Below the pieces are notes generated by a model that was not told where the DNA came from, searched no databases, and saw nothing but the letters and a program-made list of their open reading frames with translations. Positions 1 to 64,000 of a stretch of 64,000 nt of DNA are shown here, piece after piece (position 1 is the first letter of the stretch; each line of letters begins with the position of its first letter). Location of the stretch: NCBI GenBank assembly GCA_030753015.1, contig JASMDC010000018.1, positions 1 through 64,000 on the forward strand, given 5' to 3'. The stretch comes from Candidatus Undinarchaeales archaeon. GTDB lineage: Archaea; SpSt-1190; JASMDC01. The position numbers and the translations under genes were made by a program.

Positions 1-534
1 ACCATTTCCAAGCACTACTCTGCCGAGGCAAAGAAGCGAAAGAACAAGCTCAAGACGGCCAGCGGAAAGAAGGAGTTCAGGTACACCTTCATGCTCATGG
101 ACCTGGAATCCAGGATGTACATCGCCTACGGCACGAGCTTCAAGAGCGAGCAGAAGGCCTTCCTCGACGCTCTGAAGATGGCTGGCGCCACGGACGTCTC
201 CATCAACAGCCTCAGGGTCGATCGCTACTTCAGCGCACAGGGGACGATCAAGCTCGTCGACGACGCGCTCGGTGACGTGACCATGTACCTCATCCCAAAG
301 ACGAACGCCACGGTCAAGGGACCGTGGAAATGGAAGCGAATGATGTACAGGTACGTCAACGAGACAATCCCCTACCTGCGTGAGTACTACAGACGGTGCC
401 AATCAGAGAGTGGCTTCTCCGAGGACAAGCGAAGGTTTGGATGGACCATCCCGCAGAAAAGAGAAGATAGGATGGACACTGCGAACTTCTGTACGCTTGT
501 GTGGCACAACATGTTCTGGCAAGGGGCCAGATGA
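1..534 (+). mobile_element. DDE transposase, C-terminal part (archaeal ISNCY/IS5-like); 5' end lies outside the window
   Basis: Frame is open from base 1. Contains LRVDRYFS (second Asp) and YYRRCQSESGFSEDKRRFG (Y..R...E..FS..K signature around the catalytic Glu), ending in ...WHN. The sequence just after the stop (~535-550) may be the right end of the element. Confidence 0.75.
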
Positions 535-654
535 ATTTTGTCCCACAGCCGGAGGGGACCACAGTGACACGCAATGTCATGACCGGTCGCGGTATCCGGC
601 TTATAAGTGTTTTCTTTAATCGTTGGGGTTCCCTGGAGAAGGGACGCGAGGAGG

Positions 655-3600
655 TTATTCCTCCTCCTTGTCCTCTTCTTCCTCGTTATCTTTGTCTTCT
701 TTTTTTCCTTCCCCCTCGGTCTCCTTGGCATCCGATTTCTTGTCACTCTTCTTTGCCTTCGATGACTTCTTCTTCTTCTCGACCTTCACAGGGGATTTGA
801 TCTTGGTGACGACCTCGTCCGCATCCTCTTCGACCGAGATGACCTCGCCGTGACCGAAGGCCTCCTCAAGACGCCCCTGCTCGACCGCGCTCACAGAGGA
901 CGTACCACCGGTGGTTATGCCGGTCTTCACCATGGCAACGAGCACGACGACGGCCATGAGGACAAGGAGCAGCCCGCGCAGGTCCTTGCTCGACAGACCG
1001 AAGGGGAGCTCGGACTTGGGCCCGGTCTCAGCGGGCTTGTCAGCAGGTACTCCCTCGACAGGTTCGACCGCGCCAGTGGGCTGGTCAGAGCTGGCCTCGA
1101 TGCGCTCCACCATTGCCTGTTTGGTCTCCTCGGTACTGCCTGTACCCTCCTCAGATGCCATCTCCTGCTCGATCGTGTTGACCTCGACCTCCTCGACGGC
1201 CACCTTGACTGCAGCGGTCTCGGTGTCGGCAACAGCCTCAAGGTTCACCTTCTTCTTCGTGGAGAAGCTGAGCTTCTTCTCTTCCTCTTCCTCGAGCATT
1301 GATAGGTCCCATCCCACGATGGGATCGTCCTCGATGATGGTCACAGCACCAGCGAACACGAGCTCGGATGCGCTCTCGGCGATCTCCTTGGGGATGGACT
1401 GGATGATGGTGACGCCGGTGAGGTTCTTGTCCTTGAGGTTCTTTACTGAGATGGTGAACACGCTGACGTTCTCCGTGGTATCGCCATCTTCGACCTCCAG
1501 CACCTCGGCCTCGAGAGTGATGTTGATCTCTCCCTCTTCGACCTCTATGGTCTCGTTGGCGATCTCATCGGCAGTATCGTCGGTGACGTTGTCACCCTCG
1601 TCGACGGCACGGTTCTTGACGAATTTGGAGACGTGATTTGCTAGATTCTTGCGCTCGACCTTCTTCCTGACCGTTATCACCTTCTTCTCGAGCACCCTGA
1701 CCTTCATCTCTAGCTCCTTGAGCTCGGACAGCTGCTTCTCCAGGTCCTCAAGGGCCTGCTTCGCGTCATCGACCCGCTGGTTGTTGATGGCGCGGCGCGA
1801 GTCGGAGATGGCCTTGTGGAAGCGCTCTTTCTTCTTATCGTCCAGGGCACTAGCGACTAGGATCCTGCGGGCCATGTCATTGTCCTCGGCCTGGACCTTC
1901 TTGAGCATGTCGAGCATCTTCTTCTTCATACCTTGGGAGTCCAGACACGAACGCAGGCAGACCTTGAGGCCGTCCTTCCCGAGTTCGGGGGTGCACTTCC
2001 TGCACTCAAGGCACTTGTCCACGCACTCCGGGTCGCCGTCGGCGCAGGTCTCTTCGCACGCATCCTTCATCGTTCCCCGGCGCTCGTTGACGCACTCCTC
2101 GGCACAGGTATCATCGGGGTCCACCACGCACTTTCGGCAATCACGGCAGATGGGATTGCAGACGTCCTTCTCGCCGAAGGGATCGCAGATGTCGTCGCAC
2201 CGCTTGGCGAAAATCTTGAGCTTGTCCTTGGCGCAGTTTTTCAGGCACTTGTTGGCATCCTTCATGAACAAACACTTGTTGCATGAACCGCACACTAGGT
2301 TGCAGGTCTCCGGGTCCTTCGACCTCGAGCACCGCTTGTCGCACAGGTCGGACATACCGATGCCTGTCTCGGCCTCGACGCACTCGGTAAGACAGGGCCA
2401 CGGGGGCGACTTGTCCGTGCAGTCCGGGCATGACATGCAGGCGAAGGAGCAGATCTCGGGCTCGGTCACACGGCCGCAGAACGTGTCACATTGACGGGTG
2501 TTGTCCGGAGCCCTCGCGACACACGTGTCGTCCCGGCAGGTCATATCCTCGGGGCACCCACAGTCCTTGCAGCAGGTCTCCGAGGTCTCGTTCTCCTGGC
2601 ACTTGCCATCGCCGCACTGCGGACCCTCTTCATCGGGGGGACTGACGCGGCAGAACGGGCGCCGGACTCCTCTATCAGCGATGCAGTTGTTCTCGCTGTC
2701 CGGATCGACCCATTCGTTCTCAAGTGTCTTGAAGCCCCGCGGGCACCTGCCTTGCATTGGTACCATGCAGGCACCACCGGCGCTCGCCTCCTCGGGCTGG
2801 CAGCAGATCATCCTGCTGGGGAGCTCTCCCCCCTCACCGGGCACGGGCTGCTCGCCCGTCTGTTGCTTGAGCTCCTCGGAACACCTGAGATCGGGCCTCA
2901 CGATAATAACGAGAACGTTACCATCGCTAAATCCGTCCTTGAGCGCTTGTACCTTATTGAGACCGACGCGCTGTTCATCTGTGACCTCACGGCCGTCCTC
3001 ATCGTGGAACGTGTCCGCTTTGAATAGGAGCTCGCGCATCCGGATCCCCGTGTCGGCCTCGACGACGGCGACCGTTCCGCCGTCCTTGAGGTCCAGGTAC
3101 CGCACCCTGCGGTTGCACACGAGCGTCCACTGACCTCGCTCAAGCTTGGTGATGAACCGACCGTCGTCCAGGATCTCGATGTCCGCGACGATGGCATCGT
3201 CGTCGCCGGGTCCTTCGGTCGGCTCCTCGCCAGGCCCTCCCGCGAGGGCCGAGAGGGGGTACGGCTTGCAGTCAGTCCGGATCAACGCAGCGAGTACGGC
3301 CCAGTTCCGCGCTATGAGTGGTTTGTCCTCCCCGTCATCAGGTTTGGGGACAAGGAGCGAGACCGTGTCGAAGTGCTTGACGAATCCGTGCAGGGTTCCT
3401 TCGAGCGCCTTGTCTACATTGATACGCACTTCCTCGCTCTTCCCATCGGGCCACACGGCCTTGATTCTCAGCACGCGCTCTTCAGGTTTGATGGCGAGTG
3501 CCTCGAACTGCATCCCGCACACATCGACGGGTTCGTTGAGCTTGAGCAGGATAGGGCGGCCGACGAAGCCGCCTTCCATGGGGCGGTCCCGGAACGCGTA

Positions 3601-5229
3601 GGACGGGGGCTCTGGTAGGTCGGACTCATCAGATCCAAAGGGATCCTCGCTCTCCCCGCACAGGGGGTCACACTCCTTCTGGCACTCATACGGGGGCCGG
3701 TTCTGCTCGAACTCGCACTTCCATTTGCAGGTACCGCAGCGGTCGTAGAGGGGGGGTTTTGGAGGTGGCCTATCGCCCGCGCCACCTTCACAGATGGGTC
3801 GACATCGGTCCTTGCACCTGAATTCCGAGTTCCCCTCCACTTCTGTACACTGGTAGAAGCAATCCCCGCATTCATCGTCTTGTGGCCGCTCCTTGCCGCC
3901 CTCACAGATCGGCTGGCACCGGTCCTTGCATCTGAATTCTGAGTTCCCCTCCACGTCGATGCACTGGTAGAAGCACTTGTCACACTCGTTGCCCGGTGGC
4001 GGCTCCTTCCCGCCCTCACAATCCGGCTGGCATCGGTCCTTGCACCTGAAATCCGAGTTCCCTTCTACCTCTGTGCACTGGTAGAAGCACTTGTCGCACT
4101 CGTTGTCAAAGAGGGGCTCACCGTTACACTGGGGATTACATATCTTATCGCACTCGTAGGACGGCCTGTTCTGCACAACTTCGCACTCGTACTCGCACTT
4201 TCCGCAGGGCGTCGACGTGTCGAAGTCACCTGTGTCGGTGTCCCCTCCACTGCAGTCGTACTCGCAGAATCCCTCGCACTCGGTCGTCGGTCGTCCCATT
4301 TCGTACTTGCATTTGTCCATACAGTTGTCGCACTGGTCACCTGAAGATGTGTAGGTCGTCGAGGGGTTCAGTGTGGGGGTGGGCTCCTCGGCGGTACCAC
4401 TGCAGTCGTACTCGCAGAATCCCTCGCACTCCGTGCTTGAGCGGTGCATCTCGTACTTGCACTTGTCAATGCAATGCTGGCACTGGTCGTTCGAGCTGGG
4501 CTGGTAAGTATCGGTCTCGGTGCCCGAGGCGGTCTCCGAGTCGCACGCAGATCTGCACTGGCTGTCGCACTCGGAATCGGACCGCTTGTCCTCGAACTTG
4601 CACTCCCAGTGGCAGTTCCCACAGATTTGGTCGGAGGGGGGCCTGGGCGGGATGTAGTCGCCGGTGCTCGTTCCACTACCGTCCGTGGGACACTCGGGCG
4701 GGTTGGGCGCCCCGGGTCCAGGGTGTATGCAGTTGGAAGGATTATCCGGATCGACCCACTCGTCCGGCAGGTCCTCGAACATCGGCGGGCATGGTTGATC
4801 AAGGGCGATGGCGCATGCGTCCATGCCCTGTGTGGACTCACAGCACTTGTAGCCGCTGTCACCGCCACCACCGCCGCTGGTGCTATCGGGTCCACACTGT
4901 CCGTCGCTCTTGCAGACGTCACCGGAGGGACAGCCGCAGTCATGGGCGCAGGTGTTACAGTCCTCGCCGTCGGTCGCGAGGCATGTACCATCACCGCAAT
5001 GACTTATGGGGGGCCCGCCCTCGCCCCAGCATCCGCGCGCGTCGGCGTCGGCGTGCGAAGGATCGCAGTGGGGGAAATCGGGCAGATCGCAGGGACAGAT
5101 ATTTGGTTTGGTCTTGCAGTTCTCACCAGCTGCATAGTCACAGTCCAGTGCTATGCCGGGGGTGATGAGCAACACCAGAATGATTGAGATGATCGCATAT
5201 GCCTTCGCCTTCATGAGAATGGCCTCCAA
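655..5229 (-). CDS. Very large cysteine-rich, membrane-anchored surface protein (1524 aa)
   Basis: N-terminal signal peptide, several Cys-rich repeat types, a coiled coil, a beta-rich IPKEIA...IIEDDPIVGW domain, a C-terminal TM helix (GLLLVLMAVVVLVAMV) and a K/E-rich tail. Confidence 0.85.
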   Translation of the reverse strand: MEAILMKAKAYAIISIILVLLITPGIALDCDYAAGENCKTKPNICPCDLPDFPHCDPSHADADARGCWGEGGPPISHCGDGTCLATDGEDCNTCAHDCGCPSGDVCKSDGQCGPDSTSGGGGGDSGYKCCESTQGMDACAIALDQPCPPMFEDLPDEWVDPDNPSNCIHPGPGAPNPPECPTDGSGTSTGDYIPPRPPSDQICGNCHWECKFEDKRSDSECDSQCRSACDSETASGTETDTYQPSSNDQCQHCIDKCKYEMHRSSTECEGFCEYDCSGTAEEPTPTLNPSTTYTSSGDQCDNCMDKCKYEMGRPTTECEGFCEYDCSGGDTDTGDFDTSTPCGKCEYECEVVQNRPSYECDKICNPQCNGEPLFDNECDKCFYQCTEVEGNSDFRCKDRCQPDCEGGKEPPPGNECDKCFYQCIDVEGNSEFRCKDRCQPICEGGKERPQDDECGDCFYQCTEVEGNSEFRCKDRCRPICEGGAGDRPPPKPPLYDRCGTCKWKCEFEQNRPPYECQKECDPLCGESEDPFGSDESDLPEPPSYAFRDRPMEGGFVGRPILLKLNEPVDVCGMQFEALAIKPEERVLRIKAVWPDGKSEEVRINVDKALEGTLHGFVKHFDTVSLLVPKPDDGEDKPLIARNWAVLAALIRTDCKPYPLSALAGGPGEEPTEGPGDDDAIVADIEILDDGRFITKLERGQWTLVCNRRVRYLDLKDGGTVAVVEADTGIRMRELLFKADTFHDEDGREVTDEQRVGLNKVQALKDGFSDGNVLVIIVRPDLRCSEELKQQTGEQPVPGEGGELPSRMICCQPEEASAGGACMVPMQGRCPRGFKTLENEWVDPDSENNCIADRGVRRPFCRVSPPDEEGPQCGDGKCQENETSETCCKDCGCPEDMTCRDDTCVARAPDNTRQCDTFCGRVTEPEICSFACMSCPDCTDKSPPWPCLTECVEAETGIGMSDLCDKRCSRSKDPETCNLVCGSCNKCLFMKDANKCLKNCAKDKLKIFAKRCDDICDPFGEKDVCNPICRDCRKCVVDPDDTCAEECVNERRGTMKDACEETCADGDPECVDKCLECRKCTPELGKDGLKVCLRSCLDSQGMKKKMLDMLKKVQAEDNDMARRILVASALDDKKKERFHKAISDSRRAINNQRVDDAKQALEDLEKQLSELKELEMKVRVLEKKVITVRKKVERKNLANHVSKFVKNRAVDEGDNVTDDTADEIANETIEVEEGEINITLEAEVLEVEDGDTTENVSVFTISVKNLKDKNLTGVTIIQSIPKEIAESASELVFAGAVTIIEDDPIVGWDLSMLEEEEEKKLSFSTKKKVNLEAVADTETAAVKVAVEEVEVNTIEQEMASEEGTGSTEETKQAMVERIEASSDQPTGAVEPVEGVPADKPAETGPKSELPFGLSSKDLRGLLLVLMAVVVLVAMVKTGITTGGTSSVSAVEQGRLEEAFGHGEVISVEEDADEVVTKIKSPVKVEKKKKSSKAKKSDKKSDAKETEGEGKKEDKDNEEEEDKEEE
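3655..4632 (-). repeat. Eight intragenic CxxCxxxC-x10-CxxxCxxxC repeats
   Basis: For example NECDKCFYQCTEVEGNSDFRCKDRCQPDC occurs as three near-copies with a ~114-bp period. A 35-bp exact duplication lies at 4247-4281 and 4397-4431. Confidence 0.9.
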
Positions 5230-5278
5230 AACCGTTGAGAGCGTACGATTTATAGCTCTTTATCAGGCGGAGGTGTGG

Positions 5279-5295
5279 ATACCTTATTAAGGTAT
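5279..5295. promoter_or_regulatory. Perfect palindrome ATACCTTA-T-TAAGGTAT in the divergent promoter region
   Basis: 8-bp arms with a 1-nt spacer. The core CCTTATTAAGG recurs at 46923-46933. Confidence 0.45.
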
Positions 5296-5421
5296 TGTAA
5301 TAGGATACGAACAATCGGGCCCCGCGGGTCCATGATGAACGTTATCCCGGCTCGCCGGAACCCTGCGTTCTGACCAACAGTTATAAAGCCGAAGGGACGT
5401 ATCCGAGAACGGTCCGTCACC

Positions 5422-6450
5422 GTGTTCCTGCGCAACGCCCTCAAGACGGCATCGGCCATCCTACGACTGCGCCTCCTGGGTACCAGAACACCGCTGTCGG
5501 TCATCCTCAGCGTCACCAACCGGTGCAACTTCGACTGCGCCTACTGCCCCGTCAGGTCCCACACCATGCCCGAGATGTCCACCGGCGAGCTGCTCGGACT
5601 CATCGACGAGATGGCGGACGCCGGTACCCAACGGGTGGGACTGATGGGTGGCGAGCCGATGATGCGCGACGACATCGGTGAGGTCATCGCCCGGTGCAAG
5701 CGGCGGGGGATGTTCGTCACCATGGGCACCAACGGTTCCATGCTAACCGAGGACGACAACCTGGACAAGGTGCGCGGCGTGGACGCGCTAGTGTTCTCCA
5801 TCGACGGGCCGTCGGCCCACGACCGCTACCGGCACGAGGGATCCTACCAGCTCGTCCTCGACGCCATGAAGCTCGCTCGTCGCAATGGCATCGAGGTCTG
5901 GAACACCGCGGTGCTCACGGACCTCTCCGTGGGTGACATCGACATCCTCCTGGACCTCTCCGAGGAGCATGGTTTCGCAACCAACTTCTCACCCCTCATG
6001 CACTCCGAGGTGTGTGCCGACGACCGCCGTCACCCATCCCTCGACAGGGAAGGGTACATCCGGGCCGTGGACAGGCTCATCGAGGAGAAGCGCAGGGGGA
6101 GGCCCATCATCAACTCTCTGTCGTACCTCAGGTACATCAGGGAGTGGCCGGACCTCTCCGAGACCCTGCACCTCGGCGACACCCCCAAGGGCGCCCCCCG
6201 CCTGCCGTGCTACGCCAGCAGACTCTTCTGCTATGTCGAATGCAACGGCGACGTCTATCCCTGTAACACGCTAATCGGTCGGTACCAGCCGCCGAACGCC
6301 TTGGCCACGGGGTTCCGTACCGCCTTCGAGTCGCTCGGCGAACGCCCCTGCACCGCCTGCTACTCCTTCGGCTACACCGAGCTCAACCTCGTTTTCGGCC
6401 TCCGATATGATGCGGTGCTCAACGCCCTCAGTCTCGCCCGTAAGCGGTGA
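5422..6450 (+). CDS. Radical SAM protein with C-terminal SPASM/twitch-like Cys cluster
   Basis: CNFDCAYC, GGEP, TNG and FSIDG motifs; C-terminal CYAS...NGDVYPC...CTAC. Confidence 0.9.
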   Translation: MFLRNALKTASAILRLRLLGTRTPLSVILSVTNRCNFDCAYCPVRSHTMPEMSTGELLGLIDEMADAGTQRVGLMGGEPMMRDDIGEVIARCKRRGMFVTMGTNGSMLTEDDNLDKVRGVDALVFSIDGPSAHDRYRHEGSYQLVLDAMKLARRNGIEVWNTAVLTDLSVGDIDILLDLSEEHGFATNFSPLMHSEVCADDRRHPSLDREGYIRAVDRLIEEKRRGRPIINSLSYLRYIREWPDLSETLHLGDTPKGAPRLPCYASRLFCYVECNGDVYPCNTLIGRYQPPNALATGFRTAFESLGERPCTACYSFGYTELNLVFGLRYDAVLNALSLARKR

Positions 6451-6760
6451 GCGGGCGCTGGGGCGCACTCACACGACGAGTGCGACGATGAGCTACAGTA
6501 CAAGCTCACGGAAGCAGGTGGATTCCCTGACCAGCTCCGGCGACGCGGCGGTCCGCGCTCATGCTCCAGCTCGAAGGACGCATGCATCTCCTTGACCGCG
6601 TCGGTATCCGGCAGCTGGACCTGTTCGTAGAGGTACACGCACTCACAGCGGGTTAGCGGGCCGGAGACGTTCCGGTGCACGCGGGCCTCGGCCTCGGGAC
6701 GGGCCACGGACACCTCGCCGGCCCACCCCCACTAGGTTTATATTTCTGGTCCCGTCATCC

Positions 6761-8110
6761 GTGACCATGTCCTATTCCAAGACGACCAAGGGGTTGCTTG
6801 ACGCGGCCTCCGTCCGTCCAGGGGACCGTATCCGGATCACCAGTGGATCGGTCGTTGTGGAGGGCCTCCTCCTCCCACGCATCGAGCTCGGGGACACCGC
6901 TGCCCTCACCCTGAAGCTCGATAACGGCTATAATATCGGTCTGAGGCCCGACAGCGACTCGACCGTCGAGCGCATGGACCGTCGACAGGAGCTGGAGCAG
7001 TTCCCGACCCGCGACTTCCCCCGCCGGGACGACCTTCCTGCCATCTCTCTCATCGCCACGGGGGGCACCATCGCCTCCCGCGTTTCCTACCGGACGGGCG
7101 CCGTGCACATGCTCATGAAGCCGGAGGAGGTGTTCTACTCCGTGCCCGAGCTTGCTGATGTGGTCACGTTCAGGAACGTTCTCTCGCCCTTCACCATCGC
7201 CAGCGAGGACATGACCTTCCGCGAGTACCAGCAGCTGGCCGAGGCCGTGGCGAGCGAGCTAAACGATGGCGCTCTCGGTGCCGTGCTCACCCATGGCACC
7301 GACACCCTCCACTACACCGCAGCAGCGCTCTCATTCATGCTCAGGGACCTGCGGAAACCGGTCTGCCTGGTGGGAGCTCAGCGCTCCGCCGACCGTGGAT
7401 CCTTCGATGGTCCCATCAACCTCGTCTGCGCATCACGGATCGCTGCCACGTCGGACATCGCAGGCGTCACCTTGGTCATGCACGGTGAGAGCGACGACTC
7501 GTACTGCCTGGTAACACGGGGGACAAAGGTGCGCAAGCTCCACACCTCCCGTCGGGACGCCTTCAGACCGGTCAATGCTCCGCCGATCGCCAAGGCCTGG
7601 CCTGACGGCCGTATCGAGGTGCTCGATAATGCGTATATCAAGCGCGACGATGCGACGACGGTCACGGCTGACACCGCTATGGAGGAGAAGGTGGCCTTGC
7701 TCAAGGTCTGTCCGAACCAGGATCCTGGGATCCTCCATCATTACATAGACAAAGGCTTCAGAGGGATCGTAGTGGAGGCGACCGGTCTGGGCCATGTCCC
7801 CACCCAGACACTGAACAAGGAAAAGTCATGGCTCCCTGCCATCGAGCGTGCCCGTGACGAGGGCATAATCGTGTGCTTCGCTCCCCAGTGCATGTACGGA
7901 CGCCTCGATCCCTATGTGTACGAGAACGCCCGCCTCATGCTCGAGCGGGGCGTGACCTTCCTTGAGGACATGCTCCCCGAGACCGCTTACATCAAGCTGG
8001 CGTGGGTGCTCGGGCACACATCCGATGTCGCCGAGGCACAACGGATGATGCTCGATAACATCGCGGGAGAAGTGTCACCGGGATCGGACCCGGCGACGTT
8101 CAGGTACTAG
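6761..8110 (+). CDS. gatD: Glutamyl-tRNA(Gln) amidotransferase subunit D
   Basis: N-terminal LKLDNGYNIG domain; asparaginase motifs TGGTIAS, HGTDT and KLHTSRRDAF; adjacent to gatE. Confidence 0.96.
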   Translation: MTMSYSKTTKGLLDAASVRPGDRIRITSGSVVVEGLLLPRIELGDTAALTLKLDNGYNIGLRPDSDSTVERMDRRQELEQFPTRDFPRRDDLPAISLIATGGTIASRVSYRTGAVHMLMKPEEVFYSVPELADVVTFRNVLSPFTIASEDMTFREYQQLAEAVASELNDGALGAVLTHGTDTLHYTAAALSFMLRDLRKPVCLVGAQRSADRGSFDGPINLVCASRIAATSDIAGVTLVMHGESDDSYCLVTRGTKVRKLHTSRRDAFRPVNAPPIAKAWPDGRIEVLDNAYIKRDDATTVTADTAMEEKVALLKVCPNQDPGILHHYIDKGFRGIVVEATGLGHVPTQTLNKEKSWLPAIERARDEGIIVCFAPQCMYGRLDPYVYENARLMLERGVTFLEDMLPETAYIKLAWVLGHTSDVAEAQRMMLDNIAGEVSPGSDPATFRY

Positions 8111-8113
8111 GAG

Positions 8114-10018
8114 GTGGACATGATGGTCGAGAAGACGCAGGACCGATACCAGAAGCTCGGGTTCAAGTGCGGGCTGGAGTTCCACCAGGAGCTGGAGACG
8201 GGCAAGCTCTTCTGTCCGTGCTCGAGCGCTCTCACCGAGGGAGCTGAAACCCGGGCGGTGGTACGCAAGCTGCGCGCCGTCGCAGGTGAGCTCGGCGAGG
8301 TGGATCCCGCTGCACAGTACGAGATGTTCCGCGACAGGGAGTTCCACTACCACCTCTACGAGGGAGAAGCCTGCCTCGTGGAGCTTGACGAGGAGCCTCC
8401 GCATCAGATTAATCCCCGAGCGTTCCATGTCGGGCTCGTTGTAGCTCGCATGTTCGGCCTCAAGGTCCCTGACGAGCTCTTCGTAATGCGAAAGAGCGTT
8501 GTCGATGGGAGCAACACCTCTGGATTCCAGCGCACCTGCCAGATAGGCATCCAGACCGAGGGATCAGTGCTCGAGACCACCAAGGTACCCGTCCGCATCG
8601 AGTCCCTCTTCATCGAAGAGGAGGCGGCCAAGATCGATAACAAGCGGTCCAAGGGCCGGACGAGGCACTTCAGCCTCTCGCGTCTCTCCATCCCGCTCGT
8701 GGAGCTGGGTACATGCCCCGACATCGTGGATCCCGAGCACGCACGGGAGGTCGCAGAGACCATAGGGCTCATGCTCCGAGCGACCGGTGCCATGAAACGT
8801 GGCATTGGGACAATCCGGCAGGACGTGAACATATCCATCTTCGGAGGGGCGCGTATCGAGGTCAAAGGATGGCAGGACCTGCGCTCCCTCTCCAAGCTCG
8901 TGGAGAACGAGACCACACGACAGGAGTCCCTGCTCAAGCTCATGGACGAGCTGAAGGCCGCTGGGCTCGACAAGATACCCGGCGATGTTCTGGACGTCAC
9001 CGAAACGTTCGCGAACGTGAAGACGAAGTTCCTGGCAAAGCTCATCAAGGACGGTGGTCGCGTCGTGGCGACCCGACTCCCCGGATTCGATGGTAGGCTG
9101 AAGAAGGAGGTATGCACCGGACGCACACTCGGTCGGGAGTTGGCCGATTACGCCGTTGCGGTAGGGGTCGGTGGCATCATCCATTCCGACGAGGATCTGA
9201 AGAAGTACGGCCTCGTCAAGGAGTTCTCCACCCTTCGCTCATCCCTTTCTGCTAGCGAGAGCGACCTGGTGCTCATCGCCGCGGGCCCCGATGTCGTCGC
9301 CCGCAAGGCAGTGGACGCGGTCGTCGAGCGTGCCCGTTACCTTCTGGTGGGCATCCCCGAGGAGACCCGGGCACCTAACTACGATGACGCCACGACATCC
9401 TATGCTCGCCCCCTCCCGGGGGCCAAGCGGATGTACCCTGAGACGGACCTGCCACCCCTTGCGGTCACAGAACTGATGTTACAGGAAGCGGAGGACGACC
9501 TTCCCGAGACCCCGGTCCAGCGAAAGAAGCGCTATCTGGGGATTGGGCTGTCCGACGACCTCGCCGGGCAGCTCATCCGCTCGCGACACATGTTCCTCTT
9601 CGACAAGGCCGTGGAGCGTTTTGACATCAATCCCACCGTGGCCGCGTCGATCCTCACGACCATCGTGGTCGAGGTCCGGCGTAAGGACGGGGTGGACACG
9701 GACGAGATCGATGAGGATGGCTTCATGGAGCTCTTCGACATGCTCGCCGAAGGGAAGCTCGCAAAGGAGGCGATACCACGGGCGCTTGTCTGCTTGGCGA
9801 AGGGTGAGCCCATCGAAGTGGAAAACGTCTCCGGAGGCGAGCTTGATACAATCGTCGACCGTATCTTCACCGAGAAGGCAGGCATTATTGAGGCAAAGGG
9901 GGAGCGCGCGTTCGCCCCGCTCATGGGCCTTGCCATGAAGGAGGTACGAGGGAAGGTCGATGGCAAGCTCGTCGCCCAGGCGATACGTCAACGCCTCCAG
10001 GCTGCCCTGAAGGGCTAG
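8114..10018 (+). CDS. gatE: Glutamyl-tRNA(Gln) amidotransferase subunit E
   Basis: GLEFHQ, KLFCPC, DGSNTSGFQRT, RGIGTIRQDVNISI and RPLPGAKRMYPETD. The start may be the ATG at 8120. Confidence 0.97.
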   Translation: MDMMVEKTQDRYQKLGFKCGLEFHQELETGKLFCPCSSALTEGAETRAVVRKLRAVAGELGEVDPAAQYEMFRDREFHYHLYEGEACLVELDEEPPHQINPRAFHVGLVVARMFGLKVPDELFVMRKSVVDGSNTSGFQRTCQIGIQTEGSVLETTKVPVRIESLFIEEEAAKIDNKRSKGRTRHFSLSRLSIPLVELGTCPDIVDPEHAREVAETIGLMLRATGAMKRGIGTIRQDVNISIFGGARIEVKGWQDLRSLSKLVENETTRQESLLKLMDELKAAGLDKIPGDVLDVTETFANVKTKFLAKLIKDGGRVVATRLPGFDGRLKKEVCTGRTLGRELADYAVAVGVGGIIHSDEDLKKYGLVKEFSTLRSSLSASESDLVLIAAGPDVVARKAVDAVVERARYLLVGIPEETRAPNYDDATTSYARPLPGAKRMYPETDLPPLAVTELMLQEAEDDLPETPVQRKKRYLGIGLSDDLAGQLIRSRHMFLFDKAVERFDINPTVAASILTTIVVEVRRKDGVDTDEIDEDGFMELFDMLAEGKLAKEAIPRALVCLAKGEPIEVENVSGGELDTIVDRIFTEKAGIIEAKGERAFAPLMGLAMKEVRGKVDGKLVAQAIRQRLQAALKG

Positions 10019-10077
10019 TTTGATCCCCGCACCCCCAGAAAGCTATATAATCCGACAGTGCCTAGGTACTAATAAGG

Positions 10078-10590
10078 ATGATGCGGCGGCGGATGATATA
10101 CGGCACACGCGCTCAAGCGCCGGTCATAGGTGCGCTCCTCATGACGTTCATCTCCATCATGGTGTTCGGGGTGCTGTATAACGCCTATAATTACCTGGGC
10201 CAACTCATCGCTCGAGAGTGGAGCAATAAGCAGGAGGACATCGTTCGGGAGCGGGACCTGGACATCGTGTGGATCGGTCCGGGTCACGACAACAAGCTCT
10301 CAATCTATCTTAAGAACCTCAGCGAGAACGATCTCACTGACCTCACCATCGATGTGGGAGGGGATCTGGAGAGCGTCAAACGTATCGATACGGGGCAGGT
10401 CCTGGAACGTGGTGTAACCAAGTCCATCCCACTGTGCGACAAGGAAGGGTGGTGCCTGGAGCTAGAGCCGGGCAAGCACATCATACACGTGAGCTCCGCC
10501 CAAGGTGTGGAGTACAGGGAGGACCTTGTTCTTGACCTGGTGAACCTCAACCTCACGGACCTGACGGTGGAGACCAAGACCACGACCTGA
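10078..10590 (+). CDS. Putative archaeal type IV pilin-like protein
   Basis: Class III signal peptide RA/QAPVIGALLMTFISIMVFGVLY followed by a small beta domain (IYLKNLS) with a Cys pair. Confidence 0.7.
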   Translation: MMRRRMIYGTRAQAPVIGALLMTFISIMVFGVLYNAYNYLGQLIAREWSNKQEDIVRERDLDIVWIGPGHDNKLSIYLKNLSENDLTDLTIDVGGDLESVKRIDTGQVLERGVTKSIPLCDKEGWCLELEPGKHIIHVSSAQGVEYREDLVLDLVNLNLTDLTVETKTTT

Positions 10591-10595
10591 TCGGT

Positions 10596-11801
10596 CTACA
10601 CGCCCGCCCGCACCCATGCCCTTTCCCGTGCAAGTCTGGCACGCTCTTCAAGGTTCTCCGCTTCCGTGACACGTCCGGTCGCTTGGTAGAGCTCGGCCAG
10701 ATTCTCGAGCAGGTCGGCAACGAGATGATGATCGGGTCCAAGGGTCGCTTCCCAGATCGCCAAGGCCCTTAGATAGAACCTCTCTCCTTCAGCGAACCTC
10801 CCTTGTGCTCGGTAGAGGATGGCGAGGTTCTCCAGAGTTGTTGCGACATCGGGATGGTCTGGCCCAAAGCGACGTTCACGGATGGTCAGAGCCTGCTGGA
10901 GCAGAGGCTCCGCATCCTCGAACTTGCCCATACCGCTCAGGAGCTCACCGATATTGTTCAATGACGAGGCGACCTCCGGATGGTCCTGTCCGAAGGAGTG
11001 TGTCCTGATGGTCAGCGCTCGTTGGTAGAGGGGGAGTGCGTCGTCGAACCGGGCCATTCCCCGATAGAGCTTCGCGAGGTTGTTGAGCGAGGTCGCGACA
11101 TCGGGATGGTCTGGCCCGAGGATGGTCTCACGGACGTTCAATGCCTCTAGGTAAAGTGGTTCGGCCTGGTCGTATCTGCCCCAGGCCCGATAGAGTTTGG
11201 CCTGGTTGTCGATAGCTGTAGCGACCTCCGGATGGTCCGGGCCATGGGCGGTCTTCAGGATGCCCACAGCCCTGACGTACAGGGGATCCGCTTCAGAGAA
11301 CCGTCCAAGGACCGCGTACACAGCAGCTAGATTGTTGAGGGCCATTGCGACATCGAGGTCATCTACATCGGCCTCTTCCCAGATGGCAAGGGCCCGCAAA
11401 TGAAGGGGGATAGTTTCGTGATACCGACCCTGCTGGTAGTACAGAGCAGCAAGGTTGTTGAGGCATGTGGCCACATCGGGGTGATGGGGCCCAAGGGACG
11501 ACTCCCATATCGCCTTGGCCTCTAGGAAGTGCCCTTCGGCCTCGTCATACTTACCGAGGACCTGCTCGTATTTCGCGAGATTGTTCAGCGAGACCGCCAC
11601 GTCCGGGTGCGATGGGCCCTTGGAACGTCTGGCGAGCTCTACCATCCGCATCGCCAGAGAGGCAGCTTCACCGTACCGTCCCTGTTCCGCACGTATGGAC
11701 GCCTCCACACCAAGCTCGTTCCACGTGGCCCCCTCTCCCGTATAGAGCGACATAACTAGGACGACTACTAGAACGATCGGGATGGCCTCTTTTCTGCGCA
11801 T
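10596..11801 (-). CDS. Secreted or anchored tetratricopeptide repeat protein (kinesin-light-chain-type TPR)
   Basis: About eight 42-aa repeats of GPDHPDVATSLNNLAxLY...G...A..L..RAL, with an N-terminal hydrophobic segment. Confidence 0.92.
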   Translation of the reverse strand: MRRKEAIPIVLVVVLVMSLYTGEGATWNELGVEASIRAEQGRYGEAASLAMRMVELARRSKGPSHPDVAVSLNNLAKYEQVLGKYDEAEGHFLEAKAIWESSLGPHHPDVATCLNNLAALYYQQGRYHETIPLHLRALAIWEEADVDDLDVAMALNNLAAVYAVLGRFSEADPLYVRAVGILKTAHGPDHPEVATAIDNQAKLYRAWGRYDQAEPLYLEALNVRETILGPDHPDVATSLNNLAKLYRGMARFDDALPLYQRALTIRTHSFGQDHPEVASSLNNIGELLSGMGKFEDAEPLLQQALTIRERRFGPDHPDVATTLENLAILYRAQGRFAEGERFYLRALAIWEATLGPDHHLVADLLENLAELYQATGRVTEAENLEERARLARERAWVRAGV

Positions 11802-11812
11802 AGTCCGACACC

Positions 11813-11971
11813 TTACGGCAGCGCTAGGGCGAGGGCCCTCACGCTCATCATGAGCAGAATGAATATCGCGGCCATCATCGAGACGGTATCCCTCTTGGAT
11901 AGGCGATATCGCTGATCGAGTAAGTTATTGCAGAGGCTGGGCGTGGCTCGTTCCTCCGTATATTTATCCAA
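11813..11971 (-). CDS. Possible small membrane protein (52 aa), below the ORF-track cutoff
   Basis: TTG start; MDKYTEERATPSLCNNLLDQRYRLSKRDTVSMMAAIFILLMMSVRALALALP; ends 11 nt before the TPR gene start. Confidence 0.35.
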   Translation of the reverse strand: MDKYTEERATPSLCNNLLDQRYRLSKRDTVSMMAAIFILLMMSVRALALALP

Positions 11972-12151
11972 TCTCTACCGGTATAAGAGGCTTGGGGAGA
12001 ATGTTTTCAGGACCGTCTGCACGGTCGCGTAAGGTCATTCCATTCTAGCTGAAACGGGCGGATTATCTCCCCTACCTTTCCAAGAGAGAAAGAAAACCTT
12101 AAACGACAATATTGGGGACGAATAGGGATTTATTCATAATTCAGAGTGTGA

Positions 12152-12174
12152 CGGGCCGCCCCTGGAACGGCCCG
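12152..12174 (-). terminator. GC hairpin downstream of the 12187-13602 gene
   Basis: CGGGCCG-n9-CGGCCCG just past the stop codon. Confidence 0.4.
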
Positions 12175-12186
12175 CCATAATTACTC

Positions 12187-13602
12187 TTATTCCTCTACCT
12201 TGGCGGGCTCGGGCTCTGGTTGTGGTTCCGGCTTCTTCTCCTTCTTCTTACCCTTGCCCGTGAGGAAGAAGCCCATTATCGAGTTGGCATAGGAAACGGC
12301 GCCGATGAGGACCAGCCCGATACCGCCCATCGTTCGCTTCTCCAGACTGATCTTCACCTGGTCGCGGATGTTGCTGATGTAGATCTTGGACACGCCAAGA
12401 GCGATGCGGCTCTCAAGTTTCTCACCCTCCATCCGACTCATGATGGGCCCGTCGTCATCGAGGATCGCGGTGACCTTCGTGCCCAGCTTCATGAACCCGA
12501 AGAGCAGCACACCGGCGATCATCAGTGCGATGCCGAAGTACTTGAAGGCGTCCTTGAACCCTGTAGAGATGCTCAGGCTCAGCACCCCGTTGATGAGGAA
12601 CAGTCCTCCTCCGAGGATGAGGTCGAGCACCACGAAGATGATGAGACCCGTCTTGAGCTTTCCGTTGAGCTCGGCAGGGGTCAGTTTATCGTTCACCAGG
12701 GGGAACACCATGGCGATGGGGCTTGACAGCAGGGGGAGGGCGATGGCGAAGATGGCCTCGGGGCCCCGCTCCTGGAACATCGCCTTGGGTTCGGAGAGCG
12801 AGCCGGAGAGGCCGAGGTTCATCTCCTTGTACTTCTTCGAGAAGTCAGCGGTCCCCTTCACGCTCGCCTGGAGTTCCTTGAACTTGGTGACCTGGGGATC
12901 GGTGATGTTCAGGATCGTGTCCGCGCCAAGGACCTTCCCAGCGGTCTGGATGCTGATAACGAGGGTATCGCCCAAAGCGTTCCCGTAGAGGTTCTCAACC
13001 TTCTCATCCATGCCCTTCTTCGCACCGGGCTCGGTAAGCTCGGCCTCGCGGATCGCGGCTAGCTGAATCTGAGCTACGAGCTCCTTTTTGATCTCCTCGG
13101 TATCGCTCTCCTCGATCATCTTCCTGGAAAGCAGCTGTTTCTGCTCGCTCGTCAGCTCGAGCTTGTCGACACCCAGCTTATTGTGCAGGTCCTTCGCCGC
13201 AAGCTCCTCTTCCATCTTGTCGAAGAGGATGGTGCCCACGGCTGTGTTCACCTTATCCTTATCAGACTCGGCTATCCCCTCCACGAGGTCAGTCTTCGTC
13301 TGACCCTCGAGCTCGAACTCGTCGTGCTCCGCGTCGATGGCGACGACGATGATGTCCACTATCTTCTCGAGGTCATCGTCCTGTATCAGTACATCGAGGC
13401 TCGCCTTCATGCTCCCCTCGGTGGAGAGGTAGAAGGCGAAGAACATCTCGGCAGTAAGCAACACTGTGATTATCAGCAACGCCGCAAGCATCATGTTCAG
13501 CATACCACGAACGAGCGAAACCACCACAACACCAAGCACGATTGCGAGCACGGCGGCCACAGCGATCATGAGCGGTCCGGACATCAGCATCTCAAGTCCC
13601 AT
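12187..13602 (-). CDS. Hypothetical multi-pass membrane protein
   Basis: Two N-terminal TM helices, a helical soluble domain, about four C-terminal TM helices and a K/P/E-rich tail; TTTTTAAA box upstream. Confidence 0.8.
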   Translation of the reverse strand: MGLEMLMSGPLMIAVAAVLAIVLGVVVVSLVRGMLNMMLAALLIITVLLTAEMFFAFYLSTEGSMKASLDVLIQDDDLEKIVDIIVVAIDAEHDEFELEGQTKTDLVEGIAESDKDKVNTAVGTILFDKMEEELAAKDLHNKLGVDKLELTSEQKQLLSRKMIEESDTEEIKKELVAQIQLAAIREAELTEPGAKKGMDEKVENLYGNALGDTLVISIQTAGKVLGADTILNITDPQVTKFKELQASVKGTADFSKKYKEMNLGLSGSLSEPKAMFQERGPEAIFAIALPLLSSPIAMVFPLVNDKLTPAELNGKLKTGLIIFVVLDLILGGGLFLINGVLSLSISTGFKDAFKYFGIALMIAGVLLFGFMKLGTKVTAILDDDGPIMSRMEGEKLESRIALGVSKIYISNIRDQVKISLEKRTMGGIGLVLIGAVSYANSIMGFFLTGKGKKKEKKPEPQPEPEPAKVEE

Positions 13603-13698
13603 AGGATTGCACCGGCGGTCAAGGTAGGCGCTCTCCTTTAAAAAGGTTCACCCGTCCGTGCCAAAAGGTTTTTTAACAGGCCGGTCTACCGTCCTTCC

Positions 13699-13840
13699 CG
13701 CGCGGATGATGAGGTGTAACACCCACTGACCTTGCCCGATGAAGAGTATTTCGCTAGCCTAGTCCGAAAGGGCGATGACAGCAAACTGTCTCTCTGAGAT
13801 GTGCGGGGTATGACGAACGGTTGGTAGCTTTTGACGCGCG
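13699..13840 (+). ncRNA. Box C/D guide sRNA with four C/D units, or two fused dual-guide sRNAs
   Basis: C boxes ATGATGA 13706, ATGAAGA 13739, ATGACAG 13775 and ATGACGA 13810. D boxes CTGA 13726, CCGA 13764, CTGA 13794 and TTGA 13831. Terminal stem CGCGCG 13699-13704 / 13835-13840. TTTTTTAA TATA box about 25 nt upstream. Confidence 0.75.
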
Positions 13841-13842
13841 TC

Positions 13843-14457
13843 CTACCGAACTTTCAGTTCGACCTTACTTACTAGTCCCTCCACCCACGTCACCACGGCA
13901 TGCCCCTCGGTGATGGGTGGTGTGTTCACCAACCAGGTATCAGTGGCCTCGTACCGCATGATCTGTGGGCTGTGGACGTGGCCGGAAAGGGAGAGTGAGG
14001 GGGAGAGTGAGGCCACGAGGTGCGTGATAGTCGAACACCCTCGCCAGAGAGGGCGGGGCGACTCGTGGGTGAGGAGCACGTCGACGTGACCGGCCTCCTT
14101 CAGACGTGCTACTTCAGCCTTTCTGAAGTGACCACGCTTACGCGGTCGCTCGGCCCACACGCCCCCGAGAGCGCCAGCCGTGGCATCGAGCTCGGGGATC
14201 CGTGCGACCGTTCCCGATGGGATGAGGGTGAGCCCACGGAACGTCCGTCGACCGGTAAGGATATCGTCCACCTGTTGCCAATCCTCATGGTTCCCGGGGA
14301 CAGCGTACACGGGGATTTCGGAGTCCCAGTACCCTTCGGCGTCACCGAGCACGAAGATGAGGTCGACGCGCTCGTCGGCAGCGGCTTCTCGGGCGAGATC
14401 GGCACGTCCATGGAGGTCCGAGCAGCATAGGATGCGGACCGTGTCGTTGCCTCCCAT
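13843..14457 (-). CDS. Calcineurin-like metallophosphoesterase
   Basis: SDLHG, LGD, GNHE, THE and GHVH motifs. The ATG at 14457 is preferred over the 14508 start. Confidence 0.9.
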   Translation of the reverse strand: MGGNDTVRILCCSDLHGRADLAREAAADERVDLIFVLGDAEGYWDSEIPVYAVPGNHEDWQQVDDILTGRRTFRGLTLIPSGTVARIPELDATAGALGGVWAERPRKRGHFRKAEVARLKEAGHVDVLLTHESPRPLWRGCSTITHLVASLSPSLSLSGHVHSPQIMRYEATDTWLVNTPPITEGHAVVTWVEGLVSKVELKVR

Positions 14458-14532
14458 ATCGGATCCCACCGCCGTAGGCGGCGCCCCGGGAACCTTTAAA
14501 TATCTCACGACATCTGCTCAGGACGAAGCAAC

Positions 14533-15777
14533 ATGGAAGATTCAGAACTCATCAAGAAGGTCGCAACGGGCGAGGTCAGACTCCACCAAGTCGAGGGTCT
14601 TGTGGACGGCGACATCGACCGCGCCACCGAGATCCGACGGGTCGCCCTCGAACAGGCCTTAGGAGTTTCCCTCGAGAACTTGGGCTCCAGCGCGATCGAG
14701 ATGAGCATCACACGTGCCAGGAACGTCGAGAATGCCATAGGGTGGACACAGATCCCCACCGGGATAGCTGGCCCGATCAAGGTCACGGGCGAGTATGCCG
14801 ACGGTAACTACTATCTGCCCATGGCCACGACCGAGGGCGCGCTGCTGGCCTCGGTGGCCCGGGGCTGCTCGGCCATCTCCAAGTCCGGCGGCGCTACGGC
14901 CCGCGTGCTCCGCTCCCTGATGACACGTGCTCCTGTGATGAAGGTGCCGGACACCGACCATGCCGTACAGCTCAAGCGATGGATCGAGGAGAACTTCGAC
15001 AAGGTGGCGGCGGCCTTCAAGGGTGACGAGCCCTTTGTATGGCTGCGGGAACTAAAGATCTGGATCGTCGGGCGGAACGTGTTCATCAGGTTCCTTGCCG
15101 ATCCTGCTGATGCCATGGGCATGAACATGATCTCGAAAGGGAGCCGTGCTGCCTGTGACTTCATCAGCGAGCACAATCCTTACGCCATCCTCATCGCCAC
15201 CTCCGGGAACCTCTGCGTCGACAAGAAGCCCTCGGCAATGAACTGGATCGAGGGAAGGGGCAAGACCGTCCAGGCCGATGTGATCCTTCCCCGGGAGATC
15301 GTCCAGAAGATGTTCAAATGCACGCCCGAGGCCCTCTCGGACGTGGCCTACCGGAAGCTGTACATAGGTGGCGCTCAGGCCGCGGCCTACGGCTTCAATG
15401 CGCACGTGGCGAACATCATCGCGGCTCTCTTCATCGCAACGGGACAGGATCCCGCCCAGGTCGTGGAATCGTCCATGTCGATGGTCACAGCCGAGGTTAC
15501 GGATGAAGGTGACCTCTATGCCAGCATCACCCTTCCATCGCTCGAGGTCGCTACACTCGGTGGTGGGACAGGGCTCCCCACCCAGCTCGAGGCGCAGAAC
15601 ATCCTTGGATGCTCAGGTCCGAACACGAAGGACCCGGGCGCCAACGCCAAGAAAATCGCCGAGATCTTCGCTGCAGCGGCCCTTGCCGGGGAACTTTCCC
15701 TTCTGGGCGCACTGGCTGCTGGCCATCTGGTAACAGCCCACGAACGCCTGGGACGCGGCAACGTGACCAAGGAGTGA
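14533..15777 (+). CDS. hmgA: 3-hydroxy-3-methylglutaryl-CoA reductase, class I
   Basis: ENAIG, PMATTEGALLAS, DAMGMNM, GNLCVDKKP, GQDPAQ, GGGTGL and a C-terminal catalytic His (AHERLGR). Confidence 0.97.
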   Translation: MEDSELIKKVATGEVRLHQVEGLVDGDIDRATEIRRVALEQALGVSLENLGSSAIEMSITRARNVENAIGWTQIPTGIAGPIKVTGEYADGNYYLPMATTEGALLASVARGCSAISKSGGATARVLRSLMTRAPVMKVPDTDHAVQLKRWIEENFDKVAAAFKGDEPFVWLRELKIWIVGRNVFIRFLADPADAMGMNMISKGSRAACDFISEHNPYAILIATSGNLCVDKKPSAMNWIEGRGKTVQADVILPREIVQKMFKCTPEALSDVAYRKLYIGGAQAAAYGFNAHVANIIAALFIATGQDPAQVVESSMSMVTAEVTDEGDLYASITLPSLEVATLGGGTGLPTQLEAQNILGCSGPNTKDPGANAKKIAEIFAAAALAGELSLLGALAAGHLVTAHERLGRGNVTKE

Positions 15778-15781
15778 GTTC

Positions 15782-17704
15782 TTGGACGGCGATGGGGTTC
15801 ATCCGCGGATCGTAGGGACCACGATATTTGTCGTGGCCCTATTCCTTCTTGCACATGTCATTCCCTCGTCGGTCGTGCTCCCCTTGGTGGCTGTAACAGA
15901 GAGCGGCGAGGGCATCATCACTGACCTCATCGTCGAGGTGCGGCCCGGCTCGGGTCGTGCCCTCTCTGAGATAGTTCCTCCGCTCGAGCTCAACACTCAG
16001 CGCTCCCTCGAGGCCGCCATCTCGGCCGCCGAGATGCTGGAAGGGGTGTCCTTCGCGGACCGTGACATCATATTCTCCTTCGACACGTCAGCCCGCTCGG
16101 TAACGGGCCCATCTGCAGGCCTGCCCACAGCGGTGGCGCTCGCGGCCATCATACGGGGACGCACTCCCAGGAGCGATGTAGTGCTCACAGGCTCTGTTGA
16201 AGCGGACGGTGACGTCCAGCCTGTGGGGGGTCTGCTCCAGAAGGCCCAGGCCGTGGCCCATTCCGGTCGAACCCTGGTGGTCCCGCAGGGGCAGGGTACG
16301 CTTATCGCGCCCCTCCCGCTCGTGATCGGTTTCATCGAACATGGGGCACCCTTACTTGCGGGGAGTGCACTCGCGCCCACCTTCGTCGATCACCGCGATA
16401 TGGTCCTGTCACGAGGTCTTTCGTCCATGGCGCTAGCACCGTTCATCCAGGAGCACTATGGTGTCGAGCTCAAGGAGGCGGGCACTCTGCGAGAGGCTGT
16501 GGACATCGCGTTGGACGGAGAGGTGTCCGCGCGACCTTCCGGCCCGAGCAATATCACGACCGTGATTGAGGCCGTGGCCATGACAGAGCTGAAGCGGGCC
16601 AAGGAGGCCTTCTACGAGGTGCGCGACCTCAATGGTACACATTCCATCCAAGAACGCATCGACCGGGCGGACGATTTACTGGCACGAGGATACCGATATC
16701 CTGCGGCCTCGGACGCGTTCAGAGCAGTCATCGATATCAAGTCCCTCCACTTCCGGGAGGAGCTCGACAACAAGACCGACGCCGAACGCCGGCGTGTGGT
16801 ACTGGGTCGTATCAGGACGATACGTCGCGACGCCGCGATGCTCGAACAAGACATTGGTGCTACAACTCTCCCTCCGCTGCGGATGGAACTGATCGTGTTC
16901 GCGCAACAGCGACTGATGTGGGCCGAGTACTTCCTCTCCCTCATCGTCACCGGACTAGGGGAGAGCGTGGAGGTACCGGACGATGAGCTGTTCGCTTTCT
17001 ATGTCATGGCCGCCGAGGAGTGGGTGCACGGCGCATCGGTGTTTCATGAGCACGCGAAGGCCATTGAACCCGCTGGCAAGCCCAGGGACGTGGCGTCCCA
17101 TTGTGCTGACCTCATGGAGGGGGCGCGTACCGGTATCATCAGTGCCCAGAACCTCGGGATCCCGGACCTTGTGGGGGCCGACCGCTTCTACCTGGCATCC
17201 CGTCTTGAGGAACAGAAGGGGTGGACCGTCGCTTCCTGCTTCGATGCTGCCTCGGCATACGCGACGACAGAGGCGCTCTCGGCCAATCTCAACGACCTCG
17301 AAGCACGGGCGCACTTAGAGGTGAACACGAGCTTCGAGCCCACCCATCTCTCGGGTTTTATCAACCAGGAGTACGCACTTCTCTCTCTCGAGGAGATAGG
17401 GAACGGGACGAGCAGCGCGCTGGACGCTGTACTGTTCGCTCGCCGGGCCGTTGCATCCGAAGCTCTCGCTCTGCGGATCGCACAGGGACCGCCGTCCACA
17501 CAAGCACCGATACAGGGGACCGAAGAAACGGCATCGCGATCGCTCAAGCTCGTTGCAGCCGTGAACATCACGTTCTTATTACTTGGCTTCATGCTGTGGC
17601 TCGGTCAGGGCCATGGTGGAGATCGACGTCATAGAGATCAAGAACCCGAACACGAACGAGATAATCATCGGTCAGGGGAACTTCTCCGTAAAGACGATCG
17701 ATGA
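15782..17704 (+). CDS. Archaeal Lon-like (S16) serine protease without ATPase domain, membrane anchored
   Basis: GPSAG catalytic Ser and VGGLLQKAQA Lys dyad; N- and C-terminal hydrophobic helices. Confidence 0.85.
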   Translation: MDGDGVHPRIVGTTIFVVALFLLAHVIPSSVVLPLVAVTESGEGIITDLIVEVRPGSGRALSEIVPPLELNTQRSLEAAISAAEMLEGVSFADRDIIFSFDTSARSVTGPSAGLPTAVALAAIIRGRTPRSDVVLTGSVEADGDVQPVGGLLQKAQAVAHSGRTLVVPQGQGTLIAPLPLVIGFIEHGAPLLAGSALAPTFVDHRDMVLSRGLSSMALAPFIQEHYGVELKEAGTLREAVDIALDGEVSARPSGPSNITTVIEAVAMTELKRAKEAFYEVRDLNGTHSIQERIDRADDLLARGYRYPAASDAFRAVIDIKSLHFREELDNKTDAERRRVVLGRIRTIRRDAAMLEQDIGATTLPPLRMELIVFAQQRLMWAEYFLSLIVTGLGESVEVPDDELFAFYVMAAEEWVHGASVFHEHAKAIEPAGKPRDVASHCADLMEGARTGIISAQNLGIPDLVGADRFYLASRLEEQKGWTVASCFDAASAYATTEALSANLNDLEARAHLEVNTSFEPTHLSGFINQEYALLSLEEIGNGTSSALDAVLFARRAVASEALALRIAQGPPSTQAPIQGTEETASRSLKLVAAVNITFLLLGFMLWLGQGHGGDRRHRDQEPEHERDNHRSGELLRKDDR

Positions 17705-18101
17705 TATGTACACGGCCATCATCTCGACAGTGCCGAACGTGAAGTTCGGAGTTGCCATGAACGAGAGCAAGCCTCAGCTCACCCGGATGAACGGGAACGA
17801 TGACGGTCTCAAGGATCTTGCGTCCCAGACGGCCCTCGACATAGCAGCGGGTCATGTGTTCGTCATCTATCTCGACGGTGCCTACCCCATCAACCTCCTC
17901 AACACGATCAATGCCATCCCTTGTGTGGTCAATATCTATGTGGCGACCTCCAATCCGCTCGAGCTACTTGTGGCCAAGACCGGCCTCGGCCGTGCCGTGG
18001 TGGGGGTCGTGGACGGGCTCCACGCAACGAAGAAGGAGACCGATGAGGAAGTGCAGGCACGTCGGGACCTCGTCAAGGAGCTGGGTTTCCTCCCGGCCTG
18101 A
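17613..18101 (+). CDS. Adenosine-specific kinase family protein (DUF355)
   Basis: IIIGQGNF, KFGVAMNE, AGHVFVI, YPINLLN, ATSNP and GVVDG motifs; ATG at 17613. Confidence 0.85.
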   Translation: MVEIDVIEIKNPNTNEIIIGQGNFSVKTIDDMYTAIISTVPNVKFGVAMNESKPQLTRMNGNDDGLKDLASQTALDIAAGHVFVIYLDGAYPINLLNTINAIPCVVNIYVATSNPLELLVAKTGLGRAVVGVVDGLHATKKETDEEVQARRDLVKELGFLPA

Positions 18102-18106
18102 ACCGT

Positions 18107-18940
18107 TCACAGAACGAACATACCGGCCGCCCCGAGCACGGTAAGTGCGCCCACTATCACGCAGAACCGGGCGAACGCGATCTTTCGTGCTACTCGCATG
18201 AGCGCACCGAGGCTCAATAGTCCGGTGACGAACGCGGTCACCATTGCCACGGTATCGATGGCCATCCCGTGAGCACTGAGGAACACCTCGGCTCCCAGGA
18301 CAGCGGGGATGCCTGCTAGGAAGGAGAGCTCAAGCGCTACAGGGGCGGGAAGCCCGCGCAGGAGGAGCACGGCCACGGTGATCCCTGACCTGCTGATGCC
18401 GGGGACGGCCGCCAGTCCCTGGCATGCACCGAGGAGCGCAGCATCACCCCATCCCAGGGTCGTGAGATCGCGATCACCGCCCTTTCCGCTATCCTCGTGG
18501 AGCATCCCCGTAAGGACGAGGGCAGCTCCCATGAGGAGCAGTAGTGTCGAACCGGGCAATATGGACGCTGCGCTCTTGACGGCAAGGTACACGGGGAGGC
18601 CCACGATCCCCGTGACCAGGGTAGCTCCTACAAGAGTAGAAATTACTGCGTCCTCCTCGGTACCGAAGGGCTCGGTACGGACGCGCCGGGCCCAACCGCT
18701 GATCCCATGAACGATGGCGACGAGCCGTGTTCGGAAGGCAACGATTGCGGCAAGAGCCGTGCCGAGATGGAGCGCAATGGCAAGGTCGACCGCCTCCCCG
18801 GGCGCAAGGTCCATGATGAATGAAGCGAGAATGGTGAGATATGCCTGGCTGCTCACCGGCAACCACTCCAGCACGCCCTGGAGTGCCCCGAGGACCATCG
18901 AGGAGAAAGCGTCTCCCATTGGGACGGGAACGACTCTCAA
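18107..18940 (-). CDS. uppP: Undecaprenyl-diphosphate phosphatase (BacA/UppP family)
   Basis: QGVLEWLPVSS, LHLGT, Q..A.VPGISRSG.T and SFL motifs. Confidence 0.9.
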   Translation of the reverse strand: MRVVPVPMGDAFSSMVLGALQGVLEWLPVSSQAYLTILASFIMDLAPGEAVDLAIALHLGTALAAIVAFRTRLVAIVHGISGWARRVRTEPFGTEEDAVISTLVGATLVTGIVGLPVYLAVKSAASILPGSTLLLLMGAALVLTGMLHEDSGKGGDRDLTTLGWGDAALLGACQGLAAVPGISRSGITVAVLLLRGLPAPVALELSFLAGIPAVLGAEVFLSAHGMAIDTVAMVTAFVTGLLSLGALMRVARKIAFARFCVIVGALTVLGAAGMFVL

Positions 18941-18971
18941 CGGTTATAAAACCGGCGGTCGGTCGGGTGCC

Positions 18972-19009
18972 GCAGGATAACCTTTTTATTGCGGGGTAAC
19001 CTTTTTATT
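18972..19009 (+). promoter_or_regulatory. Tandemly duplicated BRE/TATA promoter unit
   Basis: GCAGGATAACCTTTTTATT followed by GCGGGGTAACCTTTTTATT (17/19 identical), upstream of the 19033 ATG. Confidence 0.55.
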
Positions 19010-19032
19010 ATAACGCGTGAACGGTGGACACC

Positions 19033-20487
19033 ATGGATAGACGACTGATAGCTGTATTTACTCTCTTCCTGATAGCTGGACTTGCTATGGCAGCCCCTCG
19101 GGTCCCCACGGCCGATGGCAACATCGAAGGTATCACCATCAGCGGGAGTGTCACAACCGATCCTGATCCGATCCCGACGATGGAGTTCGGGGCGGCGACG
19201 CACTCGCGGGATCCCTGTGATAAGCATACTGAGGGGGCGTGCACGGGAGACACCAATTGCAAGTGGAAAGCCGGGGAGACCACCCCTGAGGGGGATGTGC
19301 TCCCTGCCTCGTGCATTTCGGATGGGAGCGAAATGGGGGAAGGGCCAGCGACGGCTGGCGGATCCATGATCAAGGTCATGCTCAACGGTATCGCCGCAGA
19401 TGCTGATGGCGAGGCCAACCTCTTCATCTCCGGATTCGGCCAGGCGACACTCCGCAGTGATTCGCACAGTACGATCCTGCTGCCCGCAGGAACGGACTCG
19501 GCGAACCTAGAGGTGGCGCACGAATCATTCCCTCAGGGCCAGGCCACCCTCACCGTGTGCATCAATAAGACGGCTTGCCCGGACTGGAGCGCCGAGTGCG
19601 CCGCCTGCAAGCACAAGCAGGTGACGATCGGCACTACTACCTACGATGACACTGGTAATGTCGTCGACATAGACAGCCAGCCGCCCATGATCTCCTTTGA
19701 CGCGGGGCAATTCAATGCCGATCCTGACTGGAACATGAACCTCCTCGAGGACGTGACCGCGAACATCGTCGTGATCGAGTTGGACTCACCCTGGCAGATG
19801 AACTGCCGGTTCGTCGGGGTCGATGCGAACAATGCTCAGAACGACTCCATGTGCGCCCCTGGCGTGTTCGAGCCCAACGTTTGCGAGGGGCGGCAGGCCG
19901 CCACGCCCCCCGAGGGCGCGAAGGTGAAGATAACCATCGGGAAGGCGATGGCCCTCAACGGCTGGAAGGAAGGACGCTACGAGATCCATTGCCACGCTTG
20001 GGACTTCGCCGGTGGTGGAGACTCACAAGGGAACACCGGGACCGAGTGGGTCCAGGGGTTCCAGGTGGGGACCACCACACTTGTCACTCCGCCTCCACCC
20101 CCCGAGACCCCCCCTGATGTCCCACCCGAGGGTACTGTACCCCCTGAAGGTTCGGGAACTGCCGAGCCTCCCGCTCCGACCGACGCGGGAGGCCTCCCCA
20201 TACCTACCGGGACACCCGGCCCCGGTGAACCTGAGCCAACCGCGACCGATAAACCGATCCAGCCGGCCCCGGCCACCTGCGGCGACAACGTCTGCCAGCA
20301 GGACGAGAGCCAGGAGAACTGTTGCAATGACTGCGGTTGTCCCGTCGGATGGAGCTGTTCGGGTGGCGTGTGCGCCGAGTCCTCACCCCCCACACCCAAG
20401 CCGCCGGCCCCCAACACCGCCGTCGTCGCGGTCATTGCCATACTCGTGGTCGTTGGTGGCTTCTACGCCCTCGGGCTGAAGAAGTAG
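19033..20487 (+). CDS. Cys-rich surface protein with Pro/Thr linker and C-terminal membrane anchor
   Basis: Signal peptide, Ig-like beta regions, the CGDNVCQQDESQENCCNDCGCP module, and a TM helix followed by KK. Confidence 0.85.
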   Translation: MDRRLIAVFTLFLIAGLAMAAPRVPTADGNIEGITISGSVTTDPDPIPTMEFGAATHSRDPCDKHTEGACTGDTNCKWKAGETTPEGDVLPASCISDGSEMGEGPATAGGSMIKVMLNGIAADADGEANLFISGFGQATLRSDSHSTILLPAGTDSANLEVAHESFPQGQATLTVCINKTACPDWSAECAACKHKQVTIGTTTYDDTGNVVDIDSQPPMISFDAGQFNADPDWNMNLLEDVTANIVVIELDSPWQMNCRFVGVDANNAQNDSMCAPGVFEPNVCEGRQAATPPEGAKVKITIGKAMALNGWKEGRYEIHCHAWDFAGGGDSQGNTGTEWVQGFQVGTTTLVTPPPPPETPPDVPPEGTVPPEGSGTAEPPAPTDAGGLPIPTGTPGPGEPEPTATDKPIQPAPATCGDNVCQQDESQENCCNDCGCPVGWSCSGGVCAESSPPTPKPPAPNTAVVAVIAILVVVGGFYALGLKK

Positions 20488-20502
20488 GCGGGAACGGGCC
20501 CC

Positions 20503-22035
20503 GTGGCGTTCCTCTGGACAGGAGGGGCTGGTAGCGGCGGGTGCGCGGTGTGCCGGGCCTTGCGCCCGGCACTCCCGACCTATCCGGAAGATCCATCTAT
20601 CGATGAGGTAGTGGCCCTTCTCGATAGTGTCCCTTTGAACGAGGAACTGGTGCTCGTCGGCGAGGAACCAACCCGAAGAGAGGACCTCGCTGATCTGGTG
20701 CGTACAGTTCGAAAGGAACGCCCTGGCGCGATCGTCCGCATCGTGACCGATGCTGCACGGTGTGCGGACCGCGCGTACGCGACCTCCTTATCGGAGGCGG
20801 GCGTTGACCGGTTCACCGTGCGCCTCTTCGGTCCTCGTCCCGCGGTCCACGATGCCGAGACAGGCACACACGGGAGCTTCGATGCCAGTGTGGCCGGGAT
20901 ACGCACGCTCGTCGCCCTTGGCCTCTGGGTCGAGGTCGAGGCCGTAGCGACACGACGCGCCCTTCCCCATCTTACCGAGACAGCTCGGTTCATCGCCACA
21001 TCGCTGCGTGGTGTTGCACAAGTTCTTGTACGCAATCCCCTGTGGGGCGACAACGGACTGGTCCGAGGAACGTCCCACAAGGTGCATCCGCACGAAGCCT
21101 ACCCACCGGTGGACATGGCGGCAGATATCATCGCTCACCACGATATCCCAGTGCGGCTAGAGGGCTTCCCCTTCATCGTGACCGGCGGGAAGGCGCCTTA
21201 CCCGTTGACCGACAGCAAGCTCGCCGGTTGGCCCATAGGGCTCGCCCTGGAGGTGATCGCTATGGAAGAGGGGCTCAAGCCCGCAGCCCGGGTATCTCTT
21301 GATCTGGAACGTACCAAGACCCTAGCAGGCTTCTGTCGCGGCCGTGGGTTGACATTGGAACAGGCGAGCTTCCGTCATCGTTTCGGTCCCAACGAGGCAG
21401 GCCTGCGCGAAGACTCGTCCGATCCCCGGGCGAGGCTCGTCTATTGCTATCTGGCGCCGGAGAAGGCCGCAGCGAAAGCGGTTCGGGACGCCGATGCAGC
21501 AGGTGATGATGATGCTCTGGGCGAAGCCCTCGGGTACCCGGCGTGCTGCCGCAGGTTCTACGCCCGGAACGTCACCGCAGGACATCACCCCGACCTGGCC
21601 ATGGCCGCATACAACGAGGGACCAGCGGACACATATCCTTTCGAGCTGAACACCCTGTCCACATACATAACAGGCCTGGTGTTCCACCAGCCACATACCT
21701 ATACCTGTGCCCCGAGCCTCCGGATGGCGCGTGATCTGATGGCCGCTCTTCGTCGAAGTGAGCCTCTCCTGGCTACCGCCGTGGAGCACGCCCTACGATG
21801 CCATGTAGTGTACGCGTCCCCGGCCAGCCGCATCTCCCTGTGGGGCCGCCGTAAGGGTGGTCGCATAGAGGTCGAGAACCTCATCCCATTCGGCGACGCT
21901 ATCCGTCCGGACCTTGCGAAAGTGGATACTGTGGAGCTGGTAGAAGATGCCGTCATGCTCCGTGCAGGGGAGAGGGTGATCGCTAGGATAACTGCTCCTG
22001 GTGGGGTGCGGCCTCTGCTCGCTACCTTTGAATAA
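20503..22035 (+). CDS. Degenerate radical-SAM-like domain fused to a DUF483-like domain
   Basis: GSGGCAVC replaces CxxxCxxC, GEEPT replaces GGEP, and VHDAETGTHGSF is an rSAM-like segment; C-terminal GEALGYPACCRRFY and FHQPHTYTC. Confidence 0.7.
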   Translation: MAFLWTGGAGSGGCAVCRALRPALPTYPEDPSIDEVVALLDSVPLNEELVLVGEEPTRREDLADLVRTVRKERPGAIVRIVTDAARCADRAYATSLSEAGVDRFTVRLFGPRPAVHDAETGTHGSFDASVAGIRTLVALGLWVEVEAVATRRALPHLTETARFIATSLRGVAQVLVRNPLWGDNGLVRGTSHKVHPHEAYPPVDMAADIIAHHDIPVRLEGFPFIVTGGKAPYPLTDSKLAGWPIGLALEVIAMEEGLKPAARVSLDLERTKTLAGFCRGRGLTLEQASFRHRFGPNEAGLREDSSDPRARLVYCYLAPEKAAAKAVRDADAAGDDDALGEALGYPACCRRFYARNVTAGHHPDLAMAAYNEGPADTYPFELNTLSTYITGLVFHQPHTYTCAPSLRMARDLMAALRRSEPLLATAVEHALRCHVVYASPASRISLWGRRKGGRIEVENLIPFGDAIRPDLAKVDTVELVEDAVMLRAGERVIARITAPGGVRPLLATFE

Positions 22036-22045
22036 GGAGGATCTC

Positions 22046-23986
22046 ATGAGCGACGCGCCATCTGAGGACGGTCGCGTGTTCCGCGGTACCGTCGCTGAGC
22101 TCGCTGATGCTATCGCCGATATGGTGGACGTCGGTGTGCCCGTTCAGTTATCCCTCGAGGTCCCTCCGGCGGACCGGACCCCTGCTCTGGGGCGCCGCCT
22201 ACGGGACGCTCTCACAGCGTTGCGCGAGGGCGGGATCTCCGTCCAGATGCGTACGCCTCTCCCCCTCTGCCTTCTCGGTGCCGGGGACCCGGCCTGGGGT
22301 ATCGATGTGCCCACGTCATGTGATGGGTGCAAGGACGCCTGGACAGTTGAGTACGGACGCGTGGTGCTATGTCGAGTCGCCGATAGGTGGTGCGGTCCTC
22401 CGCGCGCCTCCTTCCCGAGCGCTACTGCAGTGGCCGATTACGCTCGCCTCTATCGCGAGGCCGCACCTGTTCCCGACGGGTGTCGGACCTGCCGTCACTG
22501 GGCACGCGGGACCTGCCACTGGGGCTGCCGGGCGTCACCCCGCTCGTTCGCACCTGTCCGGCGGGCCGCAGGCAAGCGGATCACCCTGGTGTGGCCTCCC
22601 ACCGTGGACGGTACCGCACCGCGCCCCTCGCTCAACCTCGCTTACCTGACCGCGGCACTGGAGCATGCCGATCCGTCCCTTGAGGTGTCCTGCATCGATA
22701 CCAACCTCGTGCTTGACCTCGATAACGTCATCACCGTACCACTCGCCGAGGCCCGGCGACACCTTTCACACACTCTCTCGCTCATCGAGCGGACCCGGCC
22801 CGACATACTGGCCGTTGGTGCATGGACCTCCAATCTCCCGTTCGCTCTGGAGCTGGTCCGTGCCTTCAGACCGCGCCATCCCGACGTGCCCGTTGTGATG
22901 GGCGGCTATCCCGCCACCGAGGGGCCGGTCGAGCTCCTCTCCATCTTGTCGGAGGTCGACGTGCTCGTGCGTGGCGAAGGCGAGGCCACCCTCCCTGGTC
23001 TCGTGGCCCGGTTAATCACGGGACGGCCCATCGACGACGTGCAGGGGCTGTCCTACCGCAGCGGGTCCAAGGTCGTACACACGCCGCCGGCGGTACCCCT
23101 CAAGGACCTGGACGCGTTACCCTTCCCCTCCTACGAGCGGTTCGTGGGTGCCCGGCCCGGTCGCGCGGTGACCGTGAGCACAAGCCGCGGTTGCCCATTC
23201 TCTTGCACCTACTGCTCCAACGAGAAGATGTACCAGGCCATGCGCCAGAACTCGCCTGAGTACGTCGTCCGTGAACTTGCCGACCTCCACAAGCGGTGGG
23301 GCGTGACGCGCATCGAGTTCTCCGACAACCTCTTCACGGCAGATCCACACTGGGTCGCCCGGTTCTGCGAGGTCCTCGATGAGAAGGGTTCGGACCTCGT
23401 GTGGACGTGCTCGTCACGTGTGGACACGCTGACCACTGACCTCATAGACCGGATGCGCGCGGTCGGCCTGGAGAGCATCTATCTGGGCCTGGAGAGCGTG
23501 GTCCCGGACAGCCTGCGGTTCATGGGCAAGACCGGAGATCCCACTAAGTACGTTGAGCGGGCCCGGCGGCTCATAGCCCATGCCGCGTCCTCCAGTGTCG
23601 GGATGAGCGTCGGGGGCATCGTAGCCCTCCCGCACGAGGACCGCGCGGATATGCAGGCCACCGTGTCGTTCCTCGAAGAGATGGTCACGACCAATGCGCC
23701 GTACGTGAAGCCCAACCTGTTCTCTCTCATCCCCTTCCCGGGAAGTCCCCTCTGGGACGCTGTCCAGCGGGGCGATCACGCTCTGCTCCCGGTGAGGAAC
23801 CCTGCCTTCTCAATCTGGAACGGCGGGCTGTTCCGTGAGCTCTACTGGCACCTACCGTGGGTGGTTCCGGGAGCGTTCGAGTTCGCCAACGACCATCTCG
23901 AGCAGAACGAGGTGGAGCGGTTCGTCATCGAGGCTCGTGCAAGGTTGCAGGAGCTTGCACCAGAAGGATTCGAGGCGAAGTTCTGA
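22046..23986 (+). CDS. B12-binding (class B) radical SAM protein with extra N-terminal SPASM-like Cys domain
   Basis: VVMGGYPAT and VRGEGE B12-binding domain; TSRGCPFSCTYC; GLES; N-terminal CDGC...CRTCRHWARGTCHWGC; SD sequence AGGAGG at 22035-22040. Confidence 0.9.
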   Translation: MSDAPSEDGRVFRGTVAELADAIADMVDVGVPVQLSLEVPPADRTPALGRRLRDALTALREGGISVQMRTPLPLCLLGAGDPAWGIDVPTSCDGCKDAWTVEYGRVVLCRVADRWCGPPRASFPSATAVADYARLYREAAPVPDGCRTCRHWARGTCHWGCRASPRSFAPVRRAAGKRITLVWPPTVDGTAPRPSLNLAYLTAALEHADPSLEVSCIDTNLVLDLDNVITVPLAEARRHLSHTLSLIERTRPDILAVGAWTSNLPFALELVRAFRPRHPDVPVVMGGYPATEGPVELLSILSEVDVLVRGEGEATLPGLVARLITGRPIDDVQGLSYRSGSKVVHTPPAVPLKDLDALPFPSYERFVGARPGRAVTVSTSRGCPFSCTYCSNEKMYQAMRQNSPEYVVRELADLHKRWGVTRIEFSDNLFTADPHWVARFCEVLDEKGSDLVWTCSSRVDTLTTDLIDRMRAVGLESIYLGLESVVPDSLRFMGKTGDPTKYVERARRLIAHAASSSVGMSVGGIVALPHEDRADMQATVSFLEEMVTTNAPYVKPNLFSLIPFPGSPLWDAVQRGDHALLPVRNPAFSIWNGGLFRELYWHLPWVVPGAFEFANDHLEQNEVERFVIEARARLQELAPEGFEAKF

Positions 23987-24192
23987 AGCGACGTATCACG
24001 TCGCCTCGTCCACCGCTCTGCTATAGATATCCTTCAGGGTATGGTGAGTAACGTCGATGGCCTTGGCCATTTCCTTGTCATCGATCCCTTCGGGCCGCAA
24101 TAAGGATCCATAACTTGGGACGTCCTCCGCTCGCCGGGACCATAACCTTTATAGGCAGCCTGTCGAGCATGGTATGTCATAAGGGGATAAGT

Positions 24193-26559
24193 ATGGCAGG
24201 GGTTGCCACGAATCATAGCCAGAGCGAGGACGCTGGCGGTCAGACCGCTCACGGTGTGGGTGCCGTCGGAGGGTACGACCTGGACGGTGACTCCTACGTG
24301 TTCCACGGATCGGAGGCCGACGTCCGTATCGAGTTCCTCGCCGCCGATGTGGTGAACGTCCGGCTGGACCCTGACGGCGCCGCTCGCAAGGACTCCCCAG
24401 CCATCTTCACCCGCGATCTTGGGGGGTCCGATGTGACCGTCGAGGACCGCTCCGATTCCTACCTTCTCACCTCCGACGAGCTCCACGTGTATGTCGATAA
24501 GACATCCGGGAGAGTGACCTTCGCCGATACCGATGACACCGTCATCACACGCGACACCGACCAGGGCATGACCTGGGACGACGATGGCCGGATCAGGATG
24601 GAGCGTGAGGTCGCCGGGGACGAATCCTTCTACGGACTGGGAGAGAAGACGGGAGCCCTGGACAAGCGTGGCGAGCACCTCACACAGTGGACCTGGGATG
24701 CCAACGGCGACCACGCCGGTGGAACCGACGAGATGTACCAGGCGCACCCGTTCTATATCGGGCTGCACGACGATGCTGCCTACGGGCTGTTCCTTGACAA
24801 CACCTTCCGCACTACTTTCGCCATGGCCGAGAACGGGGCCGACAAGGCCACTGTGACGGCGGATGGAGGCCAGCTCAACTACTACTTCCTCAAGGGCCCC
24901 GCCATGCGCCACGTGGTGGAGCGCTTCACCGAGCTCACCGGCAGGATGCCGCTACCTCCGCGATGGTCGCTGGGCAACCACCAGTGCAAATGGAGCTACT
25001 TCCCAGAGACCACGGTGCGCGAGATCGCGGACGGCTTCCGCCAGCGGGACATCCCCCTGGATGCCATCTGGCTCGACATCGACTACATGGACCAGTACCG
25101 AGTGTTCACCTGGGATCCGCAGCGGTTCCCGGACCCGGAGACAATGATCAAGGACCTGAAGGACCAGGGGATCCGCACGGTCACCATCATCGACCCCGGG
25201 GTGGACGACGGGGCCAACTACGATGTGTACGCCGAAGGGATGAAGGAGGGCTACTTCATCACCGACGAGAACGGAGAGGTGTTCCACGCCCCGGTATGGC
25301 CCAAATCCGCCGCCTTCCCGGACTTCACCCGGGAGGAGGTCAGGCAGTGGTGGGGTGACCTGTACGGCCGGCTCACCGATGCCGGGATAGCCGGTGTCTG
25401 GAACGACATGAACGAGCCCGCTATCATCGACACGTACAAGACCATGCCCGACGACATGGAGCACCACGGCGACCTGGGTGACGTCAAGCACAATGAGGCC
25501 CACAACGTGTACGGTATGTACGAGGACATGGCCACCTATGAGGGCATGCTACGTGCCAACCCGGACGAGCGTCCCTTCGTGCTCACGCGCTCTGGCTTCT
25601 CCGGCATCCAGCGGTACGCGGCCGTGTGGACCGGCGACAACCGGAGTAAGTGGGAGCATCTGGACATGGGCATGCCCATGATGGAGAACATGGGTCTTTC
25701 GGGGATGGCGTTCATTGGCACCGACATAGGCGGGTTCGGTGCAGACTGCACACCCGAGCTCTACGCCCGCTGGCTCCAGTTCGGTGCGTTCTCGCCCTTC
25801 TGTCGCACCCACTCCTCCCGCCACACCCGTGAGCAGGAGCCCTGGACCTTCGGCCAGGAGACCGAGGACATCGCCCGGGACTACCTCACCCTCCGTTACC
25901 GCCTAATGCCCTACACCTACGATGCCTTCCGTCAGGCGTCCGAGACCGGCATCCCAGTGATGAGGCCACTGGTGCTCGACCACCAGAACGACCCGAACGT
26001 GCGCAACCTCTCGAACGAGTTCATGTATGGGGATGTCCTCCTGGTCGCTCCCGTGACCGAGGAAGGGGCGCGGGAACGCGATGTCTACCTTCCCGAAGGC
26101 CGATGGGTCGACTACTGGACCGGCGAGATCCACGATGGCCGCCAGACCGTCGTCAGGGACGCTCCCGTGGACACCATGCCCCTGTACGTGAAGCAGGGTT
26201 CGATCGTGCCCATGGGGCCGGCCATGCAGTACACCGACGAGAAACCGACGGAGGAGCTGGAGCTCCACGTGTACGCGGACGACCGCGCCGAGGGCAGGTT
26301 CTACGAGGACGACGGACACTCCTTCGGATTCAAGCAGGGCGAATACAACCTCACCGAGTTCGCCTACCGTAACGACACCGGCACCGCCGCCATCACCGTG
26401 GACCGGGTCCATGAGGGCTACGCCACCGAGGTAGGGACCTACAAGTTAGTCATCCACTCGGAGCGCGATGTGACGGGGGCGACAGTGAACGGCCAAGACA
26501 CCGCAGTGGCGCGAGATGGCGATGCGTACGTCGTCGAGGTGGACGCGGGAGCGATATAG
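24193..26559 (+). CDS. Glycoside hydrolase family 31 (alpha-glucosidase)
   Basis: YGLGEK, WLDIDYM, WNDMNEP (nucleophile), WTGDN (acid/base), DIGGF and YEDDG motifs. Confidence 0.95.
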   Translation: MAGVATNHSQSEDAGGQTAHGVGAVGGYDLDGDSYVFHGSEADVRIEFLAADVVNVRLDPDGAARKDSPAIFTRDLGGSDVTVEDRSDSYLLTSDELHVYVDKTSGRVTFADTDDTVITRDTDQGMTWDDDGRIRMEREVAGDESFYGLGEKTGALDKRGEHLTQWTWDANGDHAGGTDEMYQAHPFYIGLHDDAAYGLFLDNTFRTTFAMAENGADKATVTADGGQLNYYFLKGPAMRHVVERFTELTGRMPLPPRWSLGNHQCKWSYFPETTVREIADGFRQRDIPLDAIWLDIDYMDQYRVFTWDPQRFPDPETMIKDLKDQGIRTVTIIDPGVDDGANYDVYAEGMKEGYFITDENGEVFHAPVWPKSAAFPDFTREEVRQWWGDLYGRLTDAGIAGVWNDMNEPAIIDTYKTMPDDMEHHGDLGDVKHNEAHNVYGMYEDMATYEGMLRANPDERPFVLTRSGFSGIQRYAAVWTGDNRSKWEHLDMGMPMMENMGLSGMAFIGTDIGGFGADCTPELYARWLQFGAFSPFCRTHSSRHTREQEPWTFGQETEDIARDYLTLRYRLMPYTYDAFRQASETGIPVMRPLVLDHQNDPNVRNLSNEFMYGDVLLVAPVTEEGARERDVYLPEGRWVDYWTGEIHDGRQTVVRDAPVDTMPLYVKQGSIVPMGPAMQYTDEKPTEELELHVYADDRAEGRFYEDDGHSFGFKQGEYNLTEFAYRNDTGTAAITVDRVHEGYATEVGTYKLVIHSERDVTGATVNGQDTAVARDGDAYVVEVDAGAI

Positions 26560-26648
26560 GCCCACGTGCCCACCATGCGGTCCATGACATGAGGCAGTTC
26601 ACCACCCCAAACGAATCCTTATAACGCCCCCACGCCTTCCAGTCGTCC

Positions 26649-27839
26649 ATGCCCCTTCCCGTGGTCCTGAGCCTGGCGCTGTCCTTCGCCGTGCTCTTCG
26701 CTGTGGCGCGATGGAGCCTCCCGGGCGCTCTCACGGCAGGGGCGCTGTCCTTGGGGTTCCTGACCCTCCCGCCCGCCACGGTGGTGTGGGTGGCAGGGGC
26801 CACCCTGGGCGATCCGTCGGTGCTGGCCCTCGCCCTGGCGGTCGCGGTCATTCCCCTAATCGGCGGTGTGATGGAGGAGGGTGGGCTCATGGACCGGCTC
26901 GTCGCGAGCCTCCGGATGGGCCGCCGGCCCTTCCTTGCTGTCGCGCCGGCCATGGTTGGGATGCTCCCCATGCCCGGTGGTGCACTGCTCTCGGCGCCCC
27001 TCGTGGAACGGCGCGGGGCGGACCTCCCCGGTGAGTTGAAGGCGGCCATCAACGTCTGGTACCGGCACCTCATGCTTCTGATCTATCCTCTCAGCCCCTC
27101 GCTCATCGCTTCGGCCCAGATGGCCGGTCTCGGTGTGTACGAGATCATCCCCTGGCAGGTGCCCGGGTTCCTGTTCTGTGGCCTGCTGGGCTATGTCTTC
27201 CTGTTACGACGTGTACCGGCCGATGGTCCGGGGATAGGCGATCCGAGGACCGGTAACGTGCCCCTGACCGTCCTGTTCTCGGCACCGGCCGTCGACCTGC
27301 TCCTACAGCGCGCGGGCCTGCTCCCGTTCCCGACACTTGGTGCGCTGGCGGGTGTCACCGTGGGACTGGTCCTTGCCTATGCGCATTCGGGACCCAAGGG
27401 ACGCGACCTCGGGACCATCGCCCGTAAGATGCGTCCATGGAGCTTCGGCGCCATCGTCTTGGGGATGTTCCTGTTCCTGGAGATGTTCACGGCCTCGCCC
27501 GCGCCGTCGTTCATCGCAGATGTGGCACCATCTCAGTGGGCGCTCCTGGTGCCAGTGGGCTTCATCCTGGGTGCGGCAACGGGGCGCATACAGCTCCCTG
27601 CCTCGATCCTCATTCCCATCCACCTGGCCATGGTGGGCGCAACGACAATGCAGCCGATACCCTTCGCTGTGATGTACCTGGCAGTCTTCCTGGGCTACAT
27701 GGTATCCCCTATCCACCCCTGCTTGGTCGTGTGCCTCGAGTACTTCAGGACGGACCTGCGAGGATTCGCCAGAGCCGTGGTTGGTCCGGTGACGCTGGCC
27801 TTCCTGGCCGCGGGACTGGTGGGCCTAATGGTCCTCTAG
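26649..27839 (+). CDS. DUF401 family membrane protein (putative permease)
   Basis: GMLPMPGGALLSAP, INVWYRH and SPIHPCL motifs; multiple TM helices. Confidence 0.85.
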   Translation: MPLPVVLSLALSFAVLFAVARWSLPGALTAGALSLGFLTLPPATVVWVAGATLGDPSVLALALAVAVIPLIGGVMEEGGLMDRLVASLRMGRRPFLAVAPAMVGMLPMPGGALLSAPLVERRGADLPGELKAAINVWYRHLMLLIYPLSPSLIASAQMAGLGVYEIIPWQVPGFLFCGLLGYVFLLRRVPADGPGIGDPRTGNVPLTVLFSAPAVDLLLQRAGLLPFPTLGALAGVTVGLVLAYAHSGPKGRDLGTIARKMRPWSFGAIVLGMFLFLEMFTASPAPSFIADVAPSQWALLVPVGFILGAATGRIQLPASILIPIHLAMVGATTMQPIPFAVMYLAVFLGYMVSPIHPCLVVCLEYFRTDLRGFARAVVGPVTLAFLAAGLVGLMVL

Positions 27840-28208
27840 GCCGCGACCGGTTGGAGGATCGAGTGAAGTGAGCGGTCGTCTGATAAATAGGGAGGATCAT
27901 CATGGATGGGTCGCCTCCCCTCGGTTCACTTCTTTTTCGAGGTGCAATGTAGGAACTCCCTTCTGTTGTCATGGGCAGGCCTCAGAGAGGGGAACGATAA
28001 GGGATGGCCCGGGGAGGGCCGTGGTGGCATCAGCACCCCCCCGGGTCGATTGGGTGATCCTCTATTCTCACATGGCCTCATGTCGTCGATACAGGATCGG
28101 TACAATCCTAGTGGTTATCGCCCGTCCCGGCTCCGGTGTGCCGGTTGGACGGGGCGTGGCCCGTGGTCTCGCTTATTAAGTAGCTTGTGCTTCCGGATAT
28201 TAATAGAA

Positions 28209-28237
28209 ATGGAACAGAATATGGTACGATGTGGAAC
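28209..28237 (+). promoter_or_regulatory. Triple ATGGAAC-box candidate operator just downstream of the TATA box of the kinase gene
   Basis: ATGGAAC-n5-ATGGTAC-n3-GTGGAAC; an inverted 22/29 copy lies at 32564-32592. Confidence 0.55.
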
Positions 28238-28283
28238 ATCCAGCAGCTCTTGAAGGGCGGCCGTCCTTTGGACAGACAGATAA

Positions 28284-30968
28284 ATGTTTGTGTTCATATC
28301 GTCGTACGTGGGAGCATTCGACCGGTTGAACGACCTGCAAATCTCCTCCAAGCTCTTCCTCCTAATCCTCGTGCTCTCAGTGATCCCCCTGATCATTGTC
28401 GGCTACATAGCCGTGTGGAACGCCCGGGGCATCGCCATGAACGCAGTGGAAGGCTCTACCAAAATGGGGGAGCGGGACCTGGCCGCTGCCAAGGAGCTGG
28501 GTCGCGCTGCGGTGAACGATAGTGTCGAGGCACTGGACGCGAAGGCCATCGAGGCTCTCGAGATGCGTGCCGTCGAGCTCGCGCGGAGCATCGCCAACTT
28601 CCTCTACGAGCGCGACGGCGACATCCTGGGCGCCCGGTCTCTAGACAGGAGACCGGAGACCTACCGTGCGTTCCTGCTGTCGAAGCGACATATCGTGAAT
28701 CTGGGCCACCAGCGACAGGAGGTACCCCTCTACTCCGAGATGACCTTCATCGACCTTACCGGTCGCGAGATAATAAGGGTGCACAAGGACGACATCCAGG
28801 TGGTCCTGCGCAACGTGGCTAATACCGCTGACACCTACCTCGGCGTCGAGGACTACTTCGAGCATGCAAAGGTGCTGGGTGAAGACGAGATTCACGTCTC
28901 TCATCTTGTGGGACAACGCATTGATCCGTACCGTGCGTACAGGGGAGTCGAGCGTCCGAACGGGGACCGGTTCGACGGCATCATCCGGTGGGTGACCCCG
29001 GTATACGAGGATGATGAGAAGGTGGGCTATGTGACCCTGGCCCTCAACCACACCCACCTTATCGAGTTCATCGAGCACGTCGTGCCCACCACAAAGAGAT
29101 TCATCGACATCCCTGATCCGGGAGCTGGCAGCTTTGTCCTCATGTGGGACGACCAGTGGCATAATATCGTCAATCCCCGTCACGACCGCATCTGGGGATA
29201 CACCAAGGAGGGTATCGAGGGTCAGGAATGGGCCAACACGACGATCGAGGGCCTCTTGAGCTACCCGACGAACTGCGAGGTCCTGGGCACCCACCTACCC
29301 TCCTGCTCGCAATGGAGGCCCGAGAACGCTGATGCCGGTCTGGTATCCTTCACGTTCATGTGGATAGGGGAGGACCTGGTGACCACGTTCGCCACCATCC
29401 CGTACTTCTCCGGGCCTTACTCGGCCCCTCAGGGATTCGGCACTCTTACCATGATCTCGGACAGCGCGTCATTCCACGCGGCTGCGGAACGGACCCGATG
29501 GATGATTGACGAGACCACACGGAGACAGAGCGAGCGGATCCGCGAGACGGTCGAGCTCACCATCGATACGATCGACCAGCGTGCCCGGGTCACTACCGTG
29601 CTCCTCGTGTTCGTCGCCATCGCCTCGGCCTTGCTTGTGGCCACCGTGGGCGCCGGGATGTCGATAACACTCACCGAGCCACTCATGACGCTGACCGACA
29701 GCGCCGAGCGCATCTCGGACGGCGACCTCGAGCTCGAGCTCGACGTGCAGCGGGGCGACGAGATAGGCCAGCTTGGCAGGGCCTTCAGCCGGATGTCACA
29801 GGAACTGCGCAAGACGTTGGATAACCTGCGCACGGCCAACCTCGAGCTCAAGGAGCTGGATCAGCTCAAGTCGCAGTTCGTGTCCGTCGCGTCCCACGAG
29901 CTGCGGACACCCATCATCTCCATCCGTGGTTACATCGAGCTGGTCAGGGAGGGTGAGGGCGGGCCCGTCACCGACGAGCAAGAGAACATGCTCGCAGTGG
30001 CCTCACGTAACACGGAACGGCTGCTCACCATCATCAACGACCTGCTGGACATATCCCGCATCGAGGCCGGTGCCCTGCACCTGGATATGGTGTCCGTTGA
30101 CATCAACCGTCTTGTCCGGGACACCCTCGAGGAGATCCGGCCGCTGGCGGACCGACACGGCCACACGATGAAGCTCGAACTGGATAGCAGCATCCCAGAG
30201 GTTGAGGGGGATCCTGACCGGCTGGCCCAGATCGTCACGAATCTGCTCAGCAACGCTATCAAGTACACACCGGACAAGGGCAGGATCGTCGTCCGTACTG
30301 AACGCGGGGATACGGACGGGATTCATCTGAAGGTGGAGGACGACGGGATTGGTATCCCCTCCGGAGACCTCCCGCATATATGGGAGCGGTTCTATCGGGG
30401 CCAGCATGCTTCTGGCCACCATCGTCCCCGGAGCATGGACTTCAGAACAGGAGGGACCGGGCTCGGGCTCCCCATCGTGAAGGGTATCGTGGAGGAGCAT
30501 GGAGGGAAGGTTCGGGTTGAGAGCGAGGAGGGTGCCGGGAGCACGTTCCATGTCAATCTTCCTACCGAGACCGCGATGATAGCAGCGACTGGGCACAGTT
30601 CGCGTAATAGGAATCCCATGGTGCTCGTCATCGACGATGATGAGGAATTTTGCGACCAGATCGAGCTGGTCCTTCGCAAGGACTTCAAGGTGGTCAAAGC
30701 GACGAGCGGCAAGGAGGGAGTGGATATGGCCGGCAAGCACCGTCCCGACCTAATCCTCCTCGACATCCTCATGTCAGGGCTCGACGGGTACGAGGTGTGC
30801 CGTGCGCTGAAGGAGAGCGACGACACTAAGAACATCCCCGTCATCATCCTTTCCTCGATGGACCGGGAGGACGTGTGGGCGCGTGCCGAGGACGCCGGGG
30901 CTGACGATTTCATATCGAAGACGTTCAAGCGGAAAGAGCTGCTGGAAAAGGTGCGTTCGCGCCTGTGA
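28284..30968 (+). CDS. Hybrid sensor histidine kinase (TM-extracellular sensor-TM-HAMP-HisKA-HATPase-REC)
   Basis: SHELRTP H-box, NLLSNAIKYT N-box, DDGIGI, GGTGLGL and a receiver domain (VIDDD...LLDILM). Confidence 0.95.
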   Translation: MFVFISSYVGAFDRLNDLQISSKLFLLILVLSVIPLIIVGYIAVWNARGIAMNAVEGSTKMGERDLAAAKELGRAAVNDSVEALDAKAIEALEMRAVELARSIANFLYERDGDILGARSLDRRPETYRAFLLSKRHIVNLGHQRQEVPLYSEMTFIDLTGREIIRVHKDDIQVVLRNVANTADTYLGVEDYFEHAKVLGEDEIHVSHLVGQRIDPYRAYRGVERPNGDRFDGIIRWVTPVYEDDEKVGYVTLALNHTHLIEFIEHVVPTTKRFIDIPDPGAGSFVLMWDDQWHNIVNPRHDRIWGYTKEGIEGQEWANTTIEGLLSYPTNCEVLGTHLPSCSQWRPENADAGLVSFTFMWIGEDLVTTFATIPYFSGPYSAPQGFGTLTMISDSASFHAAAERTRWMIDETTRRQSERIRETVELTIDTIDQRARVTTVLLVFVAIASALLVATVGAGMSITLTEPLMTLTDSAERISDGDLELELDVQRGDEIGQLGRAFSRMSQELRKTLDNLRTANLELKELDQLKSQFVSVASHELRTPIISIRGYIELVREGEGGPVTDEQENMLAVASRNTERLLTIINDLLDISRIEAGALHLDMVSVDINRLVRDTLEEIRPLADRHGHTMKLELDSSIPEVEGDPDRLAQIVTNLLSNAIKYTPDKGRIVVRTERGDTDGIHLKVEDDGIGIPSGDLPHIWERFYRGQHASGHHRPRSMDFRTGGTGLGLPIVKGIVEEHGGKVRVESEEGAGSTFHVNLPTETAMIAATGHSSRNRNPMVLVIDDDEEFCDQIELVLRKDFKVVKATSGKEGVDMAGKHRPDLILLDILMSGLDGYEVCRALKESDDTKNIPVIILSSMDREDVWARAEDAGADDFISKTFKRKELLEKVRSRL

Positions 30969-30980
30969 GATAGGAGGACA

Positions 30981-32534
30981 ATGATCATGGCCAAGGACAG
31001 TGCAAAGGATGAAGGCGCGGGGCTGACGGTCCTTGTGGTGGACGATGAACCGGACACCGTGGACTACATTACCCTGCTCCTCACCACGCGCGGGTACGCG
31101 GTGCTCCCTGCCAACTCCGGCGAGGACGCTCTCGCCACACTCGACAAGCACGACGAGGTCGACCTCGTGCTCCTTGACCTGCGCATGCCCGGCCTATCCG
31201 GTGCCGACGTCCTCATGACGATCCGGGCCGACGAGCGGACCGCGACCCTTCCCGTGGTCATACTCAGCGTCAACACAGAGACAAAGGACAAGGTCAATGC
31301 CCTCGGGCTGGGCGCGGACGACTACATCGAGAAGCCCTTCAGGAAGGAGGAGCTGTTCGCCCGCATCCGTTCCCACATCCACCGCAAGACACTTCGCGAG
31401 GAGCTGGAGGAGCTGAACCGGACCCTCGACCGCAAGGTGATGCAGCGGACCATGGAGCTCTTCCTCGAAAAGGAGTTCAGCGAGTGTCTCATCGAGAACG
31501 CCTCGGACATAATCTGTGTACTGGACCGCGAGGGGAAGCTCGTCAGGGTGAACCGGGCGGCAGAAAGGCTTTTCGGTCACGGGAAAGAGGAACTGCTCGG
31601 CCAGGCGCTCATCAGCTATGTAGTCCCCGAACACGTCCCTATCCTCACCGAGAACCGCACCCAGCGACTGCGGGGAGCGGACATCTCACCATACGACGTT
31701 GACGTGGTGGCCGGCGACGACTCGCGTCGTACAATCGAGATAGGAACGAGCCTGGTCAAGGACGAGAGCGGTGAGTTCGTGGAGTTCATGATCGCACGGG
31801 ACATCACCGAGCGCAAGCGTGCTGAGGAGGAAATGCGCCGGCGGCTGATGCGGTTCCGTCTCAAGGAAGGAACCCTCTACCTCGTGGATGAGCACGGCCC
31901 GGGGCTCGCCCTCGAGGCGTTCAGGGACCTGCTCCGTGCTGGCTATCGTGCGCTTGCCATCACCCGTACGCCCGGAGAAGAGTTCCGGAAGGATACCGGA
32001 GGAGAGTATGAGCTCGAATGGCTCGCGGAGCAAGAGGGTCCGGACGCCCTTCCCCCCGAGCTCGGGATGGTCGAGAACCGCATCAAAGGGCTATCGCGAC
32101 GGACTGCCGTGCTAATCGAACGGCTCGATTATCTCCTGTTCAAGAACGGCTTCGAAGCGACCCTTTCCTTCGTCCAACGCCTTCGAGAGATCGCGTACGT
32201 CCACGGCCACGTGGTGGTCCTCGCACTGGACCCGGCCGCGGTGACGCCCGACCAGCGCAACCTCCTCGAGAACGAGACGGGAATGATCGAGACACAACAA
32301 GGAGTGCGGCTCCCCGAGGATCTCATGGTGATACTACGGTTCGTCCACCGGCAGAACCTTATAGGCGTCAAGCCCCCCCTCTCGGAGATCGGCCACGAGT
32401 TCGGGATGAGCCGACCAACGGTGCGGCGGAAGGTCAAGCAGCTCCTGGCAGGGGAGTACGTGCTGGCACACCAGAAGGGGCGATCCAAGGTGCTCGAGCT
32501 GGCGCCGCGGGGCCGACGTCTGTTCGAGCGGTGA
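30981..32534 (+). CDS. Response regulator REC-PAS-DUF835(KaiC-like)-winged HTH
   Basis: VVDDE/LLDLRMP/KPF receiver, PAS ending in RDITERK, LIERLDYLLFKNGFEATLSFV (DUF835-like) and a C-terminal LSEIGHEFGMSRPTVRRKVKQL...GRSK wing. Confidence 0.9.
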   Translation: MIMAKDSAKDEGAGLTVLVVDDEPDTVDYITLLLTTRGYAVLPANSGEDALATLDKHDEVDLVLLDLRMPGLSGADVLMTIRADERTATLPVVILSVNTETKDKVNALGLGADDYIEKPFRKEELFARIRSHIHRKTLREELEELNRTLDRKVMQRTMELFLEKEFSECLIENASDIICVLDREGKLVRVNRAAERLFGHGKEELLGQALISYVVPEHVPILTENRTQRLRGADISPYDVDVVAGDDSRRTIEIGTSLVKDESGEFVEFMIARDITERKRAEEEMRRRLMRFRLKEGTLYLVDEHGPGLALEAFRDLLRAGYRALAITRTPGEEFRKDTGGEYELEWLAEQEGPDALPPELGMVENRIKGLSRRTAVLIERLDYLLFKNGFEATLSFVQRLREIAYVHGHVVVLALDPAAVTPDQRNLLENETGMIETQQGVRLPEDLMVILRFVHRQNLIGVKPPLSEIGHEFGMSRPTVRRKVKQLLAGEYVLAHQKGRSKVLELAPRGRRLFER

Positions 32535-32563
32535 GCCTTGTAGAGCGACTGCTACCATCAGTC

Positions 32564-32592
32564 GTCCCATGTTGTTCCATGTTCCGTTCCAT
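32564..32592 (-). promoter_or_regulatory. Second ATGGAAC triple box (inverted), next to TTATAA
   Basis: Reverse complement reads ATGGAAC-GGAAC-ATGGAAC-AAC-ATGGGAC. Confidence 0.55.
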
Positions 32593-32612
32593 GTACTTAT
32601 AACTGGGGAACG

Positions 32613-33239
32613 GTGTCCTTCGGATTGGGAGCGAGAACGGTCAAGAAACGCGAGCGTCTCATCACAGTGACCCAGGATTGGAGGTCGGTCCTCCATCAAG
32701 ACACCACCCCCTCGGCGGCGGCCGTCAGACAGGTCGCCACGTCCGTGCTCACCCTCGTCCGTGGACGGGAGCCGGGCGCCCGCGCCGAGCTCTTTTACAG
32801 ACTTCTTGCACTCTTGGCCACATGCGGTTACCGTGTGTACTACCTCTCCTGCGACAAGGGTCGGGAGGAGGTCATCGAGCGATGCGCGAGGTACGGTCTG
32901 CGTCCGTCGTCCGTGAACGTGCTCGAGCTAGGGAGGGACTGGACCGTTCCTTCCTTCGAGCGCGATCCCTCCCATATCAAGGACCGCATCGCCTTCATAC
33001 AGAACGCCCATCAAGGATTCTCCCAGGACGAGCCCCTCATCTTCGCTGGGGACGTTGTCACGCATCTGACCACGCATTACGGTGTCGCGCGGACAACCGA
33101 TTTCCTGCGTGATATCGTCTCGGACGCCAGGAGTTCGACCACGCGGTTCGTCTTCCCCATCGATGGAAGACATCCGGGGACCGAGGACCTGCTTCCGACC
33201 GCGGACCTAGTGCTTGAGCTCGACGGCACTGACCGTTGA
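32613..33239 (+). CDS. Probable inactive KaiC/RecA-like domain protein
   Basis: LVRGREPG degenerate Walker A position, VYYLS strand and ADLVLEL terminal strand. Confidence 0.55.
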   Translation: MSFGLGARTVKKRERLITVTQDWRSVLHQDTTPSAAAVRQVATSVLTLVRGREPGARAELFYRLLALLATCGYRVYYLSCDKGREEVIERCARYGLRPSSVNVLELGRDWTVPSFERDPSHIKDRIAFIQNAHQGFSQDEPLIFAGDVVTHLTTHYGVARTTDFLRDIVSDARSSTTRFVFPIDGRHPGTEDLLPTADLVLELDGTDR

Positions 33240-33298
33240 TGACGCTCACCGAAGCGCTCAAGGGAAATGCTTAAGAGGGCGCTTGATAGCATACGGGT

Positions 33299-34297
33299 GT
33301 GACGATGGAGGAACCATCCGTTGGAGGACGTATCGGGAGGCGCAGGTTCCTCAGATGGGGCCTGGGCCTCGGCGTTGTGGCCTTGGCCGCATACCGCTTC
33401 CTCCCCGTGAAGAGATTGGTGATCGCGTCCACACCCGGTACTCCGAGGAAGCGGATCGCACCCCCGCCATCGGCCCCACCTGTTCCCTCTGTCGCACCTA
33501 CGGGGTCCTCTGAGATCCCTGTCCAGCTCTGCTCGGTACGGGGTGGCACGGTGGCCGACAGGGTACGGACCGCTTTCGAGAACATCGGCCTTGATTCCCG
33601 CGTCACGAAGGGAACGAAGGTGGTCCTCAAGGTCAACCTGCTTCAAGCCTCCAAGAAGGCATGCAATGTCCCGGAGTTCGTGGGAGCGCTCGCCAAGGAG
33701 TTCCTCGACCGTGGTGCCGAGGTCCTGGTGGCCGACTCCTCGTCAGGGGGCTCCACCCGGCAGGCAGCGGAACACACAGGGCTCCTCAAAGTATGCGACG
33801 AGGTCGGTGTCCCCTTCAAGGTGCTCGAAGATTCTGAGCGTGTTGCGGTGGACGTCCCGAACAGCTTGCGGCTCAGCTCGGTGAACGTCGCCAAGGAGGT
33901 AATGGACGCCGACCTTCTGGTCTCCGTTCCCAAGCTCAAGCTCCATGGCCAGTCCATCATCACCCTTGGCATGAAGAACATGATGGGGACCATCCACCGC
34001 TTCGAGATGAAGGACTTCCATATGGACATCCAATCGAGCGTCGCGGACCTCATGCGCGTAGTGCCGCCGGACGTCGTGTTCATTGACGGTACGGAGGCCA
34101 TGGTGACCGGGGGCCCCATGAACGGGCGCATGGAGCAGCGGGACCTCGTCATCGCGGGCTACGATGTGGTGGCGGTGGATGCGGCAGGCTCCCGCGAGCT
34201 CGATATAGATCCCATGGGTGTGGGTTACATCGTGAACGCGCAGAATGCGGGCATAGGCTCCATGGAGCCCGCGTCGTCACGGGACATCAAGCTGTGA
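33299..34297 (+). CDS. DUF362 domain protein with twin-arginine signal
   Basis: RRRFL Tat motif; VVLKVNL, VSVPKLKLH, TLGMKNMMG and DVVAVD. Confidence 0.88.
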   Translation: MTMEEPSVGGRIGRRRFLRWGLGLGVVALAAYRFLPVKRLVIASTPGTPRKRIAPPPSAPPVPSVAPTGSSEIPVQLCSVRGGTVADRVRTAFENIGLDSRVTKGTKVVLKVNLLQASKKACNVPEFVGALAKEFLDRGAEVLVADSSSGGSTRQAAEHTGLLKVCDEVGVPFKVLEDSERVAVDVPNSLRLSSVNVAKEVMDADLLVSVPKLKLHGQSIITLGMKNMMGTIHRFEMKDFHMDIQSSVADLMRVVPPDVVFIDGTEAMVTGGPMNGRMEQRDLVIAGYDVVAVDAAGSRELDIDPMGVGYIVNAQNAGIGSMEPASSRDIKL

Positions 34298-34309
34298 AGG
34301 CCGGCCCTG

Positions 34310-35020
34310 CTACTCCCCCTTCTCCTTCCGTTTCTTTTTCATCTCCTCCTTGAAAGGATTGTACCCCAGTTGGGGGATGGGCTGGATCACACCGGACGCG
34401 ACGTTACGCAGGTGGGCGGAGATACGACGGAGGTTGTTGGTGAGCAGAGCGTATATGATTGCCTTACGAGCGTCGATCTCCGTGTCCTCGGTGAGACGAC
34501 GGGCGAGGTCGGCGTGTTTGCGCTTGGTGCCCTCCTCATGCATCCCCATCACGGTCTTGGCCTTCTTCTCGTTGTCCTCCTGTAACGACTCCTTGGTGAG
34601 ATCGAACATCTTGATAATCCGGCCGTACATGGCGATGACATCCTTGCGGTACTGGTCGTCGTCGAGGATTGTGGGGTAGAGGAGCTTGAGCTGAGCGATG
34701 TTCTTGCAGTAGTCGCCTATACGTTCGTAATCGATGACGATGGATATCAGGTAGAGAGAGCCGGAGAGGTCGGGGGAAGCGTTGAAGGCCAGGTACTTGA
34801 GCACTTTGGTGCGCACTCCCACTTCCAGCCGGTTGATGAGCTTGTCCTCGCCACATATCCTCTCAGCGATGTTGCACTTATCGTCCAGCAGGCATTTGAA
34901 CGAGTCGCGAAACATGGACTTGCTCTGCTCGTTCATCTCCTCGATCTCGTCGAAGGCGTCGTCGAGGATGCTGCCGCGCGTCAGTGCGTCGTATATCTCC
35001 TTGAATGCCATCAGTATCAC
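34310..35020 (-). CDS. phoU: PhoU-domain phosphate uptake regulator
   Basis: D..INRLE...R, DYERIGDYCKNI and a second repeat LRRISAH; lies in a phosphate transport cluster. Confidence 0.85.
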   Translation of the reverse strand: MILMAFKEIYDALTRGSILDDAFDEIEEMNEQSKSMFRDSFKCLLDDKCNIAERICGEDKLINRLEVGVRTKVLKYLAFNASPDLSGSLYLISIVIDYERIGDYCKNIAQLKLLYPTILDDDQYRKDVIAMYGRIIKMFDLTKESLQEDNEKKAKTVMGMHEEGTKRKHADLARRLTEDTEIDARKAIIYALLTNNLRRISAHLRNVASGVIQPIPQLGYNPFKEEMKKKRKEKGE

Positions 35021-36084
35021 CGTATCATGAATATCACTATCCCGGGTACTATGTAGAACGCGAAGATCATGTAGGCCAGCGCCAGCTTGCGCTGCTCGGA
35101 CACCACCTCGGCAAGCCGCCGCGCCAAGCCGATAGGCACCTGCCTGAGTGGGTACCAGATGACGATACCGAATATGTTGAAGAGCAGGTGCGCGGAAGCA
35201 GCCGTGACCGCGAGCTCGTTCTTGGTGACCAGCGCGGCCAGGAAGGCGGTGATGGTGGTGCCGATGTTGGCGCCCAGTGTGTAGGGGAATATCATCTCCA
35301 GTGTGACGAGGCCGGCGCCGGCCAGTGGGATGACCAGGGACGTCGTGATGGAGGAGGACTGCACCGCGGCGGTGACCACTACCCCCAGAATGAACGAGAT
35401 GAAGGCCGTGCGGAACAGAAAGCGGTCCAGTAGCAGCTGCATGCGGTCCATCACTAGCGAGCGCATGCAGTTCACGATGGCCTTGAGGGCGAGGAATAGC
35501 GTGACCATGGCGAGGACCAGGATGAGCCAGAGCGGGAGGTTGTGCTTGAGCACGGCGATCACCGGCTTGATTATGTAGTCCAGCGGGCTCACCAGTTTGA
35601 GCCCACCCATGGACGCGAAGGTGCCGGCGAGCACCCGGGCCGAGGACTCGATGGGGTGGTACATGATCTCGATCGGTAGGAGCACAGCGGCGGCGAGGAT
35701 GTTGAAGAAGTCGTGTACGGTGGCGGCGGAGAAGGCCTTCTCGAAGTCCCTGCGGGAGGAGACGTGGCCCAGGGAGACGATTGTGTTGGTGATGGAGGTG
35801 CCCATGTTGGCGCCCATGATGATGGGGATGGCACAGGAGAGCGTCAGGAGCCCTCCGTCCACCATGAGCACGACGAGCGACGTCGTCGCCGACGAGGACT
35901 GGATGAGGGCGGTGGCGACCACGCCCACGAAGAAGGCCGCCAGTGGATCGGTGGTGGAGGCGATGATCTGCTCCGAGTAGTCGGCGCCCACGGCCTTGAA
36001 CACGGCGCCGATGGCGCTGATGCTTAGGATGAACGCGTACAACGCCAGGAGCAGGGTGGCGAGCTTGAGATGCTCCTCCTTCAC
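35017..36084 (-). CDS. Na+/Pi cotransporter (NptA/SLC34 family)
   Basis: Two QSSS repeats, GANMGTSITN and GANIGTT. Confidence 0.93.
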   Translation of the reverse strand: MKEEHLKLATLLLALYAFILSISAIGAVFKAVGADYSEQIIASTTDPLAAFFVGVVATALIQSSSATTSLVVLMVDGGLLTLSCAIPIIMGANMGTSITNTIVSLGHVSSRRDFEKAFSAATVHDFFNILAAAVLLPIEIMYHPIESSARVLAGTFASMGGLKLVSPLDYIIKPVIAVLKHNLPLWLILVLAMVTLFLALKAIVNCMRSLVMDRMQLLLDRFLFRTAFISFILGVVVTAAVQSSSITTSLVIPLAGAGLVTLEMIFPYTLGANIGTTITAFLAALVTKNELAVTAASAHLLFNIFGIVIWYPLRQVPIGLARRLAEVVSEQRKLALAYMIFAFYIVPGIVIFMIR

Positions 36085-36144
36085 GTTAAGGGTGGAAGTG
36101 CAGTAGTGTTTTAAGCCTAACGCCGGGGCCCTGCGTTCACGCGC

Positions 36145-37332
36145 TCATGCCGGCAGCACTTGGCGCAGTATGTAGTAGAACGCGATGGACAGCACAGCCC
36201 CCGAGATGGGCGTGGCCAGCCAACCGAGCATGATGTTCCGGATGGTGCGGAGGTTCACCGTTCGCGTCCCCTTGGTGAGCCCCACACCGATGACGCCGCC
36301 CACGATCGCCTGGGTCGTTGACACGGGGATGCCCTGCTGGATGAAGACGTACACCGTGATGGCCGACGCGAACTGCGCCCCCAGCGCCGACACGGGGCCC
36401 AGGGTGGTGATCCCGCCGCCCATGGTCTCCACCACACCGCGGCCGAACATAATGGCGCCGAGGCCGAGGCATACGCCCCCGAGAAGCGCTCCCACCATGG
36501 TTGGAAGGACGTGCAGGTCGATGTAGACGTGGCCCGATTCGACCGACGACCACCCGCCCTTCAGTGCGTACTCGTTGAGCACATTCGACCCGACCAGCGG
36601 TCCCATGGCGTTGGCCACGTCGTTGGCGCCGAGGTTGTAGGCCACCGCCATCGCCGCCACTAGGGTGAGGACCTTTACCAGGGCACTGGTCGTCGCCCTG
36701 CTGCCGGACCGTGCCAGAATCCGGTTGAAAAAGTGGTAGAGGACGTAGGCCAGCACCATGGAACACAGAGGGGAGAGCACCCAGCTCACCAGCATAGTCT
36801 TCAGGATGGCGTAGTTGATGGGCGCGGGCATCCCGCCGAAGAGGTTGAGTCCGATGCCCGCACCAGCCACCGCACCGATGAGCGCCTGGGTGGTGGAAGT
36901 GGGGATTTTAAGAGCGGTGATAGCGAGCATGAATACACCCGCTGCCAGGAACGCGGCGAGCACGGCGCGCCGGTCCTTCTCCAGGTAGATGATCTTCTGG
37001 CCGTTGACATGGCTGCGGCACTCGCCTGTTGTGACTTTCGCGTTCGGTGGGCTGGTGATGGCGCAGGTGTACTCCGCGTTGATGGCACGACACGGTTCGT
37101 CCGTCTCGCACTCGACGGCGGGGACGATACCCTTGCCCACGGTCTTCATGACCTTGTAGCCCTCCAGTGTGGCGCCCAGAAGGGCGAACACCACGACGAT
37201 GATGACAGCCTTGTGGAACGGCAGGATGCCGCCGCCCACGGTAGTACCGATGGCGTTGGACGCGTCGTTGGCGCCAATGTTCCACGCGACCAGCAGGCAC
37301 GCGCCGATGATGAGGATGGACAGGGGGTCCAT
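36145..37332 (-). CDS. pit: Inorganic phosphate transporter, PiT family
   Basis: GANDASNAIG and GANDVANAMG signatures; PTSTTQ and PVSTTQ. Confidence 0.93.
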   Translation of the reverse strand: MDPLSILIIGACLLVAWNIGANDASNAIGTTVGGGILPFHKAVIIVVVFALLGATLEGYKVMKTVGKGIVPAVECETDEPCRAINAEYTCAITSPPNAKVTTGECRSHVNGQKIIYLEKDRRAVLAAFLAAGVFMLAITALKIPTSTTQALIGAVAGAGIGLNLFGGMPAPINYAILKTMLVSWVLSPLCSMVLAYVLYHFFNRILARSGSRATTSALVKVLTLVAAMAVAYNLGANDVANAMGPLVGSNVLNEYALKGGWSSVESGHVYIDLHVLPTMVGALLGGVCLGLGAIMFGRGVVETMGGGITTLGPVSALGAQFASAITVYVFIQQGIPVSTTQAIVGGVIGVGLTKGTRTVNLRTIRNIMLGWLATPISGAVLSIAFYYILRQVLPA

Positions 37333-37341
37333 GATCCCACT

Positions 37342-38016
37342 CTAGGCGGTGCCGGTGATCAGCATGATGTTGAGAACGTCCGAGGCGTTCTCAGCGGCGT
37401 CGGTGAGCCCCGCAGTGGCGTCGGCGATGCCTGCCACCAGGAAGAGCAGGATAGGGTCATTGATCTCATACAGCTTCTCGTACAGCTCCCCCTTGAGTTG
37501 GTCGGCCTGAGCCTCCCGGTCGGCGATCTGCTTGAGGACACGTTTAGTGTCCTCGGGTCTCTCCTGGAGGGCGTCGTAGGCGAAGAGCAGGAGCTCGGTG
37601 GCGTCGATGCCGAGATCGGTCATGCGCTTGAGGTGCTTTGCGATGGACGGATCGCACTTCATATCCAGCATGTGCATCGAGATGCTCGCTGCGTCCTTGG
37701 ACTCGTCCACGATGTCGTCCACCCGCTCCACGAGGTCGATGATGCGGCTGCGTGACAGAGGGAGGAAGGCTCCCGAGTAGAGGAGTTCCTCGATGCTGTG
37801 GACGAAAGTGTCCGCGTCATTTTCCTGCTTTCGGATCTCCGCAAGCTTCGCCCGGGCCAGCTCCTTGTCGCACTCGCCAACGGCGTCGAAGAACTCGCCC
37901 AGTGCCACAACGCTCTTGTTGGCTTTCACCATGTGCTTTCGGATGAGCTCGAGCACCTGGTTCTCCTTGTCCCTCCCGAAGAAGGGAATGCCGTCGAGGA
38001 ATCCCATGATAATCAC
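37342..38016 (-). CDS. DUF47/TIGR00153 PhoU-like Pit accessory protein
   Basis: ENDAD, GAFLP..R and E..AD repeats; directly upstream of pit. Confidence 0.9.
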   Translation of the reverse strand: MIIMGFLDGIPFFGRDKENQVLELIRKHMVKANKSVVALGEFFDAVGECDKELARAKLAEIRKQENDADTFVHSIEELLYSGAFLPLSRSRIIDLVERVDDIVDESKDAASISMHMLDMKCDPSIAKHLKRMTDLGIDATELLLFAYDALQERPEDTKRVLKQIADREAQADQLKGELYEKLYEINDPILLFLVAGIADATAGLTDAAENASDVLNIMLITGTA

Positions 38017-38076
38017 TCTTACTTAAGGACTAGGACATGCCACTTTTAAAACGCTTGTGCTCGCGTCCAGCCGGTC

Positions 38077-41000
38077 CTAACCGACAGTCACGGTGCACTC
38101 ACAGGCGCATGAGCCGGGATCGGTGCGTATGCGGCACTTCTTCCGGTCGAGCCAGAGAGTGCAGGTCGGCAGGCAGTCGTTGCACGACACACGGAGCGTG
38201 CAGCCGGAGTAGTCGATACCGTGGTCGATGAACACGCTCTCGCCCTGCACGACCGTCGGCTCCCGCACCTCGAGCCGCGCGAGAGGGAAGAGGTCCGCGT
38301 TCACGATGCCTTGGGAAGTCGGTTCGACGGCCCACTCACGTCCGTGTACGTCCCTGGCCCTCACCACGATGGTGTAGGAGTTACCCGGTTCGGCCATGAA
38401 GGACCCAGACATAACGGTCGTGGATCCCTCGCCCCAGATGGCGACCTGTGTATCAGCGTTGCTCCCTTCGACCGCCAGCGACCAACCATCGATGACAGCA
38501 ACGGACACCATTCCCTCGAAGGGCACGGTCGCGATGTCGGACAGGTCCACGGTGGCATGGACCCGCGTGGGCTCATAGAACACCGCAGAGGTGAGCCCCT
38601 CATCTGTCTCGAAACCCGCTTCGGAGATCCTGAGCTCGGGCCGCGTGATCTCGAGGTAGGCATTGGGGTAGTCCATGCGGAACTCGAGCGCGTCCTCAAG
38701 GCACCAGAAGGTCATGACCTCCCCGGAGCAGGAGTTCGAAGGCAGGCCTTGTTCAGGGAGGGTCTGGTCGAACACCGTCATGTTGTTCTCGTCCATGGCC
38801 TCCACCCTGAGCCGGAGCACGAAACCGACGTACTCTGAGGGGGTCTCCACCTCCCGTGTCTCGAGTCTGCTGCCCTCGAGCACGTCCATCACCATGATTG
38901 ACGCCAGAGATCCATGGACCTCTTGTCCCTCTGCGTCCACCATGGAGACGGACACGGTGAGGGGAAAGAGAGCGGACTTGACGGTGACGATCCCTTTGAC
39001 GCGGGTACCGGCATGTGCCTTGGTCGCCCGCTCGCCGTCCACCGTGAACCAGGCGTCCTGGACTGCTACTGTGCCCATTGGCAGCACCTTCGAAATGGAG
39101 CCCACGGCCGTGGCGACAGTCCTCCCCTGCTCGTCGTACACCTCGAGCACCGGCTGCACCGTCTTACCTACAAGGTCCTCTTCCATTTCCTTGAGGTTCG
39201 AGAGCAGTGTTACGTCGGTGCCGGGGTCCACGGACGAGACGGGGATGGTGGCCATGATGGCTGAGAACAGCTCCTCACAGGAGCACTCGCACACAGCGTC
39301 CTCGGGACAGAAGGGACATTCACAGGCATCGAAGAGCCTGAGCTTGACCTCGGACCTACCGTAGAACGAGAGGAATCCGGCGTTGGCCACGTCCGCTCGG
39401 AACCGCACGCTCTCCCCACCATAGAGCGCTTGAACCTCGCTCTGGCCTCGGAGGGTCGCCAGGCTCACACTCAGCTCGGGAGTCAGCGCCTTGCACATGC
39501 GCGCGCACACGTCCCATATCCCCGTGTCCCGCTCGTCACGTGGACAGCTGAGGATGCACTCGAATGTCGTATCCGGCCAGTCCCGTTCCCCCTCTCCTTC
39601 CCAGCAGTCGTCGACACAGACACGTGACTCCCTGGTCTCGGGGAACTGCGTGACACAGGTCCGTTCACACGCTACTTTGGCACCCATGCAACGGCGTGTG
39701 CATGCGTCCGTGCGTTCGCGGTTGCTGCCGAACAGGCTGTGACATGCTCGGCGGCACGAGGAGCTGCCCATGCACGTGGACGTGACGGGCCGTTCGTCGA
39801 ATCCGTACCGGCAGCACAGCCCGATGGGGGAGCGCCCTGTCTGGCAGCGGTCGAAGAGGGGTCCGCCGCTCAGGGCGTGGGATGGTGACTCGCACAGCTC
39901 GGGATCGAACGGGCACTCGCCCTCCACGCCCTCGCCACAAAGGGCACGCGTGGTCGACCAGGGGACCGGTGTCTGTGGCCCGGGCTCGTACACGTCGGCG
40001 AACATACCCTCGCAGCAGGCCTGGATGCTCGCCCGATCGGTATCGTTGAGCAGGGGATCTGCGCACTGGTACGCCGTCGTCCGCCACTCAGTGCCCAGTC
40101 GGCACACGCACAGCTCGAGCTGGGCGTGGCAATGGGCCATTGACGTGCCATAACACTTCTTGCACACGTCCTCGCACAGCGAGACCTTGGGGATCTTGTG
40201 GACGAGGCAGCTCAAGGTATCTACGAATACGTCCTCCACATCGGTGTCCCTGATGATCTCGATGGTGTCCATGTGCTCCTCGGACCACTCGTCCATGTTG
40301 ATGTCCTTGATATTGGCGATGGCCGGCTCGTGGGGGGCACACCCGCCGCGGTAGCCTCCGCATCCGGGGACCGGTGGCTTGGGCTGGGGAAGCGGGGGCA
40401 GACTACCGGGCTTCATTCCCTCGGGCCGCTTTCCGCACTCCTTGACGTTGAAGTTACGACAGAACACGGCCCATTGGCGGTGCGGATCGGCGTTCGGCGG
40501 CTCCTCGCCCGTTTTGTACATCAGGTTCGGATTCGTGCCCGGTGGGAAGTGGAGGTCCTGGATCTCCACGTCAGAGCAGAACTTGCTGACCTCGGAAGGG
40601 AAGTTGTGGCGGAATGTGGTGAGGTCGGCAAGGAGCTTGTCGTTCTGGAGGAAGAGGAGCATGTCGGTGGTCTCCTCCTGGAACTCATCGGAGCTTCTGA
40701 TGCGGTCCGGCTTACCGTCCGTCGCCTCGTACTTGTCGATCCTCAGTGCGATGGCGGCCAGTTCGTCCAGGTTCTCCTGGACATGTGTGTAGGTCGCGCC
40801 CTGCTCCACGTTGCTCTGGTACTTTGCCCTGACGGCCTCCAGCTGGCCGATCATCTTGGGCAGCTCCTTGAGCATGTTCCCCAGGTAGTCGAGGATACGC
40901 TCCAGCTGGTCCTCCACCTCGCAGGGGGTTCGGTAGCTCTTCTCGTCCTCCTCTACCTGTGACGCTGGCGGGCGGTACGCGGCGAAGTCGAAGGGCGTGT

Positions 41001-42594
41001 GAGCGCAGTGGTGCCCCTCGGTGGGGGGCGGGGGCCAGGCGTACTCCCCGGAATCGTAGTCCTTGAGACGTGTTCCGATCACCTCGTCGAGCTCGCACAC
41101 GTCGTGGAGATCGGCAAGCTCATGTGTGCACTGGCGTATCTTACGTGGTGAGGGGCGGCTGTTCTTGGCCTTCTTGGTCTCCAGTGAGCGCCAGGCCTCG
41201 GCGATGATGTGGTTGGGCCTGTAGCAGCCCGCGTTCATGTAACCGTAGGGATCGAACTGCTCGTTGATGCACGGCCGCACACAGCAGGCGATCTGTCCCT
41301 TGGGATTGACGTTGTCAAGACCGGTGTCGCATCCCTTGAAACCGCCGTGCTCGTCCGGCTGACCGATGGCCTTGTTGTCCCCGCAGAAGTAATCGTTGTG
41401 CCAGCACTCGTGCACCTCGCCCACCGGCTTTCGGGGCACCCCGTGCGTGTCGCAGTTGTCCCCGTAGTTGCAGGGATAGGGATCGCACAGAGGTTGACAC
41501 ATGGACATCCCGTTGTTGCCCTCGACGCACTTTTCCTTGTCCATGCAGGCCACCCTGGCCGTGCGGAAGCACGAACTGGGCGAGGGGAGGTCGCCGATCT
41601 CCACCTCGAGCACGCAGCCACCGTACTTGTCGTTGAACTCTTCGATGGAGCCCTCGCACAGGTTGCACTGCCTCTTCGCAGCGTTGTAGATGTTGCGCAG
41701 GTCCTTCTCCACCGACGTGTAGAACTTCTTGAAATTTTCATAATAGGCGATCGTGGTCTCGACGAAGTCGGCCATGCTCTCGTAGTTGGCGGCGATCTTG
41801 CTCACGTCCTCGGGACAGTCCAACAGGCTCACGTTGAGCTCGTCAGGCTCGTATCCCGTGTACTCCGGCTTCTCAAGCCCCGCGATCATGGTGTTGCATA
41901 TGTACGGTTCGCCCTCAGTGAGGGGGTTCTCCTCGCAAGGGCGGAGGTTGAGGTCGGGACGCGGTCCGCCGTTGGCCTCACCATATCCTTTGTCAACGCA
42001 CACCGCGCCAACGTACCCGTCGCCCCCGAAGGCGCACTGCCAGGTGCAGATCTTCATCTTGAAGGACTGGCGACACTGCTCGTCAGCGCCGCCACCGTCC
42101 CCCCCGCCGATGCTCAGGGGACCACAGTGGCCCACGCTGTGGCCCGAGATGGCGATCGATTCACAGCCGGCTTCGTCATCTGAGAACTCGTCCTCGCATT
42201 CGCAGTCCTCGCCCGGCAGGCAGTCCTCGCCCGACTCCCAGCAGGCGTTGTCGCCGTCGTACAGCCCCACCGAGCCACGGCACTGGAAGAACTGGCCAGG
42301 GGAGCTCTCCTCCAACTCACAATCATCGGACGCGCCCTCGGTCTCCATGATGCACCAGGTCTCCATGCCCGGCTCCAGCTTCGGGGAGCATGCAGAGGGT
42401 GCCAGGGCTAGGTCCATGGACAGGACGGTGAGGAGGGCGAGCGTGGCGACGAGCAGTATAGCATGTGCCAGGGGGGAGCAAGGATCCCCTCCTTTCCCCT
42501 TCTTCCAGGTCAGCGCCACCGGGATGTCCGCCCTGTCATGCATTACCTTCCAGTCCACCGGGCTATGTGGCCGAGGAGATGCACTCGCAGGCAC
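38077..42594 (-). CDS. Large secreted Cys-rich protein, paralog A (~1490-1505 aa)
   Basis: Hydrophobic signal-like segment (likely start 42543), Cys-rich domains, helical segments and C-terminal beta-sandwich repeats; collinear with 42563-46738. Confidence 0.85.
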   Translation of the reverse strand: MPASASPRPHSPVDWKVMHDRADIPVALTWKKGKGGDPCSPLAHAILLVATLALLTVLSMDLALAPSACSPKLEPGMETWCIMETEGASDDCELEESSPGQFFQCRGSVGLYDGDNACWESGEDCLPGEDCECEDEFSDDEAGCESIAISGHSVGHCGPLSIGGGDGGGADEQCRQSFKMKICTWQCAFGGDGYVGAVCVDKGYGEANGGPRPDLNLRPCEENPLTEGEPYICNTMIAGLEKPEYTGYEPDELNVSLLDCPEDVSKIAANYESMADFVETTIAYYENFKKFYTSVEKDLRNIYNAAKRQCNLCEGSIEEFNDKYGGCVLEVEIGDLPSPSSCFRTARVACMDKEKCVEGNNGMSMCQPLCDPYPCNYGDNCDTHGVPRKPVGEVHECWHNDYFCGDNKAIGQPDEHGGFKGCDTGLDNVNPKGQIACCVRPCINEQFDPYGYMNAGCYRPNHIIAEAWRSLETKKAKNSRPSPRKIRQCTHELADLHDVCELDEVIGTRLKDYDSGEYAWPPPPTEGHHCAHTPFDFAAYRPPASQVEEDEKSYRTPCEVEDQLERILDYLGNMLKELPKMIGQLEAVRAKYQSNVEQGATYTHVQENLDELAAIALRIDKYEATDGKPDRIRSSDEFQEETTDMLLFLQNDKLLADLTTFRHNFPSEVSKFCSDVEIQDLHFPPGTNPNLMYKTGEEPPNADPHRQWAVFCRNFNVKECGKRPEGMKPGSLPPLPQPKPPVPGCGGYRGGCAPHEPAIANIKDINMDEWSEEHMDTIEIIRDTDVEDVFVDTLSCLVHKIPKVSLCEDVCKKCYGTSMAHCHAQLELCVCRLGTEWRTTAYQCADPLLNDTDRASIQACCEGMFADVYEPGPQTPVPWSTTRALCGEGVEGECPFDPELCESPSHALSGGPLFDRCQTGRSPIGLCCRYGFDERPVTSTCMGSSSCRRACHSLFGSNRERTDACTRRCMGAKVACERTCVTQFPETRESRVCVDDCWEGEGERDWPDTTFECILSCPRDERDTGIWDVCARMCKALTPELSVSLATLRGQSEVQALYGGESVRFRADVANAGFLSFYGRSEVKLRLFDACECPFCPEDAVCECSCEELFSAIMATIPVSSVDPGTDVTLLSNLKEMEEDLVGKTVQPVLEVYDEQGRTVATAVGSISKVLPMGTVAVQDAWFTVDGERATKAHAGTRVKGIVTVKSALFPLTVSVSMVDAEGQEVHGSLASIMVMDVLEGSRLETREVETPSEYVGFVLRLRVEAMDENNMTVFDQTLPEQGLPSNSCSGEVMTFWCLEDALEFRMDYPNAYLEITRPELRISEAGFETDEGLTSAVFYEPTRVHATVDLSDIATVPFEGMVSVAVIDGWSLAVEGSNADTQVAIWGEGSTTVMSGSFMAEPGNSYTIVVRARDVHGREWAVEPTSQGIVNADLFPLARLEVREPTVVQGESVFIDHGIDYSGCTLRVSCNDCLPTCTLWLDRKKCRIRTDPGSCACECTVTVG

Positions 42595-45500
42595 AGGTGC
42601 CCGGATCAGATTTGATGGTGCATGACTTCCGGTGGAGCCAGAGGGTGCACGTAGGCAGGCATTCCTCGCACGCCACCTGGATGTTGCAGTCCGAGTAGCT
42701 GATGGACGAGTAGATGTACGTCGCCTCGCCCTGTACCAGGGTCTTCTCCTTCGCCTCCAGACGGGCCAGTGGGAAGAGCTCGGGATTCACCAGGCCCGAG
42801 GCCGTGGGGACGATGGCCCACTCCCTGCCCTGGTGGTCCGTGCCCCGGACCATGATCACGTAGGTGTTCCCGGGCTGAGCGGTGAAGTACTCCGACCACG
42901 CTGTAGTATCCTGCTTGCCAGCGAGGGTGATGTCCACCTGTCGAGAGCTTCCCTCGACCTCCACGGACCAGGAGTCCAGAGCGGAGATGGTCACCATCCC
43001 TTCGAAAGGTATGGTGGCGATGTCCGTCAGCTTGATGGAGGCCCGTACCTCTGTCGCCTCGTACATGACCGCCGATGACAGCCCGTCCTTGGTCTCGAAA
43101 ACCGCCTCATTGAGCTTCAGCTCCGGCCGGCGGATCTCAAGGTAGGCGTCCGGGTAGTCCATGCGGAAGTCCACGGTCTCCTTCTGGCACCATGCGGTCA
43201 TCACGTCGCCAGCACAGGCGTCCGAGGCGAGCCCCTGTTCAGTGAGGGTCTCGGCGATGACGGTGGTGTTGTCCTCGTCCATGGCCTCGACATGGAGGCG
43301 CAGCACGAATCCGACGTACTGGGCGGGAGTTTCAACCTCCAGCGTCTCCAGCTGGCTGCCGTCGAGCACGTCCTCGATCTCGATAGCGCTACGTGAGCCC
43401 TCGATCTCGTTCCCGTCCGCGTCCACCATGGACACGTACACGGTGATGGGGAAGAGGACTGATTTCACCTTTATAGCGCCCTTGATCTTCGAACCGGCAT
43501 AGGCCTTCGTGTCACGTTCGCCGTCCACGACGAACCAGGCGTCCTGGATGGCCACCTTCCCCATTTCGAGGACCTTCGAGATAGGTCCCTGAGCGGAGCG
43601 TATCAACCGGTTGTCCTCGTCGTACAGCTCCATCACGGGCTGGACGGTCTTGCCCGCGAGCCCTTCGTCCACGCCCTTGGGATCTGAGAGAAGGACCGAG
43701 GACTCCCCTGGCTCCACCAGGGGGACCGGGATCGTGGCCAGGATGGCGCTGAACTGGTCATCGCACGCACATTCGCACACAACCCCCTCGGGGCAGGGCG
43801 GGCAGTCACACGAGTCGAAGAGCCTGAGCTTCACCTCGGCCCGTCCACGGAACGGCAGGAAGCCCTTGTTGTCCACTGCGGCCTTGAACCGGATGTCCTC
43901 ACCTGCATAGAAGGCCTGGACGTCGCTCTCACCGCGCAGTGCCGACAGCCGGACGTCGAGCTCGGGTGCGAGCGCCTTGCAGATACGCTGACACACCTCT
44001 TGGACCTTTTCGTCCTTCTCGTCGGGCCTGCAATTACGGATGCAATCGAACGTGTACTCGGGCATCTCCTCCTGTTCCTGCTTCCAGCACTCGTAGATGC
44101 ATCGCCGCTCCTCACGGATGTCCAGGGACTGTGTCAAACACTGCTGCTCGCACGAGACCTCGGCCGTCATGCACCGGGCGGTGCACGCGTCCACGCGTTG
44201 TGGGTTCCCCCTGAACTTCTCCTGGCAGCCCTTCCGGCATGACGCGCTCTCGGCGCAGGAATAGGTGATGGGCTTCTCCTCGAACCCGAACTTGCAGCAC
44301 AGTCCCGTCTCGGAGGTGCTGGTCTGACAATAGTCGTAGAGCGGGCCCGCGTTGAGGACGTGGTCGGGCGTCGGGCACAGCTCCTTGTCGAAGAGACAGT
44401 TCTCGTCCATCCCCACAACGCACTGACGATTGGCCGTACCGCCACCGGGCTTGTACACGACGTGAGGTATCCCCGTTCCGGAAGTGGGTGCGCTCACGTC
44501 AGCGTACATGGCCTCGCAGCAGGCCTGGAACTGGGCCTTGTCGGTGTCGTTGTGGATGGGCTCTTGGCATTCGTACGCGGTGGTCTTCCACTCGGTCCCC
44601 AGCCGGCATACGCACAGACCCAGCTGGGCATGACAGTGGGCAATGGACGTGCCATGGCACGACTTGCAGATGTCCTCGCACATCGATACCGTCGGGATCT
44701 TGTGGCGGAAGCAATCTCCCGAGTCGACGAACATATCCCGGAGATCTAGCTCACGGAACTCCTGGAGAGCCTCCATGTGCACCTCGCCCCACTCGTCCAT
44801 GTTCTGGTCCTTCCAATGGAACATCTGGGGGACGTGAGTGCATCCTCCCCGGTATCCACCGCACCCGAGGATGGGGGCTCCTTCGGCGTTCCCGCTCATC
44901 ATCATGGTGGTCATGGCGAAGCTCTGCTCGTTACCGGACTGGCCGCCTCCGCCTGGGATCACGTTCCACCGGCTGCAGAAAGCACCCCACTTGTCGCAAC
45001 CGTCGCCCTTGTGCTTCATTTCCTTGGGGGTTCCCCCTGGGAAAGCGAGCTCGCAACCGGCAGCGTCGAGCTTGCAGGCCACAGCGTTCCAGGAGTGCTT
45101 CTTAGTGAGGTCGGTGAAGAACTCGCTCGTCTGGAAGAACTTGACGAGCTTTGTGAGCAGCTTCTGGAACTTGTCGGTGTCCAGTTCCTCCTCGTCGCCG
45201 CTCTTCTCGAGCTTGTCGATGTTCCCCATGATGGCGACCAGTTCGTCCATGTTCTTCTTGATCTCGACGTAGGAGGCGCCCTGGTTGATGGAGGTCTGGA
45301 ACTTCGTCTTCACCTTCTTGAGCTCGGCGATGGCCTTGGGCATCTGGGTGAGGAGGTTCTTGAGGTACTTGAGCGTCTTCTTCATGTCCTTCTCCACATT
45401 ACAGGCGATCTCGTCCTTGTCCATCTCGCAGATGTCCCTAAGGTCGGCGAGCTTCTTCTCGCACTCCCGCACGCCCACGGGGGCCACCACGGCACGCTTG

Positions 45501-46738
45501 GACTTCTCGGTCACCAGCGTCCGCCATGCCTCAGCGATTATGTGGGACGCACTGTCCTGGAAGCATGCTTCGTCCTTGAAGGAGTAGATGTCCGTGCACG
45601 TTGGTGGCTGAGGCTCCTCATCAGGAGTGGGGGTCTGCTGCTGCGCCTCATTCCACTCGCCCCAGGCATTGAGGAAGGCACCGAACTTGGCCTGACAGAT
45701 GACACTGGCCTCCATGCAGCACCCGCCCATGTCCACGGTGGCGGGATCCGGCTTAGGATTGCACCCTGCTGCCCCGAAATCGTCGCCCGGTGAGCCGATC
45801 GTATCGTCGGTACCGCAGAAGTTCTCATTGGACCAGCACTCACCGTCGGGTCCGGGCACACCCTTTTCGCACTCCTTGCCATAGTTGCACGGGATGGCCT
45901 CACACATGGGGCACATCTTCACCATCCCTGCCTGGCCGCCGCTCCCCTCGTTGCAAACGGAACCCCGCTCGCAGAAGGGCTTGGCCACGTTCCAGCAGAT
46001 TGTGGGTGCGGGCAGGTCCTCCATCTCGTTCTCGGGCATGCCACAGATGGCGTACTTCTCGTTGAACGACTCGAGGCTGCTCTCGCATGTGGAGCACTGC
46101 TTCTTGACTGCAGTGTATACGATCTGGAGGTCGTTGTTCAGCTCCTTGAAGAACTTGAGGAAATTCTCGTAGTAGAGGATGGTGGTTTCGACGTACTCGG
46201 CCATGTTCTCGTAGTTCGCCGCGTCCACACCGCCCTCCTCGGGGCATTCGAGGAGCGAGACGTTGAGCTCATCCACCTCTGCCTCGGACTCGAACTTCGG
46301 CTTCTTGAGGCCCGGGATCATCCCCTCGTTGATCATTGGCGATCCTTCAACGGGTGGATTTTCCTCGCAGGGCGGGAGATTGAGCTCCTCGCGGGTGGGG
46401 CTATTGCTCATCCAGCCCTTGGCGACGCATACCTGGCCCACGTAGGCCTTCTCGCCGAGATTGAATAGATAGGAGCATGCCTTCCAGCTATAGTCATCAT
46501 CGTCCTCCTTGTAGTCGCCCTTCATGATGCTGAGCATCCCGCACTCTCCCGGCATCAGGGTGGCTGCATCCTCGATGCTGCTACACTTCTCGAACTCGTC
46601 GTCGGGTTCGTACTCGTGGATGCACCACACCAGTTCCCCTTCCTCCGAGCTCACGGGGACGGCGCTCATTAGCACTACGGCCATAACGGCCAAGATAACG
46701 TATCTGGATTTCACGATGATCACCTTCGATCGGCCCAT
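42563..46738 (-). CDS. Large secreted Cys-rich protein, paralog B (1391 aa)
   Basis: Signal peptide. Shares DELNVSLL.CPE, HIIAEAWR, GCGGYRGGC, AHCHAQL.LCVCRLGTEW, FRMDYP.AYLEI and CLPTCTLWL with paralog A. Confidence 0.88.
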   Translation of the reverse strand: MGRSKVIIVKSRYVILAVMAVVLMSAVPVSSEEGELVWCIHEYEPDDEFEKCSSIEDAATLMPGECGMLSIMKGDYKEDDDDYSWKACSYLFNLGEKAYVGQVCVAKGWMSNSPTREELNLPPCEENPPVEGSPMINEGMIPGLKKPKFESEAEVDELNVSLLECPEEGGVDAANYENMAEYVETTILYYENFLKFFKELNNDLQIVYTAVKKQCSTCESSLESFNEKYAICGMPENEMEDLPAPTICWNVAKPFCERGSVCNEGSGGQAGMVKMCPMCEAIPCNYGKECEKGVPGPDGECWSNENFCGTDDTIGSPGDDFGAAGCNPKPDPATVDMGGCCMEASVICQAKFGAFLNAWGEWNEAQQQTPTPDEEPQPPTCTDIYSFKDEACFQDSASHIIAEAWRTLVTEKSKRAVVAPVGVRECEKKLADLRDICEMDKDEIACNVEKDMKKTLKYLKNLLTQMPKAIAELKKVKTKFQTSINQGASYVEIKKNMDELVAIMGNIDKLEKSGDEEELDTDKFQKLLTKLVKFFQTSEFFTDLTKKHSWNAVACKLDAAGCELAFPGGTPKEMKHKGDGCDKWGAFCSRWNVIPGGGGQSGNEQSFAMTTMMMSGNAEGAPILGCGGYRGGCTHVPQMFHWKDQNMDEWGEVHMEALQEFRELDLRDMFVDSGDCFRHKIPTVSMCEDICKSCHGTSIAHCHAQLGLCVCRLGTEWKTTAYECQEPIHNDTDKAQFQACCEAMYADVSAPTSGTGIPHVVYKPGGGTANRQCVVGMDENCLFDKELCPTPDHVLNAGPLYDYCQTSTSETGLCCKFGFEEKPITYSCAESASCRKGCQEKFRGNPQRVDACTARCMTAEVSCEQQCLTQSLDIREERRCIYECWKQEQEEMPEYTFDCIRNCRPDEKDEKVQEVCQRICKALAPELDVRLSALRGESDVQAFYAGEDIRFKAAVDNKGFLPFRGRAEVKLRLFDSCDCPPCPEGVVCECACDDQFSAILATIPVPLVEPGESSVLLSDPKGVDEGLAGKTVQPVMELYDEDNRLIRSAQGPISKVLEMGKVAIQDAWFVVDGERDTKAYAGSKIKGAIKVKSVLFPITVYVSMVDADGNEIEGSRSAIEIEDVLDGSQLETLEVETPAQYVGFVLRLHVEAMDEDNTTVIAETLTEQGLASDACAGDVMTAWCQKETVDFRMDYPDAYLEIRRPELKLNEAVFETKDGLSSAVMYEATEVRASIKLTDIATIPFEGMVTISALDSWSVEVEGSSRQVDITLAGKQDTTAWSEYFTAQPGNTYVIMVRGTDHQGREWAIVPTASGLVNPELFPLARLEAKEKTLVQGEATYIYSSISYSDCNIQVACEECLPTCTLWLHRKSCTIKSDPGTCACECISSAT

Positions 46739-47189
46739 CTATGACAGAGTGGGTCCTGTAACGATACCTGCTGTCCCACGTATAAATAGGATTCTCGGAA
46801 CAGCTATGGGACGCTAAATTCATGAGCACGTCCTCGTGCTAAGTGAACCGACGCTAATAGATCCATTTGGACTGGAATGGCGTGTTTCTCCAGGGATATG
46901 AACTGAACGGGGGGCGTTACGCCCTTATTAAGGACACGTATTAGTGACTCTATCCACGGCCCTGTACGTCGACAATGTAACTAGTATACTACGTCATTGA
47001 CGCGAAATCTTCTCGGAAAACAGGTTTATTTCAGAATAAATCGTATTAATCCTTAATAAATCCTTGGGGCGGGGGCGTAAATGTAAGAAAAAACAAGAAA
47101 ATGGCTTAATATTACGAAGCATTTATTAAGGATAACCTGTCCTAGGGACAAGTCGGGCGGCCAGCCGCTCACATACCCAGGTGAGAAAC

Positions 47190-48032
47190 ATGCGCCGAAG
47201 GATTATCTCCATTTCCTTGAGGGAGGACCTCATAACCCGTGTAGACAACCTTGTCGACGGTACCGTTATCCGGAACCGGTCGCACGCTCTCGAGAGCATC
47301 CTTGTCAACTACTTCCGTGAGGAGAAGATCAAGGTGCTCATCCTCGCAGGGAGCCAGGGAAAGGACCTCCTGCCCCTGACAAAGGATACTCCCAAGTGCA
47401 TGCTGGATGTCGGAGGGAAGCCCATTTTGGAGCATGTTGTACGCAACCTCCGAGTGCTCGGTTTCACCCAGATGATCATATCCGTCTCATATAAATCCGA
47501 CAAGGTCATGGACTACTTCGGTGACGGGAGCCAGTTCGGTGTGGAGATCACGTACATCCAGGACCCGGAACCTCTCGGAACGGCCGGTGCCCTCATCAGG
47601 GCCGACAAGTTCATCGACGGGCGGTTCATCCTCATCTACGGGGATAACTTCTTCAAGTTCGATCTCAGCGACATGGTGGAGTTCCACGAGAAGGCCAGCG
47701 CCCTGGGAACCGTTGGCTTGACAACCGTTCCGGACCCAGCGGCCTACGGTGTCGTCGAGCTGAAGGGTAGCAAGGTCGTGGACTACACAGAGAAGCCCAC
47801 CGACTACCGCTCCTTCATCATCAACGGTGGTATCTACATCTTCGAGCGTGAGATCTTTTCGAGCCTCGATGCCTCTCAGCGCTCCCTGGAGCGGGACGTG
47901 CTACCTCAACTGGCCAAGGAGGGGAAGCTCGCCGGGTACAACCTCGCCGGGCAATGGATCGGTATCGACACCAAGGAAGACCTCGAGAGGGCGCGCAAGC
48001 TCTTCTCTGAGAAGAAGGTCGAGACCATCTAG
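47190..48032 (+). CDS. RHH (CopG-like) domain fused to a sugar-phosphate nucleotidyltransferase
   Basis: ISISLREDLITRVD...NRSHALE (RHH), then LAGSQGKDLLPLTKDTPK, EPLGTAGA, YGDN, EKP and INGGIY; SD sequence AGGTGA before ATG 47190. Confidence 0.88.
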   Translation: MRRRIISISLREDLITRVDNLVDGTVIRNRSHALESILVNYFREEKIKVLILAGSQGKDLLPLTKDTPKCMLDVGGKPILEHVVRNLRVLGFTQMIISVSYKSDKVMDYFGDGSQFGVEITYIQDPEPLGTAGALIRADKFIDGRFILIYGDNFFKFDLSDMVEFHEKASALGTVGLTTVPDPAAYGVVELKGSKVVDYTEKPTDYRSFIINGGIYIFEREIFSSLDASQRSLERDVLPQLAKEGKLAGYNLAGQWIGIDTKEDLERARKLFSEKKVETI

Positions 48033-48037
48033 ATCCG

Positions 48038-48382
48038 TTACACGAGCACCCGGAACAGCCCTATTACACCGTCTTCTTCGTCGGCCAACCGATTGAACAG
48101 TTCGGCAGCCTCAGGTGTAGGGAGCGAATGCATCTTCACGCCCATACGCTCGATCACCTTCTCGTCCGCAGGTGAGAGGTTGTGGATACCGATAAGTCCA
48201 CGTCCGAACACGAATATCTGGGCATGGTGATGGAGAAGGAGGAGCTCGAGCTCGCGAAGGGTGACCTTACCCTTCTCCGTCCTAGGCTCCACCCAGCCCC
48301 ACTGGGTGAGCACGATATCCTCCTTGAATGCTTGGCCGTCCACAACGATATGTCGGTGGGCGACCTCGTCGATATGGGCCAT
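48038..48382 (-). CDS. Mth938/AAMDC-like domain protein
   Basis: IVVDGQAFKEDIVL, FGRG and LPTPEAAELFN motifs. Confidence 0.8.
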   Translation of the reverse strand: MAHIDEVAHRHIVVDGQAFKEDIVLTQWGWVEPRTEKGKVTLRELELLLLHHHAQIFVFGRGLIGIHNLSPADEKVIERMGVKMHSLPTPEAAELFNRLADEEDGVIGLFRVLV

Positions 48383-48445
48383 TAGTATTGTCCAATGATG
48401 TGGCCTGTACAAACATTTTAATGTCTACCCGGCTCCCAATCGGCC

Positions 48446-48904
48446 GTGGAGTGCGAGATTTGCGGACGTCAGATGCACCGAGGCGAGCGTATTCGCCTTG
48501 AGGGTGCTACCGTCACCGTGTGCAGGGACTGCGCCTCCATGGGAACCCGCATGGGCCCTGCCTACGAGCCGCGCCCGGTCGAGCGTTCCGTGAAGCGAAC
48601 TCCCGACCGGCGCAAGCCCGAGGAGGAGATAGTCCCAGAATGTGCCTCACGGGTGCACCTAGCCCGCGAACGGCTAGGCATCACACAGAAAGAGCTCGCT
48701 GAGCGTCTCAACGAGAAGGAGTCGGTGATAACCCGTATCGAGACCGGACGTATGGTGCCGCCGATCTCCCTGGCCCATCGCCTCGAACGGAAGCTGGAGA
48801 TAACCCTGGTGGCCGTGCTCGAAGAGGAGGATGTCGGTCCCCTAAAGAGCCATGACGCCCCGCTCACCCTCGGGGACGTTGTCAAGGTCCGGAAGCGCGG
48901 CTGA
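48446..48904 (+). CDS. Archaeal multiprotein bridging factor aMBF1
   Basis: CEICG...VC.DC zinc ribbon, a Cro-type HTH (TQKELAERLNEKESVITRIE) and a TLGD motif. Confidence 0.93.
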   Translation: MECEICGRQMHRGERIRLEGATVTVCRDCASMGTRMGPAYEPRPVERSVKRTPDRRKPEEEIVPECASRVHLARERLGITQKELAERLNEKESVITRIETGRMVPPISLAHRLERKLEITLVAVLEEEDVGPLKSHDAPLTLGDVVKVRKRG

Positions 48905-48908
48905 ACCT

Positions 48909-51900
48909 ATGGCGAAAGCTTGGAGCAACAGCCGTGGGAAGGTCATCCTGCTCGGCCTTGGAATGACCATCTTAATCCTGACGAGCTTCTATCTCAACCA
49001 CTACCTTCCGTTCAAGCAACAGATGCTCCATCTGGCATGGAAGGGCACGATCCTGGACGGTAGTGTCGAGTCCGTGAGTGTGCTTGGAGCGGAAGTACCT
49101 GTCGGAGGCGGTACATTCATGCGTCAGGTCACCTTGGCCGTAAATGGCATGGCCCTCTGGACGCTGGTGTCGTGGCTTGCGTTCTTCCACTTCGATCCAG
49201 GGCTCATGCTCCTTCTCTGGGGCACTTGGCAGTTCTCCTTCCCGGTCGGACTGGGACTGCTCACACTGTGGGCGCTGGTGAGCACGCGTCTTGAGCGCTT
49301 CGAGCAGCGGGACGGACTCCTACATCATCTTCACATCCTATCCTTCAGGTACGTGCCCCTCTTCCTAGTGCTCCCATGGGCGCTGGCCTGTTTGATGATA
49401 CGGAAGCGAACCCCGGACCGCGCACCGTTCGAGGACCCCGTGGTCAGGGAGGTCATCGATCTATCCCGGTACCACGTTCCCGTCATGGTGTTCTACTCGC
49501 TGGCCATCCTCATGCTCGTGTTCGGCATGATGGGTGGAGTACGGTCCGTGGTGGCGGCCTCCGGCGACCTCCACGGCATGCTTGACCTGCCCGAAGCGCG
49601 AAGGTACTACCTCACCGGGTTCGCTCTCGAGGCACGAGAGAACGGATTCGAGCTCCTCCCTGATCCCGGTGCGCTCCGCGAGATAGCCGTGCTCCATCTG
49701 GCTCCCATCCTCACAAAGGAGCACCTTCCGGCCGAGTACGTATCCCTCATGGGTCTCGTCGGCTTGGAGGCGGGGCAGTTCGACCATGCTCGATACACTG
49801 AACTGGTAACTGACAACGCCCTGTTCTTCACCTTCGTGGGCCCGCTCCTCACTCCGCTCGTGGCCCAGGTGGTCTCTACTTTGCTCTACTTCGCGTTCAT
49901 CTGGCTGGTGCTGCCCCGGCGGACCGATGCGTCCGTGTTCTCCTCGACAGCACGCGCGCTGTTCACCATCCTCATCGCCTGGCTGGCCCTCTCTACCGTG
50001 AACTTCTGCCTGCGAACACTGGTGGGCGACATCGGAGTGGCCACTGCACCGACGAACCTTCTTACCGTCATCACCCTCATGGTCCGCTGGGTGGTCGTGC
50101 TCGGTGGGATGCTGGTGGCCTATGCCGTGCTCAGGCTCGACATCGCCAAGACCCTCGTTAACGGACTGGCCCCGGTCTCTGGGAGCAAGGACGGCGCCCG
50201 GGCCGCGATGCTGGTAGCGGTGGCGGTCGCGCTCATAGCAGGGCTGATCGTGGTGTTCACCATGCTCGCACCGGTGCTCGATCGTCTCGTGCTCTCGCCC
50301 ATGAACAATCAGGTCCAGAGCCATCCGGAGCTCTATTATGACACCCTCATCCGAGCGGGGCTGGGCATCAACCGGTACCTTGCAGACATCCCTGCCGATA
50401 GCGTCCAAGTACGCGACCTCGGGGGCGAGGCACTTCGACAGAACCTCCGGTTCCAGGACAACTTCATTAATACCAACGCAGACATGCTCTCCACAGTCCG
50501 CCTGTGGGACCGTGAGCGTGCCCGTGTGCGAACCGATCGCAACATGGGCGAGGTACCGTACCTCGACATCGGGAACGAGGATTTCCTGGTGCGTGAGGAG
50601 AATGGTCGGATGGCCCCCTTCTGGGCCGTTGAGCTCCCTCTTCGGCGGGACAAGGTGACGGACGGTGACTTCTACAACAACCACCAGTTCTACACACACT
50701 CCGATCAGGGCTTCATGACGCTGGACGCCAACACGGGCCACGGTATAGAGAACGCGTACCCCGAGGACCAGATGTACTACGGAGTCCACGAGGATTTCGC
50801 TCTCTTGGAGAGCTACCTGACCGAGGAGAATGTGACAGAGGTCGGAGACGTCACGTACGAGGGTAAAGGCCTCGAGGTTACCGTTCCTGACGTGTTCTTC
50901 TACGACGCCCACTACATCGGATTATTACCGAACGCCCTACGTCGGTGGCGAGTACCGTCGGACGAGACCTTCTACTGGCGATGGGCCGAAGCAATCGACC
51001 GGGGGGACATTTCCGGATTCAAGCTCCTGCTCATGCGCCGGTTGGACCTGCGGCTGCGCAACCTTCTACCCGTGCTGGCCACGACCGAACCCTTCGACAT
51101 CAAGGGCAACGATCCCTATCCCATTACATATCGCGGGGGCACCTGGTTCCTCATGCACGGATTCATCGCACTCGATCCGTCCCTCATCCCCCTCACCCGT
51201 ATGGAGGTCACCGGTGGTGTGGGCTCCCGCAATCCTGTCGAAGCGTACGCCCGGTACACTGTTATCGCACTGGGAAACATCTACACGGGGGAGATCGAGC
51301 TCTACGCGCCCTTCGATGACCGGCTCTCCCAGCTCCTACGCACCGTGTATCCTGACCTCGGCCGGGAGCTCCCTGACGAGGTCCGGCGCCAGCTCCGATA
51401 TCCCAAGCAGTACCTCACCTGGCGCGCCCACAAGCACTTCGACAACCATCCCATGCCCGAGGACTACTACAAGGGGCTGGACTTCTTCAAGTCCGATCCT
51501 TCGCAGGAGACGATTTACTACACTCCGTTCCAGATGGACGATGGTGCCACGGAGTTCGTGGGCATCCTTCCGGCGTTGCTCGACAAGGGAGCGGCCCAGA
51601 CGCAGACCGAGACCGGGCTCGTTGGATTGTACGTGGTGCGCAACTCCTTCCTCCGGGACGACCTGGAGCATTTCGGAGATATCGTGCTCTACCGCTTCCC
51701 CAAGTCCGGTGGGGACGAAGGCGGCTGGCTCTTCTACTCGTACCAGGCCATCGAGCGCAACTACAAGGGCGATGCCCGTTACCAGGAATGGGCACGTCTG
51801 AAGGAGAGCGAGACGCTCAAGCCAGGCAACATGCTCCTCTATCGCATCGGCCGACATTGGATCTATATCCGGCCTATCTATCTGGAGACCGGAAAGGGCA

Positions 51901-52277
51901 TCACACGTCTCGAGAAGGTCGTTGCCATGCTCGGCTCCTACCAGGTGAACGCCACACGGGACGAGTATCGGGTCGGTTTCGGCGATGATCTCCATGGCGC
52001 CCTGCGCGACCTCATGACGACGACAGTTGTCCCCTCGACAACGGAACCGGAACCGAACGTCACGATACCCCCGCCATCACACCCCTCGACAACTGATGAC
52101 GATGTGGCCGAGGCCTTGACCGCACTTAAGTCCCTGGTGGACGAGAAGGTAGAGTGCCTGCGCGCCAACGACCTGGTGTGCGCCATGGCGGTCGAGGCAC
52201 GGATGACGGAGGCCGAGGCCCGGTTGGCGGAACTGTTCGCACGCAATCGCACGGGAGGTGGTACGGATGCCGCGTAA
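48909..52277 (+). CDS. UPF0182 family membrane protein
   Basis: Many N-terminal TM helices, then VRLWD, H.FYTH, YYG, DPYP, QLRYP and YIRPIYL motifs. Confidence 0.8.
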   Translation: MAKAWSNSRGKVILLGLGMTILILTSFYLNHYLPFKQQMLHLAWKGTILDGSVESVSVLGAEVPVGGGTFMRQVTLAVNGMALWTLVSWLAFFHFDPGLMLLLWGTWQFSFPVGLGLLTLWALVSTRLERFEQRDGLLHHLHILSFRYVPLFLVLPWALACLMIRKRTPDRAPFEDPVVREVIDLSRYHVPVMVFYSLAILMLVFGMMGGVRSVVAASGDLHGMLDLPEARRYYLTGFALEARENGFELLPDPGALREIAVLHLAPILTKEHLPAEYVSLMGLVGLEAGQFDHARYTELVTDNALFFTFVGPLLTPLVAQVVSTLLYFAFIWLVLPRRTDASVFSSTARALFTILIAWLALSTVNFCLRTLVGDIGVATAPTNLLTVITLMVRWVVVLGGMLVAYAVLRLDIAKTLVNGLAPVSGSKDGARAAMLVAVAVALIAGLIVVFTMLAPVLDRLVLSPMNNQVQSHPELYYDTLIRAGLGINRYLADIPADSVQVRDLGGEALRQNLRFQDNFINTNADMLSTVRLWDRERARVRTDRNMGEVPYLDIGNEDFLVREENGRMAPFWAVELPLRRDKVTDGDFYNNHQFYTHSDQGFMTLDANTGHGIENAYPEDQMYYGVHEDFALLESYLTEENVTEVGDVTYEGKGLEVTVPDVFFYDAHYIGLLPNALRRWRVPSDETFYWRWAEAIDRGDISGFKLLLMRRLDLRLRNLLPVLATTEPFDIKGNDPYPITYRGGTWFLMHGFIALDPSLIPLTRMEVTGGVGSRNPVEAYARYTVIALGNIYTGEIELYAPFDDRLSQLLRTVYPDLGRELPDEVRRQLRYPKQYLTWRAHKHFDNHPMPEDYYKGLDFFKSDPSQETIYYTPFQMDDGATEFVGILPALLDKGAAQTQTETGLVGLYVVRNSFLRDDLEHFGDIVLYRFPKSGGDEGGWLFYSYQAIERNYKGDARYQEWARLKESETLKPGNMLLYRIGRHWIYIRPIYLETGKGITRLEKVVAMLGSYQVNATRDEYRVGFGDDLHGALRDLMTTTVVPSTTEPEPNVTIPPPSHPSTTDDDVAEALTALKSLVDEKVECLRANDLVCAMAVEARMTEAEARLAELFARNRTGGGTDAA

Positions 52278-52764
52278 GCGCAAGGACGAGGAGGAGATGC
52301 CGCCCTTCGTTCCCCTTGGTCGGGATGAGGAGGAAGTGCCCGGGATCCGTGTATTGGTCGAGGAGGACGGGAGCTACCGCGCAGGACCACGACGTGGTAA
52401 GAAGAGCTCGTCCGGTCCGAAGCCCGGTGAGGACCGCCCCCGACGGTCCTCGGACGGAGGTGGTGGGTCTGGCCCGGTGCTCACCCTCCTTGGGCTGTTC
52501 CTATTTGTGAATGTTGTGTCCTACATGGCAGTATCCGTCCTGTACGCGCCCTTGCTCGGCCAGGACCCCTGGGTACTGATGCTCCTTGCGCTCGTCCTCA
52601 CGGTGGTGCTCGCCCGGACGGTGATAGACGCCGCGAAGCATGCTCTCGCGGCCCTGGTCGCCGGTGTGCAGCGCTTCCAGAAGGAGAGAGAAGAGGTGAC
52701 CCGGCAGCGCAGGATGAACCAGTTCTTCCGCCAGGGCGGGTTCGATAACGGATTCGATAGGTGA
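52267..52764 (+). CDS. Hypothetical membrane protein
   Basis: Charged N-terminus and two TM helices; overlaps the stop of the UPF0182 gene. Confidence 0.65.
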   Translation: MPRKRKDEEEMPPFVPLGRDEEEVPGIRVLVEEDGSYRAGPRRGKKSSSGPKPGEDRPRRSSDGGGGSGPVLTLLGLFLFVNVVSYMAVSVLYAPLLGQDPWVLMLLALVLTVVLARTVIDAAKHALAALVAGVQRFQKEREEVTRQRRMNQFFRQGGFDNGFDR

Positions 52765-52787
52765 TTGCGTCCCATCGGTGCGGGGAT

Positions 52788-53141
52788 TCACTCGCGAGGC
52801 AATACTCCCTTTAGCACGCCCAGAGCGAGGAGATAGGCGGCAACGCCGAGCCCAAGACCGACGAGGACGTTCCATACATTTCCCTCCCAGGTGCTGGATG
52901 AGCGGGAGGCTTCTCTCACACAATAGTTACTGACACAGATATGACCTATAGGACAACCGCAGTCAGTGCAACAGGTCTTGTACGTCTCGCCCTGGCTGCA
53001 CTGCAGGTCACCGCACACCGTCGGTGGTGACGCGGTGACCAACGATTCCGCTGGACTGACGTCCGCCAAGCACGATCGCAGGACGAGCATGGAGATCACG
53101 ATGACGAGGATCCATGCTCGGGTTCGACGTTCCGACCTCAC
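52788..53141 (-). CDS. Small Cys-rich membrane-anchored protein
   Basis: Signal peptide, CGDLQCSQGETYKTCCTDCGCPIGHICVSNYC and a C-terminal TM helix. Confidence 0.8.
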   Translation of the reverse strand: MRSERRTRAWILVIVISMLVLRSCLADVSPAESLVTASPPTVCGDLQCSQGETYKTCCTDCGCPIGHICVSNYCVREASRSSSTWEGNVWNVLVGLGLGVAAYLLALGVLKGVLPRE

Positions 53142-53228
53142 CTACGAGGAGCTCATCGACGTAATATTAAGGTTTCATCCCTTGCACGACGGGCGCACGA
53201 CTACGTTGAACCGATTCGAAATGATAAC

Positions 53229-53259
53229 GAATATATAACAAATGTATATTCAATTGTTA
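53229..53259. promoter_or_regulatory. Overlapping inverted repeats, candidate RHH operator
   Basis: GAATATA-n9-TATATTC (53229-53251) and TAACAA-n12-TTGTTA (53236-53259), immediately before the RHH gene. Confidence 0.5.
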
Positions 53260-53260
53260 C

Positions 53261-53566
53261 ATGAGCCGAACCAGCGTCCTCCATCTCCGTATCCCCCGGG
53301 GTCTCGTGGACGACATGGACCGGACGATCTTGCGGATAGGTCGATGGGCTGGCCGGACCGAGTTCGTACGCGATGCATGTCGTCGTCTCGTGGAGCAGCT
53401 CGAAACGCCATCGCAACCCCCGGGACAGGTTCATGAGCGCGAGGAGCCGATAACGAGCACGGACCGGCAGGAGGGGACCTCCGTGTGGCACGAGGCCATG
53501 GAGGAGGCTGATGGGGACGAGGGGGAAGCGAAGCTCATACTTGACGAGGAGCTGAGCGGTCTCTAA
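53261..53566 (+). CDS. RHH transcription regulator with C-terminal UBA/NAC-like helix bundle
   Basis: VLHLRIPRGLVDDMD...RTEFVRDACRRL; C-terminal EAMEEADGDEGEAKLIL. Confidence 0.75.
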   Translation: MSRTSVLHLRIPRGLVDDMDRTILRIGRWAGRTEFVRDACRRLVEQLETPSQPPGQVHEREEPITSTDRQEGTSVWHEAMEEADGDEGEAKLILDEELSGL

Positions 53567-53687
53567 TGAGAGCAGGACGATATACTATCCTCGGGCTATC
53601 GTGATGGTCCGATATACACAGCTTCCTAGCAACAGCGCGCCGCCCCCGTCCTAACCCTTTTATTTTCTACGCTCCTGCTGCGGAGAC

Positions 53688-55268
53688 ATGGGCACTCGCG
53701 TTCCCCCACAAGGGGGCGTCACCAGTTCGGGACGGACCGTGACCATGGTCGTCCTCATCGCTCTCCTCCTGAGCGTCTCGTGTGCCCTGGCGGCGAACGA
53801 CACCGTCCATATCCACGTCTTCTACGGTGAGGGCTGCCCCCATTGTCGGGATGAAAAGCCATTCCTGGACTACCTTGAGGAGACCTATCCTTCGCTGGAG
53901 GTCCACCTGTACGAGACTTGGAGCGATCCGAAGAACGCGGAACTGTACCAGAAGGTCGCGGCCAGCTATAACGGAGAGGCCCGGGGAGTGCCTGGCACCT
54001 TCATCGGAGAGCACTTCATGATCGGGTACGGCTCTGCAACCACTTCGGGAAAGCAGCTGGAGGGCTACGTCAAGGAATGTCTTGAGAAGGGATGCGTAGA
54101 CCCATTCGTGAAGGCGGGGATCACCACCGCAACGACGCCCGGTGGCTACCCGGACCTGAGCGGTGTGGACGTCTGTCTGGTCGTCTTCCTGAACATGACC
54201 TGCGCTCCCTGTGAACGCCTCCTACCCTTCCTGGAGGAACTGGAAACGCGGTACAACATCAACATCACGACCTACGAGGTCAACAATCCGCTCGGGAACG
54301 CCATCTACAAGGACTATCGCCGGCGCCACGGTATCAAGGAAGTGGGTTTCCCCCTAGCGTTCATCTCAGGTTATTACCTCATGGGCGAGGGCCTCATCCG
54401 CGACCACCTCCCCTCACTGCTGGAGGGCTGCTTAACCGAGTCCTGTATGTGCTCCGCAGGGAATATCGTACCGATCACTCCCGGCATACCCGATCCTATT
54501 GATGTTGATCCGCCAGAAAAAATTCATGTATGCCTCCCCTTCTTGGGTTGCATAAATACGCAGAACGCCTTCCTCCCGGTCCTCACCGTTGCGATCGCCC
54601 TTGTGGACGGCGTGAACCCGTGCACCATGTGGGTGCTCTCCTTCCTCCTGTCCATGCTCTTCTACGCCCGATCGCGCAGGCGCATCATCATGGTGGGCCT
54701 GGTCTATCTCGTGACCGTGTTCACGGTGTACTTCGTGTTCATGGCCGCTTGGCTGAACACCTTCCTCTATATCGGCTACATCGACTGGATACGCAATTCC
54801 ATCGGCCTCATCGCCGTTGTAGCGGGTCTTATCAACATCAAGGACTTCTTCTGGTTCGGTAAGGGCATCTCGCTGGTCATCCCACAGCGGTTCAAGCCCT
54901 TTCTTATGCGTCAGATGCGTAACCTTACCAAGGCCGAAGGCTGGCCCCTCCTCAGCGGGACTGTGTTCATGGCCGCGTCCGCCAGCCTCATCGAGCTCCC
55001 ATGCACCGCCGGGTTCCCGGTCATCTACACGCAGATCCTGACCCAGCAGGGCTTCTCCGGCGTGAGCTACTACCTCTACCTTGTGCTCTACAACCTCGTC
55101 TACATAATCCCCGACGCCTGCGTGCTGGCGGTGTTCCTAGTCTTCATGGAACGCAACCGTAAGATCACAGAGCGGGAGGGGCGATGGATGAAGCTCGCAG
55201 GCGGTTCGATCATGCTCGTCCTCGGTCTCATCATGCTCTTCAAGCCCGATATGCTGATGTTAGGGTAG
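53688..55268 (+). CDS. Two thioredoxin/glutaredoxin domains fused to a DsbD/CcdA-type transmembrane domain
   Basis: Signal peptide; CPHC...GVP and CAPC...GFP thioredoxin folds; membrane cysteines DGVNPC and ELPCTAG. Confidence 0.88.
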   Translation: MGTRVPPQGGVTSSGRTVTMVVLIALLLSVSCALAANDTVHIHVFYGEGCPHCRDEKPFLDYLEETYPSLEVHLYETWSDPKNAELYQKVAASYNGEARGVPGTFIGEHFMIGYGSATTSGKQLEGYVKECLEKGCVDPFVKAGITTATTPGGYPDLSGVDVCLVVFLNMTCAPCERLLPFLEELETRYNINITTYEVNNPLGNAIYKDYRRRHGIKEVGFPLAFISGYYLMGEGLIRDHLPSLLEGCLTESCMCSAGNIVPITPGIPDPIDVDPPEKIHVCLPFLGCINTQNAFLPVLTVAIALVDGVNPCTMWVLSFLLSMLFYARSRRRIIMVGLVYLVTVFTVYFVFMAAWLNTFLYIGYIDWIRNSIGLIAVVAGLINIKDFFWFGKGISLVIPQRFKPFLMRQMRNLTKAEGWPLLSGTVFMAASASLIELPCTAGFPVIYTQILTQQGFSGVSYYLYLVLYNLVYIIPDACVLAVFLVFMERNRKITEREGRWMKLAGGSIMLVLGLIMLFKPDMLMLG

Positions 55269-55276
55269 GTGGGACC

Positions 55277-56053
55277 ATGGCGATGGAAGAGCTCTATGGT
55301 GCCCGTGTGTACGGACCTGTACGCTCCCGGCGCCTAGGTTCTTCGCTCGGTGTGGACATCCTGCCACCGCACACATGTACCTTCGACTGCGTGTACTGTC
55401 AGCTGGGGGGGACGCAGCACCTCGTGTCATCGGCCGATGAGGCCCCCGGCCGCTTTCCCACGACCGATGAGATCGTGGCAGCGGTGCAGCGGGTATTGGA
55501 TGATATTCCTGAACTGGACTACATCACCATGTCAGGCCGGGGCGAGCCGATGCTCTCGCCATATCTTGGCGACGTCGTCACACGGATACGCGACATCACC
55601 GACGTGCCGCTCGCCCTCATCACCAACGCCACTCTCCTTGTCTCCCCTGCCGCCCGGAGTACGGCCTCGCGATTCGATCTGGTGGTCCCGTCACTGGACG
55701 CCGCGACCGACGAGGGTATCGCACGTGTCAACCGGCCTGCTACAGGATTCCGTGTCGAGGACATCATCGCGGGCATCGCGGAGGTGGCACGCTCGTCGGC
55801 CACGGTGTGGCTGGAGATCATGTTCGTGCGCTCTGACGAGGGGCCTTCGAACGTCGACGACGCGTCCATCGATGCCCTGGTGGCCGCCGCCAAAAGGATA
55901 GGGCCTGAACGAGTGGATGTCAACACATGCGTCAGACGACCGGCGAAGGAGTTTGTCCACGCGCTCTCACAGGAAGAGCTTGAGACCATCGCCGAGCGTT
56001 TCAGGACCGCGGACCTGCCCGTGCTTGTGGTGCCCGACAGGCCCGCCGGGTGA
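55277..56053 (+). CDS. Radical SAM protein (COG0731 / TYW1-related)
   Basis: YGPVRSRRLGSSLG, CTFDCVYCQLG, GEP, ITN and SLDA. Confidence 0.9.
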   Translation: MAMEELYGARVYGPVRSRRLGSSLGVDILPPHTCTFDCVYCQLGGTQHLVSSADEAPGRFPTTDEIVAAVQRVLDDIPELDYITMSGRGEPMLSPYLGDVVTRIRDITDVPLALITNATLLVSPAARSTASRFDLVVPSLDAATDEGIARVNRPATGFRVEDIIAGIAEVARSSATVWLEIMFVRSDEGPSNVDDASIDALVAAAKRIGPERVDVNTCVRRPAKEFVHALSQEELETIAERFRTADLPVLVVPDRPAG

Positions 56054-56089
56054 AGGTTTATAAATTATCTACGATGACCGACACAAAGG

Positions 56090-56458
56090 ATGGCCACGGT
56101 CAAGAAGATGCTCGAGAAGGTGCTCGACGGCCTCCGGTCCGTGGGTGACATCGAGGCATCCGCCATCGTCTCCCGGGACGGACTTCTCATGGCATCTGAT
56201 ATGGCCACAGGTATCAACGCTGAGACCTTTGCGGCCATGTCCGCCACCATGCTGGGTGCAGCTGAGACCGCTGCCACCGAACTGGGGCGTGGCCTTCCTG
56301 ACCGTATCATCGTCGAGTCGGAGGAGACGAAACTCATCGCTATCGGTACCGGCCCCAAAGCGCTCCTTGTGGTCATGACCTCCCCCGAGGCGGGGCTGGG
56401 TCTCGTCCTCATTGAGTTGGAGAAAGCGGCCGATAAGATCAAGATGATCCTGGAGTGA
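56090..56458 (+). CDS. Roadblock/LC7 domain protein
   Basis: SAIVSRDGLLMAS, FAAMSATMLGAAE and LGLVLIEL. Confidence 0.92.
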   Translation: MATVKKMLEKVLDGLRSVGDIEASAIVSRDGLLMASDMATGINAETFAAMSATMLGAAETAATELGRGLPDRIIVESEETKLIAIGTGPKALLVVMTSPEAGLGLVLIELEKAADKIKMILE

Positions 56459-56465
56459 TTACACA

Positions 56466-57002
56466 ATGCAAATGGACCAGCATACCATCCAGCGTACCTT
56501 CGCTCTCTCGCTCATCGTTTTCGTTATCTTCGCACTGTTCATCCTCCAGGCCAGGCCGTTGGCGACCCTGTCCTCGCTCTCGGGCCAGTTCGAGCTCCTT
56601 GCAGGAGTGCTGGGCATGCTCGGTGAGCTCATCGCCGTGTATGTTGTGTGGCGCATGTACCAGTACCTGGAGGACACCGAGTTCGGTCGTGTCGCGCTCC
56701 TAGGGGGCTGCGGGCTCGTCTACCTCGCCATCGCATCCGTGTTCAGCACGCTCGGGCTTCTGGACGCTGTGGGAGTTGTCCTGCCAGAACTGGCACGCCA
56801 GCTCGTGAGCGTGGGGACGACCTACTTCACCCTCTTCAAGGGCGCCTTCATCCTCCTGGGATTCATTGAGCTCCAGAGGTTCCTCAAGAGCCCCCAGGCG
56901 CTCCCCAGCCTGCTCCTGGCCTTCAAGCGGATGCTGGAGACCGAGTCTGGGCGCACGGTGGACATCTGCGAGCCGTGCGATGACGAGAAGAAGGACGAAT
57001 AG
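56466..57002 (+). CDS. Hypothetical four-TM membrane protein
   Basis: Hydrophobic helices; 7 nt after the roadblock gene. Confidence 0.7.
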   Translation: MQMDQHTIQRTFALSLIVFVIFALFILQARPLATLSSLSGQFELLAGVLGMLGELIAVYVVWRMYQYLEDTEFGRVALLGGCGLVYLAIASVFSTLGLLDAVGVVLPELARQLVSVGTTYFTLFKGAFILLGFIELQRFLKSPQALPSLLLAFKRMLETESGRTVDICEPCDDEKKDE

Positions 57003-57013
57003 GACTCTCGCCA

Positions 57014-57478
57014 CTAGCTGAACGTGCAGCTATTATCCTTGCACATGCAAGCGGATACCGTAGAGCTCTTCTTCAGGCACGCTGTCTGGTCGACACACAC
57101 GTTCCCCTCGAGGCTGTCGAAGTTCATACAGGACCATTCGCTGTCACAGCACCGCGGGACGCAGCGACTGTTCTCATCGCAGGTCCGGTACTTGGTCGTG
57201 TCCTCGGGCATGTACTTGGCGGCATAGATGATGACGCCCGAGAGCACGAGGATGACGAAGACGGACAGTAGGGCGACGAGCCAGAAGTGCCCTCCCTCTT
57301 CCTCCTCCTCCTCCGGGGCCGCCGCCTCGGGAGCGGGCTGCTGCTGTTGCTGCGCCGGGTAGCCCTGCTGATTATTGGTGTTGTAGCCGTAGACCTGGCT
57401 GTAGTACTGGGGGTAGGACTGCTGACCGTAGGGGGACGGGGACAAATAGGGCTGTTGTTGCTGGTCAGCGGGCGTCAT
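57014..57478 (-). CDS. Type II membrane protein with Q/Y-rich N-terminus and Cys-cluster C-terminus
   Basis: Low-complexity QQQQPY...YGQQSYPQYY, one TM helix and a 10-Cys C-terminal domain. Confidence 0.75.
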   Translation of the reverse strand: MTPADQQQQPYLSPSPYGQQSYPQYYSQVYGYNTNNQQGYPAQQQQQPAPEAAAPEEEEEEGGHFWLVALLSVFVILVLSGVIIYAAKYMPEDTTKYRTCDENSRCVPRCCDSEWSCMNFDSLEGNVCVDQTACLKKSSTVSACMCKDNSCTFS

Positions 57479-57605
57479 AGATCCAACCTACGCCTCGGCC
57501 AGCCCATGGGGCTCACCTTAACGGAAATGGATGATACCATCACAGTAAAAAACCCTACCCTTCGCACGGGTGCCGTCTCGGTACCGCTTCCGTCCTAAGG
57601 GGATG

Positions 57606-59090
57606 TCAACGCTTCCCGAACATGAAACCCGCCAGGGCTATGAAAGGCAAGATCTCGAGACGGCCGACGAGCATCTCGAAGATGAGGACCACCTTACCGA
57701 TGGGCTCGAGCTGCGGGCCACTGATGCCCACCGACAGCCCCACGTTCCCCTGTGCCGAGGCGACCTCGAAGAAGGAGTCTGTGCCGTTGTAGCCCAGGCT
57801 CATAAAGGCGAGAGCGCCACCGAAGAGGAACACGAGGTAGAGGAAGGCGTAGAGCGAGGCGGACATGATCTCCCCCTCCTCGAACACCTTGTCCCCGACC
57901 CGGAAGGGAAGGATCGCCCTGGACGGGAGGAAGAGCTTGCGGACGATCCAGATGACCGCCTTGAAGATGATTACGAACCGGATGAGTTTGATGGCCGATG
58001 AGGTCGAGCCGTACCCGCCCCCGATGACCATGAGGATGGTCAGGATCCATTTCGAGAAGTCCGTCCAACTGGACAGGTCCGCGGTAGCAAAGCCCGTCCC
58101 GCTGACCGCTGATGCTGTCTGGAACAGGGCCTGGCGACCACGGACGGTGACCTCCGCGTTCAGCTCCGGCGAATCGTTGGCGTAGAGCACGAGGAAATGG
58201 TGCCCGGCGATGGCAAGGGTACTGAGGAGGATTACGCCCAGCAGAGCCCTTACTTCCACGTTACCGAACAGGAAGCGCCAGTTGCGCTCGAACAGCTTCT
58301 TGTGGACCACGAAGGAGATGGCGCCGGCAAGCATGAGGGGGATGACCACCATCTCGGCGTTCAGGTTGTCGTAGTGCCCTAAGGATTTGTTCTTCACTGA
58401 GAACCCGCCGGTGGCGATACCGGTCATGGAATGGTTCACAGCGTCCCATGCGGGCATACCTGCTACCATGAGGCCGATGGCCCCCGCGGCCGTGTAGAAC
58501 AGGTAGATCCACCAGATGATGCGGGCGGTCTCGGTGATGGAGGGGACGATCCTATCGGTCCGACCTTCTGCGGTGTAGAGCTGGGCCGCGGCAGAGCCCG
58601 GTGTCAGCAGGACAGCGAGGAACAGCACGATCACCCCCACCCCGCCGAACCACTCGGTGGCCGATCGAAAGAACAGGATGGCCCGGGGCGCGCTCTCCAC
58701 GTCGGGGATCATCGTAAGACCCGTTGCCGTGTACCCGGATACGCTCTCGAAGTAGGCGTCCACGTAGGCCGCGGCTCCTGGATGGAGCTCCGGCGTCTCG
58801 AACTGGAAGAACTGGATGAAGGGGAAGATCCCTACGGCGGGGATGATGAGCCATGCCAGTGCCGAGGCCACCATCGCCTCACCGCGGGAGATGTTCTCGG
58901 GAGAGAACCGGTCGCGGAGGAGGGTGCCCAGCACGAACACGATGACGGCCGGAACGAGGAACGACTGGATGTAGTCATACTCACCGAAGAGGAGGCAGAT
59001 GATCACTGGCGAGGCCGTCATGACGGCCGTGATATGAAAGACGACCCCGAGATAGCCGAGGATGTTGGAAATGCGCGAGCCGGAGAACAT
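57606..59090 (-). CDS. trkH: Trk potassium uptake membrane subunit
   Basis: FESVSGYTATG, ATGGFS, SGTGF, SAQGNVGLS and GRLEI. Confidence 0.95.
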   Translation of the reverse strand: MFSGSRISNILGYLGVVFHITAVMTASPVIICLLFGEYDYIQSFLVPAVIVFVLGTLLRDRFSPENISRGEAMVASALAWLIIPAVGIFPFIQFFQFETPELHPGAAAYVDAYFESVSGYTATGLTMIPDVESAPRAILFFRSATEWFGGVGVIVLFLAVLLTPGSAAAQLYTAEGRTDRIVPSITETARIIWWIYLFYTAAGAIGLMVAGMPAWDAVNHSMTGIATGGFSVKNKSLGHYDNLNAEMVVIPLMLAGAISFVVHKKLFERNWRFLFGNVEVRALLGVILLSTLAIAGHHFLVLYANDSPELNAEVTVRGRQALFQTASAVSGTGFATADLSSWTDFSKWILTILMVIGGGYGSTSSAIKLIRFVIIFKAVIWIVRKLFLPSRAILPFRVGDKVFEEGEIMSASLYAFLYLVFLFGGALAFMSLGYNGTDSFFEVASAQGNVGLSVGISGPQLEPIGKVVLIFEMLVGRLEILPFIALAGFMFGKR

Positions 59091-59091
59091 C

Positions 59092-59751
59092 TCACTCGGT
59101 CCCCGTAAGCTTGGCTTTCACCTGCTTCTGGACCTCGAGGGACGCGAACACCGTCACTTTATCGCCGAGCTTGAGGAGGGTGTCCGCCTTGGGGATGATT
59201 AGCTCCTCGTCACGATAGATCGCTACGATGAGGCTCTCCTCTGGGAACTCGATCTCCTTGAGCTTCATACCGGCGATCTTCGACTCGGGTGGGACTACCA
59301 CCTCGAACATCTCTGCCCTACCCCCGCCCAGGAAGTAGAGCGTGGAGATGTCGGGCCGCTTGACCACATCGGCGAGATAACGGGCCGTAGCGATGTCGGG
59401 GCTGATAGCCGTCGTCACCCCGGCCTTCTCGAAGATGCTGATGTGCTTGGGATCGTTCACCACGGAAACGATGCTCTTGACACCACGGTCCTTGGCGAGC
59501 ATGGATGACATCAGGTTCAGCGAATCGTCGCGGGTCACGGACACAAGGACGTCGGCCCGGTCGACACCGGCCTCTCGAAGGATGTCAGCGTCGTCACCGT
59601 CGCCGTTGACGACAAGAGCATCGGTAGTCTTGGCGAGCTTGTCGCACAAGGCCTTGTCCCGTTCGAGGATAACCACGTTGACCCCATCATGAACGAGTAG
59701 CTTTGTGAGGTGTTCACCTATACCCTCTCCTCCGACGACAATAACATACAT
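59092..59751 (-). CDS. trkA: Trk potassium uptake NAD-binding subunit
   Basis: N-terminal Rossmann/RCK fold (IVVGGEGIG, L..AG...AD) and a TrkA-C domain; adjacent to trkH. Confidence 0.93.
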   Translation of the reverse strand: MYVIVVGGEGIGEHLTKLLVHDGVNVVILERDKALCDKLAKTTDALVVNGDGDDADILREAGVDRADVLVSVTRDDSLNLMSSMLAKDRGVKSIVSVVNDPKHISIFEKAGVTTAISPDIATARYLADVVKRPDISTLYFLGGGRAEMFEVVVPPESKIAGMKLKEIEFPEESLIVAIYRDEELIIPKADTLLKLGDKVTVFASLEVQKQVKAKLTGTE

Positions 59752-59780
59752 GGTCAGAACACCGTTCGATGGGGAGATAG

Positions 59781-59887
59781 TGGGCCCGCGGGGATTTGAA
59801 CCCCGGACCTCCCGGTTATCAGCCTCGCCTCGCCCGGGGGAACACCCCGTACGATCGGACGCTCTAACCTAGCTGAGCCACGGGCCC
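59781..59887 (-). tRNA. tRNA-Ile(GAU) with 32-nt intron at position 30/31 (intron 59824-59855); CCA not encoded
   Basis: After intron removal the cloverleaf is complete: GGGCCCG acceptor, GCTC/GAGC D stem, TCCGG-CTGATAA-CCGGG anticodon arm and CGGGG-TTCAAAT-CCCCG T arm. A BHB motif sits at the junctions and a TTTTTAAA box lies upstream. Confidence 0.93.
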
Positions 59888-59940
59888 GTTCCCCAAACGG
59901 GGTGTGCACCTTTAAAAAGTTATCCTGACGGGCCGCGTCC

Positions 59941-62271
59941 CTACCGGTGACCGTACCCAGGGTACTGGGCGTACGAGCCGTAATAGGACCCATAATTGGC
60001 GTAGGCCCCCACCTGGGGCTGCGCTGCCGCTCTGGCATACACCGTGCCCCCGGCCCCCGGAACCCATTCGCGCCGACGCGCCTCACGCATAGCGATGGCG
60101 AAGGCAGCAGCTGCAAAGGCCACCTCGAGGAACTGCATGAACATCTCCATCCGGCTGCGCGAGCTGCCCTCGTCCCCCTCGGAGAGCTTCTCGGCCAGGT
60201 CGGCTTCAGCAGTGGAGAGCCTCCGCAGGGCATCGGCATAGGCGCCGCCGTCCATGTCCGCGCGCGCCTCGGTCACAAGGGCGTCCACCTCGGCGGTATC
60301 TAACCCTTTCCCATCGGCCCTCCCCATGAGACGCTCCACCTTGGACAAGGCTTCCTCCACGTCGCCCCGGTCCACGATCGTCCCGACATCCGGTGTGGGC
60401 GAGGGGGCGGACGTGGCCGTGGGGACCGCCGTAGGTGCCGTCGCGTTCCCCTTTACTTTGAGTTGGAGCGATCTGTCATTAGTGGTGTAGGAGCCGAGAA
60501 TACGGATCACTGGATCGTCTCCCCGCGTGAACACGGCCTCCACTGTATAGAGCTCCTCCAAGGTTGTGCTCTCCACTGTGATGCCCCCATCGATACGATA
60601 ACCAAGGGCATTGAGCCGGTCACGTTCCTCGACGAACGCCGAATGTCTCCTCACCTCTGCCTCCAGCTGAGGTGTCGGCGTACCGGGGGGGACGGGCGTA
60701 GGTGTCGGGATCGGAGTGGGTGCTGGCGTCGGGGATGGAGTCGCAGCTGGCGATATCTCTGGGGACACGGTGGGTGTCGTGGTCGTCGACGGGGATGGCG
60801 TGGTCTTCGTTGGGGGCGAGATGAGCATCTCGAACAAGAGCTCCTGGGAGAGGACAGAGTGGAAGCATAGCTCCTTGAGCCGTTTCTGCTTGTTGATACA
60901 TTCTGCGTATATCTTCTGTACCTCCGGGGGGGTGTTGAAGAGTGGTTGTGGAGGGCATAGGATAGCGCTCTTCACGACGCTCATACATGGCTTTTGGACG
61001 GAGGGGACAGTGCATGTGAACGAGAACGGCATCTGGGCGACGAGGTCCTCTGTAGCCTCGGGGAGGTTGAAATGAAATGAGAAGGGGATGTCGCCTTTGA
61101 TAGCTTTCAGGGTTACCGCGTACTTAGAGGAGTTCGTGCACGTCTCACTGTTACAATTCACATATCCCTGGGGATTCATGTGAGATATGGGCGGCGGTCT
61201 GTAAGTGAGCTCGCACTCCAGGGTACCGTCGGCGTCCTCGATCGCGTTGAACACCATCTCCTGTTCGGTCTCGTCCCCCGTTACGGACAGTGTGCCGTTC
61301 ACCAGGGTCTGCCCCGCACACCCCGGGCAGGTGACGCCCTTGTCCTGAATGCAGTCGCGACGCCCGAGCATGACGGTGAGCGGTCGTGTCTCCTTTCTGA
61401 AGCACTCGTTCTTACATGCCTGGCCCAGGCACATGCGGCACTCCTCGTTCTCGCCGAAGATGCAGTCCTGGCACGCCTCTTCCTCCGGTATGAACACCGA
61501 GCCTCTTCTATTGCATCCGAACTCCCATGGGTCGCATTCCTTGTTGCACGGCTTCTCGCACGGAGCACACTGTGCCAGGCAGCGGAGAAAGCACTTTTTA
61601 CACGGTATCTCGGGCGTGAAGTACTCGCGATAGAGTTCGAACACGGACACGGAGGCCTCTATGGACGTCGTGTCACGCTCGAAGGCGGCCAGCACATCCT
61701 TCGGACCTTCAGGGGTGATGAGGACTGAGAACGTGTCCTTCCCATCTGTGATGTCCGTGAGCAGACCCGTGGGGATGGAGTAGAAGGTATAGTCGAGCGT
61801 GAACGTTCCCGTAGCACCTGTGCAAACCGGGATGGTCATCTCGGAAATGAATCCAGGGTGGTTATCGGAGCCCTCGGGTACGAGCAGGAATAGCTCTCCC
61901 GTGCGAGGTGAGTCCGGGGCCGGCTTCAGTACGATACGCTCTCCCGGGACCGGATCGGGAATGATGACAGGTTTCTCCCCTATGGTGACCTCCTTCTCGC
62001 CATGGAGGAGTGTGATCACTTCAGTGGCGTCGAGGTAGACCGCGTCCAAGGTGTAATCCTCTGGAACATCGATGATGAAACCGTCGGACGCAAGGTTGGC
62101 TATGTCAACATCGATAAGTTCCTCCCAGGGGTCCTCGGGTACGAACTTGATCTTGAAGCTATCATCATCATCAAGGGCGGGCGCATCATCGAACGCTGTG
62201 CAGAGAAGCAGCAAGCAGATACCGACCAATAGTGCCCGGGCTGCTTTCACACTGCTACAGGTGGACCTCAC
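59941..62271 (-). CDS. Membrane-anchored surface protein with Cys-rich inserts and Pro/Thr stalk
   Basis: Signal peptide, CKKCFLRC...CNKEC clusters, PTPTP linker, TM helix and a Y/G-rich cytoplasmic tail. Confidence 0.82.
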   Translation of the reverse strand: MRSTCSSVKAARALLVGICLLLLCTAFDDAPALDDDDSFKIKFVPEDPWEELIDVDIANLASDGFIIDVPEDYTLDAVYLDATEVITLLHGEKEVTIGEKPVIIPDPVPGERIVLKPAPDSPRTGELFLLVPEGSDNHPGFISEMTIPVCTGATGTFTLDYTFYSIPTGLLTDITDGKDTFSVLITPEGPKDVLAAFERDTTSIEASVSVFELYREYFTPEIPCKKCFLRCLAQCAPCEKPCNKECDPWEFGCNRRGSVFIPEEEACQDCIFGENEECRMCLGQACKNECFRKETRPLTVMLGRRDCIQDKGVTCPGCAGQTLVNGTLSVTGDETEQEMVFNAIEDADGTLECELTYRPPPISHMNPQGYVNCNSETCTNSSKYAVTLKAIKGDIPFSFHFNLPEATEDLVAQMPFSFTCTVPSVQKPCMSVVKSAILCPPQPLFNTPPEVQKIYAECINKQKRLKELCFHSVLSQELLFEMLISPPTKTTPSPSTTTTPTVSPEISPAATPSPTPAPTPIPTPTPVPPGTPTPQLEAEVRRHSAFVEERDRLNALGYRIDGGITVESTTLEELYTVEAVFTRGDDPVIRILGSYTTNDRSLQLKVKGNATAPTAVPTATSAPSPTPDVGTIVDRGDVEEALSKVERLMGRADGKGLDTAEVDALVTEARADMDGGAYADALRRLSTAEADLAEKLSEGDEGSSRSRMEMFMQFLEVAFAAAAFAIAMREARRREWVPGAGGTVYARAAAQPQVGAYANYGSYYGSYAQYPGYGHR

Positions 62272-62308
62272 GGAATAAATAACTACCCCAGATTAATGGG
62301 AAGGGCGA

Positions 62309-62333
62309 GAGGGCGTGTTCAGAACACGCCCTC
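62309..62333. terminator. Perfect 25-bp palindrome spanning the lipoprotein stop codon
   Basis: GAGGGCGTGTTC-A-GAACACGCCCTC. Confidence 0.5.
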
Positions 62334-62984
62334 GGCAGCCTCTTCGCCGGTGAGCTCGGACTCTTCCCCGGCCTTGTCCACCTGGAACTTGTAGTAGTTG
62401 GCGGGAGTCGCGCGGTCGTCCTTGAACTTGACCGCGAGATAGGCCTCGTTGATCTCCACGGCGAAGGCCTTGCACAGATCCTCATCGGGCTTGGTCTCGA
62501 TACGGATCTCCTGGCCAGCGTCGAGGTCTATGTCCTCGAGCTCCTTCTCTTCGGACCAGAGAATGACCTCGCCGACCTTGGCGCCGAACACGATCGTGAT
62601 GTCCTTGGCCTTGGCGCGGCCGGTGTTGTTGAGCACGAACTTGCCCTCGATGGCGTGGTCCTTGCATTCGTACTCGTCCCCGATCTTCCTGCCGTTCTCG
62701 ATGTCCTTGGTCGCGGACCGGGTCACCTTGAGCACAGCGGACTGGTAGCTCTCCAGCTTCTCCGCCGCATCCTCGTACTTCGCCTTATAGTCATCATGGT
62801 CAGCTTCCAGCTTGTCCTTATCTTTGCGAAGGGTAGCGACCTCCTTCGTGAGGTCGTCCTTGGACTTGGTCAGGGTTTCCTTTTCCTTTTCTAGGCTCTC
62901 GACCTTGGCCTCGAGCTCGCTGGTGTCAACGCAGCCGGCCACGAGGACCAGGGCGATCAGGATTGCGACGGTTTTGTACTTCAT
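62319..62984 (-). CDS. Putative lipoprotein with coiled coil
   Basis: Lipobox LVAGC, heptad-rich N-terminal half and a beta domain containing NNTG...A. Confidence 0.82.
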   Translation of the reverse strand: MKYKTVAILIALVLVAGCVDTSELEAKVESLEKEKETLTKSKDDLTKEVATLRKDKDKLEADHDDYKAKYEDAAEKLESYQSAVLKVTRSATKDIENGRKIGDEYECKDHAIEGKFVLNNTGRAKAKDITIVFGAKVGEVILWSEEKELEDIDLDAGQEIRIETKPDEDLCKAFAVEINEAYLAVKFKDDRATPANYYKFQVDKAGEESELTGEEAAEGVF

Positions 62985-63054
62985 AGCTCTTCCCGATGCC
63001 GTCGGTAGCGGACATCATTTAAATTGTTACTTTCAAAACACAGGGCCGAGAGGG

Positions 63055-63114
63055 ATGATATCTGTCATTATCCCCGTCCGGAACGGCGGGGCGACACTTC
63101 GCGCTGGTATCGAG
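63055..63114 (+). pseudogene. 5' remnant of a GT2 glycosyltransferase
   Basis: MISVIIPVRNGGATLRAGIE matches the GT2 N-terminal strand, after which similarity is lost. Confidence 0.55.
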
Positions 63115-63189
63115 CCTCATGTTCTAACCAAGAGAGCGCCCACGTGCCGCGGCCAGCGTGCTCCTCGATCTTATGGGCGGACGATAGAC

Positions 63190-64000
63190 TCAGATGCACC
63201 GCCGCACGTCCAGCGGACCCAGGGCCACCTGCCAGTGAATGAGCAGGAGGTAGAGGAGGACGATCCACACAATCAGGTCGCGCGGCCGTCCACGAACGAG
63301 ACTGCGCAGCCCTGTGCCGGCGGCCATGGCCATGAACGGGTAGGCGTAGAGCAGGTGCCGGTCCTGGTCGCAGAATGTGATGGTCACGCGGTTCGCGGCC
63401 AGGAACATGAAGAACACCGCGAAGCACGCTGCCAGTGCGAGCGCTGACCGCCGGTCCCGCTGCCATAGTGCGACGAATCCTCTCATGGCGAGCACAGGCA
63501 GGAGGATAGAGTGGTGCCACAATCCCAGCCAGAAGGCCGCAAGCCAGCCTGTGTTGCGTACGAGGTACGCGGTGTCCTGAGCGTAGGGTGCGCCGAACGT
63601 GTCGAAGGAGCGGCCCACCTTGAGCCACATCGGGATCACGCAGAGCACGAGGAAGAGGACGGCGCACGGGGCCACACGACGCGGGGAGGCGCCCCATGCC
63701 ATCAGGGCCGCCACCGCCACGGGGACGAGCAGGATGTTGATGGCCACGGTGTACACGGCCAGAGCGAGTGACACGGCGACCAGGCAGCGGCTCAGGTCCG
63801 TTCTTCGTCTGAGGTGGACCACACCAGCCCACACGGCCACCGCGGCAAAGGCGGTGGACGCGATGTCCCGTTGGATCGTCATGGCGTACTTCAGGAATAG
63901 GGGCGTGGCCGCCAGGAGCACTGCGGCACAGAGACCGGCATCGGGATCGCGGACCAGGGCCGCTGTCGCACCGTACACTGCTGCAAGGGTCGCCAGGGAG
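63190..64000 (-). CDS. GT-C (PMT/ArnT-like) membrane glycosyltransferase, 5' part outside the window; C-terminus possibly truncated
   Basis: Multiple TM helices, AAVLLAATPLF.....RD motif and QDRHLL.AYP; frame open to the window end. Confidence 0.7.
   Translation of the reverse strand, partial: SLATLAAVYGATAALVRDPDAGLCAAVLLAATPLFLKYAMTIQRDIASTAFAAVAVWAGVVHLRRRTDLSRCLVAVSLALAVYTVAINILLVPVAVAALMAWGASPRRVAPCAVLFLVLCVIPMWLKVGRSFDTFGAPYAQDTAYLVRNTGWLAAFWLGLWHHSILLPVLAMRGFVALWQRDRRSALALAACFAVFFMFLAANRVTITFCDQDRHLLYAYPFMAMAAGTGLRSLVRGRPRDLIVWIVLLYLLLIHWQVALGPLDVRRCI

Follow-up and report, generated by a model that had tools for sequence, protein, structure and literature searches.

Archaeal box C/D sRNAs are described as ~50-70 nt long, with exactly two guides. 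The window analysed here, a 64,000-nucleotide stretch of contig JASMDC010000018.1 from a Candidatus Undinarchaeales archaeon, holds on its forward strand, at 13699-13840, four C-like/D-like box pairs within one closing stem, which raises the question of how four guides would be arranged in a single RNA. Judged by its sequence relationships, 13699-13840 (+) is a conserved box C/D methylation-guide gene, and we consider it probable (roughly 0.7) that it encodes, as one gene, a double box C/D sRNA of nested layout. The host would be the lineage's A-loop guide sRNA (in order C box, guide 1, D', then C', guide 4 and D), and a 60-nt second sRNA (13738-13797), running from bulge and C box through D box, would sit in the host's D'-C' hairpin loop. 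The order in this inner unit is C box, guide 2, degenerate D', GAAA-capped hairpin, C', guide 3 and D. The features are as follows, with LSU positions given for the rRNA of the same-genus genome G001.

13664..13677, + strand: promoter-like element, purine-rich AAAAGG followed by TATA-like TTTTTTAA (13670-77)
13699-13840, + strand: proposed nested box C/D sRNA gene, with four C-like/D-like box pairs, closing stem and TATA-like box
13699..13704, + strand: terminal stem, 5' strand CGCGCG, pairs with 13835-13840
13705..13712, + strand: outer C box G-AUGAUGA, bulge G-A-U at 13705-07, tandem GA at 13708-09
13713..13725, + strand: outer D' guide (guide 1) of 13 nt, pairing with LSU 2628-34 through 13718-24
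13726..13729, + strand: outer D' box CUGA, CAGA in G001 and the X17/X18 contigs
13730..13735, + strand: connecting helix, 5' strand CCUUGC, pairs with 13803-08 and begins directly 3' of D'
13738..13745, + strand: inner C box GAUGAAGA, preceded by C13737, which is able to pair with G13798
13746..13757, + strand: inner D' guide (guide 2) of 12 nt, matching LSU 2020-30 through positions 2-12 upstream of D'
13758..13761, + strand: inner D' box CCUA, degenerate, CUGA at the homologous place in G002
13762..13773, + strand: internal hairpin GUCC-GAAA-GGGC, closes the inner C'/D' motif
13774..13781, + strand: inner C' box GAUGACAG, compare GAUGACC after the internal hairpin in the genome's other sRNAs
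13782..13793, + strand: inner D guide (guide 3) of 12 nt, pairing with LSU 2676-86 through positions 2-12
13794..13797, + strand: inner D box CUGA, from the sequence
13798..13802, + strand: irregular junction GAUGU, between inner D box and connecting helix
13803..13808, + strand: connecting helix, 3' strand GCGGGG, pairs with 13730-35
13809..13816, + strand: outer C' box, bulge U-A-U then GACGA, aligns with relatives
13817..13830, + strand: outer D guide (guide 4) of 14 nt, pairing with LSU 2513-20 through 13823-30 (8 bp)
13831..13834, + strand: outer D box UUGA, CUGA in relatives, the C to U deviation giving a G-U pair
13835..13840, + strand: terminal stem, 3' strand CGCGCG, pairs with 13699-704

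An earlier note on this DNA had described four box/guide units in series, and the letters are as it gave them: ATGATGA (13706-12), 13 nt and CTGA (13726-29) in unit 1; ATGAAGA (13739-45), 18 nt and CCGA (13764-67) in unit 2; ATGACAG (13775-81), 12 nt and CTGA (13794-97) in unit 3; and ATGACGA (13810-16), 14 nt and TTGA (13831-34) in unit 4. Its D-to-C linkers of 7-12 nt measure 9, 7 and 12 nt, and its CGCGCG/CGCGCG closing stem (13699-704 against 13835-40) has the K-turn, the first GA being preceded by a G-A-U bulge. All elements of the double-length gene with four guides and one terminal K-turn stem lie where the note had placed them. The promised TATA box is present as well: TATA-like TTTTTTAA follows AAAAGG and lies 22-29 nt upstream of the terminal stem's first base. 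The promoter-like element has the same letters in G001, and TTAAAAA occurs at a comparable distance in two relatives, G005 and G007. What did not survive comparison with relatives is the equivalence of the four units, as units 1 and 4 appear to be the halves of one ancestral sRNA and units 2 and 3 an inserted sRNA. The note's other suggestion, a fused pair of sRNAs, was essentially right, with the second sRNA placed within the D'-C' linker of the first.

Over their full length, the outer 5' and 3' halves align with sRNAs of 76-81 nt from G009, G005 and G007, and the alignment has one ~70-column gap, where the inner sRNA sits. The outer C' box aligns with GAUGACGA (G005), GAUGAAGA (G009) and GAUGAGGA (G007). 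By these alignments, the outer halves, and likewise guide 2, are homologous to ordinary sRNAs of relatives. A family covariance model, R2, has matches in 13 of the 17 genomes of the phylum. The window's own genome (G000) scores 80 bits (E 6.9e-21) but is one of the five training rows; independent matches come from G003, at 44 bits, and from seven more genomes, at 20.6-33 bits. The locus has the layout of the A-loop guide family, whose D' guide points at U2552; this layout is a C box, a AGUGAACACCCU-like D' guide and CUGA, then C', second guide and D, in one terminal stem. Its length is 142 nt, compared to 58-89 nt for the relatives' family sRNAs, and its parsed D'-C' linker is 80 nt in both G000 and G001 versus 3-23 nt in 11/11 relatives. 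Without 13738-97 the linker would be 20 nt long and form a 6-bp hairpin, which is inside the relatives' range. Guide 1 and a guide-4-like guide occur in one sRNA in 5/11 relatives, where the D guides homologous to guide 4 end in GUAGCUU or GUAGCUA. Across the phylum's 15 other genomes, guides 2 and 3 were nowhere found together.

Within the genus, the RNA body differs between G000 and G001 at 2/140 positions, compared to 6/96 upstream and 16/80 downstream, and in a third lineage (the X17/X18 contigs) 2/142 nt are changed versus 5/96 and 12/120 in its flanks, so that the conservation block is sharp at 13699-13839. Both internal changes leave the tandem GA pairs intact: the outer D' varies only at its second box letter, outside the tandem G-A pairs, and U13763 is C in G001, where the hairpin's G-U pair becomes G-C. 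The outer C box shows no variation across all 5 rows of alignment A4. In the same alignment, 5 of the 8 scored pairs show two-sided changes when this genus is compared with three relatives, and all 5 belong to the terminal stem of 6 pairs; the share of paired cells is 87.5%, a value reached by 0/500 shuffles. The outermost stem pair, 13699-13840, is lost in G001 and the X17/X18 contigs (G>A), leaving 5 bp. The connecting helix and junction show zero covariation, their copies being identical here, and the helix's six consecutive fixed-register pairs have a chance of about (6/16)^6 = 0.003 by arithmetic. Since the locus DNA is also present in G001, and four more public runs have contigs that carry it, we take it to be real DNA. 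None of the listed runs that carry the locus is an RNA run, and the one RNA run listed contains next to none of its sequence words.

A search of the window's own assembly for rRNA found none, and the rRNA used for the target search was the LSU of G001, not of the window's own genome, with E. coli numbering from NC_000913.3 rrlH. The fifth nucleotide upstream of D or D' is paired for all four guides. The inner guides, both 12 nt, are matched in one common register by perfect 11-nt complements. Guide 2 (13746-56) is complementary to LSU 2020-30, placing G13753 opposite C2023 (E. coli C1934), and guide 3 (13782-92) to LSU 2676-86, placing U13789 opposite A2679 (E. coli A2600). Guide 4 has 8 bp, or 10 bp when box D's first two letters are included (13823-32 with LSU 2511-20), and its fifth nucleotide, A13826, lies opposite U2517 (E. 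coli U2438). The rRNA complements of at least 10 nt that the earlier note had proposed to look for are three, of 11, 11 and 10 nt, the last 2 nt of the 10 being inside TTGA. The LSU motifs it had named were verified for GAGACAG and AAGCUACC, whereas CUAGCGAAA was matched only as UAGCGAAA.

Guide 1, which the earlier note had left without an rRNA match, gave no complementary run of at least 8 against 36 tRNAs, LSU and SSU, and its 10-11-mer matches genome-wide were at chance level. Its target was found only after comparison with the relatives' guides, whose family D' consensus, AGUGAACACCCU+CUGA, is 1 nt shorter. Guide 1 is thereby placed as the A-loop guide of a phylum-wide family with a 1-nt insertion. 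It pairs over 7+4 bp with one bulge, as 13713-16 also pair with LSU 2635-38 if U13717 is bulged, and its fifth nucleotide, A13721, lies mid-way within the 7 perfect pairs, opposite U2631 (E. coli U2552 in the 23S A-loop). U2552 methylation is predicted in five of the seven archaea studied, according to excerpts of PMC4644070. The outer spacers measure 13 and 14 nt, both exceeding those of relatives by 1 nt.

An 11-mer complement to LSU+SSU arises by chance 0.13-0.17 times per 142-nt shuffle or window tile, or ~0.0013 times per position. Since both 11-mer matches are fixed at register 2-12 upstream of a D-type box, their joint chance is about 2e-6 by arithmetic. The four predicted target sites lie in domains IV and V, and 3/4 are within or beside published methylation hotspot helices (H68-71 and H90-93), which surround the peptidyl-transferase centre and subunit interface, with U2438 having no helix assignment.

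For unit 2, the D' box had been read as CCGA, but this places C13759 opposite A2017 in a mismatch. CCUA lies 12 nt after the C box, and guide 2 recurs in G002 as C box, GAAUUUCGCUAG and CUGA, from which we place the inner D' at 13758-61. Guide 2 is also present, adjoining C box and CUGA, in the Rfam sR39 consensus. No Rfam C/D family reaches its gathering score at the locus, and the best sub-threshold match is sR39 itself (16.8 bits, E 0.1, gathering score 50), covering 13735-82 only. At least four other sRNAs of the genome (on C34, C37, C52 and the second C106 sRNA) have xxUA directly 5' of an internal hairpin. By inspection, the inner C'/D' motif of CCUA with GAUGACAG is degenerate, its second pair being A-U not A-G and followed by two mismatches. 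The two most degenerate boxes, CCUA and AUGACAG, then make up the inner sRNA's internal C'/D' pair, and degeneracy is expected at internal C'/D' boxes (PMC6009581, in part). The outer C'/D' (CUGA 13726-29 with GACGA 13812-16) forms, also by inspection, an internal K-motif with a 6-bp helix and 3-nt bulge, and the inner spacers, 12 and 12 nt, have the canonical ~12-nt length. The inner C/D K-turn has a single clean pair (C13737-G13798), then a 4-nt irregular junction. The junction's GAUG copies the insert's first four letters (13738-41), and 13798..13802 may be a vestige of the loop of the ancestral hairpin, involving microhomology or a target duplication.

From the outside inward, the nested RNA would fold as terminal stem and outer C/D K-turn, guides 1 and 4 antiparallel, outer C'/D' K-turn, the 6-bp helix 13730-35/13803-08 and irregular junction, inner C/D K-turn, guides 2 and 3 antiparallel, and the inner C'/D' motif closed by the GAAA hairpin. 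Each half would have the two-fold layout spanned by one Nop5 dimer, and the whole would therefore bind four copies each of L7Ae, Nop5 and fibrillarin, forming two sRNP modules end to end. The predicted product is 2'-O-methylation of LSU rRNA, at C1934 and A2600 via the strong inner guides and at U2552 and U2438 via the weaker outer ones. We infer transcription as one RNA, its persistence as one RNA, this protein stoichiometry and the methylation itself. The genome encodes the core proteins, with fibrillarin and Nop5 genes side by side on contig C47 (PF01269, 284 bits; PF01798, 205 bits) and the L7Ae gene on C40 (PF01248, 100 bits). It also has FtsJ-family matches of 35, 34 and 25 bits.

Free-energy folding did not single out the nested fold (z-score with flanks 0.16), and with guides and boxes held single-stranded the favoured fold had GCCC/GGGC and another stem. 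The box sequences alone also permit pairing of each D-type box with the next C-type box, which speaks against nesting. Tandem G-A pairs are possible for each neighbouring D/C pair, the linkers are close to K-loop sizes, and CCGA would form with GAUGACAG a more canonical tandem GA than CCUA does. Four units in series, closed into a square by one K-turn and three K-loops, or tandem 1+2 / 3+4 sRNAs could be drawn on these grounds, but we regard this as quite improbable. It would accept the 18-nt spacer of unit 2 and its mismatched fifth nucleotide, it runs counter to the joint occurrence of guides 1 and 4 in relatives and the absence of 2 with 3, and it would leave to chance (~0.003) that the two long linkers are complementary over 6 bp in exact K-turn register. 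The side-by-side doublet was rejected: the 1+2 / 3+4 split leaves neither half with a terminal stem, parts guides that are joined in relatives and makes the most degenerate boxes terminal. Least credible of all is that the locus has no functional RNA, either because its box-like words have come together by chance or because the gene is dead. The raw 10-mer complement count is only modestly unusual, being reached by 0.5% of 5000 shuffles and 6/900 window tiles, but chance would also have to produce the sharp conservation block, the homology with a phylum-wide sRNA family, the two in-register 11-bp complements and a promoter-like element at the right distance.

Two further explanations accept the nested layout and differ in what becomes of the RNA. 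One transcript might serve as a precursor only, from which the inner sRNA is cut out, perhaps circularised, while the outer sRNA is split or degraded; we judge this unlikely, although it has precedent. As described in portions of PMC7994747, archaeal C/D genes are clustered in twos and threes, polycistronic and processed, with circular forms common, and eukaryotic doublet scaRNAs are partly processed into monomers (PMC4041459, in part). Junction 13798-802 and C13736 are also unpaired and accessible. The inner unit, however, lacks a terminal stem of its own and has only the C13737-G13798 pair and the borrowed host helix, when a 5-bp terminal stem closes every one of the seven ordinary sRNAs found in the genome. 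Drawing by hand gave no bulge-helix-bulge splice motif at the insert borders, and the outer halves are conserved as much as the inner part. Rather less probable is that the inner sRNA alone guides and the outer one is a decayed carrier, giving promoter, terminal stem and end protection. The 1-nt insertions in both outer guides and their pairing of 7(+4) and 8 bp, when the inner guides keep 11 perfect pairs, would fit decay, and FtsJ-family proteins might make Um2552 guide-free. Yet the outer guides and boxes stay the same across three lineages whose flanks diverge by 6-20%, guide 1 keeps its fifth-nucleotide position central in 7 perfect pairs on U2552, and 8 bp is the minimum for target prediction in the accessible part of PMC6009581.

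A more specific form of this reading is tentative, and we place it somewhat below even odds. In it, the 141-nt RNA would be a natural single-chain double sRNP with four protein sets, in two modules stacked on a shared helix, arising from insertion of a mobile, stemless sRNA. The U2438, U2552, A2600 and C1934 segments of nascent 23S would be brought together on one particle, so that their methylation, and perhaps also their folding, would be coupled. A mobile unit of boxes and guides would have inserted into the loop of the other sRNA's internal hairpin. 'Insertional mobilization' of guide units is one mechanism considered in passages of PMC4644070, and the insertion, if true, would directly record the mobility that has long been suspected for archaeal C/D sRNA genes.

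Canonical archaeal C/D sRNAs have a C box of the form RUGAUGA, a D box CUGA and guides complementary to rRNA or tRNA over 8-12 nt. The locus resembles them in its C/D boxes, terminal stem, K-turn, ~12-nt guides, fifth-nucleotide rule and rRNA targets, in a genome with L7Ae, Nop5 and fibrillarin genes, and its outer halves are homologous to the sRNAs of 11 relatives. It differs in having four guides, four box pairs and an 80-nt D'-C' linker that would itself be a complete sRNA. Clustered archaeal C/D genes and tRNA-sRNA dicistrons place several guide units in one transcription unit (PMC7994747 and PMC3491384, both in part); those units lie side by side and are cut apart, whereas here they would be nested, sharing a helix, with the inner unit lacking a terminal stem. 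The doublet scaRNAs mgU2-19/30, mgU2-25/61 and mgU12-22/U4-8 have two box C/D domains and several guides per RNA, as the parts seen of PMC4041459 describe, but they are eukaryotic and unrelated in sequence to 13699-13840, with tandem rather than nested domains, a spacer (175 nt in mgU2-19/30), snRNA targets and Cajal bodies. C/D sRNAs also lie inside another structured RNA gene in the tRNA-Trp and tRNA-Met introns of some archaea (PMC3491384, in part), where the host is a tRNA and release is by bulge-helix-bulge splicing; here the host would be an sRNA, and no such motif was seen. The di-sRNP model has four core-protein sets and four guides in one particle (PMC3608112, in part) but on two separate sRNA molecules, in contrast to the four guides proposed here on one covalent chain, end to end. 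The sections of PMC3608112 at hand present the active particle as disputed, between one sRNA with two protein sets and two sRNAs with four sets and four guides. We found no nested or four-guide archaeal C/D sRNA in the open literature searched, which included portions of PMC7994747, PMC3491384, PMC6009581, PMC3695527 and PMC4644070.

If this is a natural two-module RNA, it would offer a ready-made substrate for testing how the modules sit together, show that a D'-C' loop tolerates a 60-nt structured insert, and provide a concrete case of one sRNA gene inserted into another. Its apparent scope is one genus of uncultured marine archaea, known from metagenomes. Gene finders for sRNAs that fix a maximum loop length would miss nested genes.

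Scanned with the strict canonical sRNA pattern, the genome gave 0 matches because D' boxes are degenerate in this lineage. Looser scans found the seven ordinary sRNAs, whose degenerate D' boxes lie 5' of an internal hairpin, four ending in UA. The 63 matches of a loose single-unit scan were mostly within coding sequence and were set aside except one on C32. Among candidates above 95 nt, 18 others were rejected (17 inside ORFs of at least 245 aa, and C25:198-339 without sRNA layout), leaving 13699-13840 as the sole one with C box, D box, stem and sRNA architecture outside a long ORF. In two metagenome pattern scans for wider homologues there were 0 matches, and the corresponding scan of genome contigs returned 6 loci, L012 and five bacterial ones that we took as chance; these scans may leave out near-identical records. 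The neighbours of the locus are a metallophosphoesterase gene and an unassigned 471-aa ORF; G005 and G009 have DUF1858 and DUF1616 neighbours in common, which the window locus does not share.

Every element of the candidate four-guide box C/D sRNA described in the earlier note (four box pairs, a closing stem and a TATA-like element) was found on the plus strand where it had been placed, and the observation is therefore accurate.

Elements of the RNA locus, identified from sequence (window coordinates)
13670-77, plus strand, 22-29 nt upstream of the RNA: promoter-like TTTTTTAA, with AAAAGG just before it
13699-704 facing 13835-40, plus strand: terminal stem CGCGCG / CGCGCG
13706-12, plus strand: C-type box AUGAUGA
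13726-29, plus strand: D-type box CUGA
13739-45, plus strand: C-type box AUGAAGA
13764-67, plus strand: D-type box CCGA
13775-81, plus strand: C-type box AUGACAG
13794-97, plus strand: D-type box CUGA
13810-16, plus strand: C-type box AUGACGA
13831-34, plus strand: D-type box UUGA

Minus-strand ORFs lie on both sides of the 240-nt gap that holds the locus: 12187-13602, without a Pfam match, and 13843-14508, a metallophosphoesterase gene that ends 3 nt past the sRNA. The latter adjoins an HMG-CoA reductase gene (14533-15777, plus strand; PF00368, 417 bits).

The arrangement of the units differs from the four in series originally proposed. The linker helix, the build of the inner units and the outer halves found in relatives point to one sRNA nested within another as a single gene at 13699-13840, a reading to which we give a probability of about 70%. 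CCUUGC, the six nucleotides directly after the first D', pairs with GCGGGG, which is followed by a 3-nt bulge and then by the GA in the last C' box; this helix fits the K-turn geometry of the outer C'/D' pair. The helix shows no covariation among known copies, and free-energy folding of the window RNA was uninformative. With 13738-97 deleted in silico, the linker shrinks to 20 nt and folds into a hairpin of 6 bp around a 7-nt loop. The 60-nt inner unit has GAUG at both borders (13738-13741 and 13798-13801), possibly a microhomology or a target-site duplication from insertion, and the host may have received a stemless sRNA unit by insertion into its internal hairpin loop.

Scanning the genome for a C box, a D box and a terminal stem identified seven ordinary sRNAs of 70-83 nt, all with a degenerate D' ahead of an internal hairpin. 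In four (on contigs C34, C37 and C52, and the second on C106), the D' ends in UA right before the hairpin, followed by a GAUGACC-type C'. Because 13758-81 is built alike (CCUA, GUCC-GAAA-GGGC, GAUGACAG), units 2 and 3 read as one regular sRNA, in which a C box, a 12-nt guide and D' precede the hairpin, and C', a second 12-nt guide and D follow it. Of the two inner motifs, C'/D' is degenerate, and C/D is closed by a single clean pair beside an irregular junction. CCGA, with an 18-nt spacer and a mismatch facing the fifth nucleotide, was rejected as the inner D'.

Among the ordinary sRNAs, those at C34:18539-18620(-), C37:4689-4768(+) and C52:25528-25599(+) are paralogous, sharing the terminal stem CCGGG and the D' guide (A/U)GGAUUCUGG; their guides have no rRNA complement of at least 9 nt, the sole 9-mer match (C52) lying within the internal hairpin. 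Another ordinary C/D sRNA, of 71 nt at C32:4686-4756(-), illustrates from within the genome how this lineage builds its sRNAs, with a degenerate D' and then a hairpin; its D guide GUGACGGGCGAU is complementary to SSU 1340-48 of the same-genus genome G001.

Over 260 nt, the copy of the locus in G001 is 93% identical, and the same locus is present in genome_contigs record L012. Only 2 of 140 positions differ from G001 across 13700-13839, compared to 6/96 in the upstream spacer and 16/80 downstream. In contigs from four further public runs, two (X16 and X19) match the locus exactly, while X17 and X18 represent a third variant whose only changes within the RNA are 13727 T>A and 13840 G>A, against 5 and 12 flanking changes. 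Changes within the RNA affect the D' second letter (CUGA to CAGA), the inner hairpin, where G-U becomes G-C in G001, and the outermost stem pair. Since the RNA has few changes and the flanks many, the conserved block coincides with the predicted RNA.

We also compared relatives in a phylum sample of 17 genomes. A covariance model built on the nested fold recovered a 73-nt sRNA in G009, and BLAST with that sRNA recovered others in G005 and G007. In a five-row alignment, these ordinary sRNAs match the window RNA along its outer 5' half (C box, guide 1 and D') and again along its outer 3' half (C', guide 4 and D), with one long gap across the inner unit. Five of six terminal stem pairs stay paired despite changes on both sides (two lineages compared), and 87.5% of cells are paired over 8 scored pairs, with none of 500 shuffles and no slid register near it. 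Box conservation, which the earlier note had proposed to look for in relatives, holds for the outer boxes, which align in all three; the RNA body is near-invariant within the genus.

A model of the A-loop guide family matches 13 of the 17 genomes. In 11 relatives, D' and C' are separated by a linker of 3-23 nt, whereas the linker is 80 nt in the window's genome and G001. Nine of the 11 have the D' guide core GUGAACACCC before CUGA (exactly AGUGAACACCCU in seven); this core complements the A-loop, its fifth nucleotide facing E. coli U2552, and window guide 1 is the same guide with one extra U. A guide-4-like D guide, with GUAGCUU or GUAGCUA at its end, occurs in 5/11. At a contig end, G002 has a C box, GAAUUUCGCUAG and CUGA, which reads as a separate sRNA carrying guide 2, its D' falling exactly at the window's CCUA. 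The guide 2+3 pair is absent from the 15 other-genus genomes of the phylum sample.

No rRNA genes were found in the window's assembly, and complements were sought in the LSU of G001, which has an rRNA operon. The expected rRNA or tRNA complements exist for guides 2, 3 and 4, all in LSU: 13746-56 with 2020-30 (11 nt), 13782-92 with 2676-86 (11 nt) and 13823-32 with 2511-20 (10 nt, of which the final two fall within UUGA), all perfect. Guide 1 has no contiguous complement of at least 8 nt in LSU, SSU or 36 tRNAs; it forms 7 perfect pairs around U2552 and would add 4 with U13717 bulged out. Guides 2 and 3 both pair at positions 2-12, while outer guides 1 and 4 pair weakly. Chance yields an 11-mer complement at ~0.0013 per position and falls far short of explaining two that share a fixed register. 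By the targeting rule, the nucleotide to be modified lies opposite the fifth guide position upstream of D/D' (available text of PMC6009581). With G001 LSU aligned to E. coli rrlH and checked at three landmarks, the rule places the predicted targets at C1934 for guide 2 (taking CCUA at 13758-61 as its D'), at A2600 for guide 3 and at U2438 for guide 4. Three of the four predicted sites (all but U2438) lie within or adjoin the methylation hotspot helices, 68-71 and 90-93, given in section 5 of PMC7994747, and U2552 methylation is predicted in five species in the accessible part of PMC4644070. CGGUUGGU (13817-13825) within guide 4 and ACCAACCG within the C34 sRNA's D guide are complementary over 8 nt, probably by chance.

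Fibrillarin and Nop5 genes are neighbours in the genome, which also encodes L7Ae. The RNA would be transcribed from its own promoter; beyond this step, we infer that it would fold into two sRNA modules linked by the 6-bp helix, with L7Ae binding four K-motifs and each module carrying a Nop5 dimer and two fibrillarins. The inner module would target C1934 and A2600, and the outer module U2552 and U2438.

The window RNA scores above no Rfam family threshold but has the sequence-level characters of archaeal C/D sRNAs, and we regard the feature as real. Multi-unit arrangements described in the available portions of the sources are not nested, unlike the window RNA: side-by-side sRNA clusters (PMC7994747), tRNA-sRNA dicistrons and tRNA-intron sRNAs (PMC3491384) and eukaryotic doublet scaRNAs (PMC4041459). 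The di-sRNP model, as far as the excerpted PMC3608112 describes it, places four guides on two RNAs, whereas this locus has four on one predicted RNA. Our literature searches, supplements and subscription journals aside, turned up no archaeal C/D sRNA that is nested or has four guides. The finding bears on the RNA modification field, with the proposed nested sRNA confined to one genus.

The assembly, in which the window is contig C27 (3.85 Mb in total, 60% G+C, 98.9% complete, 5% contamination), is large compared to the 15 other-genus genomes of the phylum sample (each 0.6-1.2 Mb); it may be a large-genome lineage in a phylum of small genomes, or the bin may be misplaced or mixed, which would be worth a look. 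The LSU rRNA match in G005 (L037, C8:2635-6394) spans 3760 nt against a 2987-position model, which suggests at least one large insertion or intron in its 23S gene; that in G009 spans only 2135 nt. In the window, the tRNA gene at 59781-59887 (minus strand, 49 bits) probably carries an intron, since its match is 107 nt against a model of 71 positions.
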